A DNA stretch of 63,697 nucleotides, the filler included, from Calcarisporiella thermophila CBS 279.70 (taxonomy: Eukaryota; Fungi; Calcarisporiellomycota): NCBI RefSeq assembly GCF_041956535.1. It is 5 parts of 5 records of this genome, joined end to end, with 100 filler letters (N's around TTAATTAATTAA, not from the genome) between each part and the next. Parts side by side here need not be neighbours in the genome. Positions count along the whole stretch, not along the records: positions 1 to 28,423 come from NW_027192194.1; 4 more parts are not named here. One strand, given 5' to 3'. A program made the translations under genes and the position numbers. Positions 1 through 63,697 of the stretch are shown here, piece after piece; within the stretch, counting starts at the first letter, position 1; each line of letters opens with the position of its first letter. The notes under the pieces were generated by a model. That model was not told where the DNA came from and searched no databases. It worked only from the letters and a program-made list of their open reading frames with translations.

Positions 1-22
1 CGTAACAGACAAAGAATAACTT

Positions 23-93
23 GCATGGTTGGTTTAGTGGTATAATTGCCGCCTGCCACGCGGCAGACCCGGGTTCGATTCCCGGACCATGCA
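23..93 (+). tRNA. tRNA-Gly(GCC), intronless
   Basis: GCATGGT/ACCATGC acceptor stem; anticodon arm GCCGC-CTGCCAC-GCGGC; T-loop GGTTCGATTCC; T-run terminator at about 105-115. Confidence 0.96.
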
Positions 94-947
94 GATAATA
101 ATCAATTTTTCTTTTGAATCCAGCTGCTATTATGAAGAAGAAATTTAGAGAGAATCGTCGTGAGAAGATATACACCTAGTAAGTAGATCAGGATAGGATT
201 TGATGCAATCCTCTCCTTATCACGCGGTAATAAATAAATTTTTTTGACAAGGAGAACTCGCGAAAAAAACCCGCTTTAAAGCTTTTGCAACCCCGCAGAG
301 ATTAATGCTCGAATCCCCAATAGTTCCAAGTGATACAAATAAAGGCCAGCCGTTTCACGCAGATATTTATTTGTTAGCACAATTTCTTGTCGTGAAATTG
401 TTATGAACCCTAGAATAATGGGCAATATTGCAAATGGCTACCCAGACGTATGCATAAAGATAAAGTATAGCTTGATGAGATATACTTATTCGTCTGCAAC
501 CAAGTGGTTCAGGATGCGGTTGAATCAAATGAATGTATGCTCCTTTCGGCTCAGTAGCACTTCTGTTCTTCCTTAATGAGCTAATTCCAATTTTCCCAAA
601 TTATGCCAGGATTCAATTTATACCTTAATTTTGTGCCTGATATTGACTAAGGCAATTTATCATCCTCTACATAACTTCATAATATCATTTCATTCTTTAC
701 CGTCTGTGGATTAGCGGTTGTTGATTTCTTGTGTTTTCTAGGTGTTCATCCGAGCTTCAGCTGGATGACAGAAAGAATTTTCTTGAGCAGCTCTTGAAAG
801 AGAAATGCTACCATCATATCCTAATCTAATTCATTAATACCAAGTGGAATCGTAAGATCACACAGAATAGAGGGGAGAGGAGAAGAAAACAATATTATAG
901 GCATTTTATTTATTTAATTTATATCTTTTAATTTCTTCATCTGATTA

Positions 948-2859
948 TTGATGAACACCACTTCACCTGACTCACCACTTCCTCCATTGCCAATAACCAA
1001 TAATCCAGCTCTCATCGCCCATGGAATCTGCATGTTTTTCTCTACTGGGATCGCCCTCCCCATATGCATGCTGATTGGAGAGCAAGGCGCGCGTTTCCGG
1101 TTGCCTGTCGCAATAGGTGGCGCGATCATTGGTGCGATTGGATTTGGGCTAGGATTTGTTGAAAAATTAAATTCGAGTGGAGTAAACGCAACGGCATCAA
1201 ATGTGTCATTAAATGAGGTACAGGCATCTAGCAGCGCAGCGTTGGGATGGCATGCTGTCCTTGGCTATGCTGTACTCGGTCTTGTGCTCGTGCGGATAGT
1301 CGCGTGGATGCTCACAAACCGAGAAGATCGTGAGCTATTTGCTTTCTACCGCCGCATATCATCCCTAGTTCCTCTTATTTCGGCATTGCTCCTTGCACTC
1401 ATATATATTCAAGTTGGTCTCGGCGTAGTACTTTCTCTCAATGGCTGCATCGCTGGTGAAGGATGTTTTAGTCCGCTGGTCGGAGGAATGTTTATGCTTG
1501 TGTATGGGGCAGCTATAGTGGGTCATCTCTTTGGTGCTTTAACGATACCACATGGATGGTGGACACCTGAAATAGTAGAGGGTATAATTATTACTGTGTT
1601 GGGGATTGTGAATGCTTTGCGGCCGAGGGTCGAATTCTTAAAAGAGCCGCACACTTACTTGGTAATTACTTTTACTTTCATTCCCACTCATATGTTGGAC
1701 CCCCTTTGCTAACGTTTCACCTTGCCACTAGAATCTACGCTACTCCTGGATGGGCATCGTTTGGTGTTTTGGTGGCATTCTATCCCTGCTTTTCTCCGTC
1801 AAATTCTTTCCGATACCTCATTTTTTAAGACATCGTAACCCTATTCCTGCTCTTGTGTTACTTGTCACCGGCACAGCTTGTGCCCAGGCTCTAGGCGATA
1901 CAATCCCGGATGTGATATCCCGATTTTGGGGGGGCTGCCTACAGTTTGGAGGTCTTGCTCAACTAATACATGTAGCTGTACGTAATGAAGATTTTGGCAT
2001 TGATTCATACTCAACTGGCAACGGTAGATGCAGCAGCGGAAATGGTGGAAGCGTTAGCCAGGCTGTTGCCCATATTTCTGCATTACTTGTTGCACTGTCA
2101 GTCGGTGCAGCTGGAATAACTTGGATCGCATCGATGTCATCGCTACTTCATGTGTCCGAGCAATATATTCATGATCCGCCAACGCTCATCCAAATACTTG
2201 CTGCACTTGCATTTGGATGGGCTGTATATGTAGTATTACTTTTTTCTCTTACTCTTTGCAATTCTCCGCTGGCTCAGCAATATGCTCGAACCTCCACTTC
2301 TCCAACGTCTGCAGGGGCGGACCAACTGAATGAGGAAGTAGGCGGGCTATTGCCAAGTGAATACCGTGCTTATCGGAGGAGTAGGGCAAGCAGTGGGCAA
2401 TACTATCCAAACTTTCCTTCAGGAGGGGTAGGAATTGGTGCGAACGGCATGAACGGCACCAATGAATACGCGAATGGTGGAATAGGTCGTTCTGCTTCAG
2501 CCGGTTCGAAGCGTGACTCTTCACATTCTGGCAGTGGCGCAAGTGCAAATTTCAATAGCCTCAACACAAACGGAAACGGGAGCACCGGAGCGGGTGGATG
2601 GATAGTGGGACGGAGCAATCCTTCGGCTGGGCCCATACCACCCTCGAAGCGGAGTAGCATATTATTTACATCAAGCCCAACAAAGGATATTGATTTGGGA
2701 AGAGAAATTGAATTGGCAGGATTGTTAGTAGAAGAGAGTGAAGGAGAGAATGATGAAGAGAATGGTGAAAACGAGGCGGTCAATGAACTGGAAGATGTAG
2801 ATTTAGGGTATATGAGAGGACGAGGGCGAGAGCAGAAGCACTTACGTAGCCCGAGCTAA
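948..2859 (+). CDS. YTP1-like multi-pass membrane protein with low-complexity C-terminal tail (2 exons)
   Basis: ORFs 948-1712 and 1750-2859 join in frame through GT-AG intron 1662-1731; many TM segments; motifs AHGICMFFS..I.LPI.M and RNPIPALVLLVTG resemble the fungal Ytp1 family. Confidence 0.7.
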
Positions 2860-3363
2860 TATCTCAAAGATATTTCAACCCCACATCTGTCTTTGTTACC
2901 AACCATCTTCTCAAAATTAAAGCAATTGATATATCCTATTTTCTAGTTGATATCGATTTCTCGTGTATTTTTAATTATCTGTTTTACTCTTTTCTGTCTT
3001 CAGATTATACTTAATTTTTTTTTCTTGCCTTCTTTTATCTTATTCCCTGAACAATGTTCACTATATATTCCTCACTTGTGCTTTTTAGCAAAGGAAAAAA
3101 AAATTAAAAGCCAAGGAATATGGATTCATCACCCTTCTTGTCATATCTACGTATGGCGTTGTTGAATCGTAACAAAACCATTTTTCAACGTTACTTTTAA
3201 CCTCAACTTTTTAGCCTCGATCGACCACTTACATTTTATGAGGCGCCCAATAATACATTTTAACTCTGCTGCTGTGGCAAAATTGTTTTTTCCCAACCAC
3301 CTTAAAAAAGACTACATTTTCGTCCTGGTCTTCCTCTTGTCTCATAATGAAAATGCATTAAAC

Positions 3364-4157
3364 ATGCTGAAAACCCTCTTACTCTTTTTACTCATCGCCT
3401 TGATCGCTTCCCCCTCTACTGCACTTGTAGAACAACGTCAGCAACTCGGATGCCGCTCGGACTCATGTGAATGGTTTCTGAATGTCTTGAACCTGTGTGC
3501 GAAGAAAGAAGAAAGCACTACGAAATTCTATCTATTTAGCTGCGTATGCCAAGGTAGCTTTTCCATATTATCTTTACAAATCATAGCGGCCAAAAAAATC
3601 ATATATTCACAAAGCATCCCTTAAGCTCATGATTAATGTTGATTTTGAATATCTTAGCGCCGGGAGGATATGAAAGCTTGCTTGCTTGCTCGCAGAATTG
3701 CGCGCTCTCTGGCCTCAATATTACTCAAGTGGCCCAGATATGCTCCTATGTGTCTGCTGCTTCGGCCTCTTCAAAGATGACAAGCTTTCGAAGAGGCCAA
3801 GTTGAAGAGTTCCCATCATACCTTCCAGTCAGCAGCTTTGTGATCGAGCCATATCCAAAAACGCGCTCTGTACCGATGACTTCAGTTTCTCGCTTTCCAC
3901 CAGCATCAACTCAAACACCCATGGTTAGCTCTCCCTCCTTCTCAACGACTTATTTCACTCCGCTGAGCACAGTGTCACCAACCATGGTCACAACAACTAT
4001 GACAAGTATTGGTACGCCTCCAACAATATCTATGGACACCACGACTCCATCGAGACCAACGCTTTTAATTCCTACAATAAGCACAGGCTCCAGGTGTGAA
4101 GGCTCTTGGATATTGATTGCGATAGCAGTTTTGACTCTCTTGCTCCTATGGCGGTAG
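3364..4157 (+). CDS. Secreted Cys-containing, Ser/Thr-rich, probably GPI-anchored cell-surface protein (2 exons)
   Basis: Signal peptide MLKTLLLFLLIALIASPSTA; Cys-rich N-domain; intron 3554-3657 restores frame (CVCQ-APGGY); S/T/P-rich stalk; hydrophobic C-terminal tail. Confidence 0.75.
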
Positions 4158-4465
4158 TTGTGAAATATAATATTATTAGCACTTTACTTGCGTTATTAAT
4201 TAGTTCTCTATTTGTGTATATCGCTTGATAACAGATCATATAATGAGCGCATCTCTTTATTTTACTTTAACTTTAAATATATATTTATATTTAACAAAAA
4301 ACCGACGAAAAGTAGGCAGCAAGCAATAATAGACTATATGTGGCGGTGACAAACAAAATTTTGTGTGAAATATAATAAGCATTTACAAAATTTTTTTCCC
4401 CTTATATATGTTTAAATTTTTGCCATCGATGATGTGGCCATGGTACACTAGTAAATGCAAAGGGT

Positions 4466-6292
4466 CTAGCCTCTTGCACTTTGCGATGGCCAGGAATATT
4501 CATCAGTGCGTTTATAGCCATATTTGGCTACAAATTCATCAGCTTCCGCTGGGCCACGCGTTCCGTACGCGTAGGGCAGCGGCGTCATCTTCGCCTCATC
4601 GATATGATGCAGAATGGGGGTAAACGCTTTCCATGCCGCGTCCAATTCATCGTCACGAACAAAGTTAGAATGATCCCCCTTGAGCACATCGAGAATAAGG
4701 GCTTCGTAAGCTTCCGGAATATAGAGGTCTGTATAGCGTTGGCGGTAGGTAAGATCGAGCTCCGTCATCGTTGTGTTCATACTAAATCCAGGCAGTTTGT
4801 TGATCATTTTGAGATAAACAGCTTCATTTGGCTGAACACGTACAACCAGCTCATTGCGAGACACATCTTCAAAGGTCTGCCCAGCAACATCCCTAAATTG
4901 AACGCGAACCTCCACTTTCTGCTCATTAAGTGCTATATGTCAAAATCGTCAATACCATGTGTTAAAATTAATAACTATAACCTGCCGTTTTTAAAAATCT
5001 GGTTTACCCTTTCCAGCCTTTAGAATGAAAGGCACTCCTTGCCAGCGATCATTATTAATCCAGAGCACGGTTATAGCAAAAGTGGGACAGTTACTATCCT
5101 TAGGTACTGTATCGTCATCTTTGTACCCAGGTTTTGATCCGTCCTCGGATTTCGTATATTGCCCGATCAGCGAATCTTCTGGTTTAATAGGGGGGATACA
5201 GCGCAAAACTTTAACCTGAAAAGTCGCAGTTAAGTTAGCAAATAAAATAAACCCTTCAAAAAGCAGTGATGGATGGGATAAATACCTTTTCATCACGAAT
5301 ATCTTCTGGTTCCAACGAAACCGGGCGTTCCATTGCAACAATGCTAAGTACTTGCAGGAGATGATTTTGCATCACATCACGGATGATTCCAAATTCATCG
5401 AAATAACCTCCACGACCCTCAGTTCCAAAAGGTTCGCGGAAGGTAATTTGAACATTGTCAATATAATGACGGTTCCAAATCGCACCAAGAACGATGTTAG
5501 CAAAACGAAGGGTGAGCAAATTTTTAACCATCTCCTTTCCGAGATAATGATCAATTCTATATATCTATGGACAGAATCGATGTGAGATATCCGAATTATT
5601 ATCAGTGAAAAGGGCTACGATGTTAATATATATTTGTGGGTTTTTCTTACCTCATCTTCGGTAAAGAGCTCACCTAGATCATTTTGCAATTCACGGAAGC
5701 TCTCTAGATCGTGACCAAACGGCTTCTCCACCACAACTCTAAAGACACCCTGCCCTTGTCCTGGGTGAATGTGCTTTTTCAGTTGTTTTCCTACTATGGT
5801 GAAAACACTTGGTGGAAGTGCCAAGTATGCAATGCGATTTGGCTCTTTGGCGCCGATTTCCTTTTCTGCTTTCTCGATTTCCTTTCGCAAAACCTCGAAC
5901 GACCCATCGTCATCGTATTTACCACTGACATAGAAAGTCTGGGATAGGAACTGGTCGATTTCTTGCCCGGTGGCATTCTTGAAGTGAGAAGCAACGCGTT
6001 TGTGGTATTCGCCAAGATCCATTTGGGAGCGAGCATAGCCAATAATTTTCGTTCTTTTAGGAAGAAAACCATTCTTGTGTAAGCTGAATAGGGCAGGGAA
6101 TGTTTTCTTACGCGCAAGGTCACCAGAAGCACCAAGGACTATGGTTAATGTTATTAGATTAGTAATAGGATATTGGAAACTAACAAGAAAAAAGATAAGG
6201 AAATTCAGTGCTGGCTGGGTTTACGTACCCACAATGACGAGAGTCTGCGAGAGATTCTCCAAGACAGCTTCCTTCTGAGATTGAGCGGACAT
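4466..6292 (-). CDS. ZWF1: Glucose-6-phosphate 1-dehydrogenase (multi-exon)
   Basis: Motifs [65 protein letters not shown] across spliced exons; ATG at 6292. Confidence 0.96.
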
Positions 6293-7365
6293 TTTTTATT
6301 AGGATTCTCCTGTTTTCACGAAAAAGAATTTCTGAATGCGAGGAAGAAATGGTTCGAATTTTTTTACAAAAAATGCAGAGGGCAACTAAGATAAAGGTGA
6401 GAAAAAACTATCGAATATTATCACCATGCAAATTTGTAATGTTCTGATAGACTTCTGATATCAGCTTAAAAGATTCTGTTACCGGGTTTGTAGAACAAGT
6501 AGCACTTTTTTGGAAAATTGTATATGGGTTGATAGAATCCACGATATATAAGCCACACGCGCCCACTTTTCTAAGCTCCTGATGATGGGGAAGTATTAAT
6601 ATCAATATATATTGATGTATTTGACGAGGATGCACTATGTACAACTAGAAAGATGGTGACATTAACTTTGGGCCCTCCGCAGTCCATAGTTCTAAGTGGA
6701 ATATAGCAACCCGTTAGTCATCCATATTAATCATCAGTTATTCGACTGAGATAAACTCGTTTCTAGGAATATCACTGCTAAAAAAAATGTAAAAGAGCAC
6801 CAGCCTCAGCCGAGGCTTGGTAATCAATATTAAAGCAATTCACGGCAATTACACTATAGACATCAAGAATATAATCTACGTATTACAAGGTGGCAAAGAT
6901 TCTCGCATATAGTATGCGCACAATGTCAACTGGAGATGAAATAAGTATATGGAAAAAGCATAAACTTGCATAAGAAGTTTTATAGAAATGGATGCATTGA
7001 CCCGATGACTTTCGACTAATCTTGAGTTTCAACCTGACATTAGATAAAAACTGCAATTAATTTTACAGTCCTGTAGCAATCGTGATTTAACGATTTAATA
7101 CAAGCAGATTGAGAAGCCATCAGAAGTTTAATCGCATGCTGTCCTAATAAGGACAGTTTTAAAACAAAAATGCAATTTGTCATATTATTATTTTATTATA
7201 AAAAAAGCATTGAATCCTGCCTGACATTCTTCTCTCTCCTTGCTCATTTTTATACACTCTATTATCTGCTCCTCATTAGTTGTTCCACCGAAGTTCTCTT
7301 TCACAAGCAGTTTTCGAGATAATCCATAAGTATATGCGTCGAATTTGGAATTGAATAAGAAAGCA

Positions 7366-8067
7366 ATGCAGTACAGAGTCATTTTGCTTGCATCGTTATT
7401 TTTTGTCTTATTCTGCCAAGTACATCCCGAAGTCGTTAAAACTGCTCATAGAACACCCCACGGTCTGCTTTCACCTCAAGACCCAGGAGCACAATATATG
7501 TCCGAAAAGCCCGCAATAGAGTCCGCCGAAGTTCCATTTAATAACAAAATGACCACCCCTCTCACCTCCAAAGGGGTGGCAAACAATATTGAGGATAATG
7601 ACCAAGCAGATGTCCCTTCGCTCTCTACACCTCAATCGCAACCACTTCAGGCACCAGCTCCAGTCATTGCTAGCAATACCACCCATATCGCGAGTCCAAC
7701 TCCTGTTCCGTCGCAACCCTCTCTGATAAGGACTGAGTTGCGTACTAATACGACCGCTACAAGCAGCTTGTCCATCTCGTCTTTCCTCACTATTTCCTCA
7801 ATCACTGGCAGTACTCAGGCTACTACCTCTGTATCCATTACCCCACAAACACGCCTTCAGCAAGAATTTAGGGGAGGAGATAATAATAACATGATAATAG
7901 GTTTTTCTGTCACGGGCGGGCTAATTGTATTGGGCTTTTCCATCATTCTCATAACTTGGTGCGTTCGCAGAAGAAGGCATTTATGGATAGGTGAAGACTT
8001 CAACCCAGATCGAGAGGCAATCGATCCACTCCGCGGAACGCTTCGTCGTTACGGCAAATTTCACTAG
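7366..8067 (+). CDS. Type I membrane protein, Ser/Thr-rich ectodomain (Mid2/Wsc-like architecture)
   Basis: Signal peptide, S/T/P-rich region, single TM (IIGFSVTGGLIVLGFSIILITWCV) followed by RRRR stop-transfer. Confidence 0.7.
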   Translation: MQYRVILLASLFFVLFCQVHPEVVKTAHRTPHGLLSPQDPGAQYMSEKPAIESAEVPFNNKMTTPLTSKGVANNIEDNDQADVPSLSTPQSQPLQAPAPVIASNTTHIASPTPVPSQPSLIRTELRTNTTATSSLSISSFLTISSITGSTQATTSVSITPQTRLQQEFRGGDNNNMIIGFSVTGGLIVLGFSIILITWCVRRRRHLWIGEDFNPDREAIDPLRGTLRRYGKFH

Positions 8068-8630
8068 CAGGGTATCCTGCTAATATACCTTTTTTTTTAA
8101 TTATCTTATCATTAATTGTTAATTTTAATGAAAATTCGCCTGTTAATAACTATGTGGAGACCTGGTAAAGAGATTCCATGACTAAAATAAACTTCCGACT
8201 TCGTATATAGATACTGATTTACCATTGACCAAAAATGTAATCAATTCACTCTTCATGGATCCCTGAATGCATAAAACGACTGTGAGCTGCATTCTCGAAA
8301 CAAATTCGACCCATTTTCTGCAGAGTGCTGTTTCCATAGACCATTTTCAAACCAATTTCACGCAGTGAACCTATTTTCTCAGAGTAAAATGATACGCAAT
8401 CATGCGGGCTGGCGTTGAAATCCCTTCGACCAGAACAACTCCCGCTCCTTATCAACCGAGAAGTTGGTCGAGCCCGATCTCCTGCCGTGAGGGGATAGAA
8501 AAAAGCTCAGACAATTCGGGTGGCAACTGTCACAGATAATCCATTGTTGATTGGTTTTCCTCCAAAAAATACGGGTCGGTTTGAAGCTCTCCAGCTTATT
8601 GTGCATAAACTGCAGTCTGGAGTTTGATTA

Positions 8631-8654
8631 CTTTCTTTCTTTCTTTCTTTCTTT
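8631..8654. repeat. (CTTT)n microsatellite
   Basis: About six tandem CTTT units. Confidence 0.8.
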
Positions 8655-8802
8655 AAAATCCCTACCATCTTCCACCATTTCAAAACTAGGCTCTATTTTC
8701 TAAATCAACTTCATGTATCCTCGTGAAAAACACTGTAATATTCTGAATATTCGCAGCATCGCTTCTCAGAGGTTTTAAACATTTTATGCAAATAGAAAGC
8801 AA

Positions 8803-9982
8803 ATGGCTGTGTCAAAGTCTTACTGCTTGAAGTCGATTTGTCTACTACTACTCCCCGCATTCATTTTCGCTCACATGGAAATGGAATTTCCTGCTCCGCG
8901 CAGAAGTACATTTTCCAAGCTCTACCGGGAAAAAGGAGACATCGACTATGATATGGCCTGTAAGTTTTCTCCATTCTCTTTTAGCTAGCGATTACTCGAG
9001 ATATAAACAATGACATCGAATTAGCCCCACTTGGTTCAAATTTTCCCTTCCCGTGCCGTGGATTTCCTCCTGGACCCTCTACAGCAAGCTTTAAGGCCGG
9101 TGAAACAGTACCTGTCTCTATAGTTGGCGGTGCACCACATGGTAATATACATTGCTGATATTGGTTTCTCTTCAGGTTGACATAAGGATAATATAATATA
9201 TGTAAAGGGGGAGGGGATTGTCAATTCGCTCTATCCTATAACAATGGAAAGGACTTTGTAGTAATACAGGACGAATTTGGCTCTTGTCCCTTAGAGGGGC
9301 GGTACAATGTGCGAATCCCTCAAGAATCTCCCTCTGGCAAGGTATTTCTACTAGTATGCATAAACATATGAATTTGAATGTAGACACTAAACCACTGTTT
9401 CTAAAGGCTGTATTCGCATGGGCCTGGGTCAATGCTATCGGCAACCGCGAATATTATATGAATTGCGCTGATATTGACATTCAGGGAAATCAAGGCGGAA
9501 GGTTGACAGGAAAAGAAATGTTGGTCGTGAACTTGCCCGGAAGTCCGGTGATTCCTGAATTTGCGGGCAATAGAAATACGGGAGCAGAACTGTTCGCTGC
9601 GCGAAAAACCATCACAATTTCAGGTGATCAAGTCGTGGGGGAAGAAGAAAAGAAGAAAGGATCCGATTCGGCTACGGCAATCTCTCCTGGTGAATTATAT
9701 ACACATATCCCTGTAAGAGATCGGGAGAATGAATTCGCAGAGAGGCCTAAGCAAGAATCTGGTGTGAATTCTCAGGATATTGCAGCCGTCTCACCACAAG
9801 CAAACAACAATCAGGATAAATGCCATGACAATGAGGTCGCGTGCAATGAAGGTGCTAAGAGAAATGAGATTCGTATTTGTCGTTATGGGGAATGGATCAG
9901 TATGGAATGCCCGTCAACAACGGTATGCTACAGTCAAGGGTCAGCTGTATTTTGTGGTTATCGCAAACTTAGGCTCATTTAA
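8803..9982 (+). CDS. Secreted AA11-type lytic polysaccharide monooxygenase with C-terminal Cys-rich (CBM19-like) module (multi-exon)
   Basis: Signal peptide ends before His1 (IFA/HMEM); FPCRG; [15 protein letters not shown]; [20 protein letters not shown]; C-terminal C..GEW..MECP..TVC. Confidence 0.82.
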
Positions 9983-11423
9983 GAGGAAGAAAACATATTT
10001 TTATATGAGAATAGCAACATAAATTCTTATTTCATATTCTCATATACATTTACCAACTATACTCCCCTATGTTATATCTAAGTTACCCTCATGCTTTATC
10101 CAATTTTCGTGTACGATAATCTTCGTGCTGTTTCATTAGACTATATATTTCCACCAAGGACTCATTTGCAACTATTCCATAAAATCTTCACTCTCCTACT
10201 ATTCACAGTTAGTATTAAGAGAATTAGACAAGAGTACTTTTAAAATTAGACTTGAATGGTGCATAATCTATAATTGGGTAATGGGGTTTGTAATGAGGCT
10301 GGTGGAGTCATGTCGAGGTAATAATGATGAACAATGATTTCGTTTACCGAATTAGCACTACATGACTTAGAGTGGCATGCCATTGTTTTTGCAAGTTCAG
10401 AGTTCTGAAATCGTTTAATCTTAATCAATTTGGGATTATGCAGGGTCGGTTTATCCGGAGTCCAAGGAATTTATAATAGGGGTTTCCAAGCATTTGCGGA
10501 ACGGTTGTGTACGAAAATCTCGGTTGAGGGGTAGAGTTTATAGCGCAATCAACTGGGTTCCATATGGATTTCTAATTCCCAGTACGAGAGTGGATGAGTT
10601 GGCATTGCGAATCATTTTTCCCATCACAATCTGACAAATTGACCGTCTGGCCTCATAAGCCATAAGCTTTGTGTCAGTATTAGGAAATTTCTGAAACTTA
10701 TGTGAAAATATTCACCCTGACAATTCTGACAAATCCAAGCCAAATTATTCATCTTTCTTAGCATTTCGGCAACACAGATCGCATTATGGGCCGTGGAATT
10801 AAAAATCAAAAACTTCTATATAATAATCTCGTCCTCCCCCTAACCAGCTGCTGTAAATTTTTGCATTCCAAGCTCGATCCTAATAGAACTAATATAATGA
10901 ACGCCCGCAACTCTTGTAAACAATGCGGTCAAGGACCCTTTGAGAGCTGGCACAGCTTTCTCAATCACCGGTGCATCCCACCCTAGTATCCTTGAGGGAT
11001 GAAAGAGCTAACACAGCTTGTGAAATATCACAAATGAATCCTCATTTGACCCGTTGCGAAAAATCGCTATTTTCTAAGCTTGCGAACATGACTACCTCTC
11101 TCAATCTCCTACTGCCGACTAGTACACTTTAAGTGAACGAGTACACGAGTCCCTTCAAGAGATTTACCATATAGAAATCAGGGAGATTTCTATGCTTTTC
11201 CTAATATCATCATATGCTCAGCCATATATGCATCGGACTGTTTTTTTCAGTTTCTTGTAATTAGCCCATCCATGATTTAGGAATAAAACAACCCGTATTT
11301 CTAATAACATGAAAAAGGAAAATTTTTATTCCTTCAGAGGTGTTACATCCACTAAATACTACTTTACTGCATTAGTCCCTCGGAAACAAACCTAATCACA
11401 GCAAAAATTATTTATTCGAGTAG

Positions 11424-11455
11424 AATAAATAATAAATAATAAATAATAAATAATA
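11424..11455. repeat. (AATAAAT)n short tandem repeat downstream of MFS gene
   Basis: About 4-5 tandem 7-mers. Confidence 0.7.
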
Positions 11456-11549
11456 TATAATATGAATATGTAAAATGGGAGACTGAGTTTGATATCACAT
11501 TATAGTCGAAGTGATATTGGGCGTATATACTGGAAATTACATGCAGGTG

Positions 11550-13094
11550 TTATTTTACAGTGACATTGGCGGCAATAAACCAGGCCCAACTGGTAGCCAT
11601 AAGCGATAAAATCAGAGTGACGCTGATGATAGAGAGAAGGCGGGGCGACCGAGGTTTTTTCGTTTCATCACTAGATTCTGAGGCTTTTAGTGTCTCGAGA
11701 ATTAACTTACGCGCTTTCGTGGACACCTCCATGATGCGATGGTTGTAGACGCGGTCGTAGAGCCAATATAAGACACAGGAGATGAAAGCTAGTATCGCCA
11801 CTACAAAAAGCATAAGGAGAGCATGGTCATAGCGCCCCCCATCTGCGTCCTGTAGGTAGCCGATAAGCAGATTTGAAATGACCGTGCCAGTGCTGAACAC
11901 TGCTTTGTCGATGCCGGTCCCGGAACCGACATACTCTTGAGGGAGGGCGAGCGAGATGGTAGAGCCAAGCGCCACGGGAACGACTGCCATAGAGATGGAA
12001 AAAAGAAGCAGTGCAAAAATAACAATGGCTCCTTTCGTCAACAAAAGTAGAAGGAGCGCGATCATCAGAAAACCTCCACATAATACAAGCAACGTCATGC
12101 GATGCCCATAACGGTCCATCCAACCGCCCACCATGGGCGAAATAATAACTGGCACTACTAGCGACACACTTGCAATCAAAGACGCCTGTGACTCAGACGG
12201 GCTATAGCGTTGTTGGACGAGCTCAGTGAGAGAGCCGAGCAACGGGTTCCAACTGGCACCGAAAAAAACCATTGTCAGTGGAACAAACCAGTAACCTGCG
12301 GGGAATCGCAGGATATTGCGAAGAGAAAATGAGCGCTTTTGCTGCGCGGAAATGTCTTTCGTTCCCAGAGAGTATAGGATGACGGCATAGGTTGCAGTGG
12401 CCAAGCAACTGAGCAGACACACCCCGAAAGCTACCCAAACCACGACATTGTAGCGTCCCGCTGCCTCCTTCAGGGGGATGGCTACCACCTGCGCTACGAA
12501 GCCGCTGAGATTGCTTGTGGCAATGAATACTCCGAAGGCAAGGCTGAGGGCAGTACCTCGAAACCAGCGCGCAAGGATAGTCTTCTGTGCCACCAGTGTA
12601 ACCCCTGAGCCCATTCCGTGTAGTATGCGGCCCACAGTCATTAGTGCAAACAACCGCGTCTCGGACGCAATCGCAATGCACAAATTTGCCAGTGCTACCG
12701 AGCAAGTTGATGCTACGGCCACCGGGAGTGGCCCGAATCGGTCCATAAGAATCCCTCCCACCATGGGCATAAAAGTGCCCATCAGGAACACGGCCGACTG
12801 TGCAATACCATATTGCGTATTATTGATATCAAGAGCCTCTTTGAACGAACCCTTGAGCACGTAGAGCGTCTGTCCTGAGTATGCGCCGCCGGCACAGAAA
12901 AGCACCACTGTGACTAAAATCAGCAACTTCACAGCGTTAGGTGGGTTCACCTCCTTATTTTCACTTCTCTTCTCGCTTGAAGAGACCATTCCGGTCTCAA
13001 CAGAGTCAACCTTTTCATCGTTTGTGCGTGTAGGAGGAGAAGAGTCAAAATGAGTTGAAGTTGAATTAGCATTCCCATTCATCATTGTCGTCAT
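11550..13094 (-). CDS. MFS transporter, MFSD1-like, intronless (paralog A)
   Basis: About 12 TM segments; motif A GGILMDRFG and repeat GGWMDRYGHR; GRILHGMGSGV..AQ..LARWFRG..L.LAFG resembles MFSD1; first ATG at 13094. Confidence 0.88.
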   Translation of the reverse strand: MTTMMNGNANSTSTHFDSSPPTRTNDEKVDSVETGMVSSSEKRSENKEVNPPNAVKLLILVTVVLFCAGGAYSGQTLYVLKGSFKEALDINNTQYGIAQSAVFLMGTFMPMVGGILMDRFGPLPVAVASTCSVALANLCIAIASETRLFALMTVGRILHGMGSGVTLVAQKTILARWFRGTALSLAFGVFIATSNLSGFVAQVVAIPLKEAAGRYNVVVWVAFGVCLLSCLATATYAVILYSLGTKDISAQQKRSFSLRNILRFPAGYWFVPLTMVFFGASWNPLLGSLTELVQQRYSPSESQASLIASVSLVVPVIISPMVGGWMDRYGHRMTLLVLCGGFLMIALLLLLLTKGAIVIFALLLFSISMAVVPVALGSTISLALPQEYVGSGTGIDKAVFSTGTVISNLLIGYLQDADGGRYDHALLMLFVVAILAFISCVLYWLYDRVYNHRIMEVSTKARKLILETLKASESSDETKKPRSPRLLSIISVTLILSLMATSWAWFIAANVTVK

Positions 13095-13328
13095 TGTCGA
13101 GATGCTTCCTAGGGTGGAGCATCCAGCACAGGGGCTAGAGAGAGGAGGGGGAGAAAGGCTTGGACCTTTGAACAAAGCGAAAACAAAACAAAACAAAGGT
13201 CACGATGAAAACAATAGTTGTTTCCCGCTTTTCAGCTAACAAAACATGATACGACCTTTGTTAGAAGAATTCCTAGTAGTTTTGCGCTACTCTTTACTCA
13301 TACGATTCCATTCCAACTCCGACGAACC

Positions 13329-13660
13329 CTATCAGATTCAGGATGCGGCAATATGATGAAAATGCTTTTGCACCGTTACACAATCGGGCATAAGTAAGCC
13401 CATGATGATCTATTATCAAATCAAGATTTGGTTTATGATAAGCATACTAATAAGAAATTAAATGTTGCAGAGCTATTGGCAGCAATAACCGGAGTAGCAA
13501 TTTTGAACCAACCCGCTTGTATTATGGACAAGCTGGCGGGGTTCCGGATGGGAAGTGGGATGATGTTTGCAATGGAGTTTTAGGAAAGACAGGTATCCTG
13601 ACAACACAACCGATATTTAACTCAATGAGTTTCAAAGTTTCCGTAAGAGGCTATCTGATT
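13329..13660 (-). promoter_or_regulatory. Candidate iron-responsive GATA boxes in divergent MFS/NIS promoter
   Basis: ATCTGATAG (13329-13337) and ATCAGATAG (13651-13659) on the minus strand, each one mismatch from the SreA consensus ATCWGATAA; TTATCA at 13413 and TGATAA at 13436. Confidence 0.5.
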
Positions 13661-13770
13661 TTTTATTTATTGTCTCAACTTTCCTGTTCTCGACTTTAAC
13701 TTCTTTTTACTTTTCATCCTACTTCATTCTTCGCATTGTACGCGTTCTTATCTTGTGAAAATCAATCAAT

Positions 13771-15702
13771 ATGGCTCCCATCACTGTCATACCCGTCAGT
13801 CTTGACGCTCTTAACGTCAAACATAAAGACCTGGCCACAGCAAATGGTATCAACCCCCATCCTAACGCAAAAGCAAATAGCAAAGACGTCGCTCCGGCCG
13901 TTGCTCCCGAATACCTTACCAAAGCACGCAACAACAACATGGCTCGCCTGCTCGCCTGCCTTGTCAACGAGGGTTGGGGCAATGCCTACATCGCACCACA
14001 CGCTCCTGTTGGAGCAACAACAAGTAGCCCCAGTGGACGTTGGATGCTAATTGCAAGTAGTCTTACCACACCTCCTCCCGCTCAGAGCCTCGAGACATGT
14101 CTGTGGGTGCCGCTCCGCAACATGCCCGTGGTGCAGCAGAACTCGGACTCAGAGTGGCCGAGAGTGACGTTGCTAGATCAAAACGAGTTTGCTTTCCCCG
14201 TATATCGCACAAGTAAGGTGACCCACCCGGCCGACGCAACGGAGCCGATGGAGGCCGTTTTGGATTCAATCGAGGCGCTAAAGATGATGCAAAAGTGGCA
14301 CAACTGGTCCCAGCCCGAGGTGGACCAGCTCGCTTCTCAGCTTGCAAGTTCAATACGCAACCAGGCAGTTGCGTACACGCGCCGTAGTCCGCTCCCCCAA
14401 CTTGGCAAAGCAACCGCCATGGATTGGGAACTGAGCTTGGTTGAGGGTCACCCCACGCACCCGATGAACCTTGCTCTTCACGCTGTCGATCCTTTGCCTC
14501 CGCTACATGATGTGACTCCCCTGTTGCGCCCCACCCTGCGCTTTTGCGTTGTGCCTCGCGACGAAGTGATCGTGTGCGGTGAGTTTGAAAAGACACTTGC
14601 TCCGTTGCTGATCGATGCAATTTACGATCGTGAGAACGAGGTGGCTGTGCCTGTTCATGAGGTGCAATTGCCCAACGTCCTCTCTCGCTTCCCCAATGCT
14701 CGGCTCCTCGATGTCGCTGTTCCCGCCACTGCGCAATCTTCGATTCGCACAGTGGTACCCGACACACTTCCCTCCATTTCCCTAAAATTGCCGCTGGGTA
14801 TCGTCATGTGCACATCACTACGCACCCTCTCCAAATACTCTGCTTATCAGGGTCCAGCTTTGGTGCCTTTTCTTCACAACGTCATTGATGACCCGGATCT
14901 GCTTTTGCCTGTGGACGAGTTTGCAAGCTGCTTGCCGCGACACCCTAGCAATGCCGTTGCCAAGCATATGACCTGCGTGCTCCGAAGAGATGTGGACACC
15001 CTTGTGGCGCCCCGCGGTGAAATTGCATTGACCGCGGCTGCGTTGATTGAGCGTGATGTAGACGAGCAGTACGTGTTGACCAAGGTTTTCAATCTCGACA
15101 CGTTCACAAAACGTAAAGCTTGGTTACAACGCTATATCCAGCTCGCCATCAAAGCATATATTTCGCCATTGAAATATGGCGTTGCTTTTGAAGGTCATCT
15201 GCAGAATTCGCTCCCTCGTTTCAAGCGTTGCCCCGAAACTGGAGAATGGGTTCTTGTTGGATTTGCGTACAGAGATTTTGGCGGTATTGAGGTGCATGCC
15301 CCCACGCTCCGCGAGACAACGGGCCTCACCTTGGATGTTCTCGACGAGAAGGCGTTTGTATTTTCCGAGAAGATGTCCTCTTTGTATAGTCTCGTGTTCC
15401 ATGCGCTCTTCCAGTGTCATTTACACTTGATTATCCGCGCCTCCGACATGCACTACAATGGCGAGGGCTGGCGTATGGTACGTGAGGAGCTTGAGGCCAC
15501 TCTCCCTCGTGATAGCGACATCTATCGTCACTATTTGCAGAGCCCTACTGCGGATTGGAAGTGCTATATTGGCATGAAACTTCAGGGCGCTGAGATCGAC
15601 ATTATGTATTCCAAGATCACCAATCTGATTGTCTACGACCGACCCTCCGACGAGCTTGCTGAGCAGCAGGATGACGCCCATGTATATACAGTGTCTCGTT
15701 AA
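13771..15702 (+). CDS. NRPS-independent siderophore (NIS) synthetase, IucA/IucC family, rhizoferrin synthetase (Rfs)-like, intronless
   Basis: 643 aa; ARLLACLVNEG, WELSLVEGHPTHPM, VPVHEVQ, AQSSIRTV, LKLPLGI..TS.RTLS, FEGHLQN, RDFGG; C-terminal ferric-reductase-like domain region. Confidence 0.92.
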   Translation: MAPITVIPVSLDALNVKHKDLATANGINPHPNAKANSKDVAPAVAPEYLTKARNNNMARLLACLVNEGWGNAYIAPHAPVGATTSSPSGRWMLIASSLTTPPPAQSLETCLWVPLRNMPVVQQNSDSEWPRVTLLDQNEFAFPVYRTSKVTHPADATEPMEAVLDSIEALKMMQKWHNWSQPEVDQLASQLASSIRNQAVAYTRRSPLPQLGKATAMDWELSLVEGHPTHPMNLALHAVDPLPPLHDVTPLLRPTLRFCVVPRDEVIVCGEFEKTLAPLLIDAIYDRENEVAVPVHEVQLPNVLSRFPNARLLDVAVPATAQSSIRTVVPDTLPSISLKLPLGIVMCTSLRTLSKYSAYQGPALVPFLHNVIDDPDLLLPVDEFASCLPRHPSNAVAKHMTCVLRRDVDTLVAPRGEIALTAAALIERDVDEQYVLTKVFNLDTFTKRKAWLQRYIQLAIKAYISPLKYGVAFEGHLQNSLPRFKRCPETGEWVLVGFAYRDFGGIEVHAPTLRETTGLTLDVLDEKAFVFSEKMSSLYSLVFHALFQCHLHLIIRASDMHYNGEGWRMVREELEATLPRDSDIYRHYLQSPTADWKCYIGMKLQGAEIDIMYSKITNLIVYDRPSDELAEQQDDAHVYTVSR

Positions 15703-16468
15703 TTTAATATCCTCTGATTTTAATATCCATTTGTATATATATTTATTCTATTGTTATGTCTTGTTTCGAGGTAGTAGAAATAAATTTACACGATCTTTTT
15801 CTTAAACTTTCACTACGAGCACAAACTTCGCTTAGAGTTCTAGCACAAAAAAAATTTTTTATATTCTGAAACTAAGGTTCTTTCACATGGGTAGGCCTAT
15901 CTCTTGGCTGCCCCACATCTAAACGTAAATAAATCCAGGTTCAAAATTAATCTCTTCGATGGGCCTGCTCTTCCTCAAAAGGAGAAAAGTTTGACCTTAT
16001 CGATCTTGGACAAGCATATAACTTTTGGACGGAAAAACAAAGTAAAAACAAGGCCATTGTTTTAGCTGAAAATATGGTGTTGTTAGGGGCTTATTTAGAA
16101 TATTCTTATAACAGTGCAGCTTGTTTATCGAGTTAAGCACTAGATCTTTTTCCTTCCTCTCACCACAATCGTACGATAAGTGAGAGCCGAAACCAATCAA
16201 ATCCCAGTCATACATCAGTTAAGTCGGTGAAAATAATAACAAAGATCAGGCCACAAATTGTTCAAGCGCGGTTAAAAAATATTAAAAACACAGCGCTCCG
16301 ATGCGATCCCGACTCGCCTGGAACATAAAATACCACGCGCTGCCTCCTACGACCCCTTGTTTCCGCAAGTGCTGTCTGCATTCACATCGCCTCCATCCCT
16401 AATCCACTCTAGTCCTCCTCCTTCTTCTCTCTCATTCCTCCAAATCCATTCCCCATTTCATATTCATC

Positions 16469-18004
16469 ATGAGCCGACAGCCTAATGGTGCCGAGTCCGG
16501 CTCGGATACCGCTAACTCTCTCTCTCAAGAAAAGCCTCAGCTCATCAAGGAGGAGGACGGCACATACCCAACAGAGGAGGAACGAAAGGTCCCGTTGAAA
16601 TTTAAAATACTAGCCCTCCTGTGTGCTATCTTCTTCTCGGCAGGAAGTCACTTTGCCACGAATGCATTGAACTCTCTCAAAACAGCGCTCAAGACAGAAC
16701 TGGCAATCGACAATACCCAATATGGAGCAGCACAAGCTGCCCTCTATCTCATGAACACGTTGATCCCGGTGATGGGTGGCCTGATGATTGACCACTTTGG
16801 CACTATCAAAGGCTCCTTTGTATCTTCGACTTTAGTACTGGGAGGCAATATTCTGCTTCTCATTTCCGCATACGTTCGCAGTTATGGGCTTCTTGTGGCG
16901 GGACGTGTAATGCATGGATTCGGCTCTAGCATTATTATTGTAGCCCAGCAGACCATTTTGGGCCGGTGGTTCCGTGGGAGTGCTCTTGCCACTGCCCTTG
17001 GAATTCAGACCGCATCTACCAATCTGTTCGCTTACATTGCCCAGGTTTCTATGGTGCCACTCAAGGACTCTGGCTGGTGGGGCAACGGCTTTTGGCTCTC
17101 CGTTTCCATTTGCTTCGTCAGCTGGCTCACCGTGCTTATTTACGGATTTGTGCTGTACCGTTCTGGCGGCGAGCAAATTGGAAACCGACCCAAGCGGCCT
17201 CTTTCATTGCGCGATATCGTTCATCTTCCTGCCGCATTTTGGTGGATCCCGCTTATTATCTTTTTCTTTGGAGGCAGTACCTCACCTTTCCTTGGTTCCG
17301 TTATTGAGTTTGTGGGCAAGCGCTATGGGATGAAGGAACAGGTTGCTTCCGTCAACGGCAGTGTTTCGCTTATTGTACCTATTGTATTGTCGCCTTTGAT
17401 GGGCGGATTCCTTGATCGGTTTGGTCATCGCACTACGATGGTGATCTTTGCAAGCTTCTTGCTGATACTCAATTATGCACTACTGGGCTACTCTTGGGCT
17501 CATCCTGTTGCTCCGCTTGTGCTATTCTCCATTGCCAATGCCGTTGGGCCCGTCGCATACAACTCGGCTGTAGCCCTCATCTTGCATCCAGACCTCGTGG
17601 GCACCGGCTGTGGGCTTGTGCGTGCTGCCTTTAGCGTTAGTGTGTCAATGGTGCACTTGCTGACCGGCAATCTTCAGGACGCCTATGGCGGATCCTACGA
17701 TGGAGTCATGATCATGTTTTTAATTTTGTCTATCCTGACAACCTTAGTCGCCATTGGATTTGCCCTTTACGACCGCGCTTACTACTTCGGTATGCTCAAT
17801 GCCTCTGTTGCTCGGCGTCTTCGTATCATCGACACTAAGCGTGATCAGCTTCCGAACACCAGCAGTGCAAAGAGCAAGGTGCCTCTGCGCTCCTACATTA
17901 TCTGCGGCATTTTCCTCATCTTTGTTCTCGTTGCTTGGGCTTGGTTCATCTGGTCGCTTGTCGAGAATCCTACCAAGACTTTTGCTCGCTACAAATTCAA
18001 TTAG
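16469..18004 (+). CDS. MFS transporter, MFSD1-like, intronless (paralog B)
   Basis: 511 aa; clear paralog of the 11550-13094 gene (LxIxNTQYG.AQ, GRVMHGFGS, WFRGSALA.A.G, GGFLDRFGHR, LQDAYGGSYD). Confidence 0.88.
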   Translation: MSRQPNGAESGSDTANSLSQEKPQLIKEEDGTYPTEEERKVPLKFKILALLCAIFFSAGSHFATNALNSLKTALKTELAIDNTQYGAAQAALYLMNTLIPVMGGLMIDHFGTIKGSFVSSTLVLGGNILLLISAYVRSYGLLVAGRVMHGFGSSIIIVAQQTILGRWFRGSALATALGIQTASTNLFAYIAQVSMVPLKDSGWWGNGFWLSVSICFVSWLTVLIYGFVLYRSGGEQIGNRPKRPLSLRDIVHLPAAFWWIPLIIFFFGGSTSPFLGSVIEFVGKRYGMKEQVASVNGSVSLIVPIVLSPLMGGFLDRFGHRTTMVIFASFLLILNYALLGYSWAHPVAPLVLFSIANAVGPVAYNSAVALILHPDLVGTGCGLVRAAFSVSVSMVHLLTGNLQDAYGGSYDGVMIMFLILSILTTLVAIGFALYDRAYYFGMLNASVARRLRIIDTKRDQLPNTSSAKSKVPLRSYIICGIFLIFVLVAWAWFIWSLVENPTKTFARYKFN

Positions 18005-19205
18005 TCATACTTTCCTTTCATTTATATTACGATATCTATTGTTTTTTTTTATTTAATTTTTCTTAATAAACAAATTTAATATTGGTATTTTTCAACGAGA
18101 AGAGTATTTAAAATCCCTTTCTTTGAACAATAGTGCCTTTACATGACATATCAACCAGAAAAAAATGACTCAATAAAATGGAGTGAAAGGGTCCACTCTA
18201 CAAGATATTGAAGATAAACTATTCATTTAAGCTTGAGGTGTGAATAGATCTGCAAAGACAGGATCGCATCTATTCTATTCTCGACAGGGCCGGTTGCGCA
18301 TTTTTGAAATGCTGATAATAGTGTCTCCGTCATACTTTCAGTGGCGAGATTTGGCTGCGATCCCACTTAGCGATCACTAGAGTGGAAAATAGTTCTCCAC
18401 ATTGCGTCAATTGGGGCGACCTAACCATAGTGTCAAGCCATCCATTAACTCAATACTTAGAAAAGAAGTAAGCAAAGAAGTTAAGCTTCGTGGAGAAACC
18501 GCGGGCTTCTATGGAAGATGGAATCTCTTGGAATGCGTTCTTCCCAACTTCCCCAACATTTCCCACACTTTCCTCTTGCGCACTAACTCCTTACACCATC
18601 CCCTAATAGAATAGAACACAGTCCGGGTTTCCTTCATCCTCCCGTCCTCTTCCGGATATATACAAGTGGAGAAAGAAGCTTAAAGTTTCTGTGCCTTGTT
18701 CCATGGTACACAAGGGCTTTTCCACAAACTCAAATTTAATGTTTTCTGAAGTCTGACTTTGATTCCCTGGTTCAGGTTAATCTGATGGTTAGTTAAATAA
18801 GCCATCTTTTTTGGAACAGTGAGAGCTCCGCTCTACCCGGAGTTCCTAGGTCTTCCGAAGAATTGTTTTAGTAAAGCATTTTGTGAACCACTCATAGGAG
18901 AGTTGCTAAATACGCGGCGGCGCTTAATGACCATAGATCGATGCACCACCAAGCATATCCTCTGGACAAAGCAGGTCTTTTGCTATGCTTGCGACTCGAG
19001 AGAGAAACAAAAATAGACGTTCAAGTCATCTGAATTGGCTATTTTCCGTTCCAGATATAACAGGGCAAGGCAATTAGCATGAAAATAAGGGTACATTCGT
19101 TGAGATCATTATTAATTAAATATGCGAAACATTTTAAATCATCTCAATTCATAACAACACACAAATTAAATACGCCTCCATCGCTCCTCCCTTTCCTCCA
19201 TTATT

Positions 19206-20252
19206 CTATTTACCCAAAATAGTATTGAGCACCGCAGCCAATCGCACACCGGCTTGCGCAACAACGCGCTCCACAACGAGATTCTTTGAGACCTTGTCCC
19301 AATAGGCCCCCGTACTCAGCTCCGTGGTGGGGCTGTAGTTTTGCCAGACCACTTCACAATTCAATTTCCCGATGGGCTGCAGCCAGTGTTCGGGGCATAC
19401 CGGTGGGGCATTTTTTCCGGCGCTTGGGCATACGCTCCAGGTTTTGGACTCCTTTTTCCACACCGTCTTGGTCAGATTCTTCACGTGATCAACAAAGGAA
19501 ACCGTCCCTAGTTCACGCGATATCTTGGTGAGGATCCGGCTGTCCCAAACAGAGTGCAGACTTGTTTTGTGGCCCTCGAAAATGGCTGGAGCATCGTTGC
19601 CTCCCTTGAGCTTGCCGCACATGTGGAGAGGTTGGTGGGAATCGCCCATAAAATGCACAAGGAACCGTAGGGCCTGTTCGCGTTGATGGGCGTCTTTTTC
19701 GTGGGTCAAGCGATCTGTATAGTTGTAGATTGCGTTTATAACGTCGGCACCACCCTGCTTCCAGGTGAAAGTGCATTGCTTGGGGGGATCGTCATTAGGG
19801 GAATTAAAGAAATGGAGTGCGCCAGACCATGGCAGAACACCACGAACATGATCTATATGAAACAAAGGAAGTGGCAAGAAGGTTACTTTGATAAGAAGAT
19901 AGAAGGAAGCATGTTTAGGGGCCTATTACCTGCCCAATTGGCTACCCTGTCAATATCCCATAACGAAATAAACTTCCATGAATGACAGATGCTATGGTAC
20001 AATGAATAGATATCGACTTACGAATCGAGAGTTCCACCGGTGGAGGGGTCAAGGATGCTCTTGACTGCATTGGAAGCTTTTGGTGATAAATAACTCTGAG
20101 CAACTTGCGCAACAGCGATGTGACCTATCGATACACCATTAGCCAACGGAAGATCTCTCAAACACAGTAGACTTGCCATCGGCTCCCCACGCTTGTGTTT
20201 GGCCAGAAAAGGCGAAAATCGAAAGTAAAAAGAGTGCCGTAGTCTTGAGCAT
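19206..20252 (-). CDS. Secreted S1/P1 nuclease (multi-exon)
   Basis: Signal peptide then mature N-terminus WGADGH; WSGALHF; ALRFLVHFMGDSHQPLH; GGN; LHSVWD; AGVRLAAVLN. Confidence 0.93.
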
Positions 20253-20525
20253 GCTTTGGAATTATAAGCAGGAGCGGAACAAGAAGGTATGAATTGAAAA
20301 TATGGCCACGGTGTAGAAGGTGTTTAATTTTCTGGCACTATAAATATATATATATACTTGGAAACCTTGTACTTTTAAGGCTTATGACCAAGCAATTCCC
20401 TCCTGGGGTGGCTCACCGTCACACACAGGTTGCGCAAAATAAATTGCAAATCAGCACCTATTCATTAGCTTAAGTAACAACGGAACCTTTTACAGGCAGT
20501 CTTAGTTCTTTCTGGGCATAAATAG

Positions 20526-21588
20526 ATGACTATGATAGCACTCACAAGCTTGGAATCGGTGAGCAAGACGTTTGTACATTCGCTTAGCACCCCTTTCTCC
20601 ATACAGCGTCCGTTAGAGTTATTTTCTTCAGCTGACCCTCTTGCTGTTGCGTTTGTGATCGCGACGCTTGTAGGCACGTGGTGTTTGCTCGCATCATGGG
20701 TAACTGGAAATTGCTCACAAGTGGATTGCCTATGGTCGATTCTACCCGTGATCTACAGCTGGTTCTTTGCGGGACGAGCCTACTTGGAAGATCTTGTCCC
20801 ATCCTCTCGAATGCTCCTTATGGCGGGGCTAGTAAGCGTGTGGGGCCTTCGTCTGACTTACAATTATTATCGAAAGGGAGGCTACCAGCATGGAGCAGAG
20901 GATTATAGATGGTCATACATCCGAAAAAGATTGCATCCTCTCATGTATCAGCTACTAAATTTAACTTTCATCTCCTATTTCCAAAACTATCTCTTACTTG
21001 GCCTGACGCTGCCTTGTTACATTGCATATCTGACGCGACACACGGCAGTCGCATTTAATGTAATTGACACGATCGCTGCCGGATTGTTTGGTTTATTCCT
21101 AGTCGGCGAGGGTGAGTTTTTGCTTACTATGATTTTGTCCGCACCTAGACCGTTCTATATTTATGCCTATTTTAGTTGTTGCAGATGAACAACAATGGCG
21201 CTTTCAATCCCGGAAACACTACAAGCTCGCACATTCACTTCCTTTATCACCAGGCGATGAGAAACGTGGATTCCTTACCTCCGGATTCTTTCGTTATTCT
21301 CGCCACCCCAACTTCTTTTGTGAGATATCCCTATGGTGGGCATTCTATTTCTTTTGTGTCGCCGCAACCACCCCTGCCACCCATTTCCTGAATGTTCGGA
21401 TCGAATCTGTCCGCGATCTCTTACTCTGGCCCATTGCGGCTCCAGTGGCGTTGCTACTGCTCTTTGTTGGAAGCACTACTCTAACCGAGCATATAAGCGC
21501 AGAAAAATATGAAGACTATCATATTTATCGAAGAGCAACCTCCATGTTTGTCCCTTTGCCACCTAACAAGCGTGTCAAACTTGAATGA
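20526..21588 (+). CDS. DUF1295 / steroid 5-alpha-reductase-like membrane protein (2 exons)
   Basis: SQVDCLWS, WGLRLTYNYYRKGGY, EDYRW, ADEQQW, GFFRYSRHPNFFCE; intron 21112-21184. Confidence 0.88.
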
Positions 21589-21988
21589 GATAACTCAATT
21601 ATTCTTAAAAATTTCTTTGTTCATGGTTGAAATAATTTTCATCCCGACCACTTCAGAATAGACATTGCCTCACTGCGATGAAAACCAAGAGTAAATTTAT
21701 TGAGAGCATCCACCATAAAAACGCTCGACAAAAAAAATACCACTATACAAGTTTTGTATAATAAGATATTGGTTGGAACCGGAAGAATACATATTTCTTC
21801 GATGCTTTGCTATCCCGTCCCCCCCCCCCCAGCGTGTTTGATAAAACATTTCTCGTTCGCCAGAGTATTAGTAGTAAAAAAGTGTAAACCAAATCAACGA
21901 AAGGTGCTTATATAAATATCACAATATATACACAGAGTTCGAGCTAGGAAAAAAAAAGAAACTCTTCTCCTTCTTCCTAGCCTATTTT

Positions 21989-23470
21989 CTAATCCCTTCC
22001 GACCTGTACTTGCGAGAGCCAGCGCGGCCCAAAATATTCGGGGTGCAGGATGATGAGCACGATTCCCAACGCAATCAGTAGCAGAATGCTGATGGCGCTC
22101 AAGATCCGATTGTATCGTCTCCACTTGAAATGTTGAGCGGTCGCCAACGACTTTGGAATGCCCATGTAGAAACTGCCCACCCACCACGCCAGAGGAAATA
22201 AAAATCCGGTGGCAAAGAAGTAGCGGCCCACTTGTTCTTTGGCGGGCGTCCGTGGATGGGTGGGCTCTTGAGTGGGATGTTCCGGAAGTCTGTCTTTCGC
22301 TTGCATTTGCTCTTCCATCACGTAGGGTGGATTGTGGGTTTTAGCGAGAGAAGATATTTGCCTATTAGGACCCAACTCTGCACGTTCCCCATATTTAGAC
22401 CTGCGTCCTCTCTTCACTCCTTCTACTCCACTGGGCTCCAAACGCAGCTGCGCAACTAGATGATATGGGTCTATATGCGTGGATTCCTTATTCATGGGAA
22501 TATCATACGTGTATTCACGCTCTGCCAAGGCTGCTACACATCCGCAGCTTCGCCTACCGCAGTATCGAACACGTGTTCCGCGAAGATAGGCACCTTTTGG
22601 AACCATTCTAAGCAGAGAAGGAGGAGAGAGAACTGTGGAGGAAACAGTAGAAGTGAGTGGGTCGACGGAGGAGGACGTGGGAGCGGGCTCAGCAAGGGTA
22701 CACGAAGACTTAGTCTCAAGGGTTGAAAGCTTAACAGAACAGGGAGATATCACAGATGCAGATCCTGCAATGGTTAACCGTGAAGCGGTATCGGGGGGCA
22801 CTAACTCTGAGATAGAAAGAGTTGAGCCGGTTGGAGTGGGTGAAATTGTTGACGGAGGAGATAGAGAGGGTGTGGGTGGTAGCACTTTGACTCCCATATG
22901 CTCTTCTTTCTCTCTTTGTGCGCCTTTTTGGTTTGCCAGATCCACGTCATCAACACCAGATGTACCCCATGTGCGCGCGCCTTTAGGTCTATCCAATCCA
23001 CCCCTTTTACCCATATGCTCCCCTCTTACTCTACCTTCCAAGAGAATATCTGGCTTGCCTCGCTGCTTCGACGACAGCCACTTCTCACCCATCTCATCCT
23101 GTGATGAGTCCAGCTGTGTATCTTCGGAAGTTCCAGAAGAGCAGGAAGCAATAGAGGAAGTAGAGGATGACGAAGACGAGGGAACAATGGCTTTTTTTCG
23201 TCCCATATGCGTAGGGCTAATCCATTTTTCTTCCGAATCCGTTTGCTCTGACACAATGGTGGGCGATCGTGAAAAGGTGCGAGCAGATGAAGTATCTGAT
23301 GCTGGCGGAGAGATTGTCCAACATTCTCGCTGGCTAATTATGAGCTTGCGAGCGGCGTCATAACTGGTATCCTTACTGTGCAAGGTGTCGTAAGCCATTG
23401 GATGAGACGGTTCATTTTGAAGTTGCATCGCCTTGACAGGTTGCTTGTTTGTTATATTGAGATTTCGCAT
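21989..23470 (-). CDS. Hypothetical protein: disordered Ser/Pro-rich body with two C-terminal TM segments
   Basis: 493-aa intronless ORF; FFATGFLFPLAWWVGSFY...WRRYNRILS-TM tail. Confidence 0.65.
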   Translation of the reverse strand: MRNLNITNKQPVKAMQLQNEPSHPMAYDTLHSKDTSYDAARKLIISQRECWTISPPASDTSSARTFSRSPTIVSEQTDSEEKWISPTHMGRKKAIVPSSSSSSTSSIASCSSGTSEDTQLDSSQDEMGEKWLSSKQRGKPDILLEGRVRGEHMGKRGGLDRPKGARTWGTSGVDDVDLANQKGAQREKEEHMGVKVLPPTPSLSPPSTISPTPTGSTLSISELVPPDTASRLTIAGSASVISPCSVKLSTLETKSSCTLAEPAPTSSSVDPLTSTVSSTVLSPPSLLRMVPKGAYLRGTRVRYCGRRSCGCVAALAEREYTYDIPMNKESTHIDPYHLVAQLRLEPSGVEGVKRGRRSKYGERAELGPNRQISSLAKTHNPPYVMEEQMQAKDRLPEHPTQEPTHPRTPAKEQVGRYFFATGFLFPLAWWVGSFYMGIPKSLATAQHFKWRRYNRILSAISILLLIALGIVLIILHPEYFGPRWLSQVQVGRD

Positions 23471-24667
23471 GCCAAAGTAATGATTCTAATATTCGCTTAC
23501 TGTAATGGGTATGGCGAAGCGTAGTAAGAAGAGTCAAACAGGCAACAAAAAGACACGACGACTGCTAGTTAGAGAGTATGAGGGGAAAGATTCATTACAC
23601 CAACGGCGAGTTGGGTCTCAACGAAAAAGAGGGGCAATAAAGAAGCAAACGTATTCACAAAATAAAAATAAAAAAATAGGAGCTGTCATGAGAAAACCTC
23701 CGCTTTCGTCGCATTACTCTTTAGTCGTCAGTTTTTATTCTCGGGTGCTATATCAAAATATCCCCCTTCTCCCTATTGCGAAAATATATTAATCGATCTC
23801 CCTCCCAATTAGGGAACTCTCATCCAACCTTGTGGCGATTTTAATGCTGCTACATAATCATCTCGAAATCTACCGAGGCCTGCACCATTTAGTAAGCCTC
23901 GGGCAATTTTAGAAAAATTTGCGCCAGACCAACGGGATGGGCAAGCCAACATCCTATCGCGCGGGTAAACACGCCTTCGTAAGGCCCTCTGTATCATCGG
24001 AAACCTGCGAGCCGCCACGCATCATGGTTGGCCGATGTAGTATTGCTTCATTAGAACCCTCCGAAAAGCGCAAAAGCCGACTGGTAGTCAAGTGAAGGCT
24101 TAATATTGCGCAATTTCCCTGCAGTTGGCCCTCCTCCCCTAAACAACATTGGCAGTGGTGGCGGCTTGAAAAGGCAAAGTCCACTAGGATAAGAAGAGGT
24201 GCAAGTGTGTAGACATAAGCATGGGTATGTATTAATTGCATTTTCTTCTTGAAACTTGGGCGTGCTAAAGGAGTATCCAGTTGATTGTCATCGTCTGCAA
24301 ATGGGAGTTAGGTTCTTCCAGCCAAAATAGTTAGTCGCGCCTTGGATGTAGGTGTAAATTCGGTAATTTCTACGCAGCCATTCCTCGCCAATATAATGTC
24401 GAATTTTTTTAATATGTCGGTCATGTTGCATTAAGGATGGGCTCGCGAATCGATTTGAATGCAATTGTTTTCTTTAAATTTTGGTGATATTGACTGTTTT
24501 TCTTTTTGGGAAATTCTCCTAACGGTGGCAACATTGGGTTGAAAATGACTCCAGATGGTACGTGGCTTGGATTTACATTCTTGATGACGTTTTGAATCTC
24601 TCAGTTCATAGAGACTTTTAGCAACTACAATCACGGAGTGTAAGATAAATTCATCAGTAAATTAAAT

Positions 24668-25713
24668 ATGAATTCCTCGGATGTGATCTCATCTGCAAGC
24701 GATAAAAGGCCAGAGCATCTTAGCCGTAATAACGACGATGGCGATGATGATTTCATCGGACACGACCAGGCCGATGAAGCGGTTCATGCCTATCCTTCAC
24801 GCTTCATCCTCGATTTGCGCGGCACTCGTTTTGAAATTGATCGTGATTTGCTCATGTCCTTGCCAGAAAGTATCATGGTGACTATGTTCCCAGAGGGTTT
24901 TGTCTTCGGTCGGCATCACCTGCTTGATGATGAAGTTGGGGATGGAGAAGAATCCACGTTCTCAGAGGAAGAGCAAGTCACCTACGTAGATTTTGACCCT
25001 GAATGCTTGGAATACATCCTAGATTTCTACCGAAAAGCACACGAAAATTCCATTCAGATGCATCAGCAAGAGCAGCTAGGAGTGGAGTCTGCTGCCTATC
25101 CTGGACCTTTTTTCGGACGCACTGCCATCATAATTCTTAGGGAAGAGCTCGAATTTTTCGCAATCCCTCCTCCTAAATCCTCCTCCTCTTCCTCTGGCTC
25201 CGCTGATGTACCCCTACCAGACTTTTTTAACGACATCACATCTCTTAAGCTCTTCTGTTCTCAACATTTGCTCAACCAACGATCCATTTTCGATGCTCTC
25301 CAGCGCAATGCAAACAAAGAGAATAGCACAGCGGAACGGCACCTTATTGACTTGCTGTGCATGTCGGGATTCAATAGAAACTCAGACTGGGGATACCGAA
25401 AGCTGGACACCGGCCGAACAACCCTATTAAGTTTAGCATTGACGTTTTTGAGGACGAATGGCGATCCTACCGAGGTGGCCGCATCCCAAAAACTACTGCT
25501 GTTCTGGAAAAAACCTGCGGTAAGATATAGAACAATAAGTTATATGGCGTAGATCTAGGATTTCAATGCTCACCTCTCTTTTCCCTTTCTCATTTTCCTC
25601 ACTAGCGTAAGGTGTGGTGGGAGGGCGTGGAGGTGCCTGCAGGTGAAAATCAGGACATTATGGTTCGGCTTTGGTGTCGGCGAACTTGGACGCTTGAATG
25701 CGGAATCATATAA
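24668..25713 (+). CDS. WHI2: Whi2-like BTB/POZ-fold protein (2 exons)
   Basis: LDLRGTRF..LMSLPES; VDFDPECLEYIL; ILREELEFF; KLLLFWKKPA-RKVWWEG..RLWCRRTWTLE after intron 25520-25605. Confidence 0.8.
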
Positions 25714-26219
25714 CGTGGAATAGCCTATTACTATGCCCCTATACATATCTGAAAGAGCTGCTTATTTTGTGTGTGATTTATCTGCTTTTGTGTTCCACTA
25801 GATTTCCTCTTTCTTTCAGCCTTATTCCTGAGTGACACTTTTGTATTATCTCTCTCTTTGTCCTCCATACACTGATTTTCCCACCCTTTTCATATTCCTA
25901 ATTAATGTTTTTTTTCAACTTAATTTTCTTACTATCAACCCTATTCTCTTTCTCATTAATCGCTTATATTTTTTTTCTGTACAGCTATACAAGAGAAACT
26001 TTTATAATTGTTTTCATTCTTTGCTTTTTATAATAAAATAAAATATATCTTTATATTATCCATCGAATGGGAGAAACAATAGGCTGCAAAAGAGCTAAAT
26101 ATAAAAAGATAGACTTTCTCTATTATACAATGGAACAAGCCAGGGGTTCAACAAAAAGCGTCCATAAAAAAAATGTACAATGAAAATAAAAAATCAAAAT
26201 GTGAAATACGAAGATGACA

Positions 26220-27990
26220 TCAGCAACGACGATAGAAGAGCATATACGGCGTACGTCCTTCATACCCACCTCTTGTCCCACTCCTAGTCGCAACATAGGG
26301 TGTAGCGGGAGCCATCAGTAACGATGCGGGGCATGCCACTCTCACCACAGCATCATCATATTCGCGCCATTCATTCCCCACTTTTACATAGGCAATGTAG
26401 TGGCCATGACCAACACTCTGACCCACATGCACTATCACTCCAAAGAGCTCGTAAAGGTCCTGCGAAGATGTGCCTACGGAATGGCTACACCATCTCCCGA
26501 GCCGTAAATACTCAGGGGTGGGCATCAGGGAGGTAAGCTTGTCGGAAGGTGATGCAAACCGCTGCAGGTGGAAGCAGAGGACTGGGGGAAGCTTTGTTAT
26601 GCGAAGGTACCGATTCGCCTCTGTCTTCGTCTGACAGGAATCACAGTAGTACTATATAGAAAGATATCAAATTTAGCGACAAGATACGAGTGATCAATAC
26701 AGTCCAGTAGAGACGGCCATTTTAACAAGGCTGAGAGAGCAAGCGATTACCTTATTCTCGCCACTTAGTTTCTCGGTTGCGGTCCATTGATCGAGAGACC
26801 AACTAAGCGAGTTGCCCTCGCGCACAGGCACACTTAGGTCGATAAACTCCTCCTCTCTCTGCTTTGTCGTTTTACACTCTAAACAGTCCACATACTGTGT
26901 TGCCATCCCTAAAAAAACTTGGCGCGCGCGAGCGCAACCCGTCTCATCGGCAAAATGATTAATAAGAAACGAGATGAACTCGTGCACATCTTGCTGTCGA
27001 CTGTTGGAAAAAAGAGAGGAGGATTTTCTCACTGCATTGACAAATGCAGTTGGACTAATGGGTCCAGAGATTTTGCCATTAGAGGACATTGAATCGGAAG
27101 AGAGGACCGCAAGTTCTTCGGAAAGTTTGACAAATTCTTTTAGAAGCACCATAGAACAATCTTCGACGACATCTTCAGAAGGGGGTGTAGCTATTGCACA
27201 CATCTCCTGAAGTGCACTCATCAAAGGTTGGCAATTCCGGAGCACTTGCAGTGCTGAATTGATGTAGCTGCCGTTAACATTTAAATTAGTCAATATAATT
27301 TAAAAAGAATTTAATTGAGCAAAAAAAAATTACCAAGTGTTTGCAAGATTCATTAACCCATCACCTCTGCGACGCCTTTTTCTTGGCTCTTCAGCTTCCA
27401 AAGTTGAACGACTTCCTTGTTGCAGTAGTCCAGGCATTTGCTTTTTAACCAGTGTAGTTTGAGAGGATGAAAGTGTACGTTGATCGAGATCTGAGGTATT
27501 GTTCGATGCGCCATTTAGCTTCTCTTGTGGAAACACTTCCTCTTCGGCGGAGAGAGATCGAGATTTCGGTACATCAGCGGATAAAAACCTCTTGATCCCC
27601 ACAGTCTTTCCACTAAGAAAAGGTTCCTCATCCTCACATTCAATTGGCTTTTGCAACAAAGTGTTGGATTTAGCTTGTTTCTCGTAGGTGCGAGACGGTA
27701 ACCTTGTTAACTCGTTAGAACATGTATTTTCTTTGCCATGGTATGGTATGGTGGGATTGGATTTGTGTCGAAGCAGTCGCCTCTCCTTCTTTACTGAAGG
27801 ACATACGACTGTGCTAGAATGATTGTGCTCCAATTCTTGCAAAGCTCGCGGAGAGGCAGGGGGTGAAGGCGGGGTTGCGGCCCGGTTCCTGGATCGGTAG
27901 GTATAGTAAATGGTAGTCTAAAAATAAAAATATATAGTAAGCTTAGTAATCAGATGAGAAAGTAGCAGCTAATGCGCCCATTCATACCAT
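26220..27990 (-). CDS. Ubiquitin-specific protease (peptidase C19), multi-exon
   Basis: Cys box GLMNLANT-C-YINSALQ (Cys codon split by an intron); QQDVHEF; CLEC and YCDSC zinc pairs; His box GHGHYIAYVK..EYDD; PYMLFYRR. Confidence 0.9.
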
Positions 27991-28423
27991 TCTGCAATGA
28001 TTCGCGTCGAATAATAATGAAAATATAGAATGCGATTAAAAAAAGAAATTATTAAACCACGCTTTTTCAGAAACTGAAGAAAAAAATTGTTTTGCGCGGA
28101 CGCGTTCGCGTTTTTCGCGTTTTCATCTTAAAAATAGACTTCCCATTGGTTGCAACGATCCAATTCTAATTCTGAAATGATCAAGTTCTCCGAGCCACAT
28201 CTAGCAAGGCAAACAGAAAATTCTAGCCCTAAACGTTAACCCTTTTTTTTATACAAATCTTAACTCCTAACATCTCTTATAAAATTAGTCATGCCATCTA
28301 TCACGGCAACAATAATTGGGATCGTCAATTCATCTAGGCCCTTAAAGCTAAAAACATCTATTCTACGAGAGAGAAAACTGCATGAAAGAGATAAAATAGG
28401 AGAACATGAGGCAGCTAACGCGG

Positions 28424-28523
28424 NNNNNNNNNNNNNNNNNNNNNNNNNNNNNNNNNNNNNNNNNNNNTTAATTAATTAANNNNNNNNNNNNNNNNNNNNN
28501 NNNNNNNNNNNNNNNNNNNNNNN
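28424..28523. other. Artificial contig spacer
   Basis: N44-TTAATTAATTAA-N44, with stops in all six frames. Confidence 0.98.
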
Positions 28524-30501
28524 GGGCGATCTCGATCTCGCCTTGTGGTTCCTCGTAAGTTTGACGAGCGAGATCTTCCTCACCTGGTGTAGGAAGAGCC
28601 AGCCGGTCGAGTTTACCATTATGATTCAATGGAAACTTATCCATGCGCACAAACGCGCTTGGCACCATGTATTCTGGTAACTTCGTTATAAGGTGTGAGC
28701 GAAGACTCAACGCAAAATGCGCTATGTAGTGTCCCATTACAGATAATACAGGTTAGCATCGAAGAGACCCAATCCGAATTCTGCATTTGAAAAACTTCGT
28801 CCTCACTTACATCTTCCTTCATCAGCATATTCCTCGTTCTGCTCATCTGACTTAGCTACCACATAGGCAACAAGCCTCTTGCTGGCCCCATCTCCTACAG
28901 TAACCACAACAGCTTCGCTTACAAGCGGGTGCTCGACTAGACGTGCCTCTATCTCGCCAAGCTCAATTCGGAAACCACGAATCTTGACTTGATAATCGTT
29001 GCGGCCAAGATACACCAGGTTGCCATCAGGAAGGTATCGCACCAGATCACCCGTCTTATACATTCGTGCCTTAGCGACTCCAGCAAAGGGATCTGGGAGG
29101 AATCTCTCGGCTGTCAGCTCTGGTCTGTTCAAATAGCCTCGTGCCACACTAGCTCCTCCAATATAAAGCTCGCCCACAGCTCCTAGAGGCAAGGGCAGGC
29201 CCTTCCCGTCTAATACATATGTTCGGAGATCCGGAATCCGAACACCGATTATGCTGTTGGATTGGTCAAAGTCATCCAGCTTTATTGGACGATATGTTGC
29301 ATGTAGAGTTTCCGTTGGACCATACATGTTTACGATCTGAGGGCTATCCTCGACTCGTGACACATACCATGGTCGAAGCATGGCGGGAACAAGAGCTTCA
29401 CCCGCAAGGATTACATAGCGCAATTGCTCACATAGTCCACCTTCCGCTTGAATGTCAACGATCGGCTTGAAAGTACTTGGGGTTAGATTAAGGACACTCA
29501 CGCCTTGTTCACAAACCAAACGGTATAACTCTTGAGGTGAACGCACAACTTCCTGCGAGACAATCACCAGCTTGCCACCGTTACGAAGCGCACCCCACAT
29601 CTCCCAAACCGAAACGTCAAAGCCGTAGGAGTGAATAAGACACCAAGTGTCAAGCTCATTGAACTTGAACCAGTTCTCTGTAGCGCTAAACAGACGAGTG
29701 ACCTGTGCATGCTCGAGCATCACTCCTTTTGGCTTGCCGGTGGATCCAGAGGTGTAGATAATGTAGGCAAGATGATTCGTACGCAAACTGGGGACATGAG
29801 GGTTGACGATGGAGCCTTCAAGGTGTAAGTTTGGATCCACAGCAGTTCGTGACGACAAGGCTGTCTCACCAAGTACACTCTTTCCGTACGTATCGGCCAA
29901 TACAATCGAAGGCGATGCATCTGTAAGAATGGTGAGAAGACGTTCACTCGCATGCACAGGGTCAAGAGGCACGTAGGCACCCCCACTCTTCAGAATTGCC
30001 AATATTCCAATGATCAGTCCAAGCGAACGCTCGACACAAATTCCTACGGGAGCGTCAGGCTGAACACCGAGCTTGATGAGATGATGTGCTAGGCGATTGG
30101 CGCATGCATTCAGTTCGGAATAGGTCAGGGACTGATCCTCGTGCACGACAGCAATGGCATCGGGCGTGCGTGCGACTTGCTGCTCAAAGAGGTGGTGGAG
30201 GCACAGGTCAGCTGGATAGTCCTCCTGAGTCGTATTCCATGTATGCAGAAGTAGTGTACGCTCAGTGGGTGACAAGAGATCAGTGGCACTGATGAGCTGA
30301 TCCACATCAGCTGTCATTGCCCGTAACATGGTAGTCAAATAACCGACATGCCTTTCGATTGTTGAGCGATCAAACAGAGACGTGGCATAGCGTAGGCTTC
30401 CGACAATACCTCCTTCCGACTCATAAAGCATGAGTTCAAGATCGAACCTGGCCACCTCGTAGTCCTTCACAAAATGCGCAGATTGTACACTTAGATCCTT
30501 C
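28524..30501 (-). CDS. NRPS fragment: end of condensation domain, full adenylation domain, start of T-domain linker; truncated at both ends; one intron
   Basis: [85 protein letters not shown]; intron 28722-28810. Confidence 0.95.
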
Positions 30502-30601
30502 NNNNNNNNNNNNNNNNNNNNNNNNNNNNNNNNNNNNNNNNNNNNTTAATTAATTAANNNNNNNNNNNNNNNNNNNNNNNNNNNNNNNNNNNNNNNNNNN
30601 N
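30502..30601. other. Artificial contig spacer
   Basis: N44-TTAATTAATTAA-N44. Confidence 0.98.
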
Positions 30602-31167
30602 AACGTAATATTGATTTCGGCCGTGGAGCTGGGCCAAGTCAAACTGAACGATGATTTTTTAGGGCCAGATTTACTTAACCTAATTCTCTACTTCGAAATT
30701 GAATTATCTCAAACACCAATATCATGGCGTTAATTACTCGCAACTAGAGGTTTACAGCCAGTTATTTAATATCACGTGAAAAACCACTATCCAATTTTAC
30801 AAATTTATCAGTCTTACATCCCTGATTTGATCAAATTTCACTATGATTTATTGAGGTAAATCATTGTTTTATTTATACTTTCTAACAAATTTCGTTATGA
30901 TATTTTTTTGTAGGGTGAACTTGTAATGAAACAATTTGTATGCAAGATAACCTGACTATTCACTCATTTCACTTCCTCTTTTTAATATCGCGGATATTTC
31001 TATTGCAATCGAGTTATTCTTGTTTTCGGCTATAAAGAATAAATGGGAGAGAAGCAGTTGATCACATTGCTTCTTATACGGTACGGCTAGTATTATTTGA
31101 TTTACCATCACAAATCGTTACAAAAACGTTGTTTAGCAAAATATGATTTTAATAATACGTTTATATT

Positions 31168-31488
31168 TTAATTGTATTGCAACCAGTTTTTACAATTATT
31201 TAGATCCCTAGTTAATTCACCTAAAATACCGTCAACGGACGACTTATTACTATATTGATCATAATCACAAATTATTTTGCTAGCATCTCTCAATGTGATT
31301 AAGAAAAAGTGCAAACATTTCCAACTACTAGCTGATATATTTTGAACTCTGGTAGCGCTTATATCATCTAAAAATAGAATGGAGTTACCAATGCTATTTG
31401 AAACTAATTCGCAGGGAGTTGGGGCATCAGCATAGCAAATATTTACTATCCATAAAACCCCAAATAAAAATAAAAATAGCCGTATCAT
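31168..31488 (-). CDS. Small putatively secreted hypothetical protein
   Basis: MIRLFLFLFGVLWIVNICYA signal-like N-terminus; 4 Cys in mature part; AT-rich context; may have further exons or be degenerate. Confidence 0.45.
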   Translation of the reverse strand: MIRLFLFLFGVLWIVNICYADAPTPCELVSNSIGNSILFLDDISATRVQNISASSWKCLHFFLITLRDASKIICDYDQYSNKSSVDGILGELTRDLNNCKNWLQYN

Positions 31489-32363
31489 CGTTTCTTTTTT
31501 GGCAGTAATATCAGATAAAAAGGGTGGATAGCCAGGTGAGAGTTGATCAGGTACTAATATTTTCAATAAAATGGACTATTCTCTTTTAAAAATAAACAAT
31601 TTAAAGGCTTATTTATACACTCAAATATAACTGAATTACGTAAAATAAAGTATATCTGGCGTTACTGAGACAATGATCTGTATATATCCTAATTCTGCCA
31701 ATTAAAATATTATACTAAAAGAGTTAATTTCGTAAATAGGCAATTTCTCTAATTTTGTGGCTTAGATAATCTAGTGATGTTGTTACATATGTTACTTTCA
31801 GATCTTCTTAATCTCTGTCTACGTAGCTACGTCATCATTTATTGGATATATATACGTACATTTGAGATTGTAATAAATTAATAAGGAGTTAAATCTTTCT
31901 CTCCAACTAAAAACCCCCGTCACAGATGTCACCGAGCTATCACAACTTATATGAACTATCTAAAACTAAACAAATATAACACACTACAGCTATCAGAATT
32001 AACTTAATTACAGTAGAAAATTCCATCAATTATATTGTCAAGCATTAATTTACAGTACATTATATTGAATCATCCAAGTAACTACCAGGGAATATATATC
32101 TAGGGTCAGAGGAACTATTATTTTGTTTCAGATAGAACACCCTGTTTTCTTAGAGTAGTTAAAAAAAATTCCAACTGGTTAGGTATCGAATTTTGACATT
32201 TTTTTCGATTAATTTTAAATACTTCCGATTAGTTTTTGTTCAATATTTTATAGTAATAAATTGAAAAATAACGAAAACAATATATTAGGCGTCCACTTGG
32301 ACTCTAATAAGAGGATAGCTTATGGGTGGACTGAATAGGTTATTTCACCATAGGAACTTCAAC

Positions 32364-34535
32364 TTAGTCACGTCTTTCGAAACGAATGTTAAGATCTTTT
32401 ATACGAAACAATCCGAGGGGATCGGTCACTTGTAGTCCATTAGAATGAGATGAATTATCTGGCAGTGTCCATTTGTAGTTGCGAACTATTATTTTTTTTT
32501 CAAAACGTTATAGAAAATACAATACTGTAGTTGTAATCAAGTAGAAAACACTTACGAAGCATGGAAAGCACTACTCGCTGCTCAGTCAGCGAAAATTGCA
32601 TACCTAACTAAATTATGTTTCGTCGAGGATAGTTATTATATTGGAACACTTCGTTGATAATAATTAAAAGCTTACGCAAATACGCGGACCTCCTCCAAAT
32701 GGCATCCATGCATCCCGAGGCGGATGATTTTCAGAGAGAAATCTATCGGGCCAAAATTTCTCTGGGTCCTGCCAGTATTTTGTTGAATTATGCAATGTGT
32801 AAACATCGGCAATTATATAGGTGCCTTTTGGTAACATGACACCGCCTATTTCAACTGAGTTCTCTACGACTCTAGGTCCAATACCGGGCGCGGGAGGATA
32901 TATGCGAAGTGACTTTAAAATATAAAGTTTACAATAAGGTAAATGAAAATAAACCTAGCATTTATAATTACCTCCTTTATAATGCAATCAATATATTTCA
33001 TACTCCTGCAACTCTCAACACTTGGTATTTGCATGCGATCAGAATTCGCAAGAATACGATCAACTTCTTGGCGAGCAATCTCTTGAATTTCTGGGTGCAG
33101 TGCAAGGAAATAGATAGATACGGAGAGCGCTCTTTTAAAAATATAAAAAAAATCATTAATATATCAAAATGATGTGAATTAGCAGATATTTACGCTTGGG
33201 TAGTTTCGTGGCCAGCAAAAAAGAAAACCATCAAATTATTCTACAGAGAAATTATACAATTTTCACTTTTCTCTTTATTATTAGATTATACTTTTTAGTA
33301 AATAAAATGGGTATACCTTAATTTCCGTTGCGGTCCAATTCCTTTCCACATCTGCTATTGATGCGTCTATCATTAAGTCCAAAAGATTTTTGTGCTGCAC
33401 ATTTATATTCTCGTCTAAGCCTTGGTGAATCTCTTTCTTCCTATTCTCAATTATTCCTAGAAATAGCTAAAAAAAAAAAAAGAAATTAATTGAATAGAAT
33501 ATTCGTATAACTTAAAGAATATACGAACTTTGTTCAATTCGTCGAGAGATTGCGACGATTGCCTATCGAACAGGGCAATAAGAGGTTCAGCGCTCGGAAA
33601 GAGCAGACGAAACGGGTTGGTCATGCCTTTTAATGCCCCATCGTACTTTTTACAGTATTCGTTATATGGATCTTGTAGTGCATTGAAATTAAAATTGAAA
33701 AGTCCTCTCCCGAGAGCATCCAGGGTTAGCCTACGCATTACCAGCGGGATTTCTACGTCGACTCCTTGTGAGATAGCAAGGTTTATATATTCAAATAGTT
33801 CATGAGCACATTCTCCAAAGCATTGCGTAGGAATAGTGTGTCGAAAAGCAGGGTCGAGTATCTATAATAGTTGAATTATTTAGAAACACCTGATAGGTTT
33901 TGGAAAAGGGAAACATATATATACTTTTCTATGGTGTCTCCATTCCTGTATTTATAGAAATATCAGTAGAGCTGACGATAAAATTAGAAAGGAGCTATAA
34001 AAGAATTGTACATACCTCACCATTGCTATTAGCTACGTTTTCTTTGCCGAAAAAATTAATAAGAAACTGACTCTGCTTAGGTGTAGTAACTTTCGGAATG
34101 TCCGCTAAGAAACAAAAATTTAATATACTCTGCGTTATTAGCTAGCAAGAAAGTAATCCTTACATGTGTGAGACAAAAAATATTTGATGTCTGAAGGATC
34201 GCTCAAGAATACGCCCCATCTTCCAAGAAACCATACCTACACAGATGTAGCATGTGAGTTAACCATTCGTTGAAAGTAGCACACAAGTATATAATTACAG
34301 ATGCCATGCCCTTTTTCTCAATGATAGGCCATATAATTTTTTTACAGCTTTCTTCGAAAGGATTGCCTTTTAGTATCGACAATAAGAAAGAGAGGGTTGG
34401 AACCTTTGGAATGCCGCGAAGATGAGAGGATGGGATGAAGATGTGTGTAATGGCTCGACATCCCACGATGCCAAGTATGGCAGCGATGCTGAGTGCGGCT
34501 TTCCACAAATATCTAGATTTGAGACTGTCAATCAT
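32364..34535 (-). CDS. Microsomal cytochrome P450 (CYP509-like), many short exons
   Basis: N-terminal TM anchor; RRLTLDALG; I-helix FFAGHETT; KE-SLR (ExxR); heme motif WMPFGGGPRIC-LGMQFSLTEQRVVL; C-terminus YKWTLP..IRFERRD. Confidence 0.9.
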
Positions 34536-37231
34536 AATAATACGGTCGATCAATAGTAGCCGTTCAGGGCCGTTTTTATTAATACATAGATCGTACTTGG
34601 CGAGCTTGGCAAGATTTTTAGCCGGACCTATTCCGATAGCCGAAATTGACTTAGATCGGTTGACTCAGGGTCAGGGAATATCCACATATCTCCATCAGGC
34701 TGAATCACCGAAACTTTATCTACTTGAATTACCCGTAGCATATATGCAATGGAAATAAAATACTGTATGAATGTTTTTCTATCACTTCTGAGAGAAAAGA
34801 GTTATTATTTCACGAGAGTATTTACTGTATATGTTTAATGGATCGTTAAATAATGCCATTGCATTTCAATGGCATACATGACTAACCAAGCTAAATAGTA
34901 TACACTCGTATCTTCGCCTGGTATTATACTTGTTCTGGGGGTATGTACTCTCTTTTAAAATTTCCCTATTGAACACTTCGATGCTATCAGCGTCTTTAGC
35001 CACGAAATATTCGTAGACTATATATCACCATTCAAATCTGTGGGTAAATTAACAATACAAATAACAATACAATTCATCGTTTTCTTTTTGTTGAAATTGC
35101 ATTTCACCACCATACTTCGTGATTTCTTAAAGTGTAATGCTTATATATGCTTAAGCTATATTTTGGATATATGAAAAAAAGGAATAAGAAAATTTAATAA
35201 AGGAATATTAGGATGCAAAAATTATTGTAAGGGATACCTTATATAAAAATGCTAACTCACCTTGCAATTTTTCTTGCTTCCGCGCGGAGTAGGCATATTT
35301 CTCGAATGACGCTCCTGGCAGACAAGGAGATTGCTTATTATCCATTACTCTTGACCAATAAATAAAACTAATGTATTAGATAATTGCCTGCGTTTGTTTT
35401 ACACGTTCTCCAACCACTTGTAGAACACATAATTCTACTGAAGAATAGTAATATTAGAATAAAATATTCCTTTAATATTTGAAATTTTAATACCGTATAC
35501 TTATCCTTGAATATCCACTCACATGTATCCAAGAACCTTCTTATAACACCATTCGCTATCTTTTCAGTGCTTTCCATAATTTACTTTCTCTTTGAAATCG
35601 ACCGCCACTTCTTCCTCATACTATATCACTATCCAAGATTTTGGTCCAATTCGAACCAGACATTATCAAAAAGTCATCGAAATATTGGATATTACTTAGG
35701 CAGCATCTCATTCGCATGAAAGCTTGAAGCATATAATGCTATCCATATGTTAAAAAAACCGATTGCAATGAATTGAAGCTTTATTAGTAGAAAAAAAGTT
35801 TATATTTTTTGCTACGGTATACTTACTGCGATATGTGATTCGATTCGCATTTTCCTACTCTTAGATTCCTGGCCCTCTAAAGGTATCAACTGACATCATT
35901 CCTCCGAAATTGCTCAAGTTGCAAATGTATTTATAGCTCTAGTCCTATCTTTGCGGTTGTTGGTCTCAAGCCGTGAAGAGTTACATTTCTTGGAATCCGA
36001 AATTAGCGAGAATGTATAGTAGAGAATGCCTTATTTCGACAGGTTGAGTATCCCTAACTAGTGATATTTTATTCTGAAATCATTGTAGCTATAGACTCTT
36101 CAGGTTATATTTCTAAGGGAAAAGATTAGAGAGAAGATGAATAAAATAAAGGAAAATAAAAGATGTAGATGAGCAAAGAAGATATTCAAGAAATGGAGAG
36201 GCTCAAACTTGCAGACCCTTGGTTGAGCGACTTCTTCGCGTTAAGCCTTTGAATTTGGTGGATCATGCTCTTCTTGAATTTACGAATCAGCCTCTTCGAT
36301 TTAATTTATCCTATTCAATAACCTAAGTTAAATCTGGCCGTAGGTTTACTAAACGCATCGCCAAAATGTACTGTTATCAAGTAGTTTATATACTTGTGCA
36401 TTTTCTCGTCTCAAAGTGCCCCACCACTAACTAGCCTTCACGTTGATACTATGCCTCAAATTCATGTTTGCTCCTTCAGTTCTTTTTGGGCAAAACGGAT
36501 CATATTCAGAGGATGATGTCATGCAGACATTGAGAATGGTCAACCCCTTTCGGCGAGGACTCCGAGCATCTTCGATTCGTGCAACGGATTACGTCCATTT
36601 TTGTTTTTCTTTTCAACCGCACGGGAACCCTTAGCCAATTAGAACGCATTGCATCGACTAAAGTTTGCTCGATTATAACTCCCAGCCCTGCCTCTAAATT
36701 CTCTCGGCTCGTCCTCCGCATCATCTCTCTTGGATTGTTTGTTTCGATTAACGAAGCCAGACAGGCTGCTCCCACTGTAGAAAACGCGCTGATAATGCAA
36801 AATGATGCAGAATAAAGAAGTCTTTATTCTGAGGTCGTGCTTTCACTCTCCTTAATTTCGATGTCGGCTCCAAATTAGTTGATAATAGAGAGCTGGCATT
36901 CAGGATTTAAACACCGCAGTTTGCGTTATAGACTTGCACTATGGTCAGGATATTGGAGTCTCGCGAGAGACGCACGTATATCCAGAGGATTGGAGGTTAG
37001 AGTTTTGCAAAGCAAATGCGGAAATACAGTGCTTGGCACATTCTTCAATAGACAACATGTTACAAAGCCTCGAGTAAAGGTGGATTAATAATAGCTGAGA
37101 TATTACATCTTCAAATCAATCTAATCCTAGAAACAAATTACAAATCAACTAGTTGGCCAGTTGTGCTATATATTGATTCCTAGGTCAAGTCCACGCAGAT
37201 TCAAGCGGTTGCCTCTGTGGTATTGACCAAC

Positions 37232-38803
37232 ATGTCCTCTGCTGCCACTGCTACTTCTTCGGAAATTGAAAAAAACGAAAAGCCACCGACTGTTAAACCG
37301 GCTGTGGAGTTGCCTAGAGCACAATTCCTCTGGATCATGGTCGTCATTTGGGTGGGCAATTTTGCAGCCTTCTTCAACGAGACAACCGCAACCACCTCCA
37401 TGCACGCTATCGGGCAAGAGTTTGCAGCACTCAGCGATCAGAATTGGATTGCAACATCCTATCTTCTAGGATTCACCGTGACGCAAACATTGTTGGGGAA
37501 GTTCTGCGATATTTTTGGCCGACAACTTCTTTTTAATTCAACGCTTCTCTTATTTTCCATCGGAACACTATGGTGCGCTCTTTCTCCGTCGATGATATCA
37601 GTTGTTATCGCTCGCTTGATACAGGGCATTGGCGCCGCCGGCCGTCAGACAATTGGGCTGATTATCATCCTAGACTGCACCACACCCCAAACTAGAGGAA
37701 TGTGGCTAGGAACCTTCCACTTGTCTCTGTCGCTTGGTCTGGCGGTCGGCCCATGGATCGGGGCTATATTGTCTGTAATGGCGACCTGGCGATACACCTT
37801 CTGGATCACCCTTATTTTGAATGCGTTAACGTTTATTATTGCCCTTATCTACATGCGCTTCCCGGGAAAAGATGGGAAGATATCAGAAAAGCTTAAACAG
37901 GTGGACTATGTTGGCTCCTTCCTCGCAGTCGGAACCGCCTCGTTAGTGTGCATTGCCCTAGAGCTAGGTGGCAAACAATTTAAATGGAACTCGGTGCCAA
38001 TCATTGTTATGTTTTGTTTGGCCGCCGTGCTCATTCCAGCGTTTGCTTACTATGAATTGCACTTCGCGTCGCAGCCAATTGTCAACTTTAGACTTTTCAA
38101 AAAACTAAATATAATTCTTGCGTGCTTCCTTAACTTCGTATGTGGCGCTGCACTCTTTGGAAGTGTTTTCTACCTTCCCAGGTACTTCATTAACGTTCTA
38201 GGCAGCGATCTCATCACTGCGGGGGTGCAGCTGTTTGGGCTTAATATTGCTGCAGGATTTTCTTCAGTAGCTGGCAGCAATCTTATTTCGCTCACCGGTA
38301 AGACTCGACTGGTGGGCGTGATGGGTGCCGTTCCTTTCATTCTGGGCGCTGCTCTAATGTTTACCGTCAATGAAGTCAGTCCTGCGTGGAAATCCATCGT
38401 GTTGAGCATCTTGATGGGGCTTGGAATTGGTTGTTTGTACCAACCCGCCCTAGTTGTGGGTCCCATGTCTGTCAAACAAGAGGAGGTGGCTGGCATCAGC
38501 GGATTTCTTGGATTTCTACGGACACTAGGGGGCACAGTCGCTACGGCCCTGTTGACCTCGGTGTTCGACACTTCATTCAAGTCCCAGCTTTATGGCGTGC
38601 TTCCCAGCGACCTCGTTGATACGGGCTTGAAGCTGGCTGATGAGCATGAAAATTATCCAGAGTATAATGGCGTGATAATCAAGGCTATAGTGTATGCATT
38701 CCATATTGGCTACATTCCGGTAATTGCATTTGGTATCACCTACCTAGTTAGTGTGGTGCTATTAAGGGGGGTAGATTTCACACCCAAGCCAAGGAAGACT
38801 TAA
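37232..38803 (+). CDS. MFS drug:H+ antiporter (DHA2, 14-TM), intronless
   Basis: WIATSYLLG, GKFCDIFGRQ, ARLIQGIGAAG, GPWIGAIL..TWRYTFWI, VDYVG, FLRTLGG. Confidence 0.9.
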   Translation: MSSAATATSSEIEKNEKPPTVKPAVELPRAQFLWIMVVIWVGNFAAFFNETTATTSMHAIGQEFAALSDQNWIATSYLLGFTVTQTLLGKFCDIFGRQLLFNSTLLLFSIGTLWCALSPSMISVVIARLIQGIGAAGRQTIGLIIILDCTTPQTRGMWLGTFHLSLSLGLAVGPWIGAILSVMATWRYTFWITLILNALTFIIALIYMRFPGKDGKISEKLKQVDYVGSFLAVGTASLVCIALELGGKQFKWNSVPIIVMFCLAAVLIPAFAYYELHFASQPIVNFRLFKKLNIILACFLNFVCGAALFGSVFYLPRYFINVLGSDLITAGVQLFGLNIAAGFSSVAGSNLISLTGKTRLVGVMGAVPFILGAALMFTVNEVSPAWKSIVLSILMGLGIGCLYQPALVVGPMSVKQEEVAGISGFLGFLRTLGGTVATALLTSVFDTSFKSQLYGVLPSDLVDTGLKLADEHENYPEYNGVIIKAIVYAFHIGYIPVIAFGITYLVSVVLLRGVDFTPKPRKT

Positions 38804-39306
38804 AGCTCCCTATAATATAACATATTTGCATAGCAACCACCTCCTTAAGGGAATATTGTCTATTCCAAGCTATCTATTTGCTAATATACTGGTTTAAGCA
38901 TACCTGATTTATTTCTTGTCCATTCGAAACTCCCACTTACTTTAACCTCTTTTGCTCGCTTCTTTTTCGTATAAAATAAAATTCTCAAGAGGTCCGATAT
39001 AAGAACGGTTCAACAGTGATGTTATTAATTGATTTTGGTAGAATTAATTATCACGTCAAAAGCACCTCCCAAATTGTAAAAGATCAGACTTTTTATGGAG
39101 CTTTTCTATACGTGCAATCAGGCGAGCGGGTTATCTGATGCATTTTCTGTTATAGTCGACGTACGTGATACAGCTGAGGATGTAAAAGAAATTCATTAAG
39201 AACTTTTGGAAACTGGAAAAGCATATTTTTTGCTGTTTGGTTCCGGTAGACATAAATACTGCAAGCTACTAAGAACTTCTTGGGGTAATTGGAGTAGATT
39301 CAAAAT

Positions 39307-41534
39307 ATGCAAGGCAAATAACCCCAAAGCAGCCATTTAGTTGCATATCGGATGCAAAAAGCAGGATAAAACTTCCAGAGAGTGTGCTGAAAAAGTTTAA
39401 ATTTCATAATTTGCTTGATGTTCGATCGGAATGTGGTTCAATAGTATAATTTGCTCCTTTTTCTGTCTTTCTATGCTTGGGTTAAACATTATGAAATTAT
39501 GAAAAAATATTTCCTGAAGGTAAAAACTTGGACGTTACTCTCAAATTTATTTAAGAGGTGAGAGAACATGCTCTCTGCATCGCACTGCAGATCGAGTGTT
39601 TAGATGAACTGTTTGTAATGTAGAGCTGACTATCCAATTTGGATGGCTTATACCAAATCCCAGACAATAAGATATCACAGCAGCCATGTTAAAAGAGAAA
39701 TTCTATTATTTCGATCAGATTATATATGGCGATGTCATCATTAAATGAAGTATCCTCATTAATAACACATGAGCCCTCTATTGAATCGTCCGGTGCTTTA
39801 TGCTCAGTAACCTCGGATAATGAGATTACTGACACGGAAGATGCAAGTCATGAATCATTGTATCCATTACGCATCTCTTCAGCGGGCGCATTGCGATTCC
39901 AGCTCAGATTAAATTCTCTGACCGATCTATATAGGCTTTTAAGTGGCGAATTATACGAAGAAGGAGTGATTTTACCTTTTCGATACGAGTCTTTCAATTT
40001 GCTAGATGACGACAAACCAAATGTTCGCTGTACAATTTTCAGAACTCTTTCCCAACCAAAGCGAATTGGAGACAATATTCTTAGTCGAACTAGTAAAATT
40101 ACAGTCAAGAAGAAGATTGTTGATTATCTGTTCAATGTGTACATAGGCGATTGCTTTATTCCATATAAACACCCTAATAGTGCGGCATTGCTTGAGAGTT
40201 ATTATCGAAAGGAGCTTGAACCCGCACTAGTCCATACCGCTATTGCTTTCTCTGCTATCCATCTGTTGATCATGCATCCTCAGACATCAATGAGGAAGCA
40301 TCTTCACTCGCTTGCGGGAACACTAATTGCGCAGGCAAGATCTTCTTTGGAAGATGTATTTGATACACCCTCTTTACAGACTGTACTTGCATTTCTAAAT
40401 ATGGACGTTTGTATGGTTTCCCTTTGTCGGTTTGAGGATGCATATACCTATTTTTCTCAGGCTGTATTGATCGCTCTCTCCCTGCAGCTGTATAAGGATG
40501 ATCCCAACGAGAGAGATCCTGTGCAGAGAGAATTTCGAAGGAGAGTCTGGTAAGTTAAGCTCATCTCTTTACCCATTCCTATTATTAAACATGCCACTTT
40601 ACATATAGGCTTTCGATTTGCAAATTAGAAGTAACCTATAGATATAATTATGGAAAACCCCCAAAGATTAGCCTCAAGCATTTATTCCATTCACCCAAGC
40701 CCACAGCGACCTTGAACGATAGTGAACAATACAAGTTTACCTTGGTAAGACCGATTGAGTTTCGGAGAACTCAAGCATGAAATAATCAAGTTGTCCACTA
40801 GATAATTTATATGTTAGAGCTTATGGGTTTCCGTGCCCTAATGGAGCTCAAGGATATCGACTGGTTGCTTCCTGATGATGCTATTGTTCAGCAGCTCGTT
40901 GAAATCGCGACCTATATGCATAATATTTGGAACCAGCTACATCAATACTGTGACAACGCTATTCTACAGAGATATTATACTATAGAGCTCAGCGGGAATT
41001 TCTGGATTAAATGGTGCATCCTTTGGCAACAATTTATACAATCCAATGCACCACCCGGCAGATTAGAAACGGATACAATGCAACAATTGGGAGCCAAGGC
41101 TCTCAGTGAATATGATAAGGTAATGACCTTGCTTGCTTATCCCATCCACTATTGACAATACTTTTTTTTTTGCTCCTACATCTCGTTTGTTTGAAAAGGG
41201 TTTAACCAATATCCTACTGTGCTTAAAAAATGCCCTTCTTGCTCAAAATTGGTGCAAAAACTACCCATTTTTTATCACGCATTTTATTTGCAAAAACAGC
41301 AAGTTCCTCACTACAAATCACCCCAATCCGCATATCCGTCGCAATGTATTTTGTTCTCTTTACGAGACGCTTAACCTGATACGCTCACTTGAGAACACGG
41401 GAATAGTGGAACAATGGATTGCTAATGAGATTGTAGAGGCTTTAGCGGAAATAAGGCCTGTGGTATTTTCGAGGGAAGAACTAGAGAACCTGGAACGGCC
41501 AAAGCCAAAACGTATAGCTATGAAACCAAATTGA
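39307..41534 (+). pseudogene. Fungal Zn2Cys6-type transcription factor with intact-looking middle-homology region but frameshifted/decayed DNA-binding domain
   Basis: ORFs 39726-40553, 40811-41155 and 41133-41534 show the Fungal_trans pattern (PSLQTVLAFL, A.LIALSLQL..D, EFRRRVW); broken Cys-spaced remnants at 39342-39599. Confidence 0.62.
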
Positions 41535-42905
41535 ATATGACGGTATTGATACACCACTGATATCCTGCTCATCTTTTTGTACTCGTCAATGTAACTATAT
41601 ACTTCCTTCTTGTGAAGTTGACAAGGTTTCCAACCATGAACACACCGTGAAATACTACTTATTGATATATGCCCCACATATCTAGGAATGAAAACCAAGT
41701 TTATTATTGATTTGACAATAATTAAACTTGAAAACGCATCTGTCTTTGAGTCCTGTTAATAACGCTTGACCACTTGGTCAATTGAATAATACAGAATCAG
41801 TCTGAACATTTACATTCACAGTTAATTGTTCTTCGCCTAAAATTTCATTTGGAAGATTATGCCTTAATCTTGCACGCATTTATCGGGAATAGCCCATGGC
41901 CATAGAGCTCATGTTTTATTGATTTCATTGTTGCCAGAAATCCTGGAGTAAGCATACAGTGGCCTAGAAGATGAAATGACATGTTCAATGGAATAGTTGA
42001 TTTGTCCAATCCACGTTCAGAATAGTGGAATAATAGTCGAATGTAAGGATTGAAACTTTTGGCTTATTTCTGAGCACCATTCAAATGCTCACGCGATAGA
42101 TGCCTTAGCTGAAGTCTCCATCATTCTACAACGCTGGTCTCGTCATCCATAGCCGTGTCAAATCTATATGAATGGTTTCCTAAAATGAACCGCTTTTGTT
42201 TGTTGTTTCAAATTAACTCGATCGGAGAGTTTTGGATCATGAGCCTGCTCTATTGGTCCAGCTGGCTAAGGGGAGAGTGGGGCAACAAATCTCGTATAGA
42301 TTGGTGCGCGTTATACCAGCATTTCCGCTGACACACTCTCGGAAACTCCAGTATTCAAAAATTAGCTGTGTTTTTTTTTTCGCTTTTTCAGCGGAAACGA
42401 GCGTTGGTTGCTTCCAGCGAAGTTTTACCCGGATCTCCCCACTCGTAGCCACGCTTCTTTCCCGCTAGCTAGCTATTCCACAACAGCGGATTTCGTTACA
42501 AGAATTTGATTATCAATCACAGGACTCTTTTATCCGAGGCATGTAAAGGCTCTATTGACCATGGACCGGCAAGGAAGCCTCAATTACATTATATCCATCA
42601 GATAGACGGCATAGCCAATGTTTGTTTTAGCTAATCGCTTCCATTGTGCATTGCACATCGATTGGAAATGATTGTCCCCAAGTCAATATACCTGGTATTC
42701 AAGGTTTTTCCGATGTCCATCCATTTTCTTTTGGATACTCAGAGGATGAATTTTTTCCCTAAAGCGGGACAAAGTATTGTTTATCGATCCTAACCTTTAG
42801 CCATTTTGATGACGCAATAGGTGCTTTTAAGCAAATATATATATTGCTTTGATCAACATAATTTGAGAATCACTCATGTACATAGATTGAAGTACTTGTT
42901 TAGAA

Positions 42906-45900
42906 ATGACATTTTACGAGAGTGATAAAATTCCTGGGCCGCCGCCTAGGTATGTGTTTATCTGTTTGGTACTAGGATCGTGAGCTATCAGGCAGCCGTG
43001 AGCTGACTTCAGCCCTTTATTAGCATTCTGTTAGGCAATATACCCGATCTACTCCCGGATTTCATTGGAAATTTTCGGCGCCTCCACAATGAATATGGCC
43101 CCGTAATGCGCATTCGATACGGAGGTCATGACTACGTTTCCGTATGCGATCCCGAGGCTCTCCAAACTGTTTGCAAGGATGGCGAATACTTTACAAAAGA
43201 AGTTGTCAGCACCTATGAAGAACTGGCTATTCTGAACGGCCGGGGTCTTGTCACAACTGCAACAAAAGATCCAGACTGGGTCTTGGCACACAAGCTGCTG
43301 ATGCCGGCGTTCTCTGCAAAGGCTATGAGGGCTTACCACTATAAAATGGGCAAGTGTATCCAAGAATTAATAGGAATCATTGAAGCGCACCAGAAATCCG
43401 GTGAAGAGTTGGACGTCTCACGTTGGATGATAGCGCTTGCTTTAGAAAGCATCGGCCGAATCGGTTTCGACTACAATTTCGATCTGCTCAAAGACTCGAA
43501 TGCCGAGAGGCACCCATTCACCGTTGCACTGTCCTATGTCCAGTCAATGATGATGAAGCGCTCTCAGTCCGTTTCTTGGATGAAATGGGTGCACACTAGT
43601 GCTAATTCCCGTTTCCAGCGAGATCTTGAGACTTTGAGAGGCACCATTGATGACGTTCTCAAGGAGCGCAGAGCTAATCCACACGGCAGCGACGACAGCT
43701 CAGATTTACTGGACTTCATGCTGCAAGCCTCAACGAAAAGTGGTGAGCGACTCGATGATAGACTCATCAGAGATAATATCATTACATTCCTTAATGCAGG
43801 TATGGTAGTTTTCAATATTCGTTGGGAGGAGCCAAATTATATTATATTTATGCTTGTTACATTATACTTTTAGGACATAACACTACAAGCTCTTTCCTCA
43901 GCTGGACAATCCTTGAACTATGCCGCCACCCTGAAATTGTTAAAAAGATCCTTCAAGAAATCGTAGATGCCGGGATCACACCAGATGAAATTCCTTCTCC
44001 TGAACAAGTCGGCAAATGCACCTATCTTGACCTTGTAATTCAAGAATCGCTTCGCTACCATTCTCCAATTCCCTTAGTCTACAAAGTGTGTAAGAAGGAT
44101 TGCACTATTAAGGCGCAAGGAAACGAGTATCACATTAAAGCTGGGCAGGTGATCCAAGTGCAAATTTCTTCTGTTCATAAGGAGTCTACAGTGTGGGACA
44201 ATCCGAACGTCTTTGATCCTGATCGATTTTCAGATCCTGAGGCTAACCAAAAGCGGCCTCTTGATGCTTGGATGCCGTTTAGCGACGGCCCACGAGCATG
44301 TATTGGCCGGTGAGTTCTAACAAAGGAGTCCGATGAAAAGATGGTAGGTAGAAGACTAATGATGAATTTACCCTATTAGACAATTTTCTCTACAAGAAGG
44401 GAAGCTAGCGCTGATTATGTTGCTTACCAGGTTCCGATTTGTGATGGACAACCCTGAGAAACAAATCGACTATGAAATCGTCGTTTCCATCAAGCCCGTC
44501 GACCTTTTTGTTAAAGTGCTCCCCGCTGAACTTCCTCCCCCCACCGACCCGAATAATGCTGAAGCTACCGCTAAAAAAGTGGAAAAATCTAGGGAGCAGT
44601 CGGTGGATATGCCTTCTGGGCAAGCGAAATTCCCTTTGCCCAAGGTGACCTTCTTGTATGGCACGCAAACAAACACCGCCGAGGAATACGCTCGCAAACT
44701 TTCCAGTCAAGCGAAAAACTTCGGATTCAAGGAGATCGTCGTGGACGAGCTTGACAGTTGGAGCCTAGCGCAAGGAGGCGACCTCGCGCGCCTTGATCGT
44801 GGCGAAAAGGCACCCACAAGTGAAGACGGAGTCAAAATGACCGAGCTTGTGGTTATAGTCACCGCCACATACAATGGCCATCCGCCTGATAACGCTATCG
44901 AGTTCGACAAATGGTTGTCTTCTAAAACCGAAGACAATAACGGTAAGGCGAATATACTCGAAGGCCTCCTCTATGCAGTATTCGGTTGCGGGAACCGCCA
45001 GTGGGCCTCGACTTTCCAAGGTATGGCAATAGCAATTGAATCCCATGGCTCTCGTGTATTGACAAGCTGTTTTTTATTCAATTGCGCTACTTGTAAAGCC
45101 TACCCTAAAAAGGTAGACATAGGTCTGGAGCTGCTTGGCGCTGAACGACTGCTGCCCGCCGGAGTCGGCGATGCTAACGAAGACATTGATGGCGACTTCA
45201 GCGAATGGTCTGCAAACTTCTGGAGCGCTCTGATGCAACGCTATGGTCAAGCAACTTCGGATAAGGCTGCCGATATTATGACAAAATCTGGGCCCATTGC
45301 CGATCCGTGTGACGATTTCACTCTGCAATTTTTGCCTTTACACAAGGACACGAGCATTGTTGAAGCTGCCAAAGAAAACAAAAACCGGCACGGTCCCCTA
45401 GTAACGATCAAGGCTAATCGCGAACTCCAAAACTCTGAAGCGAGCGCGAGGAGTACGAGACATATAGAATGCGAATTCCCCGCCGAGGAAAATAAGTTAC
45501 CGTTATATGAAGCTGGTGATCATCTCGAGGTAAGAGTTACTTCGTGTTTGAAAATCTGGCTTAATTATATCGACAATCAATGTCCAGCCCCTGGATTGAA
45601 ATTGCAATACGATATACAGTATTCAGCATTGTGTTTCAGATTTATGGTCGCTAACATTTTCGCCCTTACAATTCTAGGTATACCCCATCAATGATACTCA
45701 ATTAGTGGAGGAAATTGCCATCAACCTTGGATTTGCTCTGGATTCTGTGTTTGAAGTCAAAAAACTCAACATCACCAATCTGTCCCCACGATCACTCGCC
45801 GCAACTATTAAAGGACCATGCACCATTCGCAATGCCCTTACTTATTATGCCGATCTTACTGGTCCCCCTACCCGCTATACCCTAGCTGTACTGGGTAAAC

Positions 45901-46834
45901 AGTTAGCAAAAGTCCGCCCAGATGTTGCCGAACGTTTGTTGGATGTTCTTCAGCCCGGCAAAGAGACCCCTCGCCTCAAAGAATTCTTGGCTACCCATCG
46001 TACCATTGTGGATGTTATTAAGGCGTTCGAGATAACGGAACTGAGCTTCAAAGAATTCTTGAGTTCAGTTAACGCAATTGTCCCGAGAAAATATTCGATT
46101 AGCAGTGGCCCTTCTGAGCACCCTAATCAACCATCCATTGTAAGCTATTAAGCATCTAGATTTTATTTTTCTCCGGTCCTGTTTATTTATCTCTTCTAAT
46201 TTTATAGACGGTCGGTGTAGTACGGGATCTCGGTGGGCCAGATGGTAAGCGTGTCTACCATGGCCTCTCCAGCGGCTACTTGCAGCAACTCGAACCTGGT
46301 ACTAAAATACATGCCCAAATTAAGCCATGCAAGTCAACCTTCCGCCTACCTAGCGACGAAACCCTTCCCGTCATTTTCATATGCGCTGGTACTGGATTCA
46401 GTCCATTCCGTGGCTTCCTTCAGGAGCGTCGCGCAAAAGGCTTGAAGAGTACCGAGAAAAATGGCACTTCAGATGCATATTTGTTTTTCGGTTGCCGTAA
46501 TCCAGAGCATGATTTCATTTATGAAGACGAGATCAAATCCTATCTTGAAGACGGGACTTTGACCAGTGTTTTTACTGCCTTCTCTCGTACAGGACAAACA
46601 GTCCGGTACGTTCAACACTGCATACTCCAAGAAGCTGCGCTTATATTCGAATTGTTGGAAAATCGTAATGCGTCAGTCTATATATGCGGCTCAGCTGGCA
46701 CTATGGCAAGAGATGTGCGCAGAGTATTCATTCGATTGAAGGAGCAAATGACTGGGCTATCAGAGTCTGAAGCAGTCGAATATATTGACAATTTGATAGA
46801 ACAAGGTCGCTATAACGAAGATATTTGGGGCTAA
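42906..46834 (+). CDS. Self-sufficient cytochrome P450 / NADPH-P450 reductase fusion (CYP102/CYP505/CYP5205-like), multi-exon
   Basis: IPGPPP start; AHKLLMPAFS; NAG-HNTT; ESLR; FDPDRF; PFSDGPRACIGRQF; FMN domain LYGTQTNTAE, TATYNGHPPDNA, YAVFGCGN; FAD/NADPH domain PRKYSISS, ICAGTGFSPFRGF, LFFGCR, YICG, RYNEDIWG. Confidence 0.94.
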
Positions 46835-47734
46835 AATAGAAAATTGAGATTTTTTTAGCTCCTATCTATAATATATTGGATTGACTTGTATTATATTAAA
46901 GCTACCAATTTCTTTAAACTTGTCTTGTTCAATTTTATCAAACTTTTAACAAAAGCCACGCCAATATTGGATTTCTCTTATAAGTGTCTGCAAATCATCT
47001 GTTCGATATCTACTGATTTTCTCTATACCATTGATAACATTTATGTTGCGAAGAATAGCTGGAATAAAATATACTATAAAGGGCTTGTAGTGTTCAGTGG
47101 TGGGATAATTCTCTCAACTCTAGCTTGGTTATCTTGTCTTTTATTGTTATGCAGATATCCCCTCCCTTCACTCTATTCTGTTGTATTTGTTCATTGATCA
47201 ATCTGGAAATTCGAAATGGACTTTTACAACTTGGAATTGCTCTAAACAAATACTGTGATTTGCAATCTAACTTCAATCTAATTGATACTGAATTTGAACC
47301 TAATCACTTCTTGGACCTCCAACTCTACATTAGATCACTGGGATTTTGACATCTTAACTATAATTTTGGCCACCTTAATTCTATTTTTGGGTGTGGACAA
47401 TCAGCTGATTTATTAGGGTTGAAAACAAAGATATTAGGCTTTCTATTCATGATTCTTTGCCCCTCTAATGGATAAATATTTATTGCATTTAGGGAATCAG
47501 CGTGTATATTAAATAAATGGTCAAATATAAATCAGTCAGCAATACAAAATGTCTCATCAGCTGAAATAATCAAAAATAGAAAATATAGCTTACTGCTGCA
47601 GGAGTCACTATGAAATAAACTTTAGTATCAAATTTGAATCATCTTCGTGCGACTGGCCAATATATATTTGTATTTTGAATGATCTAATAAGATGATCAAA
47701 TATAATTCCATTTATATGAATACGCTACATTACC

Positions 47735-48484
47735 ATGTATGACTTCAACTCCATTATTCCTGTCCCAAAAGAACTATTAGGTGAACGCGTCCTATTAGAG
47801 CCCTTAGAGGTCGGTTGAATTTGCGAACTTGTTTGATTGTTGAATTAATCTCCATTTAATCCAGCCAAAGCATGTCCCTAATCTATATGAAGCGAGCCAT
47901 AAAGATGAGAGAGCGAAGAGCGTATTCAAATATTTACCTTATGGCCCATTCGAATCCGCTGAAGCTTACCTGGAATGGGTTGTAAATGGTCCTAGATTGC
48001 GCGCGGACCCTCGGGCGTTGCCATTTTGCATCATCGATCGTAAATCTCAGAGAGCCGTCGGAGTCATTAGGTAGATTTCCATAACCTACGTCATTAGGTA
48101 TAACCTAATTTACTAGTGCTCTCATAATGTTCTAGTTTTCTTAATGCTGAGCCTGAACACAAAGGAGTGGAAGTCGGCCATATTTGGATAACCCCCGAGT
48201 ATCAACGTACTTATGTGAACACTGAGGCAAATTACTTGCTCTTCACCTATGCCTTTGATACGTTGGGATATATTCGTGTGCAATGGAAATGCAATCACAA
48301 GAATGAAATTTCACGCAACGCAGCATTACGTTTGGGCTATAAATATGAAGGCACCCTTAGAAACCATATGATACTTCCCAATGGTGACATACGTGATTCC
48401 GATTATTTCTCTGTAACCGATGTTGAGTGGCCAGAAGTTAAAAGCATGCTCCTTGCCAAAATGAAATCCTACGTTTCGTTGTAG
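47735..48484 (+). CDS. GNAT N-acetyltransferase, RimJ/RimL (YdaF-like) family (3 exons)
   Basis: LLGERVLLEPLE; FKYLPYGPF; VEVGHIW..P..QRT.VNTEA.YLL..YAFDTLGYIRVQWKC...N..SR.AALRLG..YEG.LRNHM. Confidence 0.88.
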
Positions 48485-49238
48485 ATAACCCTTTTTTACA
48501 CAGTGTATTTATTAGAGAGTTGGTTAACAAAGTTACACTATGTTTCGGCTATTTATAACTTCGTTGTTAATAACATTAAGAAATATGTTTATATGTTGAG
48601 TATTTCTTCGTACTCATAACTGCTTTATCCGAACTATTTATTATTCGTAAGTAGCTACATAAAGTATAATGTATATATTTTGGAATGCGTATTTTGAATA
48701 ATCCTTGCAATAACTATACCCTGCTAGTAAATTTCGCAAACACTAGTGGAGGCGGTATACTAATATCTTAAACATAAGGCGCCAGCTTATTAAAGATGAT
48801 AATTATTTGCTAAATGAACATATAGAAGTTTTGTCATCAAAGCTGATAGAGGATATATTATGGTATGATAAGTACGAAAAACATCAAAAAAGGTGGAAAT
48901 AGATATGAATGGGGGAAGAAATCTTTCGAAAATATTTCGAACTGTATCAGAATATTATTATACATTTGACATCCATGAGAGACTTTAATAATAATTTTGT
49001 GATAGAATGTCAATGCTCTTCAAAGCTTTGTGAATTTTACTTTTGTACACGAATTTTTGATAAAAAATTTGAAGCTTTGAGTAAAGGATTTAACACTAGG
49101 AACTGGGTATTAATTAAAATTAAAACTTTTATTTATAATTGTGTACTCATAACATACTCCTCGTATTCATCAAAAATTATATGTCAGGTACTTCATCACT
49201 AATGAATTTAAACAACATGGGGTTTTGGGGCTAAAGTT

Positions 49239-49550
49239 CTAACAGCATGGTGTACCGTCACTTCCAGAGCCATAGGGATAAATGATAAACTTGTCAAATG
49301 ATATGTCACTGTTTGAATAGTCGTTGCACCTCCAGCCCAGTCCTGAGCAACCTCTGCAAATCTGCACACAGTATCCACTACGTGTACCTTGCCACCTGTA
49401 GGATCTGAAGCTCCCGGTTTTTTTCCCAGGAGCAGATGAAACCTCACACGCCCCATTCATACTAGTCTCACTACACGCTGTCATTTGGTAGCAGTTGACA
49501 ACACTCATAAAAAAGAAAGCCAAAATAATCGAAAGTTGGAGCTTAAACAT
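49239..49550 (-). CDS. Small secreted cysteine-rich protein (103 aa)
   Basis: Signal peptide MFKLQLSIILAFFFMSVVNC; 8 Cys in 83-aa mature region ending in CC; TATAAATA on the minus strand at about 49675-49682. Confidence 0.8.
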   Translation of the reverse strand: MFKLQLSIILAFFFMSVVNCYQMTACSETSMNGACEVSSAPGKKTGSFRSYRWQGTRSGYCVQICRGCSGLGWRCNDYSNSDISFDKFIIYPYGSGSDGTPCC

Positions 49551-51597
49551 TTTGTCGAGTTAACGCGTTTAAATGCAACTGGAGAAGGTTAAAGTTAAAT
49601 TGGATTTGATTTGGAAGAGTGAGTAGAAAGTAATTGAGCTCAAGCTTAATGACATTACATTCAAAGATACACCGTATTTATACTTTTGAAAATGGAATTT
49701 AACGTGGAAACATTTATCTTCGATAATTGGCCAGATATATTATCTAACTCGACAGGTACATAGATCAACCCAATTTTTGATAATATCAATTAGCAGCCAC
49801 AGTGTGGAATTTGAGGTTTAAAACCTTTGCGCCTTAAATACATCCAAATCAAGAAATACAGCCATGATTTTGGATCGAGCCTTGTATTTGATTTCTCTTG
49901 TATTAGGTACAGCCAATGATAATGTCTCTGGTTCAAGGTCCTAAATACTCTTTTTAGAAATACAGCCTAAAGTCATGTATCGGAATTATATTCGGTTTCA
50001 TATACTTTACCAAAATTTATCTTAGCAGATCGAGATTTTTGCATTCATTGCAAAATGATATTTTCACAGACGCAAATCCACCCTAATTCAATTAAGACTT
50101 GAGCAATAAATTGCGAACAGTCAGTACTCTTCTCTGTTTCAAAGGAATTACATACATGCTCCTGCAATCTAAAATTACTATTTGTGTATGCTTGTATGAA
50201 ATTAGACACCCGTGAACGGGGGGGGAGGTATCTTTCCAAAAGAGCGTTCCAGACTCACTCTTTCTCTGATAGGACATACAGAACTCTGTACCATAAGTAT
50301 TGAAGCCAAAGTGGATGCATCTAGCCCTGTTCTGAGGCCCATTTCATAAATAATATCCCTCAGCAATTTAGTAATATAAGTTTCCTTCAATTTCAGTTAA
50401 TTTTAAATACTATAGGCCGCAATGATTCAAATGAATTCATCCAAGCTAAGAACGGGACGTCTCTATGAATAGCTAAGCGATAGCAAAGGTTGAACCACTT
50501 TCTGGCTGCTCTCATTTTACTTAAGCTGGTCCAAACTGAAATACGTTGATTTTAACCTCTCGGTGAAAATTTAGCCCAAGAATAGGCACTCATTCTGTCA
50601 TCCATCGATTTATAAAACTCATCTATTCCTTTTAGTAGAGGTAGCCAATCATATAACCCATGAAAGCACAAGTAGAGGAGTGGAAATATACTAATTCTAA
50701 TCTACCACTTGCCTTACCACTGACGTATATAATCAAAGGAATCTCTTAAATTTGAATCTGTCGCTTATTACAATAAAACCAAGTAGTTCAAAAAGTCTTG
50801 AGCTGAATATATCACATATTCATCAAGCAGTACTATCGGAAACACAAGAAATATCGCTTAAACTACTATCTTTTATATGCTCATTGCAATCTTCATATGA
50901 TGCATGAGAAACTCAAGGAAATAATTGCATCAACAGCAGCAGTTAAGAAAATTGAGCAGTATGTAATATAAAATACTCTAGCTTTCTTTTCCTGAACTTG
51001 AAATTCGAATCATCTTTTCGTTATGCGAAAAGATGCGATTTCGGGATGCGTTATACTATTGAGCTATTAAATTGTATGATAACTGTTGTAAATCTTCAAT
51101 CATATTTTCGTTAGTAGAAATTTCAAATATTAAACTTTAGTAGAGTCCGCTTTTTGGGCATTATTCAAAGATGTTCCTACATATCTCATTTCATTTAGAA
51201 AATATATCAGCATCATAGCTCGCGAACAACTAAATTTTACTATTCTTTTCACATGATTTTTTAACCGTATTTTCGATTGAAGCTGTATATTTATTCGAGC
51301 CAAGTTTGAAGAATCATTCATTCTTCAATTCAATTTTCATTCTCTTGAATTTTCACTTACATTGTCTAATTGTATCGCTTGAATTAAATAAGGAAATCTT
51401 CATTTTATAGCCTCGATTACATTAGAATACTTCGTCATAATGGAAGTCGATATTGTGAAAAGCTGAAAAGAAAACGTACGATCAACTACCATCTTAATCA
51501 CAGTTGATTGGAGATTATGAGCCTAGAAGAATTCGGGAAACTATAGTTTTGGGATCTTTCTTCATTGCTCAAGTGTTTTTATTTGGCATCCATTATA

Positions 51598-51697
51598 NNN
51601 NNNNNNNNNNNNNNNNNNNNNNNNNNNNNNNNNNNNNNNNNTTAATTAATTAANNNNNNNNNNNNNNNNNNNNNNNNNNNNNNNNNNNNNNNNNNNN
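51598..51697. other. Artificial contig spacer
   Basis: N44-TTAATTAATTAA-N44. Confidence 0.98.
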
Positions 51698-51741
51698 AAT
51701 TTGGATTATGGAATTTGATTGGCCGAAATGTTCAAGTAGTA

Positions 51742-53397
51742 AATTACCTCTGGAAAGTTTTGGGGCACCTTTTTATTTTTAATAAGTTGATCATATATCC
51801 TGAAAAATTTCTATTTCAAATAAACGCTATTTATATTTTAAGAACTATCTGTGCCTGCTTTCACGATGTTTACAATACGGACTATTTTGTTTGCATCTTT
51901 ACAGGGATATACCGATTTATTATGAAAAATGAAGTGGGACAATTTTGACCGATATAAACCGGGGTAGACTTGTACCCTTGTAGCTCGATATCTAAAGGTG
52001 TCCACGGCTCGAAAGTTTCTCCATATTTTCTGCTAATCATACTCTTATTTATTTTAAAAAAAACAAGCCTTATGCCTCGAATCATTCCAAGTAAACGTGC
52101 TCGCGTATCCGTCCTCCTCGAAGAGGGATACTCAACACGCGAAATTGCCGCTCGAGAAGGCATTGGAAAGAGTAGCGTGGCAAGAATACTCTAGAATAAA
52201 GAGAATGCATCAAACAATTCTCCAAGAAAGAAAATGGGTCGCCCTCGAAAGTTATCCAGCCGCGATGAAAACAGAATATGTAGAAGCGTGGCGATGGGAG
52301 AGTGTAAGAACGCAGTCAAGGCGCAAGAACTTTGGAACGAGACAACTGAGGAAGTTATTTCCGTGAATACTGTTCGTGAAGCACTCCATCGTAATGATTA
52401 TGTAGCTAGGGTTAAGAGAAAAAAACCATTTCTATCGAAAAGGCATCGCCTTAGGAGTCTGGCATTTGCAAAGGAATACAGCAGTTGGACCGTTGAAGAT
52501 TGGAGCCGTGTCATATTTTCGGACGAGTGCCAAATACGCATCTTTGGCAATGAAAGGCGAGAGTGGTTCTGGAAGAAGCGTAATGAACCACTACAAGAGC
52601 GCCATATACAGCCAACGATCAAACACGGTGGCGGAAGCATTATGATATGGGGATGCATGACTTCATACGGCATTGGAAGGGTAAGTCGTATAATAGAAAA
52701 TCTTAACGCTGAAATATATTCAAGAATACTCAACCAAGAGATGATAGTCACGCTTCAACTGTATAATCTCAGCAAACAAGAAATAGTGTTTCAACACGAC
52801 AACGACCCCAAGCACAAAGCCAAACTCATTGATCGATGGTTTGAAAACAACCAAATCCAAGTTCTCGATTGGCCTTCACAATCACCAGATCTTAACCCCA
52901 TCGAGAATTTATGGGCTGAGCTAAAGGGACGTCTGAGGAGCAGATTCCCAAAGATAATGAGTCAGGATGATCTGTAGGAAAAGGTGAATATTATCTGGAA
53001 GTCATTCACTCAGGAGGATTGTATGAAATTGATCCGCACGATGCCAGAACGGATCCAAGCTGTTATTAAGGCAAAAGGAGGATATACTAAGTGGTAGTCG
53101 GAGAGCACTTTATTTATACAAATTATTGAGTATTCATTATAATGCCCCTGTAAAGAAAGAGAATAAAATGTTGACACCATGTAAAATCTCTATATGTGGA
53201 TTTAAGAAATTTTCGGAAATAAATTAATATTTCACTTGAAGAGAGTTTGCAAAGGATATTCAGTTGTATATGTAATGGTAACGGCGGAAGTGGGGCTTTC
53301 AAATATTTAATTGTTTTTTATATGGACGTTGTTTGTAGAGAAATATTTAGGTAAAAGTAAAAATTTTAAGGTGCCCCAAAACTTTCCGGAGATACTT
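51742..53397 (+). mobile_element. Tc1/mariner (DD34E) DNA transposon, full length (1656 bp), inactivated
   Basis: 29-bp TIRs at 51742-51770 and 53369-53397 (core GGAAAGTTTTGGGGCACCT, 3 mismatches); TA target-site duplication at 51740-51741 and 53398-53399. Confidence 0.92.
52072..53097 (+). pseudogene. Tc1 transposase with two in-frame TAG stops
   Basis: HTH, GRPRKLS, FSDE, KHGGGSIMIWGC, QHDNDPKH, WPSQSPDLNPIE (D34E), KGGYTKW; stops at 52192 and 52975. Confidence 0.92.
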
Positions 53398-53972
53398 TAT
53401 ATCTTTAATATTATGCTCTTCTTTTGAAAGCTAATAACTCTACCAATATACACCCAAATGCCCTCATTTTTGATGCAATGAATACTCCTTTCCTTGCCGC
53501 TTCTTTTTGGAAACCACTTGCAAAATTTTCCCTTCCCCTAGTAGTGTTATATAGAGTTGCTAACTTACCTTAAAACCCACCTGCTTATGTTGGTGGCCTT
53601 TTTCTTCCACTCTTGAACCCCCTAATTAGCAGGATAGAGAGGTCTGCAACAGCGTTAGAAGTAGGAGGGACCTCAGAGAGGGAAAGGTTTTGGCCCACAA
53701 GTAAATAAAATTAACCTATTTCCTCTGAGGAAATCAACCGTTGCTCCCGAACCTCTATCCTGGCCAGGAATTTTCCCCTTATTATGTATGAAGAAACGCA
53801 AGGCAAGGAATCCACAGTAGACTGCCAAGGGAGCGGGGTGGTATTCCCAGCTTCAACCAAACCCCCTTGGGTTCTAATGTGAATTTTAATTCCTTGACTT
53901 CATTTCTTCCTTTGACCCCTACGCTCTCTTACTATCTCTCATCCACCAACTCATATACGCCAATCTAAATAA

Positions 53973-54836
53973 TCACAACGACAACCTCATCAACCGCTTA
54001 CATAATCCATCCATATCCAACTCTTGCGCAAGCGACGCAACCCTAGATAGATACCTTTTAACCCCGGGAACCCTCTTGCTATCTTCTTTCGATGCTGGAG
54101 GCCGCTTTGTTTCCTTAGTGTCCTTTTTTATGTGAATTTTCGGTATTATTGGTACCCATCCGTCTCGTGGCGAGGAGCTGCACGCTAATATTGAATTATT
54201 TCTACAAGAAAATGAGAAGTATGTCGAAATGTTTTTGATTGACAAAACCTTGAGTGTCTCGGGTCTTTGAGCCCTTTCATAGTTGAAAAACTTTATCGAA
54301 AGTTTTGTCTCTGGTTCTCTGCCATGGTTGGTTGCTTCCAAGCGGCCTTCAAAAGAAGAAACCAAGTCTTTAACAGAGTTGATTCCTACCGTGGATTCAA
54401 CCGAAGAGAACCAGCGCGAAAGAAGCCCAAAATGACCGTCGACCCAGCTTTTACCATGGTATTCGGCGAAAAAATTCCATCGTAATTCTTTGCTATATTT
54501 GGATGGAAATTCGGTTAGTAGATACTGTGCCAATTCCTGGCACCTGAAGTGGGGTCCACAATCGGTCCAAACCTCAAGAATGTCGAACGCGTCAAGTGAT
54601 ATTTTCGAAAATAAAATATCCAGGCAATCTTTAACGTAAAGTGCGTCTTGGCTCAGGATATCCGAGAAGAAATCAAAGTATTCTTTCTTCCCATCGGGAG
54701 AAAGCAATACCATTCCCAGACAAGAGCATTGCTTCTTCGAAAAGATTACTTTACCCGTCTCGACCGGTCCACCTCCCAAATGAAAATTTTCCTTGAAATC
54801 GATGATGAGGAGTCTTTCGTTCAGCTTTAAGTGTTT
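53973..54836 (-). mobile_element. Sola2-like DDD transposase, C-terminal part (5' end lost in gap)
   Basis: IIDFKENF ... VWTDCGPHFR ... WNFFAEYHGKSWVDGHFG parallels the Sola2 pattern DF.EN / SDG / FF..HGK..DG; frame open to the contig end. Confidence 0.65.
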
Positions 54837-54936
54837 NNNNNNNNNNNNNNNNNNNNNNNNNNNNNNNNNNNNNNNNNNNNTTAATTAATTAANNNNNNNN
54901 NNNNNNNNNNNNNNNNNNNNNNNNNNNNNNNNNNNN
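54837..54936. other. Artificial contig spacer
   Basis: N44-TTAATTAATTAA-N44. Confidence 0.98.
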
Positions 54937-54965
54937 CCATCTTGAGCACACGAAAGTCTCATAAG

Positions 54966-55037
54966 TCTTCGGTAGTATAGTGGTTAGTATTCCCGCCTGT
55001 CACGCGGGCGACCCGGGTTCAATTCCCGGCCGGAGAG
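54966..55037 (+). tRNA. tRNA-Asp(GTC)
   Basis: TCTTCGG/CCGGAGA stem; anticodon arm CCCGC-CTGTCAC-GCGGG; GGTTCAATTCC. Confidence 0.96.
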
Positions 55038-56146
55038 ATTTCTTTATTACTGTGAAGTAGCTATGGCTTATCTTTTTTAATCAATTTTGGATATTGACCT
55101 ATATCTCTAGGTTGCAAGTGGAAGAACCTAGAGTCGAAGGTGAACAAAGGATTTGGTGAGAATTTTTAGCTGTAGAAGTGGAGAGCAGAATCTCCTTTAC
55201 TCTCTGTACGTAAAGAGCGACAAAGCGAAGAAGGAAATGTATTTCATATTCTAATATCAAGTAGCAGAAGTCATTATTCTATCTTGAATTTTATTTCTTT
55301 CTACGCATTCACGAGCTCTTGTTTTTCTTGCATCAAGCGGTCCACGGTTTGCTGAAGGGTTTCAATCTGAGTAGCCAGCTTATCATCTCGAGAAATTCTG
55401 AAAGTCATGGTTTCAGGGATCGGGAGTCGTCGCTACCAAGTAAACCATTTTTGGTTCAAGTTTCGAGATTCAAGAGTTAAGGTCAAGATAAATTGGATCA
55501 AGAGAAAGTCCAGAAAAACCAAGTTTGTCATTCAAGAAATACGAATAAATGCCGTATTTATACTTGTTATGGACTGATGGAACACTATAAAATTATTAAC
55601 GATCAAACTTGCCAGAAAAGCCTGATCAGCTTTCATTTCGTTACATGAAGGGAGTTGAGTAATGCTTGCTAGCAGGTATTATCGGGACGAGACTTTAGTC
55701 ATAGTTTGCACCCACCTCACCTGATGGCCATGCTATTTCAAACCCGATAAGCGATTCATAAGTTTCTTGAAAAAAAAAAGGTAGTGAAGGGGCTGAAATC
55801 TTTATATTTTATCTATATAGTGGATTGGCAAGCAAAAATAAATATAATTTAAAGCACGCGGGATTATTTTATATGCCATAGTTATATGGAAGATTCATGC
55901 GCAGCGCTCTCCATAACATACATGAGGTAAAGAGAAGAGGTTGAGAAAACCAATATATAGGTATAGATCCAAGTGTGGGCAAGTCAGGGGGGGTGGTGAA
56001 AAAACCATGAAATATAAAAAAAATTTAGGTAAGCACAGGTTATGTATACGCGATGTGAAGACGATGAAAAGAAAATATAACGCAATAAAAAGAAATATAT
56101 ATGCAAGCTGCCCTCTCTTCCTCCTCTTCACCCTTCAAAGAATGGC

Positions 56147-58919
56147 TCATGGCAAGCAGGAGAATTTTCCTACATAATAGCACACTAACATTCCCATGAA
56201 CACAAGCGCCAACTGCTGGCTGTTGAACGAAAGCTCGTCGCTGATGATTAGGACATGATTCAACTTTTGCTTCCCAGGGTCCAGCCTTAACCCTTCTGAC
56301 ATATCACAATCCTTGTTGTTGGCCCGCCCTGTCATATTTAAGGGAGGTGAAGATCGATGTCGCGGCCGACTCTTCCCAGAAGGGTATACGGGCTTTGCTC
56401 CGGCGGGTTGGACATATTTCACGTCGTCGTCATCTTCAGAGGCGACCACAGTCTGGGACGAAAAGTGCCGAAGCCGCTTTTCTACCTTCCCCATTCCATT
56501 TTCCGCCCCCACCCCAAGGGTTTTCCCGTTTTTGTACACGCCTTCCTTTGCACAAGCCTCAGAAGTCTGATCTCGTGGCGCCAAACCGCTCATGTCCAAG
56601 TCTGTTGTTCCCGCGAGACTTAGGTTTGCAAAATCGGATCGGATTTCTTCCTCTTCAATTTCGTCCAACCGTTTCGCCTCCATACCGTACTTTTCTGCCG
56701 ACACGGACAGGGATGGGTGCAGGCCCACGGGATCCTCTACGCCTTTTGTGGAAGGGGTAAGATCTGAGTCGGGCGATGTCGAGGCTGCTATCGCTGCCGG
56801 AATTTTTGCCTGGGGTTTAAACACCACGGGCTGGCCATTGACCGTCATCTCGATCCCGGATCCCATATTCCTCGAGATTCGCACTGCTACCTCTTGTCCG
56901 TCCAAACTCTCATGCACCGCATGGATTCGGACGCCACCGATATCAGGAGCCAGTTCCACGCGCAACCCGACATCTGGCTGCACCGCAACATCAAATCCAG
57001 TGGGGTAGAGTTTTTGGCCGACTCGGAGCTCAGTGTACCACCCAGGGAAACCCTTTGTGGGGGGCTGTCTCGCAACATAAGTGAGATCGTAGGTCAGCTT
57101 TCGTAGGTCGCAAGCCTCATCAACCACACGTCCAGCAACCTTGCGTAGATAGGGAGGAGGGCCGTAGCGCTCGAGGAAATCGCCCACACGCACAATACAT
57201 TCGGGGACTTCAAGCATGAGCGTTCTTAACACTGAGGGAGGGGGGCTTCCTCTCAAGTCCAGTCTCGAGATATAGGTCACATGAATTGCTTGGATCCTCT
57301 CTGTATTGGGGTCTGTTTCCGGGCGAATAATCCATCCACTGAACATGTGTGCTCGAATGCGGTGTGGGTCCTCAGGCAGTTTCGAGTCCTCGACGCTCAC
57401 CGTCACAATGCGTGTCACGCCAGTTTCAGGATTAGTTTCTTGGGCCGTTGCCGCCGAAATATCCCGGCCCCCCAACGGAGGAATCCCTTTAAGCTGATAA
57501 TACACCAGCATTTCGAGCTGATTAAAGCGCTCTACCACCTCTCCTGCTTCGAACCGCTCGTCCCAAATGCGTCGCGCACCCAGATTCTGGATAACGGCGC
57601 ACGCCTGTTCTGGACTCCATTCTCCAGAAATGACACCCTCTGCGCGGATTGTCGGCGCGGTTCCTGGCTGCCTTAATGCATAGGCCTGTACGTGGGCAGT
57701 CGTCGCCGGATGGCTTTCGCCCAAGGCTAGTGATTCCCATCCTTCTGTCTGAGCCTCGAGTATTTTCAAGGATTCCATTGCTCGCAGTAAAGCCTTAGAG
57801 CATTTGTGACCACCGCCAAGTGATCGACGCGAGCCCTGTGATCGTTTCAGTATGCGGCCACCGTGAACAGGCTCTTCGCCCATGGCAGCATGGCGATCAG
57901 AAGCAGTGTTAATAGAGGCTGCAGTGGAGAGTAGACGGGCTTGTTGATGGGGACGGGATGCATTGCTCGAGAAAGAAGTCCCTCGAGAGCGCGAGGGAGG
58001 CAATGTAAGGGCATGGGCTTTCTTGAGGGAAGAGCTCGGTTGTTGCTGTTGCTGTGTTTGTTGTTGCTGTTGCGGTGGTTGTTGCTGTGGTTGTTGCGAT
58101 TGTGACTGGTCCCGCTCTTTTTCTCTTTCTCGCTGTGCTTGCAACTGTGTTGATGCTCTGAACCGCCCGCCCTTGATCTGTAAGTACTGGTTGATGGTGT
58201 CTAGCACCAACGGCTTCTTGATCATCGATTTCCGCATGGCAAAGGATGGTTTCCACGGTTTGCTCTCGAACTGCACATAGTGGGTTACGCGCGTGCTCAC
58301 CGGAAATGTGGCGAGTGGTTCGAGGAGCCAGCCGAGTAAACGGGCTTTTGTCCGGCGCCGACCGTTAATCCTGGGCACCTTTGGGGTGTCGACTGATGTG
58401 GCAGCAAAAATGATAATTCCTTCCGAGGTGCATTCTATTTTCTCTACTAGCACCATGTCTTTAAGCCTACGGGCATATTTTGAAAAATGGTGGTCATGAA
58501 TAATCTCTAGATTGGAAATAAGGCAAATGAATTCGAGAATTACCATGATCCCTTCGAGCTCTTCATTACTTCATATGTTAGCGAGGTAGTATCGTTCAAG
58601 TTCTCTATCAAGTTCCCGTCATCGTACCTAATCAAGATGTAGGATGTCAGCATTCGATGGCTAAACAGAGAAGTATTTGATTGACAGTTCACCATTCATC
58701 CCACAATTTCCTGTTCCCGATTACATAGAAAATTGCTTGTGGCGAGAAATCCTCGATAACAAGCTCTCCCCGATATATTGGAGATTTGTCGCCGGTGACC
58801 GACACATGGACGCCGCTTTGATGTCGCAAGAGTAGCTTCCATCCACTCTCCGTCGAAGCAAGACGCTTGACGAGAGACAGCGCGTGTTCTGCCTGCTGGA
58901 TGTGGTGTGCAGATGACAT
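56147..58919 (-). CDS. Multi-START-domain lipid-binding protein with polyQ linker and C-terminal TM anchor (multi-exon)
   Basis: Two START-like repeats (IYRGELVIE.FSPQAIF..RKLWDEW; IRAEGVISG.WSPEQ..RRIWDERF; RD.SA, GWIIRP); Q-rich tract; hydrophobic C-terminus. Confidence 0.8.
58039..58105 (-). repeat. Imperfect CAA/CAG repeat encoding polyQ
   Basis: QSQSQQPQQQPPQQQQQTQQQQQP in the START protein. Confidence 0.8.
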
Positions 58920-59608
58920 TGGAATTAGATTCTGAATTGGAATTGGGTATACAAACAGATGTTGCGGCGGGTATGGAAGCGAGATTAGCAAAGACCCATA
59001 GCCAGGAGGCCACAGGCAATGGAGGGAAGATGCAGAAAGAGGGGAAGCCCTGAGAACAAAAGCGAGAGGGAAAAGCAAGTGTCTTTCCCGGTTATAAAGG
59101 CAGACCAATTCAAAAAGAAAAGCATCCAGGGAAAATAGCGTTTCTTAAACTTGGCCCATATACGGAAACAAACCTTAACCTTCCTGCACTAGAGACAGTG
59201 ATGCGGGCGGAGATGCAAGGCTTTTTTCTGTAAAAGGGAGGGGGATGTATGGAATACAACCATACAGCTTTTATTGTGCTGGTCAAGCGAAAAAACATAT
59301 ATATATATATAAAACAACGGCAAAACAAATTAATAAAAAAAAGAAAAACAGCAAGAAAATAAAAAAAAAATAAAATGCATCCCAATTGCATAAAAGAGGG
59401 GGAAGGCGGAACGCGCGGTGGAGAGGAATAATACACAGGAGGAGAGGAGGGAAAAAACTAAAGTACACAAAAGAGTAATAAAAAGGAAACAAACGGTTGT
59501 TGTGTGGATATAATTTTGCAATGGAGCATAGCGTAAATATGCGCAATACGAGGATATAGAAATGATATGCTCAAATAATGGATATATAAAAGAGAGCACG
59601 AGGCTTAA

Positions 59609-61096
59609 TTATTTCTTCAAAAAGCTCACCACTCTCTCGAACAGATTCACCTTTCTTTCGCCACCACCACCACCACCACCATTGACTCCGCATTCGCCAC
59701 CTGCACCATATTCCGATGACCCTTTCCTCACTTCATCCCGCCGATTGCCTTGATGCCGGAACCTAAAGCGCACCACAGGAACTGCGGATCTTCTCCGCTC
59801 AGAGGCCTTACTTGCATACTCTTTGATCCGTGCATCGGAGCTTGTAGAGGGCCGACCATTGTCGTCGTACCCTTCCGCCTCAGTATCCCTTTCGATTTCG
59901 CGCTCAAGAGTATCTCGGTGAGGGGGGGTGGGGGGCGGGGTAAAAGAGGCAGGAAGGCTCTGACGCGAGCTGAACTTCTCCTGTAAAACCCCAATACCAT
60001 CTGTGTCTGGAGGAGTCTCTGGCAAGACTATGGCTGCCATCCGCTCCATCGTGTCTCTGCTCTCGAATTTTCCCATCCTATCTCCGCTATCCTCCGGTTT
60101 ATCGGGCTTAATCTCCGTCGCCAAAGAACTTCGTTTTCGGTGTGCTCGAGGATTCGCTCTTTCTCTCACCATCCAGGCACCATCCATCGAATGTCTCGTG
60201 CAATGCTTCGTCTGCTTATTATCTTGAAACGTGGGTTTGGGTGGAGGGGGAAGACTCTGCCGTAGGCGTCGTTTCACGTTATTTGTGGCCAACTCCACAG
60301 CTGTCGGCATACTTCGCCGCAGCCACTTGCTATTTTTCCTCTCGGCCGGGGTTTCTTCCGCGTTCTCACTTTCCAAAAAATCAGAATCCCCCACACGCGG
60401 CCTTTCCATTTCACCCCCCTTAAAATCGTAGCTCCAGCGTCCTTCTAGTTGTAAATGCTTGCGCAATAACTGTACAATATCCTCATAGCGCTTCGCCACG
60501 GCAATTGACAATGGGGTGTTCCCGTATCTGTCACAGATGTCTGCACGAGCACCGTGACTGAGGAGAAGCTCAACCGTTTTGGTGCAATGGTTGGCGCTCG
60601 CGAAGTGGAGCGGGGTAGAGCCAAACGTGCCCGCAGAACTCCCACTATAGCGAATCCATAGAAAAATTATTCACACTTGTATCATCAACAATATAAACAA
60701 TAAAAAATACTTTAAACTCCATGTCCTATCTAGACTATGTCTCTTATCGCGCCTTTAAATAAGAACAAAGCAGGTCAATATTCTTATACAAAATGAGCAT
60801 CTTTACTAGAAATGAATGGGGTACCTGAGTGCATTGACATCCGCCCCGCGCTCGATAAGATATTGTACAACGGCGAGGTGACTATCACTTGAGTGACAAC
60901 ACGCGGCATGTATGGGCAAAATACCGCCCACGACGGAATTGATGGGTACACCACGATCCAGTGCGAATTTAACGAGTCCAAGATTCCCGCTTGCCGCTCC
61001 TTGGTGGAGGCCAAGCGTGCTTTGTGGGCGAGTGGGAATTTGTGCGAGGCGAAGCAGTTTACTCGAAGTGCTGGACGAGCGTTCGATACTTGTCAT
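59609..61096 (-). CDS. Ankyrin-repeat protein with disordered C-terminal tail (3 exons)
   Basis: GLHQGAASGNLGLVKFALDRG, PIHAAC, VVQYLIERGADVN, GSTPLHFASAN, GNTPLSIA; 42-nt middle exon at 60711-60752. Confidence 0.85.
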
Positions 61097-61793
61097 GTTA
61101 TGTTGTCAGCACTCGATCCATATGCAAATAAAAGATAATTTTTAAGAAGAAAAAAAAGTAAGTTAAACCTAACAGCTAAGAAAAGAAAGATGTTTCCTTT
61201 GTTTCCCCTAGGACCAAGAACAGGAAAATACAGGAAAGCGAGGAATCCTTAGCCGAGATGGAATCATTGAACGTCACGCGAAGCCACGGAAAAACGGTTG
61301 AATCGGGATTTCATTACTTACAGAAAAACGTGGTCACTTAACAATTGTAGATTGAGTTGAAACGAAACAGCCTCTCAAAAGCCATTCATGTTTGCCGCCG
61401 CTAAATTACTCGAATATGCGTACATAAAAGGATCCATGTAGCAGGAAACGGGAACATTGATTATGTTTTGCGTAGCCGTCTGTTCTTTTTTCGCTTTGTG
61501 TGCCTGATAGGTCTCTGATAAACATGGATTACCAATCTTATTATTCGTATTAAAGCATACGCGTGACGTAGCGAAGATCGGTCGTCGTACAAAGGTTAGC
61601 CCATAGCTTTTCGGTTTAGTCACCACTTTTTTCTCACCCCTTCCCTTTAGCTTACTTTTAATTTTCTCGGATAAAAGAAACAGGTACCCTCGTACGCTTA
61701 CAAATTTCTTTCTTACACTTTATTTTTTTTTTTGATCCTGCTCGTTTTTTCTTCCCGCAGTTGTTTTTGCTCCAATCTCTAGTTTTGATCGCG

Positions 61794-63153
61794 ATGACAG
61801 AAACCGCCCCTACACTCCGACAAAGACACGCTCAAACGGACTCTCAGGATCAACAAAATGGCGATAAGCTCGCCTATATGTCCATGCACTCTTCCCTTAT
61901 TGAATCCGACCAAAGCTTATTTACTAAACTGTTTACCAAGAAATCGGCCCTTAGCCAAGGAATCATGCAAAAATATTCCTCCCTTTGGGACCATACGAAA
62001 AAACCCGACGAGAACGAGGACGAACGGTTGGGGAAAGCTCAGGAAATGACCGAAGCATACTATCATACAGTGACCGACTTTTATGAATACGGCTGGGGAC
62101 AATCATTCCACTTTTGTAGAATTTTTCCAGGTATGTAATTACGTTATTTTTATATTTGAATTGAATGACTTATTTTTTGCTGCTTCCCATGAAATATAGG
62201 CGATACCTTTGAGCAGGCACTGACACGCCAAGAGGACTGGCTTGCTATTAAATTGGACTTAAAGCCTGGAAAAACGGTCCTTGATATTGGTTGTGGTGTC
62301 GGCGGTCCTGGTCGTGAGCTGGTTCGTGTAAGTGGATGTCACACCACAGGTGTAAACATCAATGAATATCAGGTAGCTCTTTTATACTATTCTTTGTCTC
62401 TCTATTGCTACTAACATTTCCTGGTGGTAAATTGCCGTTTGTATAGATTGAGCGCGCAAGGATGTATGCTCAACGTTTTGGATTAGAGAACCAAACACGC
62501 TACGAAGTCGGCGATTTTTGCAACATGCATATGCTTGACTCCAACACCTTCGATGCCGCAGTGACGTTTGAGGCGACACCACATGCCCCTGATTTGAAGT
62601 TACCATATGGTGAAATGTTCCGCCTTTTAAAACCAGGAGGCCTGTGTGGTATTTTTGAATGGTGCACAACAGAGAACTATGATCCTTCGAATGAAAAACA
62701 TCGCCAAATTATTTTCGGAATTGAGGTGAGGATTACCTTTTCTTGGAATATGTAAGAATAGAAAATTTTTTTTACTTACATTGCCGTGGGATTTTCTAGA
62801 CCGGAAATTCCATTGCCAAGATTCGGTCCACTGCTGAGGCACTAGAGGCCGCTAAGTCTGTTGGTTTTGAAGTGATCGAGGAGTATGACCTTGCTGCCGA
62901 GCCTGGGTTAGTTCCATGGTATACCTTCCTTAAACCCGCCTACACACCTCGTGGCATTGCACGCACCCCCCTTGGACGCCTGGTCACAGCATCCCTCGTC
63001 TCGGTCCTGGAGACGCTGAGAATCGCACCTGCCGGCTCTGCTAAAGCAGCCAGAATTTTAAATGTAGCTGCTGATAATCTAGTAGCTGGAGGAGAGGAAA
63101 AAATCTTCACGCCAAACTACTGGATGTTACTTCGAAAGCCCACTTCAAACTGA
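61794..63153 (+). CDS. ERG6: Sterol 24-C-methyltransferase (4 exons; probable 5'UTR intron 61684-61760)
   Basis: [19 protein letters not shown]; [14 protein letters not shown]; GVNINEYQ; FEATPHAP; RLLKPGG; [12 protein letters not shown]. Confidence 0.9.
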
Positions 63154-63544
63154 TCTATATCGTAAAATACACTTTCTTATGTCTGATATCCCTACTGTTA
63201 ATTGTATAGAAGGAATAGTTTATATCTCTAGAGTCAGCTAATTTCCTATGGCTATTTTATAACCAGTTGTGCATACTTGGATAATGCAATCCTTTCTTAC
63301 TGGGATCTAAAAAGATGACCGCAACTCATTTTAAGCCATTATCCTTAAATCAAAAATTCAAACTATGTTGAGGAGGAAAGCTGAACCACAACTGTTTTTG
63401 AGCACTCAATACGAGTTATAGTTGTCTAAAACTCCTGCTCAAGTGAAAGCAGAGTAATGGAAGTTGTATAATTGGATAGATGGCGTATAAATGTTATTGT
63501 TATCGCAAAATATAATTTCTTTTAACACCATTTAAAAAAATTTC

Positions 63545-63616
63545 CTCTCCGGCCGGGAATTGAACCCGGGTCGCCCGCGTGACAGGCGGGAATACTAACC
63601 ACTATACTACCGAAGA
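63545..63616 (-). tRNA. tRNA-Asp(GTC), identical to the 54966-55037 copy
   Basis: Exact reverse complement over 72 nt; T-run terminator follows on the minus strand. Confidence 0.96.
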
Positions 63617-63697
63617 CTTTCGTCATTTTTTTGTAACGTTGGTATTATGTACAGAAAATGTTGAATGCGCCACTACAAGCCAAAAAAAACCTCTTTC

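What the first reader, a model, noticed from the sequence alone, without database searches (positions are those of the whole stretch)
11550..18004. Intronless MFS-NIS-MFS cassette: NIS synthetase flanked by two paralogous MFSD1-like transporters (candidate dedicated carboxylate-metallophore synthesis and transport system)
Seen: an IucA/IucC synthetase sits head-to-head with one MFS gene (676-bp shared promoter) and is followed by a second, clearly paralogous MFS gene. All three lack introns and look more GC-rich than the intron-containing neighbours. Known: Mucorales make rhizoferrin (citrate plus putrescine) with one NIS enzyme, Rfs. Characterised fungal siderophore transporters belong to the SIT/ARN family, whereas MFSD1 is a lysosomal dipeptide transporter. 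To my knowledge a dedicated fungal rhizoferrin transporter has not been defined. Inference: these two MFSD1-like paralogs were recruited as an exporter and an importer (or vacuolar transporter) for the NIS product, forming a self-contained three-gene module.
Basis: partly seen in the sequence, partly recalled or inferred. Interest (0 to 1): 0.85.

Follow-up and report, generated by a model that had tools for sequence, protein, structure and literature searches.

The report
Siderophore synthetase flanked by two transporters
In the fungus Calcarisporiella thermophila, a divergent iron-chelator (NIS) synthetase gene lies between two related MFSD1-like membrane transporter genes; this looks like a small make-and-transport gene cluster, but the arrangement was found in this genome only and nothing yet shows the three genes work together.

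Summary
There are three uninterrupted ORFs: MFS-A (11550-13094, minus strand), an IucA/IucC+FhuF NIS synthetase (13771-15702, plus) and MFS-B (16469-18004, plus). MFS-A and the NIS share a 676-bp divergent promoter. The two MFS proteins are 37% identical and MFSD1-like.

The genome is Calcarisporiella thermophila, not a Mucorales species. It has three NIS genes. The two unclustered ones belong to the Mucorales/Basidiomycota (Rfs-type) clade. The window gene is a deep-branching third paralog that keeps every family-invariant residue.

MFS-A, MFS-B and one Neoconidiobolus protein form a strongly supported (99/98) intronless subclade, separate from five intron-containing paralogs in the same genome. 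Both window proteins have lost the TM5 arginine that the other fungal MFSD1-like sequences compared here (and mouse MFSD1) keep.

Linkage is not conserved. No MFSD1-like gene lies near 12 fungal/plant NIS loci, 79 prokaryotic ones (78 bacterial, 1 archaeal) or the two own-genome paralogs. However, NIS genes repeatedly sit beside other, unrelated transporters (DHA1-MFS/EamA/MatE, UPF0014, Fe-type ABC). No RNA data were listed.

Verdict: a plausible lineage-specific metallophore synthesis-and-transport cluster (about 50%). It is a new variant of a known kind, with function unproven.

The parts
11550..13094 (-). MFS-A: intronless 514-aa MFSD1-like major-facilitator transporter (ORF open up to a TTG at 13196; first ATG at 13094). 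It is the long-branch member of the MFS-A/MFS-B/Neoconidiobolus subclade.
13095..13770 (.). 676-bp AT-rich (GC 0.40) divergent promoter shared by MFS-A and the NIS gene. It holds two exact ATCWGATA (iron-GATA-type) sites at 13330 and 13652 and five WGATAR sites. The statistical support is inconclusive.
13771..15702 (+). NIS synthetase: intronless, 643 aa, with IucA_IucC (284-426) and FhuF-like (450-593) domains. All 28 columns invariant across 16 fungal, plant and bacterial relatives are kept. It is a deep-branching paralog outside the Rfs-type clade.
15703..16468 (.). 766-bp spacer (GC 0.38) holding the 3' end region of the NIS gene and the promoter of MFS-B. It carries a 16-nt word (16057-16072) also found upstream of MFS-A (13229-13244) in the same orientation relative to each gene; this is not above chance.
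16469..18004 (+). MFS-B: intronless 511-aa MFSD1-like transporter, 45% identical over its full length to Neoconidiobolus thromboides P0173, including the extra C-terminal hydrophobic helix and tail.

Best explanation
This is a lineage-specific three-gene biosynthetic cluster of Calcarisporiella thermophila.

The central gene encodes an active NIS (IucA/IucC-type) synthetase. It most likely joins citrate to a diamine or amino compound, using ATP, to make a rhizoferrin-like polycarboxylate metallophore. It is a third, divergent paralog and not the Rfs ortholog, so the product may differ from rhizoferrin.

The two flanking genes encode members of a specialised, intronless subclade of the fungal MFSD1-like major-facilitator family with an altered substrate cavity. 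They are inferred to move the NIS product or its metal complex across membranes. One would secrete it. The other would retrieve it or sequester it in the vacuole.

Shown here: the anatomy, the family memberships, the intact invariant residues, the distinct MFS subclade, and the loss of the conserved TM5 arginine. Inferred: that the three genes are co-regulated from the shared promoter, that the MFS substrate is the NIS product, and which MFS exports or imports.
For: 1. Tight adjacency with a 676-bp head-to-head promoter and a 766-bp spacer.
2. The genome has only 3 NIS loci and about 7-9 MFSD1-like loci in 28 Mb, and two of the MFSD1-like genes are the immediate neighbours of one NIS. My rough estimate, assuming about 10,000 genes, is about 5e-3 if the second copy arose by local duplication and about 1e-6 if the two placements were independent.
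3. MFS-A, MFS-B and Neoconidiobolus P0173 form a 99/98 clade separate from five own-genome paralogs and from Allomyces MFSD1.
4. Those three genes are intronless, whereas the other paralogs are interrupted.
5. Both window MFS proteins replace the arginine equivalent to mouse MFSD1 R181 with Asn. Every other fungal homolog compared keeps this arginine. The clade also changes the positions equivalent to D60, Q396 and N397 (residue roles from PMC11252000).
6. The NIS keeps all 28 invariant columns, and a family profile hits AsbB, DfoC, AcsD, IucA and IucC.
7. NIS genes are repeatedly linked to non-homologous transporters elsewhere. Examples are DHA1-MFS x2, EamA and MatE in Fennellomyces; UPF0014 in two Entomophthoromycotina; an FbpBC-like ABC system plus EamA in Mycoavidus; ABC/MRP in Armillaria (PMC10700112); and MFS LbtB/FigB in bacterial rhizoferrin loci (PMC7857480).
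8. The three genes share a similar GC3 (0.55-0.58), above most neighbours.
Against: No conserved linkage was found. None of 12 eukaryotic NIS loci from other organisms, 79 prokaryotic NIS loci (78 bacterial, 1 archaeal) or the two own-genome NIS paralogs has an MFSD1-like gene within the flanks read. The MFS-B ortholog in Neoconidiobolus is unlinked to that species' NIS genes. No genome from the same order was available, so only very deep comparisons were possible.

No expression data were listed. The only characterised member of the MFS family is a lysosomal dipeptide uniporter. The window proteins have lost the one conserved arginine that binds a carboxylate in MFSD1, which does not obviously favour a polycarboxylate substrate. 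The GATA-site enrichment in the promoter is weak, and the same motif is absent from the FTR1 promoter of the same genome.
Confidence: 0.5

Rival explanations
1. The adjacency has no functional link. An MFSD1-like gene duplicated locally, and the NIS gene lies between the copies through neutral rearrangement. The MFS proteins are vacuolar or lysosomal small-solute (for example peptide) transporters unrelated to the NIS product.
For: Linkage is absent in every other NIS locus examined and for the Neoconidiobolus MFS-B ortholog. MFSD1's known substrates are dipeptides (PMC11252000). An A+B sister relationship, meaning a local duplication, is not rejected (p-AU 0.49). Published work describes Mucoromycotina NIS loci as single genes (PMC8070225).
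Against: At 37% identity the two copies are old, yet both remain immediate neighbours of the NIS, one of them through a compact divergent promoter. The subclade has a modified cavity, and neither window protein keeps any of the three residues critical for dipeptide binding in MFSD1. Transporter genes recur next to NIS genes in several lineages.
Confidence: 0.27
2. The cluster is functional, but the MFS proteins do not move a siderophore in and out of the cell. Instead they supply a precursor (citrate, a diamine or an amino acid or peptide-like amine) to the enzyme's compartment, or store the product in the vacuole. Alternatively the NIS product is not an iron chelator at all.
For: The NIS is a divergent third paralog outside the Rfs-type clade, while two Rfs-type genes exist elsewhere in the genome. 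MFSD1 relatives act on endolysosomal membranes (PMC11252000). MFS-B has an N-terminal acidic di-leucine-like EKPQLI motif (read). No DHA-type antiporter motif, typical of siderophore exporters, is seen (reading).
Against: There is no direct evidence for any substrate. The di-leucine-like motif is short and expected by chance in several percent of N-termini. Every characterised NIS enzyme hit by the family profile makes a siderophore.
Confidence: 0.18
3. The three-gene block was acquired as a unit by horizontal transfer from a Zoopagomycota-like donor. This would explain the lack of introns, the higher GC, and why the best homologs of both the NIS and MFS-B lie in Entomophthoromycotina.
For: In the 82-row quick tree the NIS groups with Neoconidiobolus, Entomophthora and Selaginella sequences (SH-aLRT 98). 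The best MFS-B homolog is from Neoconidiobolus. The orthologs there are also intronless.
Against: Identities are only 35-45%, so any transfer would be ancient. The grouping collapses to a polytomy in the careful tree. The genes are unlinked in Neoconidiobolus. GC3 lies within the genome's own range. The MFS search found only five proteins, so 'best hit' carries little weight.
Confidence: 0.05

Closest known systems
Rhizoferrin synthetase Rfs of Rhizopus delemar and the Mucorales NIS clade
   Same: Same IucA_IucC + FhuF architecture and the same fungal NIS family at 31-34% identity. A single enzyme is expected to be sufficient for a citrate-diamine product (PMC7857480).
   Different: The window NIS is not an ortholog. 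It lies outside the 95/98 clade that holds the Mucorales, Bifiguratus and Basidiomycota sequences and the genome's two other NIS genes. Rfs itself was not in the tree. Its clade is inferred from the Mucorales sequences.
Bacterial rhizoferrin loci (Legionella lbtA-lbtB, Francisella figA-figB/fsl, Ralstonia pickettii NIS-MFS)
   Same: The same logic: one NIS synthetase is encoded next to MFS transporter(s) needed for siderophore production or secretion (PMC7857480).
   Different: Those MFS proteins are relatives of the efflux pump MdtG, not MFSD1-like. tblastn found no MFSD1-like gene within 7 kb of 79 prokaryotic NIS loci (78 bacterial, 1 archaeal). The bacterial genes are operons, whereas these are eukaryotic genes with separate promoters.
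MFSD1-GLMP lysosomal dipeptide uniporter (PDB 8r8q)
   Same: It is the best solved sequence relative of both MFS proteins. The fold is the same 12-helix MFS type, and the Atlas structural matches have TM-scores of 0.73-0.86.
   Different: Neither window protein keeps D60, E150 or R181 (N/Q, S/G, N/N). There is an extra C-terminal hydrophobic helix after a hydrophilic linker. A GLMP partner was not looked for. The genomic context is a secondary-metabolite-type locus.
Fungal NIS gene clusters with transporters (Armillaria/Physalacriaceae clusters; Fennellomyces locus found here)
   Same: An NIS gene lies beside transporter genes in a fungal genome (PMC10700112).
   Different: The transporter families differ: ABC/MRP in Armillaria, and DHA1/Qdr2-like MFS, EamA and MatE in Fennellomyces. 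None is MFSD1-like.
SIT/ARN siderophore-iron transporters of fungi
   Same: They are also MFS proteins, and they take up siderophore-iron chelates, which is the role proposed for one of the two genes.
   Different: This is a different MFS family that acts on hydroxamate siderophores. MFS-A and MFS-B are classified as MFSD1-like by sequence and predicted structure. No direct comparison with SIT sequences was run.

Membership tests
NIS (IucA/IucC) siderophore synthetases | IucA_IucC catalytic domain followed by a FhuF-like C-terminal domain | tested here: met
   Pfam PF04183 at 70 bits and PF06276 at 45 bits, both above the curated cut-offs. A family profile hits AsbB at 5e-43, and also DfoC, AcsD, AlcC, IucA, IucC and DesD.
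NIS (IucA/IucC) siderophore synthetases | Retention of the family-invariant (ATP- and substrate-binding) residues | tested here: met
   All 28 columns invariant across 16 fungal, plant and bacterial members are present in the window protein, for example H230, R326, K339, R351, E474, H476, Q478, N479, R501 and D502. Assigning individual residues to catalytic roles rests on my own knowledge of AcsD/AsbB and was not tested.
Rfs-type (Mucorales) rhizoferrin synthetase orthogroup | Placement inside the clade holding the Mucorales NIS sequences | tested here: not met
   The careful tree places the C18 and C19 paralogs in the 95/98 clade with Bifiguratus, Mucorales and Basidiomycota. The window NIS lies outside it in an unresolved basal set.
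Type A' NIS subclass (citrate plus amine or alcohol) | Phylogenetic grouping with FslA, LbtA, SfaB, SfaD and Rfs | not tested
The assignment is inferred from papers that place fungal NIS enzymes in type A' (PMC10700112).
MFSD1 family of MFS transporters | MFS fold with MFSD1 as the closest characterised relative | tested here: met
   PF07690. 8r8q is the top solved hit for both proteins, and the only one for MFS-B. The Atlas feature and structure neighbours are MFSD1 clusters.
MFSD1 family of MFS transporters | Dipeptide-coordinating residues D60, E150 and R181 (mouse numbering; PMC11252000) | tested here: not met
   MFS-B has N65, S154 and N185. MFS-A has Q, G and N. The other fungal homologs also lack D60 and E150 (H and G/M) but keep R181. 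So this is a member of the family by descent, not a demonstrated dipeptide transporter.
MFSD1 family of MFS transporters | Obligate accessory subunit GLMP and a lysosomal di-leucine sorting motif | tested here: inconclusive
   GLMP was not searched for. MFS-B has an EKPQLI motif near its N-terminus and MFS-A has none. The fungal proteins carry an extra C-terminal helix.
Fungal biosynthetic gene cluster | Physical clustering of a backbone enzyme with transporter genes | tested here: met
   The genes are immediate neighbours with a 676-bp divergent promoter and a 766-bp spacer.
Fungal biosynthetic gene cluster | Conserved linkage in related genomes | tested here: not met
   No MFSD1-like sequence lies near the NIS loci of Mycoemilia, Neoconidiobolus, Tieghemiomyces, Selaginella, Entomophthora, Fennellomyces, Zychaea, Phascolomyces, Bifiguratus or Funneliformis, a Logan contig, the own C18 and C19 paralogs, or 79 prokaryotic loci (78 bacterial, 1 archaeal). 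All of these comparisons are at phylum-level distance.
Fungal biosynthetic gene cluster | Co-regulation of the member genes (here by iron) | not testable with these tools
   No RNA run was listed for this sequence. Promoter motif counts are inconclusive.

The most novel reading that the evidence does not exclude
The MFS-A/MFS-B/Neoconidiobolus subclade of MFSD1-like proteins is a previously unrecognised family of carboxylate-metallophore transporters in early-diverging fungi. In Calcarisporiella one copy would secrete the product of a non-Rfs NIS synthetase, possibly a new citrate-based chelator. The other copy would take up or store the product or its metal complex. This would give the MFSD1 family a second substrate class and provide the first dedicated transporter candidates for polycarboxylate siderophores in fungi.
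Probability: 0.3. Interest if true: 0.7.

Novelty: new variant of a known kind. Interest (0 to 1): 0.45.

Why it matters
Zygomycete-type fungi secrete polycarboxylate siderophores, and rhizoferrin contributes to Mucorales iron acquisition. The papers I read name no dedicated exporter or importer for it, and genome surveys describe these NIS loci as single genes (PMC8070225).

A locus that physically couples an NIS enzyme to two transporters offers concrete, testable candidates. It also suggests that a family known only as a lysosomal dipeptide uniporter may carry other substrates.

The comparative result matters too. NIS genes have picked up different, unrelated transporters in different lineages: MFSD1-like here, DHA1-MFS/EamA/MatE in Fennellomyces, UPF0014 in Entomophthoromycotina and an Fe-type ABC system in Mycoavidus. 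This points to repeated independent assembly of mini-clusters and gives several further candidates.

The evidence comes from one genome, without expression data or conservation, so the value is as a lead and not a discovery.

Tried and rejected
- The word-indexed homolog search with MFS-A returned only itself and two weak bacterial hits, because of the candidate cap. It did not even find MFS-B. Restricting the MFS-B search to residues 55-200 found five proteins. The taxonomic range of the MFS subclade is therefore unknown.
- RNA evidence: none was listed.
- Iron-regulator motif. There are two exact ATCWGATA sites in the 676-bp promoter and three in the whole 28-kb window. The window-wide count is at chance level. 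The FTR1 gene of the same genome has none within about 3 kb upstream. WGATAR density is similar in other AT-rich spacers. I rejected this as evidence.
- Shared promoter word (16 nt, 88% match). Equally good matches occur inside coding sequence, so it is not above chance.
- Foreign origin from composition. GC3 of 0.55-0.58 lies within the genome's range of 0.38-0.74, so I rejected this.
- PF13434 (SidA-type) search of the own genome gave weak, non-specific hits, and the control rings in 12 of 14 genomes. It is uninformative.
- The own-genome UPF0014 gene on contig C21 is not beside any NIS. It lies about 17 kb from an MFSD1-like paralog, so I claim no link.
- I first read the C21 paralog as intronless from its reported 'open frame'. 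ORF listing shows it is interrupted.
- The search for related loci with the 16-sequence alignment failed for lack of a conserved stretch. The 6-sequence alignment worked.
- The order of MFS-A, MFS-B and P0173 within their clade could not be resolved.
- Intron-containing paralogs were analysed HSP by HSP, in separate N-half and C-half trees.

Full report
**1. What is in the sequence**

The region 11550-18004 holds three long uninterrupted ORFs.
- The minus-strand ORF 11550-13196 is an MFS_1 protein (Pfam, 3.9e-36). Its first ATG is at 13094, giving 514 aa.
- 13771-15702 (+) encodes 643 aa with IucA_IucC (70 bits) and FhuF-like (45 bits) domains.
- 16469-18004 (+) is a second MFS_1 protein of 511 aa.

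The head-to-head spacer between MFS-A and the NIS gene is exactly 676 bp. The NIS to MFS-B spacer is 766 bp. Both are AT-rich, with GC 0.38-0.40.

The two MFS proteins align over their whole length at 37% identity, E 9e-116. Their best solved relative is MFSD1 (8r8q; E 6e-17 and 9e-22). The ESM Atlas places MFS-B among clusters named 'lysosomal dipeptide transporter MFSD1', with structural TM-scores of 0.73-0.86.

Flanking genes are ordinary and split by introns: G6PD, a CBM19 protein, S1/P1 nuclease, DUF1295, a BTB protein, UCH and a DUF2427/Ytp1 membrane protein.

GC3 of the trio is 0.55-0.58, against 0.38-0.48 for most neighbours. Other loci in the genome reach 0.69-0.74.

**2. The organism**

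One NIS homolog returned by the exhaustive search is XP_069248861 of Calcarisporiella thermophila. It lies on a contig of 672,666 bp, which is the length of contig C19 of the window's genome, and it matches that contig at about 100% in its exons. NCBI places this thermophile in its own phylum, Calcarisporiellomycota. It is not a Mucorales species. No closely related genome was reachable, so all synteny comparisons are very deep.

**3. The synthetase**

The genome has three NIS genes, on C4 (this window), C18 and C19.
- In a careful ML tree, C18 and C19 are sisters (100/99). They sit in a 95/98 clade with Bifiguratus, Mucorales (Spinellus, Fennellomyces, Zychaea, Phascolomyces) and Basidiomycota. 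This is the clade expected to contain Rfs.
- The window enzyme lies outside that clade. It is in an unresolved set with Entomophthoromycotina, Kickxellomycotina, Mortierellomycotina, Glomeromycotina and Selaginella sequences.
- A larger quick tree grouped it with Neoconidiobolus, Entomophthora and Selaginella (SH-aLRT 98).
- Its nearest relatives are only 35-42% identical.

The window enzyme retains all 28 columns invariant across 16 fungal, plant and bacterial members. A family profile hits the solved NIS enzymes AsbB, DfoC, AcsD, AlcC, IucA, IucC and DesD. I therefore read it as an active NIS synthetase, but as a divergent third paralog. Its product need not be rhizoferrin.

**4. The transporters**

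The genome holds at least seven clear MFSD1-like loci: two here, plus C15, C40, C21, C38 and C30. There are weaker hits on C2 and C29.

In trees built from single-exon matches, the C-terminal half places MFS-A, MFS-B and Neoconidiobolus thromboides P0173 in one clade (99/99). This clade is separate from the five other paralogs and from Allomyces MFSD1. A full-length tree repeats this result (99/98). The order within the trio is unresolved, and MFS-A has a long branch.

P0173 is 45% identical to MFS-B end to end, including the C-terminal tail. P0173 and the two window genes are intronless, while the other paralogs are interrupted.

I mapped the MFSD1 cavity residues from the cryo-EM paper (PMC11252000) through the HMMER alignment and a family alignment.
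- The fungal family as a whole lacks D60 and E150.
- It keeps the TM5 arginine (R181) in the sequences that cover that position (Allomyces, C15, C38, C30 and P0173; the C40 and C21 matches do not reach it).
- Both MFS-A and MFS-B have Asn at the R181 position.
- The subclade also differs at the positions equivalent to D60, Q396 and N397.

These are MFSD1 relatives by descent with a remodelled cavity. The substrate cannot be read from sequence. Loss of the arginine does not obviously favour a polycarboxylate.

All fungal members examined carry an extra hydrophobic helix at the extreme C-terminus.

**5. Is the linkage conserved?**

It is not, as far as could be sampled. I read 7-10 kb on each side (about 5 kb around the two own-genome paralogs, less where a contig ended) of these NIS genes:
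- Mycoemilia, Neoconidiobolus, Tieghemiomyces, Selaginella, Entomophthora, Fennellomyces, Zychaea, Phascolomyces, Bifiguratus and Funneliformis;
- one Logan contig;
- the two own-genome paralogs;
- 79 prokaryotic relatives (78 bacterial, 1 archaeal).

tblastn with MFS-A, MFS-B, P0173 and Allomyces MFSD1 found nothing in any of them. The Neoconidiobolus ortholog of MFS-B lies on a different scaffold from that species' NIS pair, with no NIS within 6-10 kb.

Other transporters do recur beside NIS genes:
- Fennellomyces has MFS-NIS-MFS-NIS-EamA-MatE, where the MFS genes are DHA1/Qdr2-like.
- Neoconidiobolus and Entomophthora have a UPF0014 (FetB-like) gene beside or near their NIS genes.
- Mycoavidus endosymbionts have an FbpBC-like ABC system and an EamA gene next to a fungal-type NIS.
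- Armillaria clusters carry ABC/MRP genes (PMC10700112).
- Bacterial rhizoferrin loci pair the synthetase with an MFS exporter (PMC7857480).

Recruitment of non-homologous transporters to NIS loci is therefore a repeated theme. This raises the prior that the Calcarisporiella arrangement is functional even though it is unique.

**6. Regulation**

No RNA run was listed. The divergent promoter has two of the window's three exact ATCWGATA sites. The window-wide count is at chance level. The FTR1 promoter of the same genome lacks the motif. A 16-nt word shared by the MFS-A and MFS-B upstream regions is no better than matches found within coding sequence. Co-regulation is therefore untested.

**7. 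Verdict**

The most likely reading (about 0.5) is a lineage-specific mini-cluster. In it, a divergent NIS synthetase makes a citrate-based metallophore, and two specialised MFSD1-like transporters move it or its metal complex.

The main rival (about 0.27) is neutral adjacency of locally duplicated vacuolar solute transporters. A third reading (about 0.18) keeps the functional link but assigns the transporters to precursor supply or vacuolar storage, or gives the NIS a non-iron product. Ancient block transfer (about 0.05) is not excluded, but it is not supported by the careful tree or by base composition.

Relative to what is known, this is a new variant of a known kind: an NIS synthetase paired with an MFS transporter, but with a transporter family never linked to siderophores. 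A literature search for MFSD1, fungi and siderophore returned no paper.

**Method notes.** Intron-containing paralogs were analysed exon match by exon match. The chance-adjacency figures are my own rough estimates and assume about 10,000 genes.

Noticed in passing
L024:2295-17971 (Fennellomyces sp. T-0311, JALLLT010000039.1): A Mucorales block of MFS(-), NIS(+), MFS(-), NIS(+), EamA(+), MatE(+). The MFS genes resemble yeast Qdr2 (DHA1) and are not MFSD1-like. It looks like a rhizoferrin-type synthesis and export cluster, and I did not find it described in the papers read.
   Followed up: partly
L020:4594-11746 (Neoconidiobolus thromboides) and L023:752-11635 (Entomophthora muscae): A UPF0014 (PF03649, FetB-like putative iron-export permease) gene lies between two NIS genes in Neoconidiobolus and 8 kb from an NIS gene in Entomophthora. 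This may be a conserved NIS-transporter linkage in Entomophthoromycotina.
   Followed up: partly
L022:10001-11809 (Selaginella moellendorffii scaffold GL377572.1): An intronless fungal-type NIS gene, the closest full-length relative of the window enzyme at 41-42% identity, sits among plant-type genes (protein kinase, NEMP, RINGv/MARCH6) on a 3.9-Mb plant scaffold. This suggests a fungus-to-lycophyte gene transfer.
   Followed up: no
L033-L039 (Mycoavidus cysteinexigens MAGs), e.g. L038:6800-13456: Endosymbionts of Mortierella carry a full-length NIS that is far closer to the fungal family (E 1e-66 to 1e-78) than any other prokaryotic hit (E 1e-20 or weaker). A 'Glomeribacter'-labelled protein (P0029/P0171) does the same. 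In L038 the gene lies next to an FbpBC-like ABC importer and an EamA transporter. This suggests host-symbiont gene exchange.
   Followed up: partly
window 12958-13094 and 16469-16600 (N-termini); C-terminal helices at MFS-A aa 486-504 and MFS-B aa 477-495: Fungal MFSD1-like proteins (MFS-A, MFS-B, Neoconidiobolus P0173, Allomyces) all have an extra, strongly hydrophobic C-terminal helix after a hydrophilic linker, which mouse MFSD1 lacks. It may stand in for the single-pass helix of the mammalian accessory subunit GLMP. MFS-B alone has an acidic di-leucine-like EKPQLI motif near its N-terminus.
   Followed up: partly
window 13229-13244 and 16057-16072: A 16-nt word (88% match) lies upstream of both MFS-A and MFS-B in the same orientation relative to each gene. 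It is not above chance by length alone.
   Followed up: partly
window 948-2859 (+): A membrane protein with DUF2427, weak cytochrome b561 and Ytp1-like matches lies about 8.7 kb from MFS-A. It is possibly a transmembrane electron-transfer (ferric-reductase-like) protein. No link to the cluster was shown.
   Followed up: no
G000:C18:174072-175412 and G000:C19:431888-433147 (L017, L018): Two further NIS genes of the same genome are 55% identical to each other and belong to the Rfs-type clade. Each appears split by an intron near the 5' end, and no transporter gene was recognisable within about 5 kb.
   Followed up: partly
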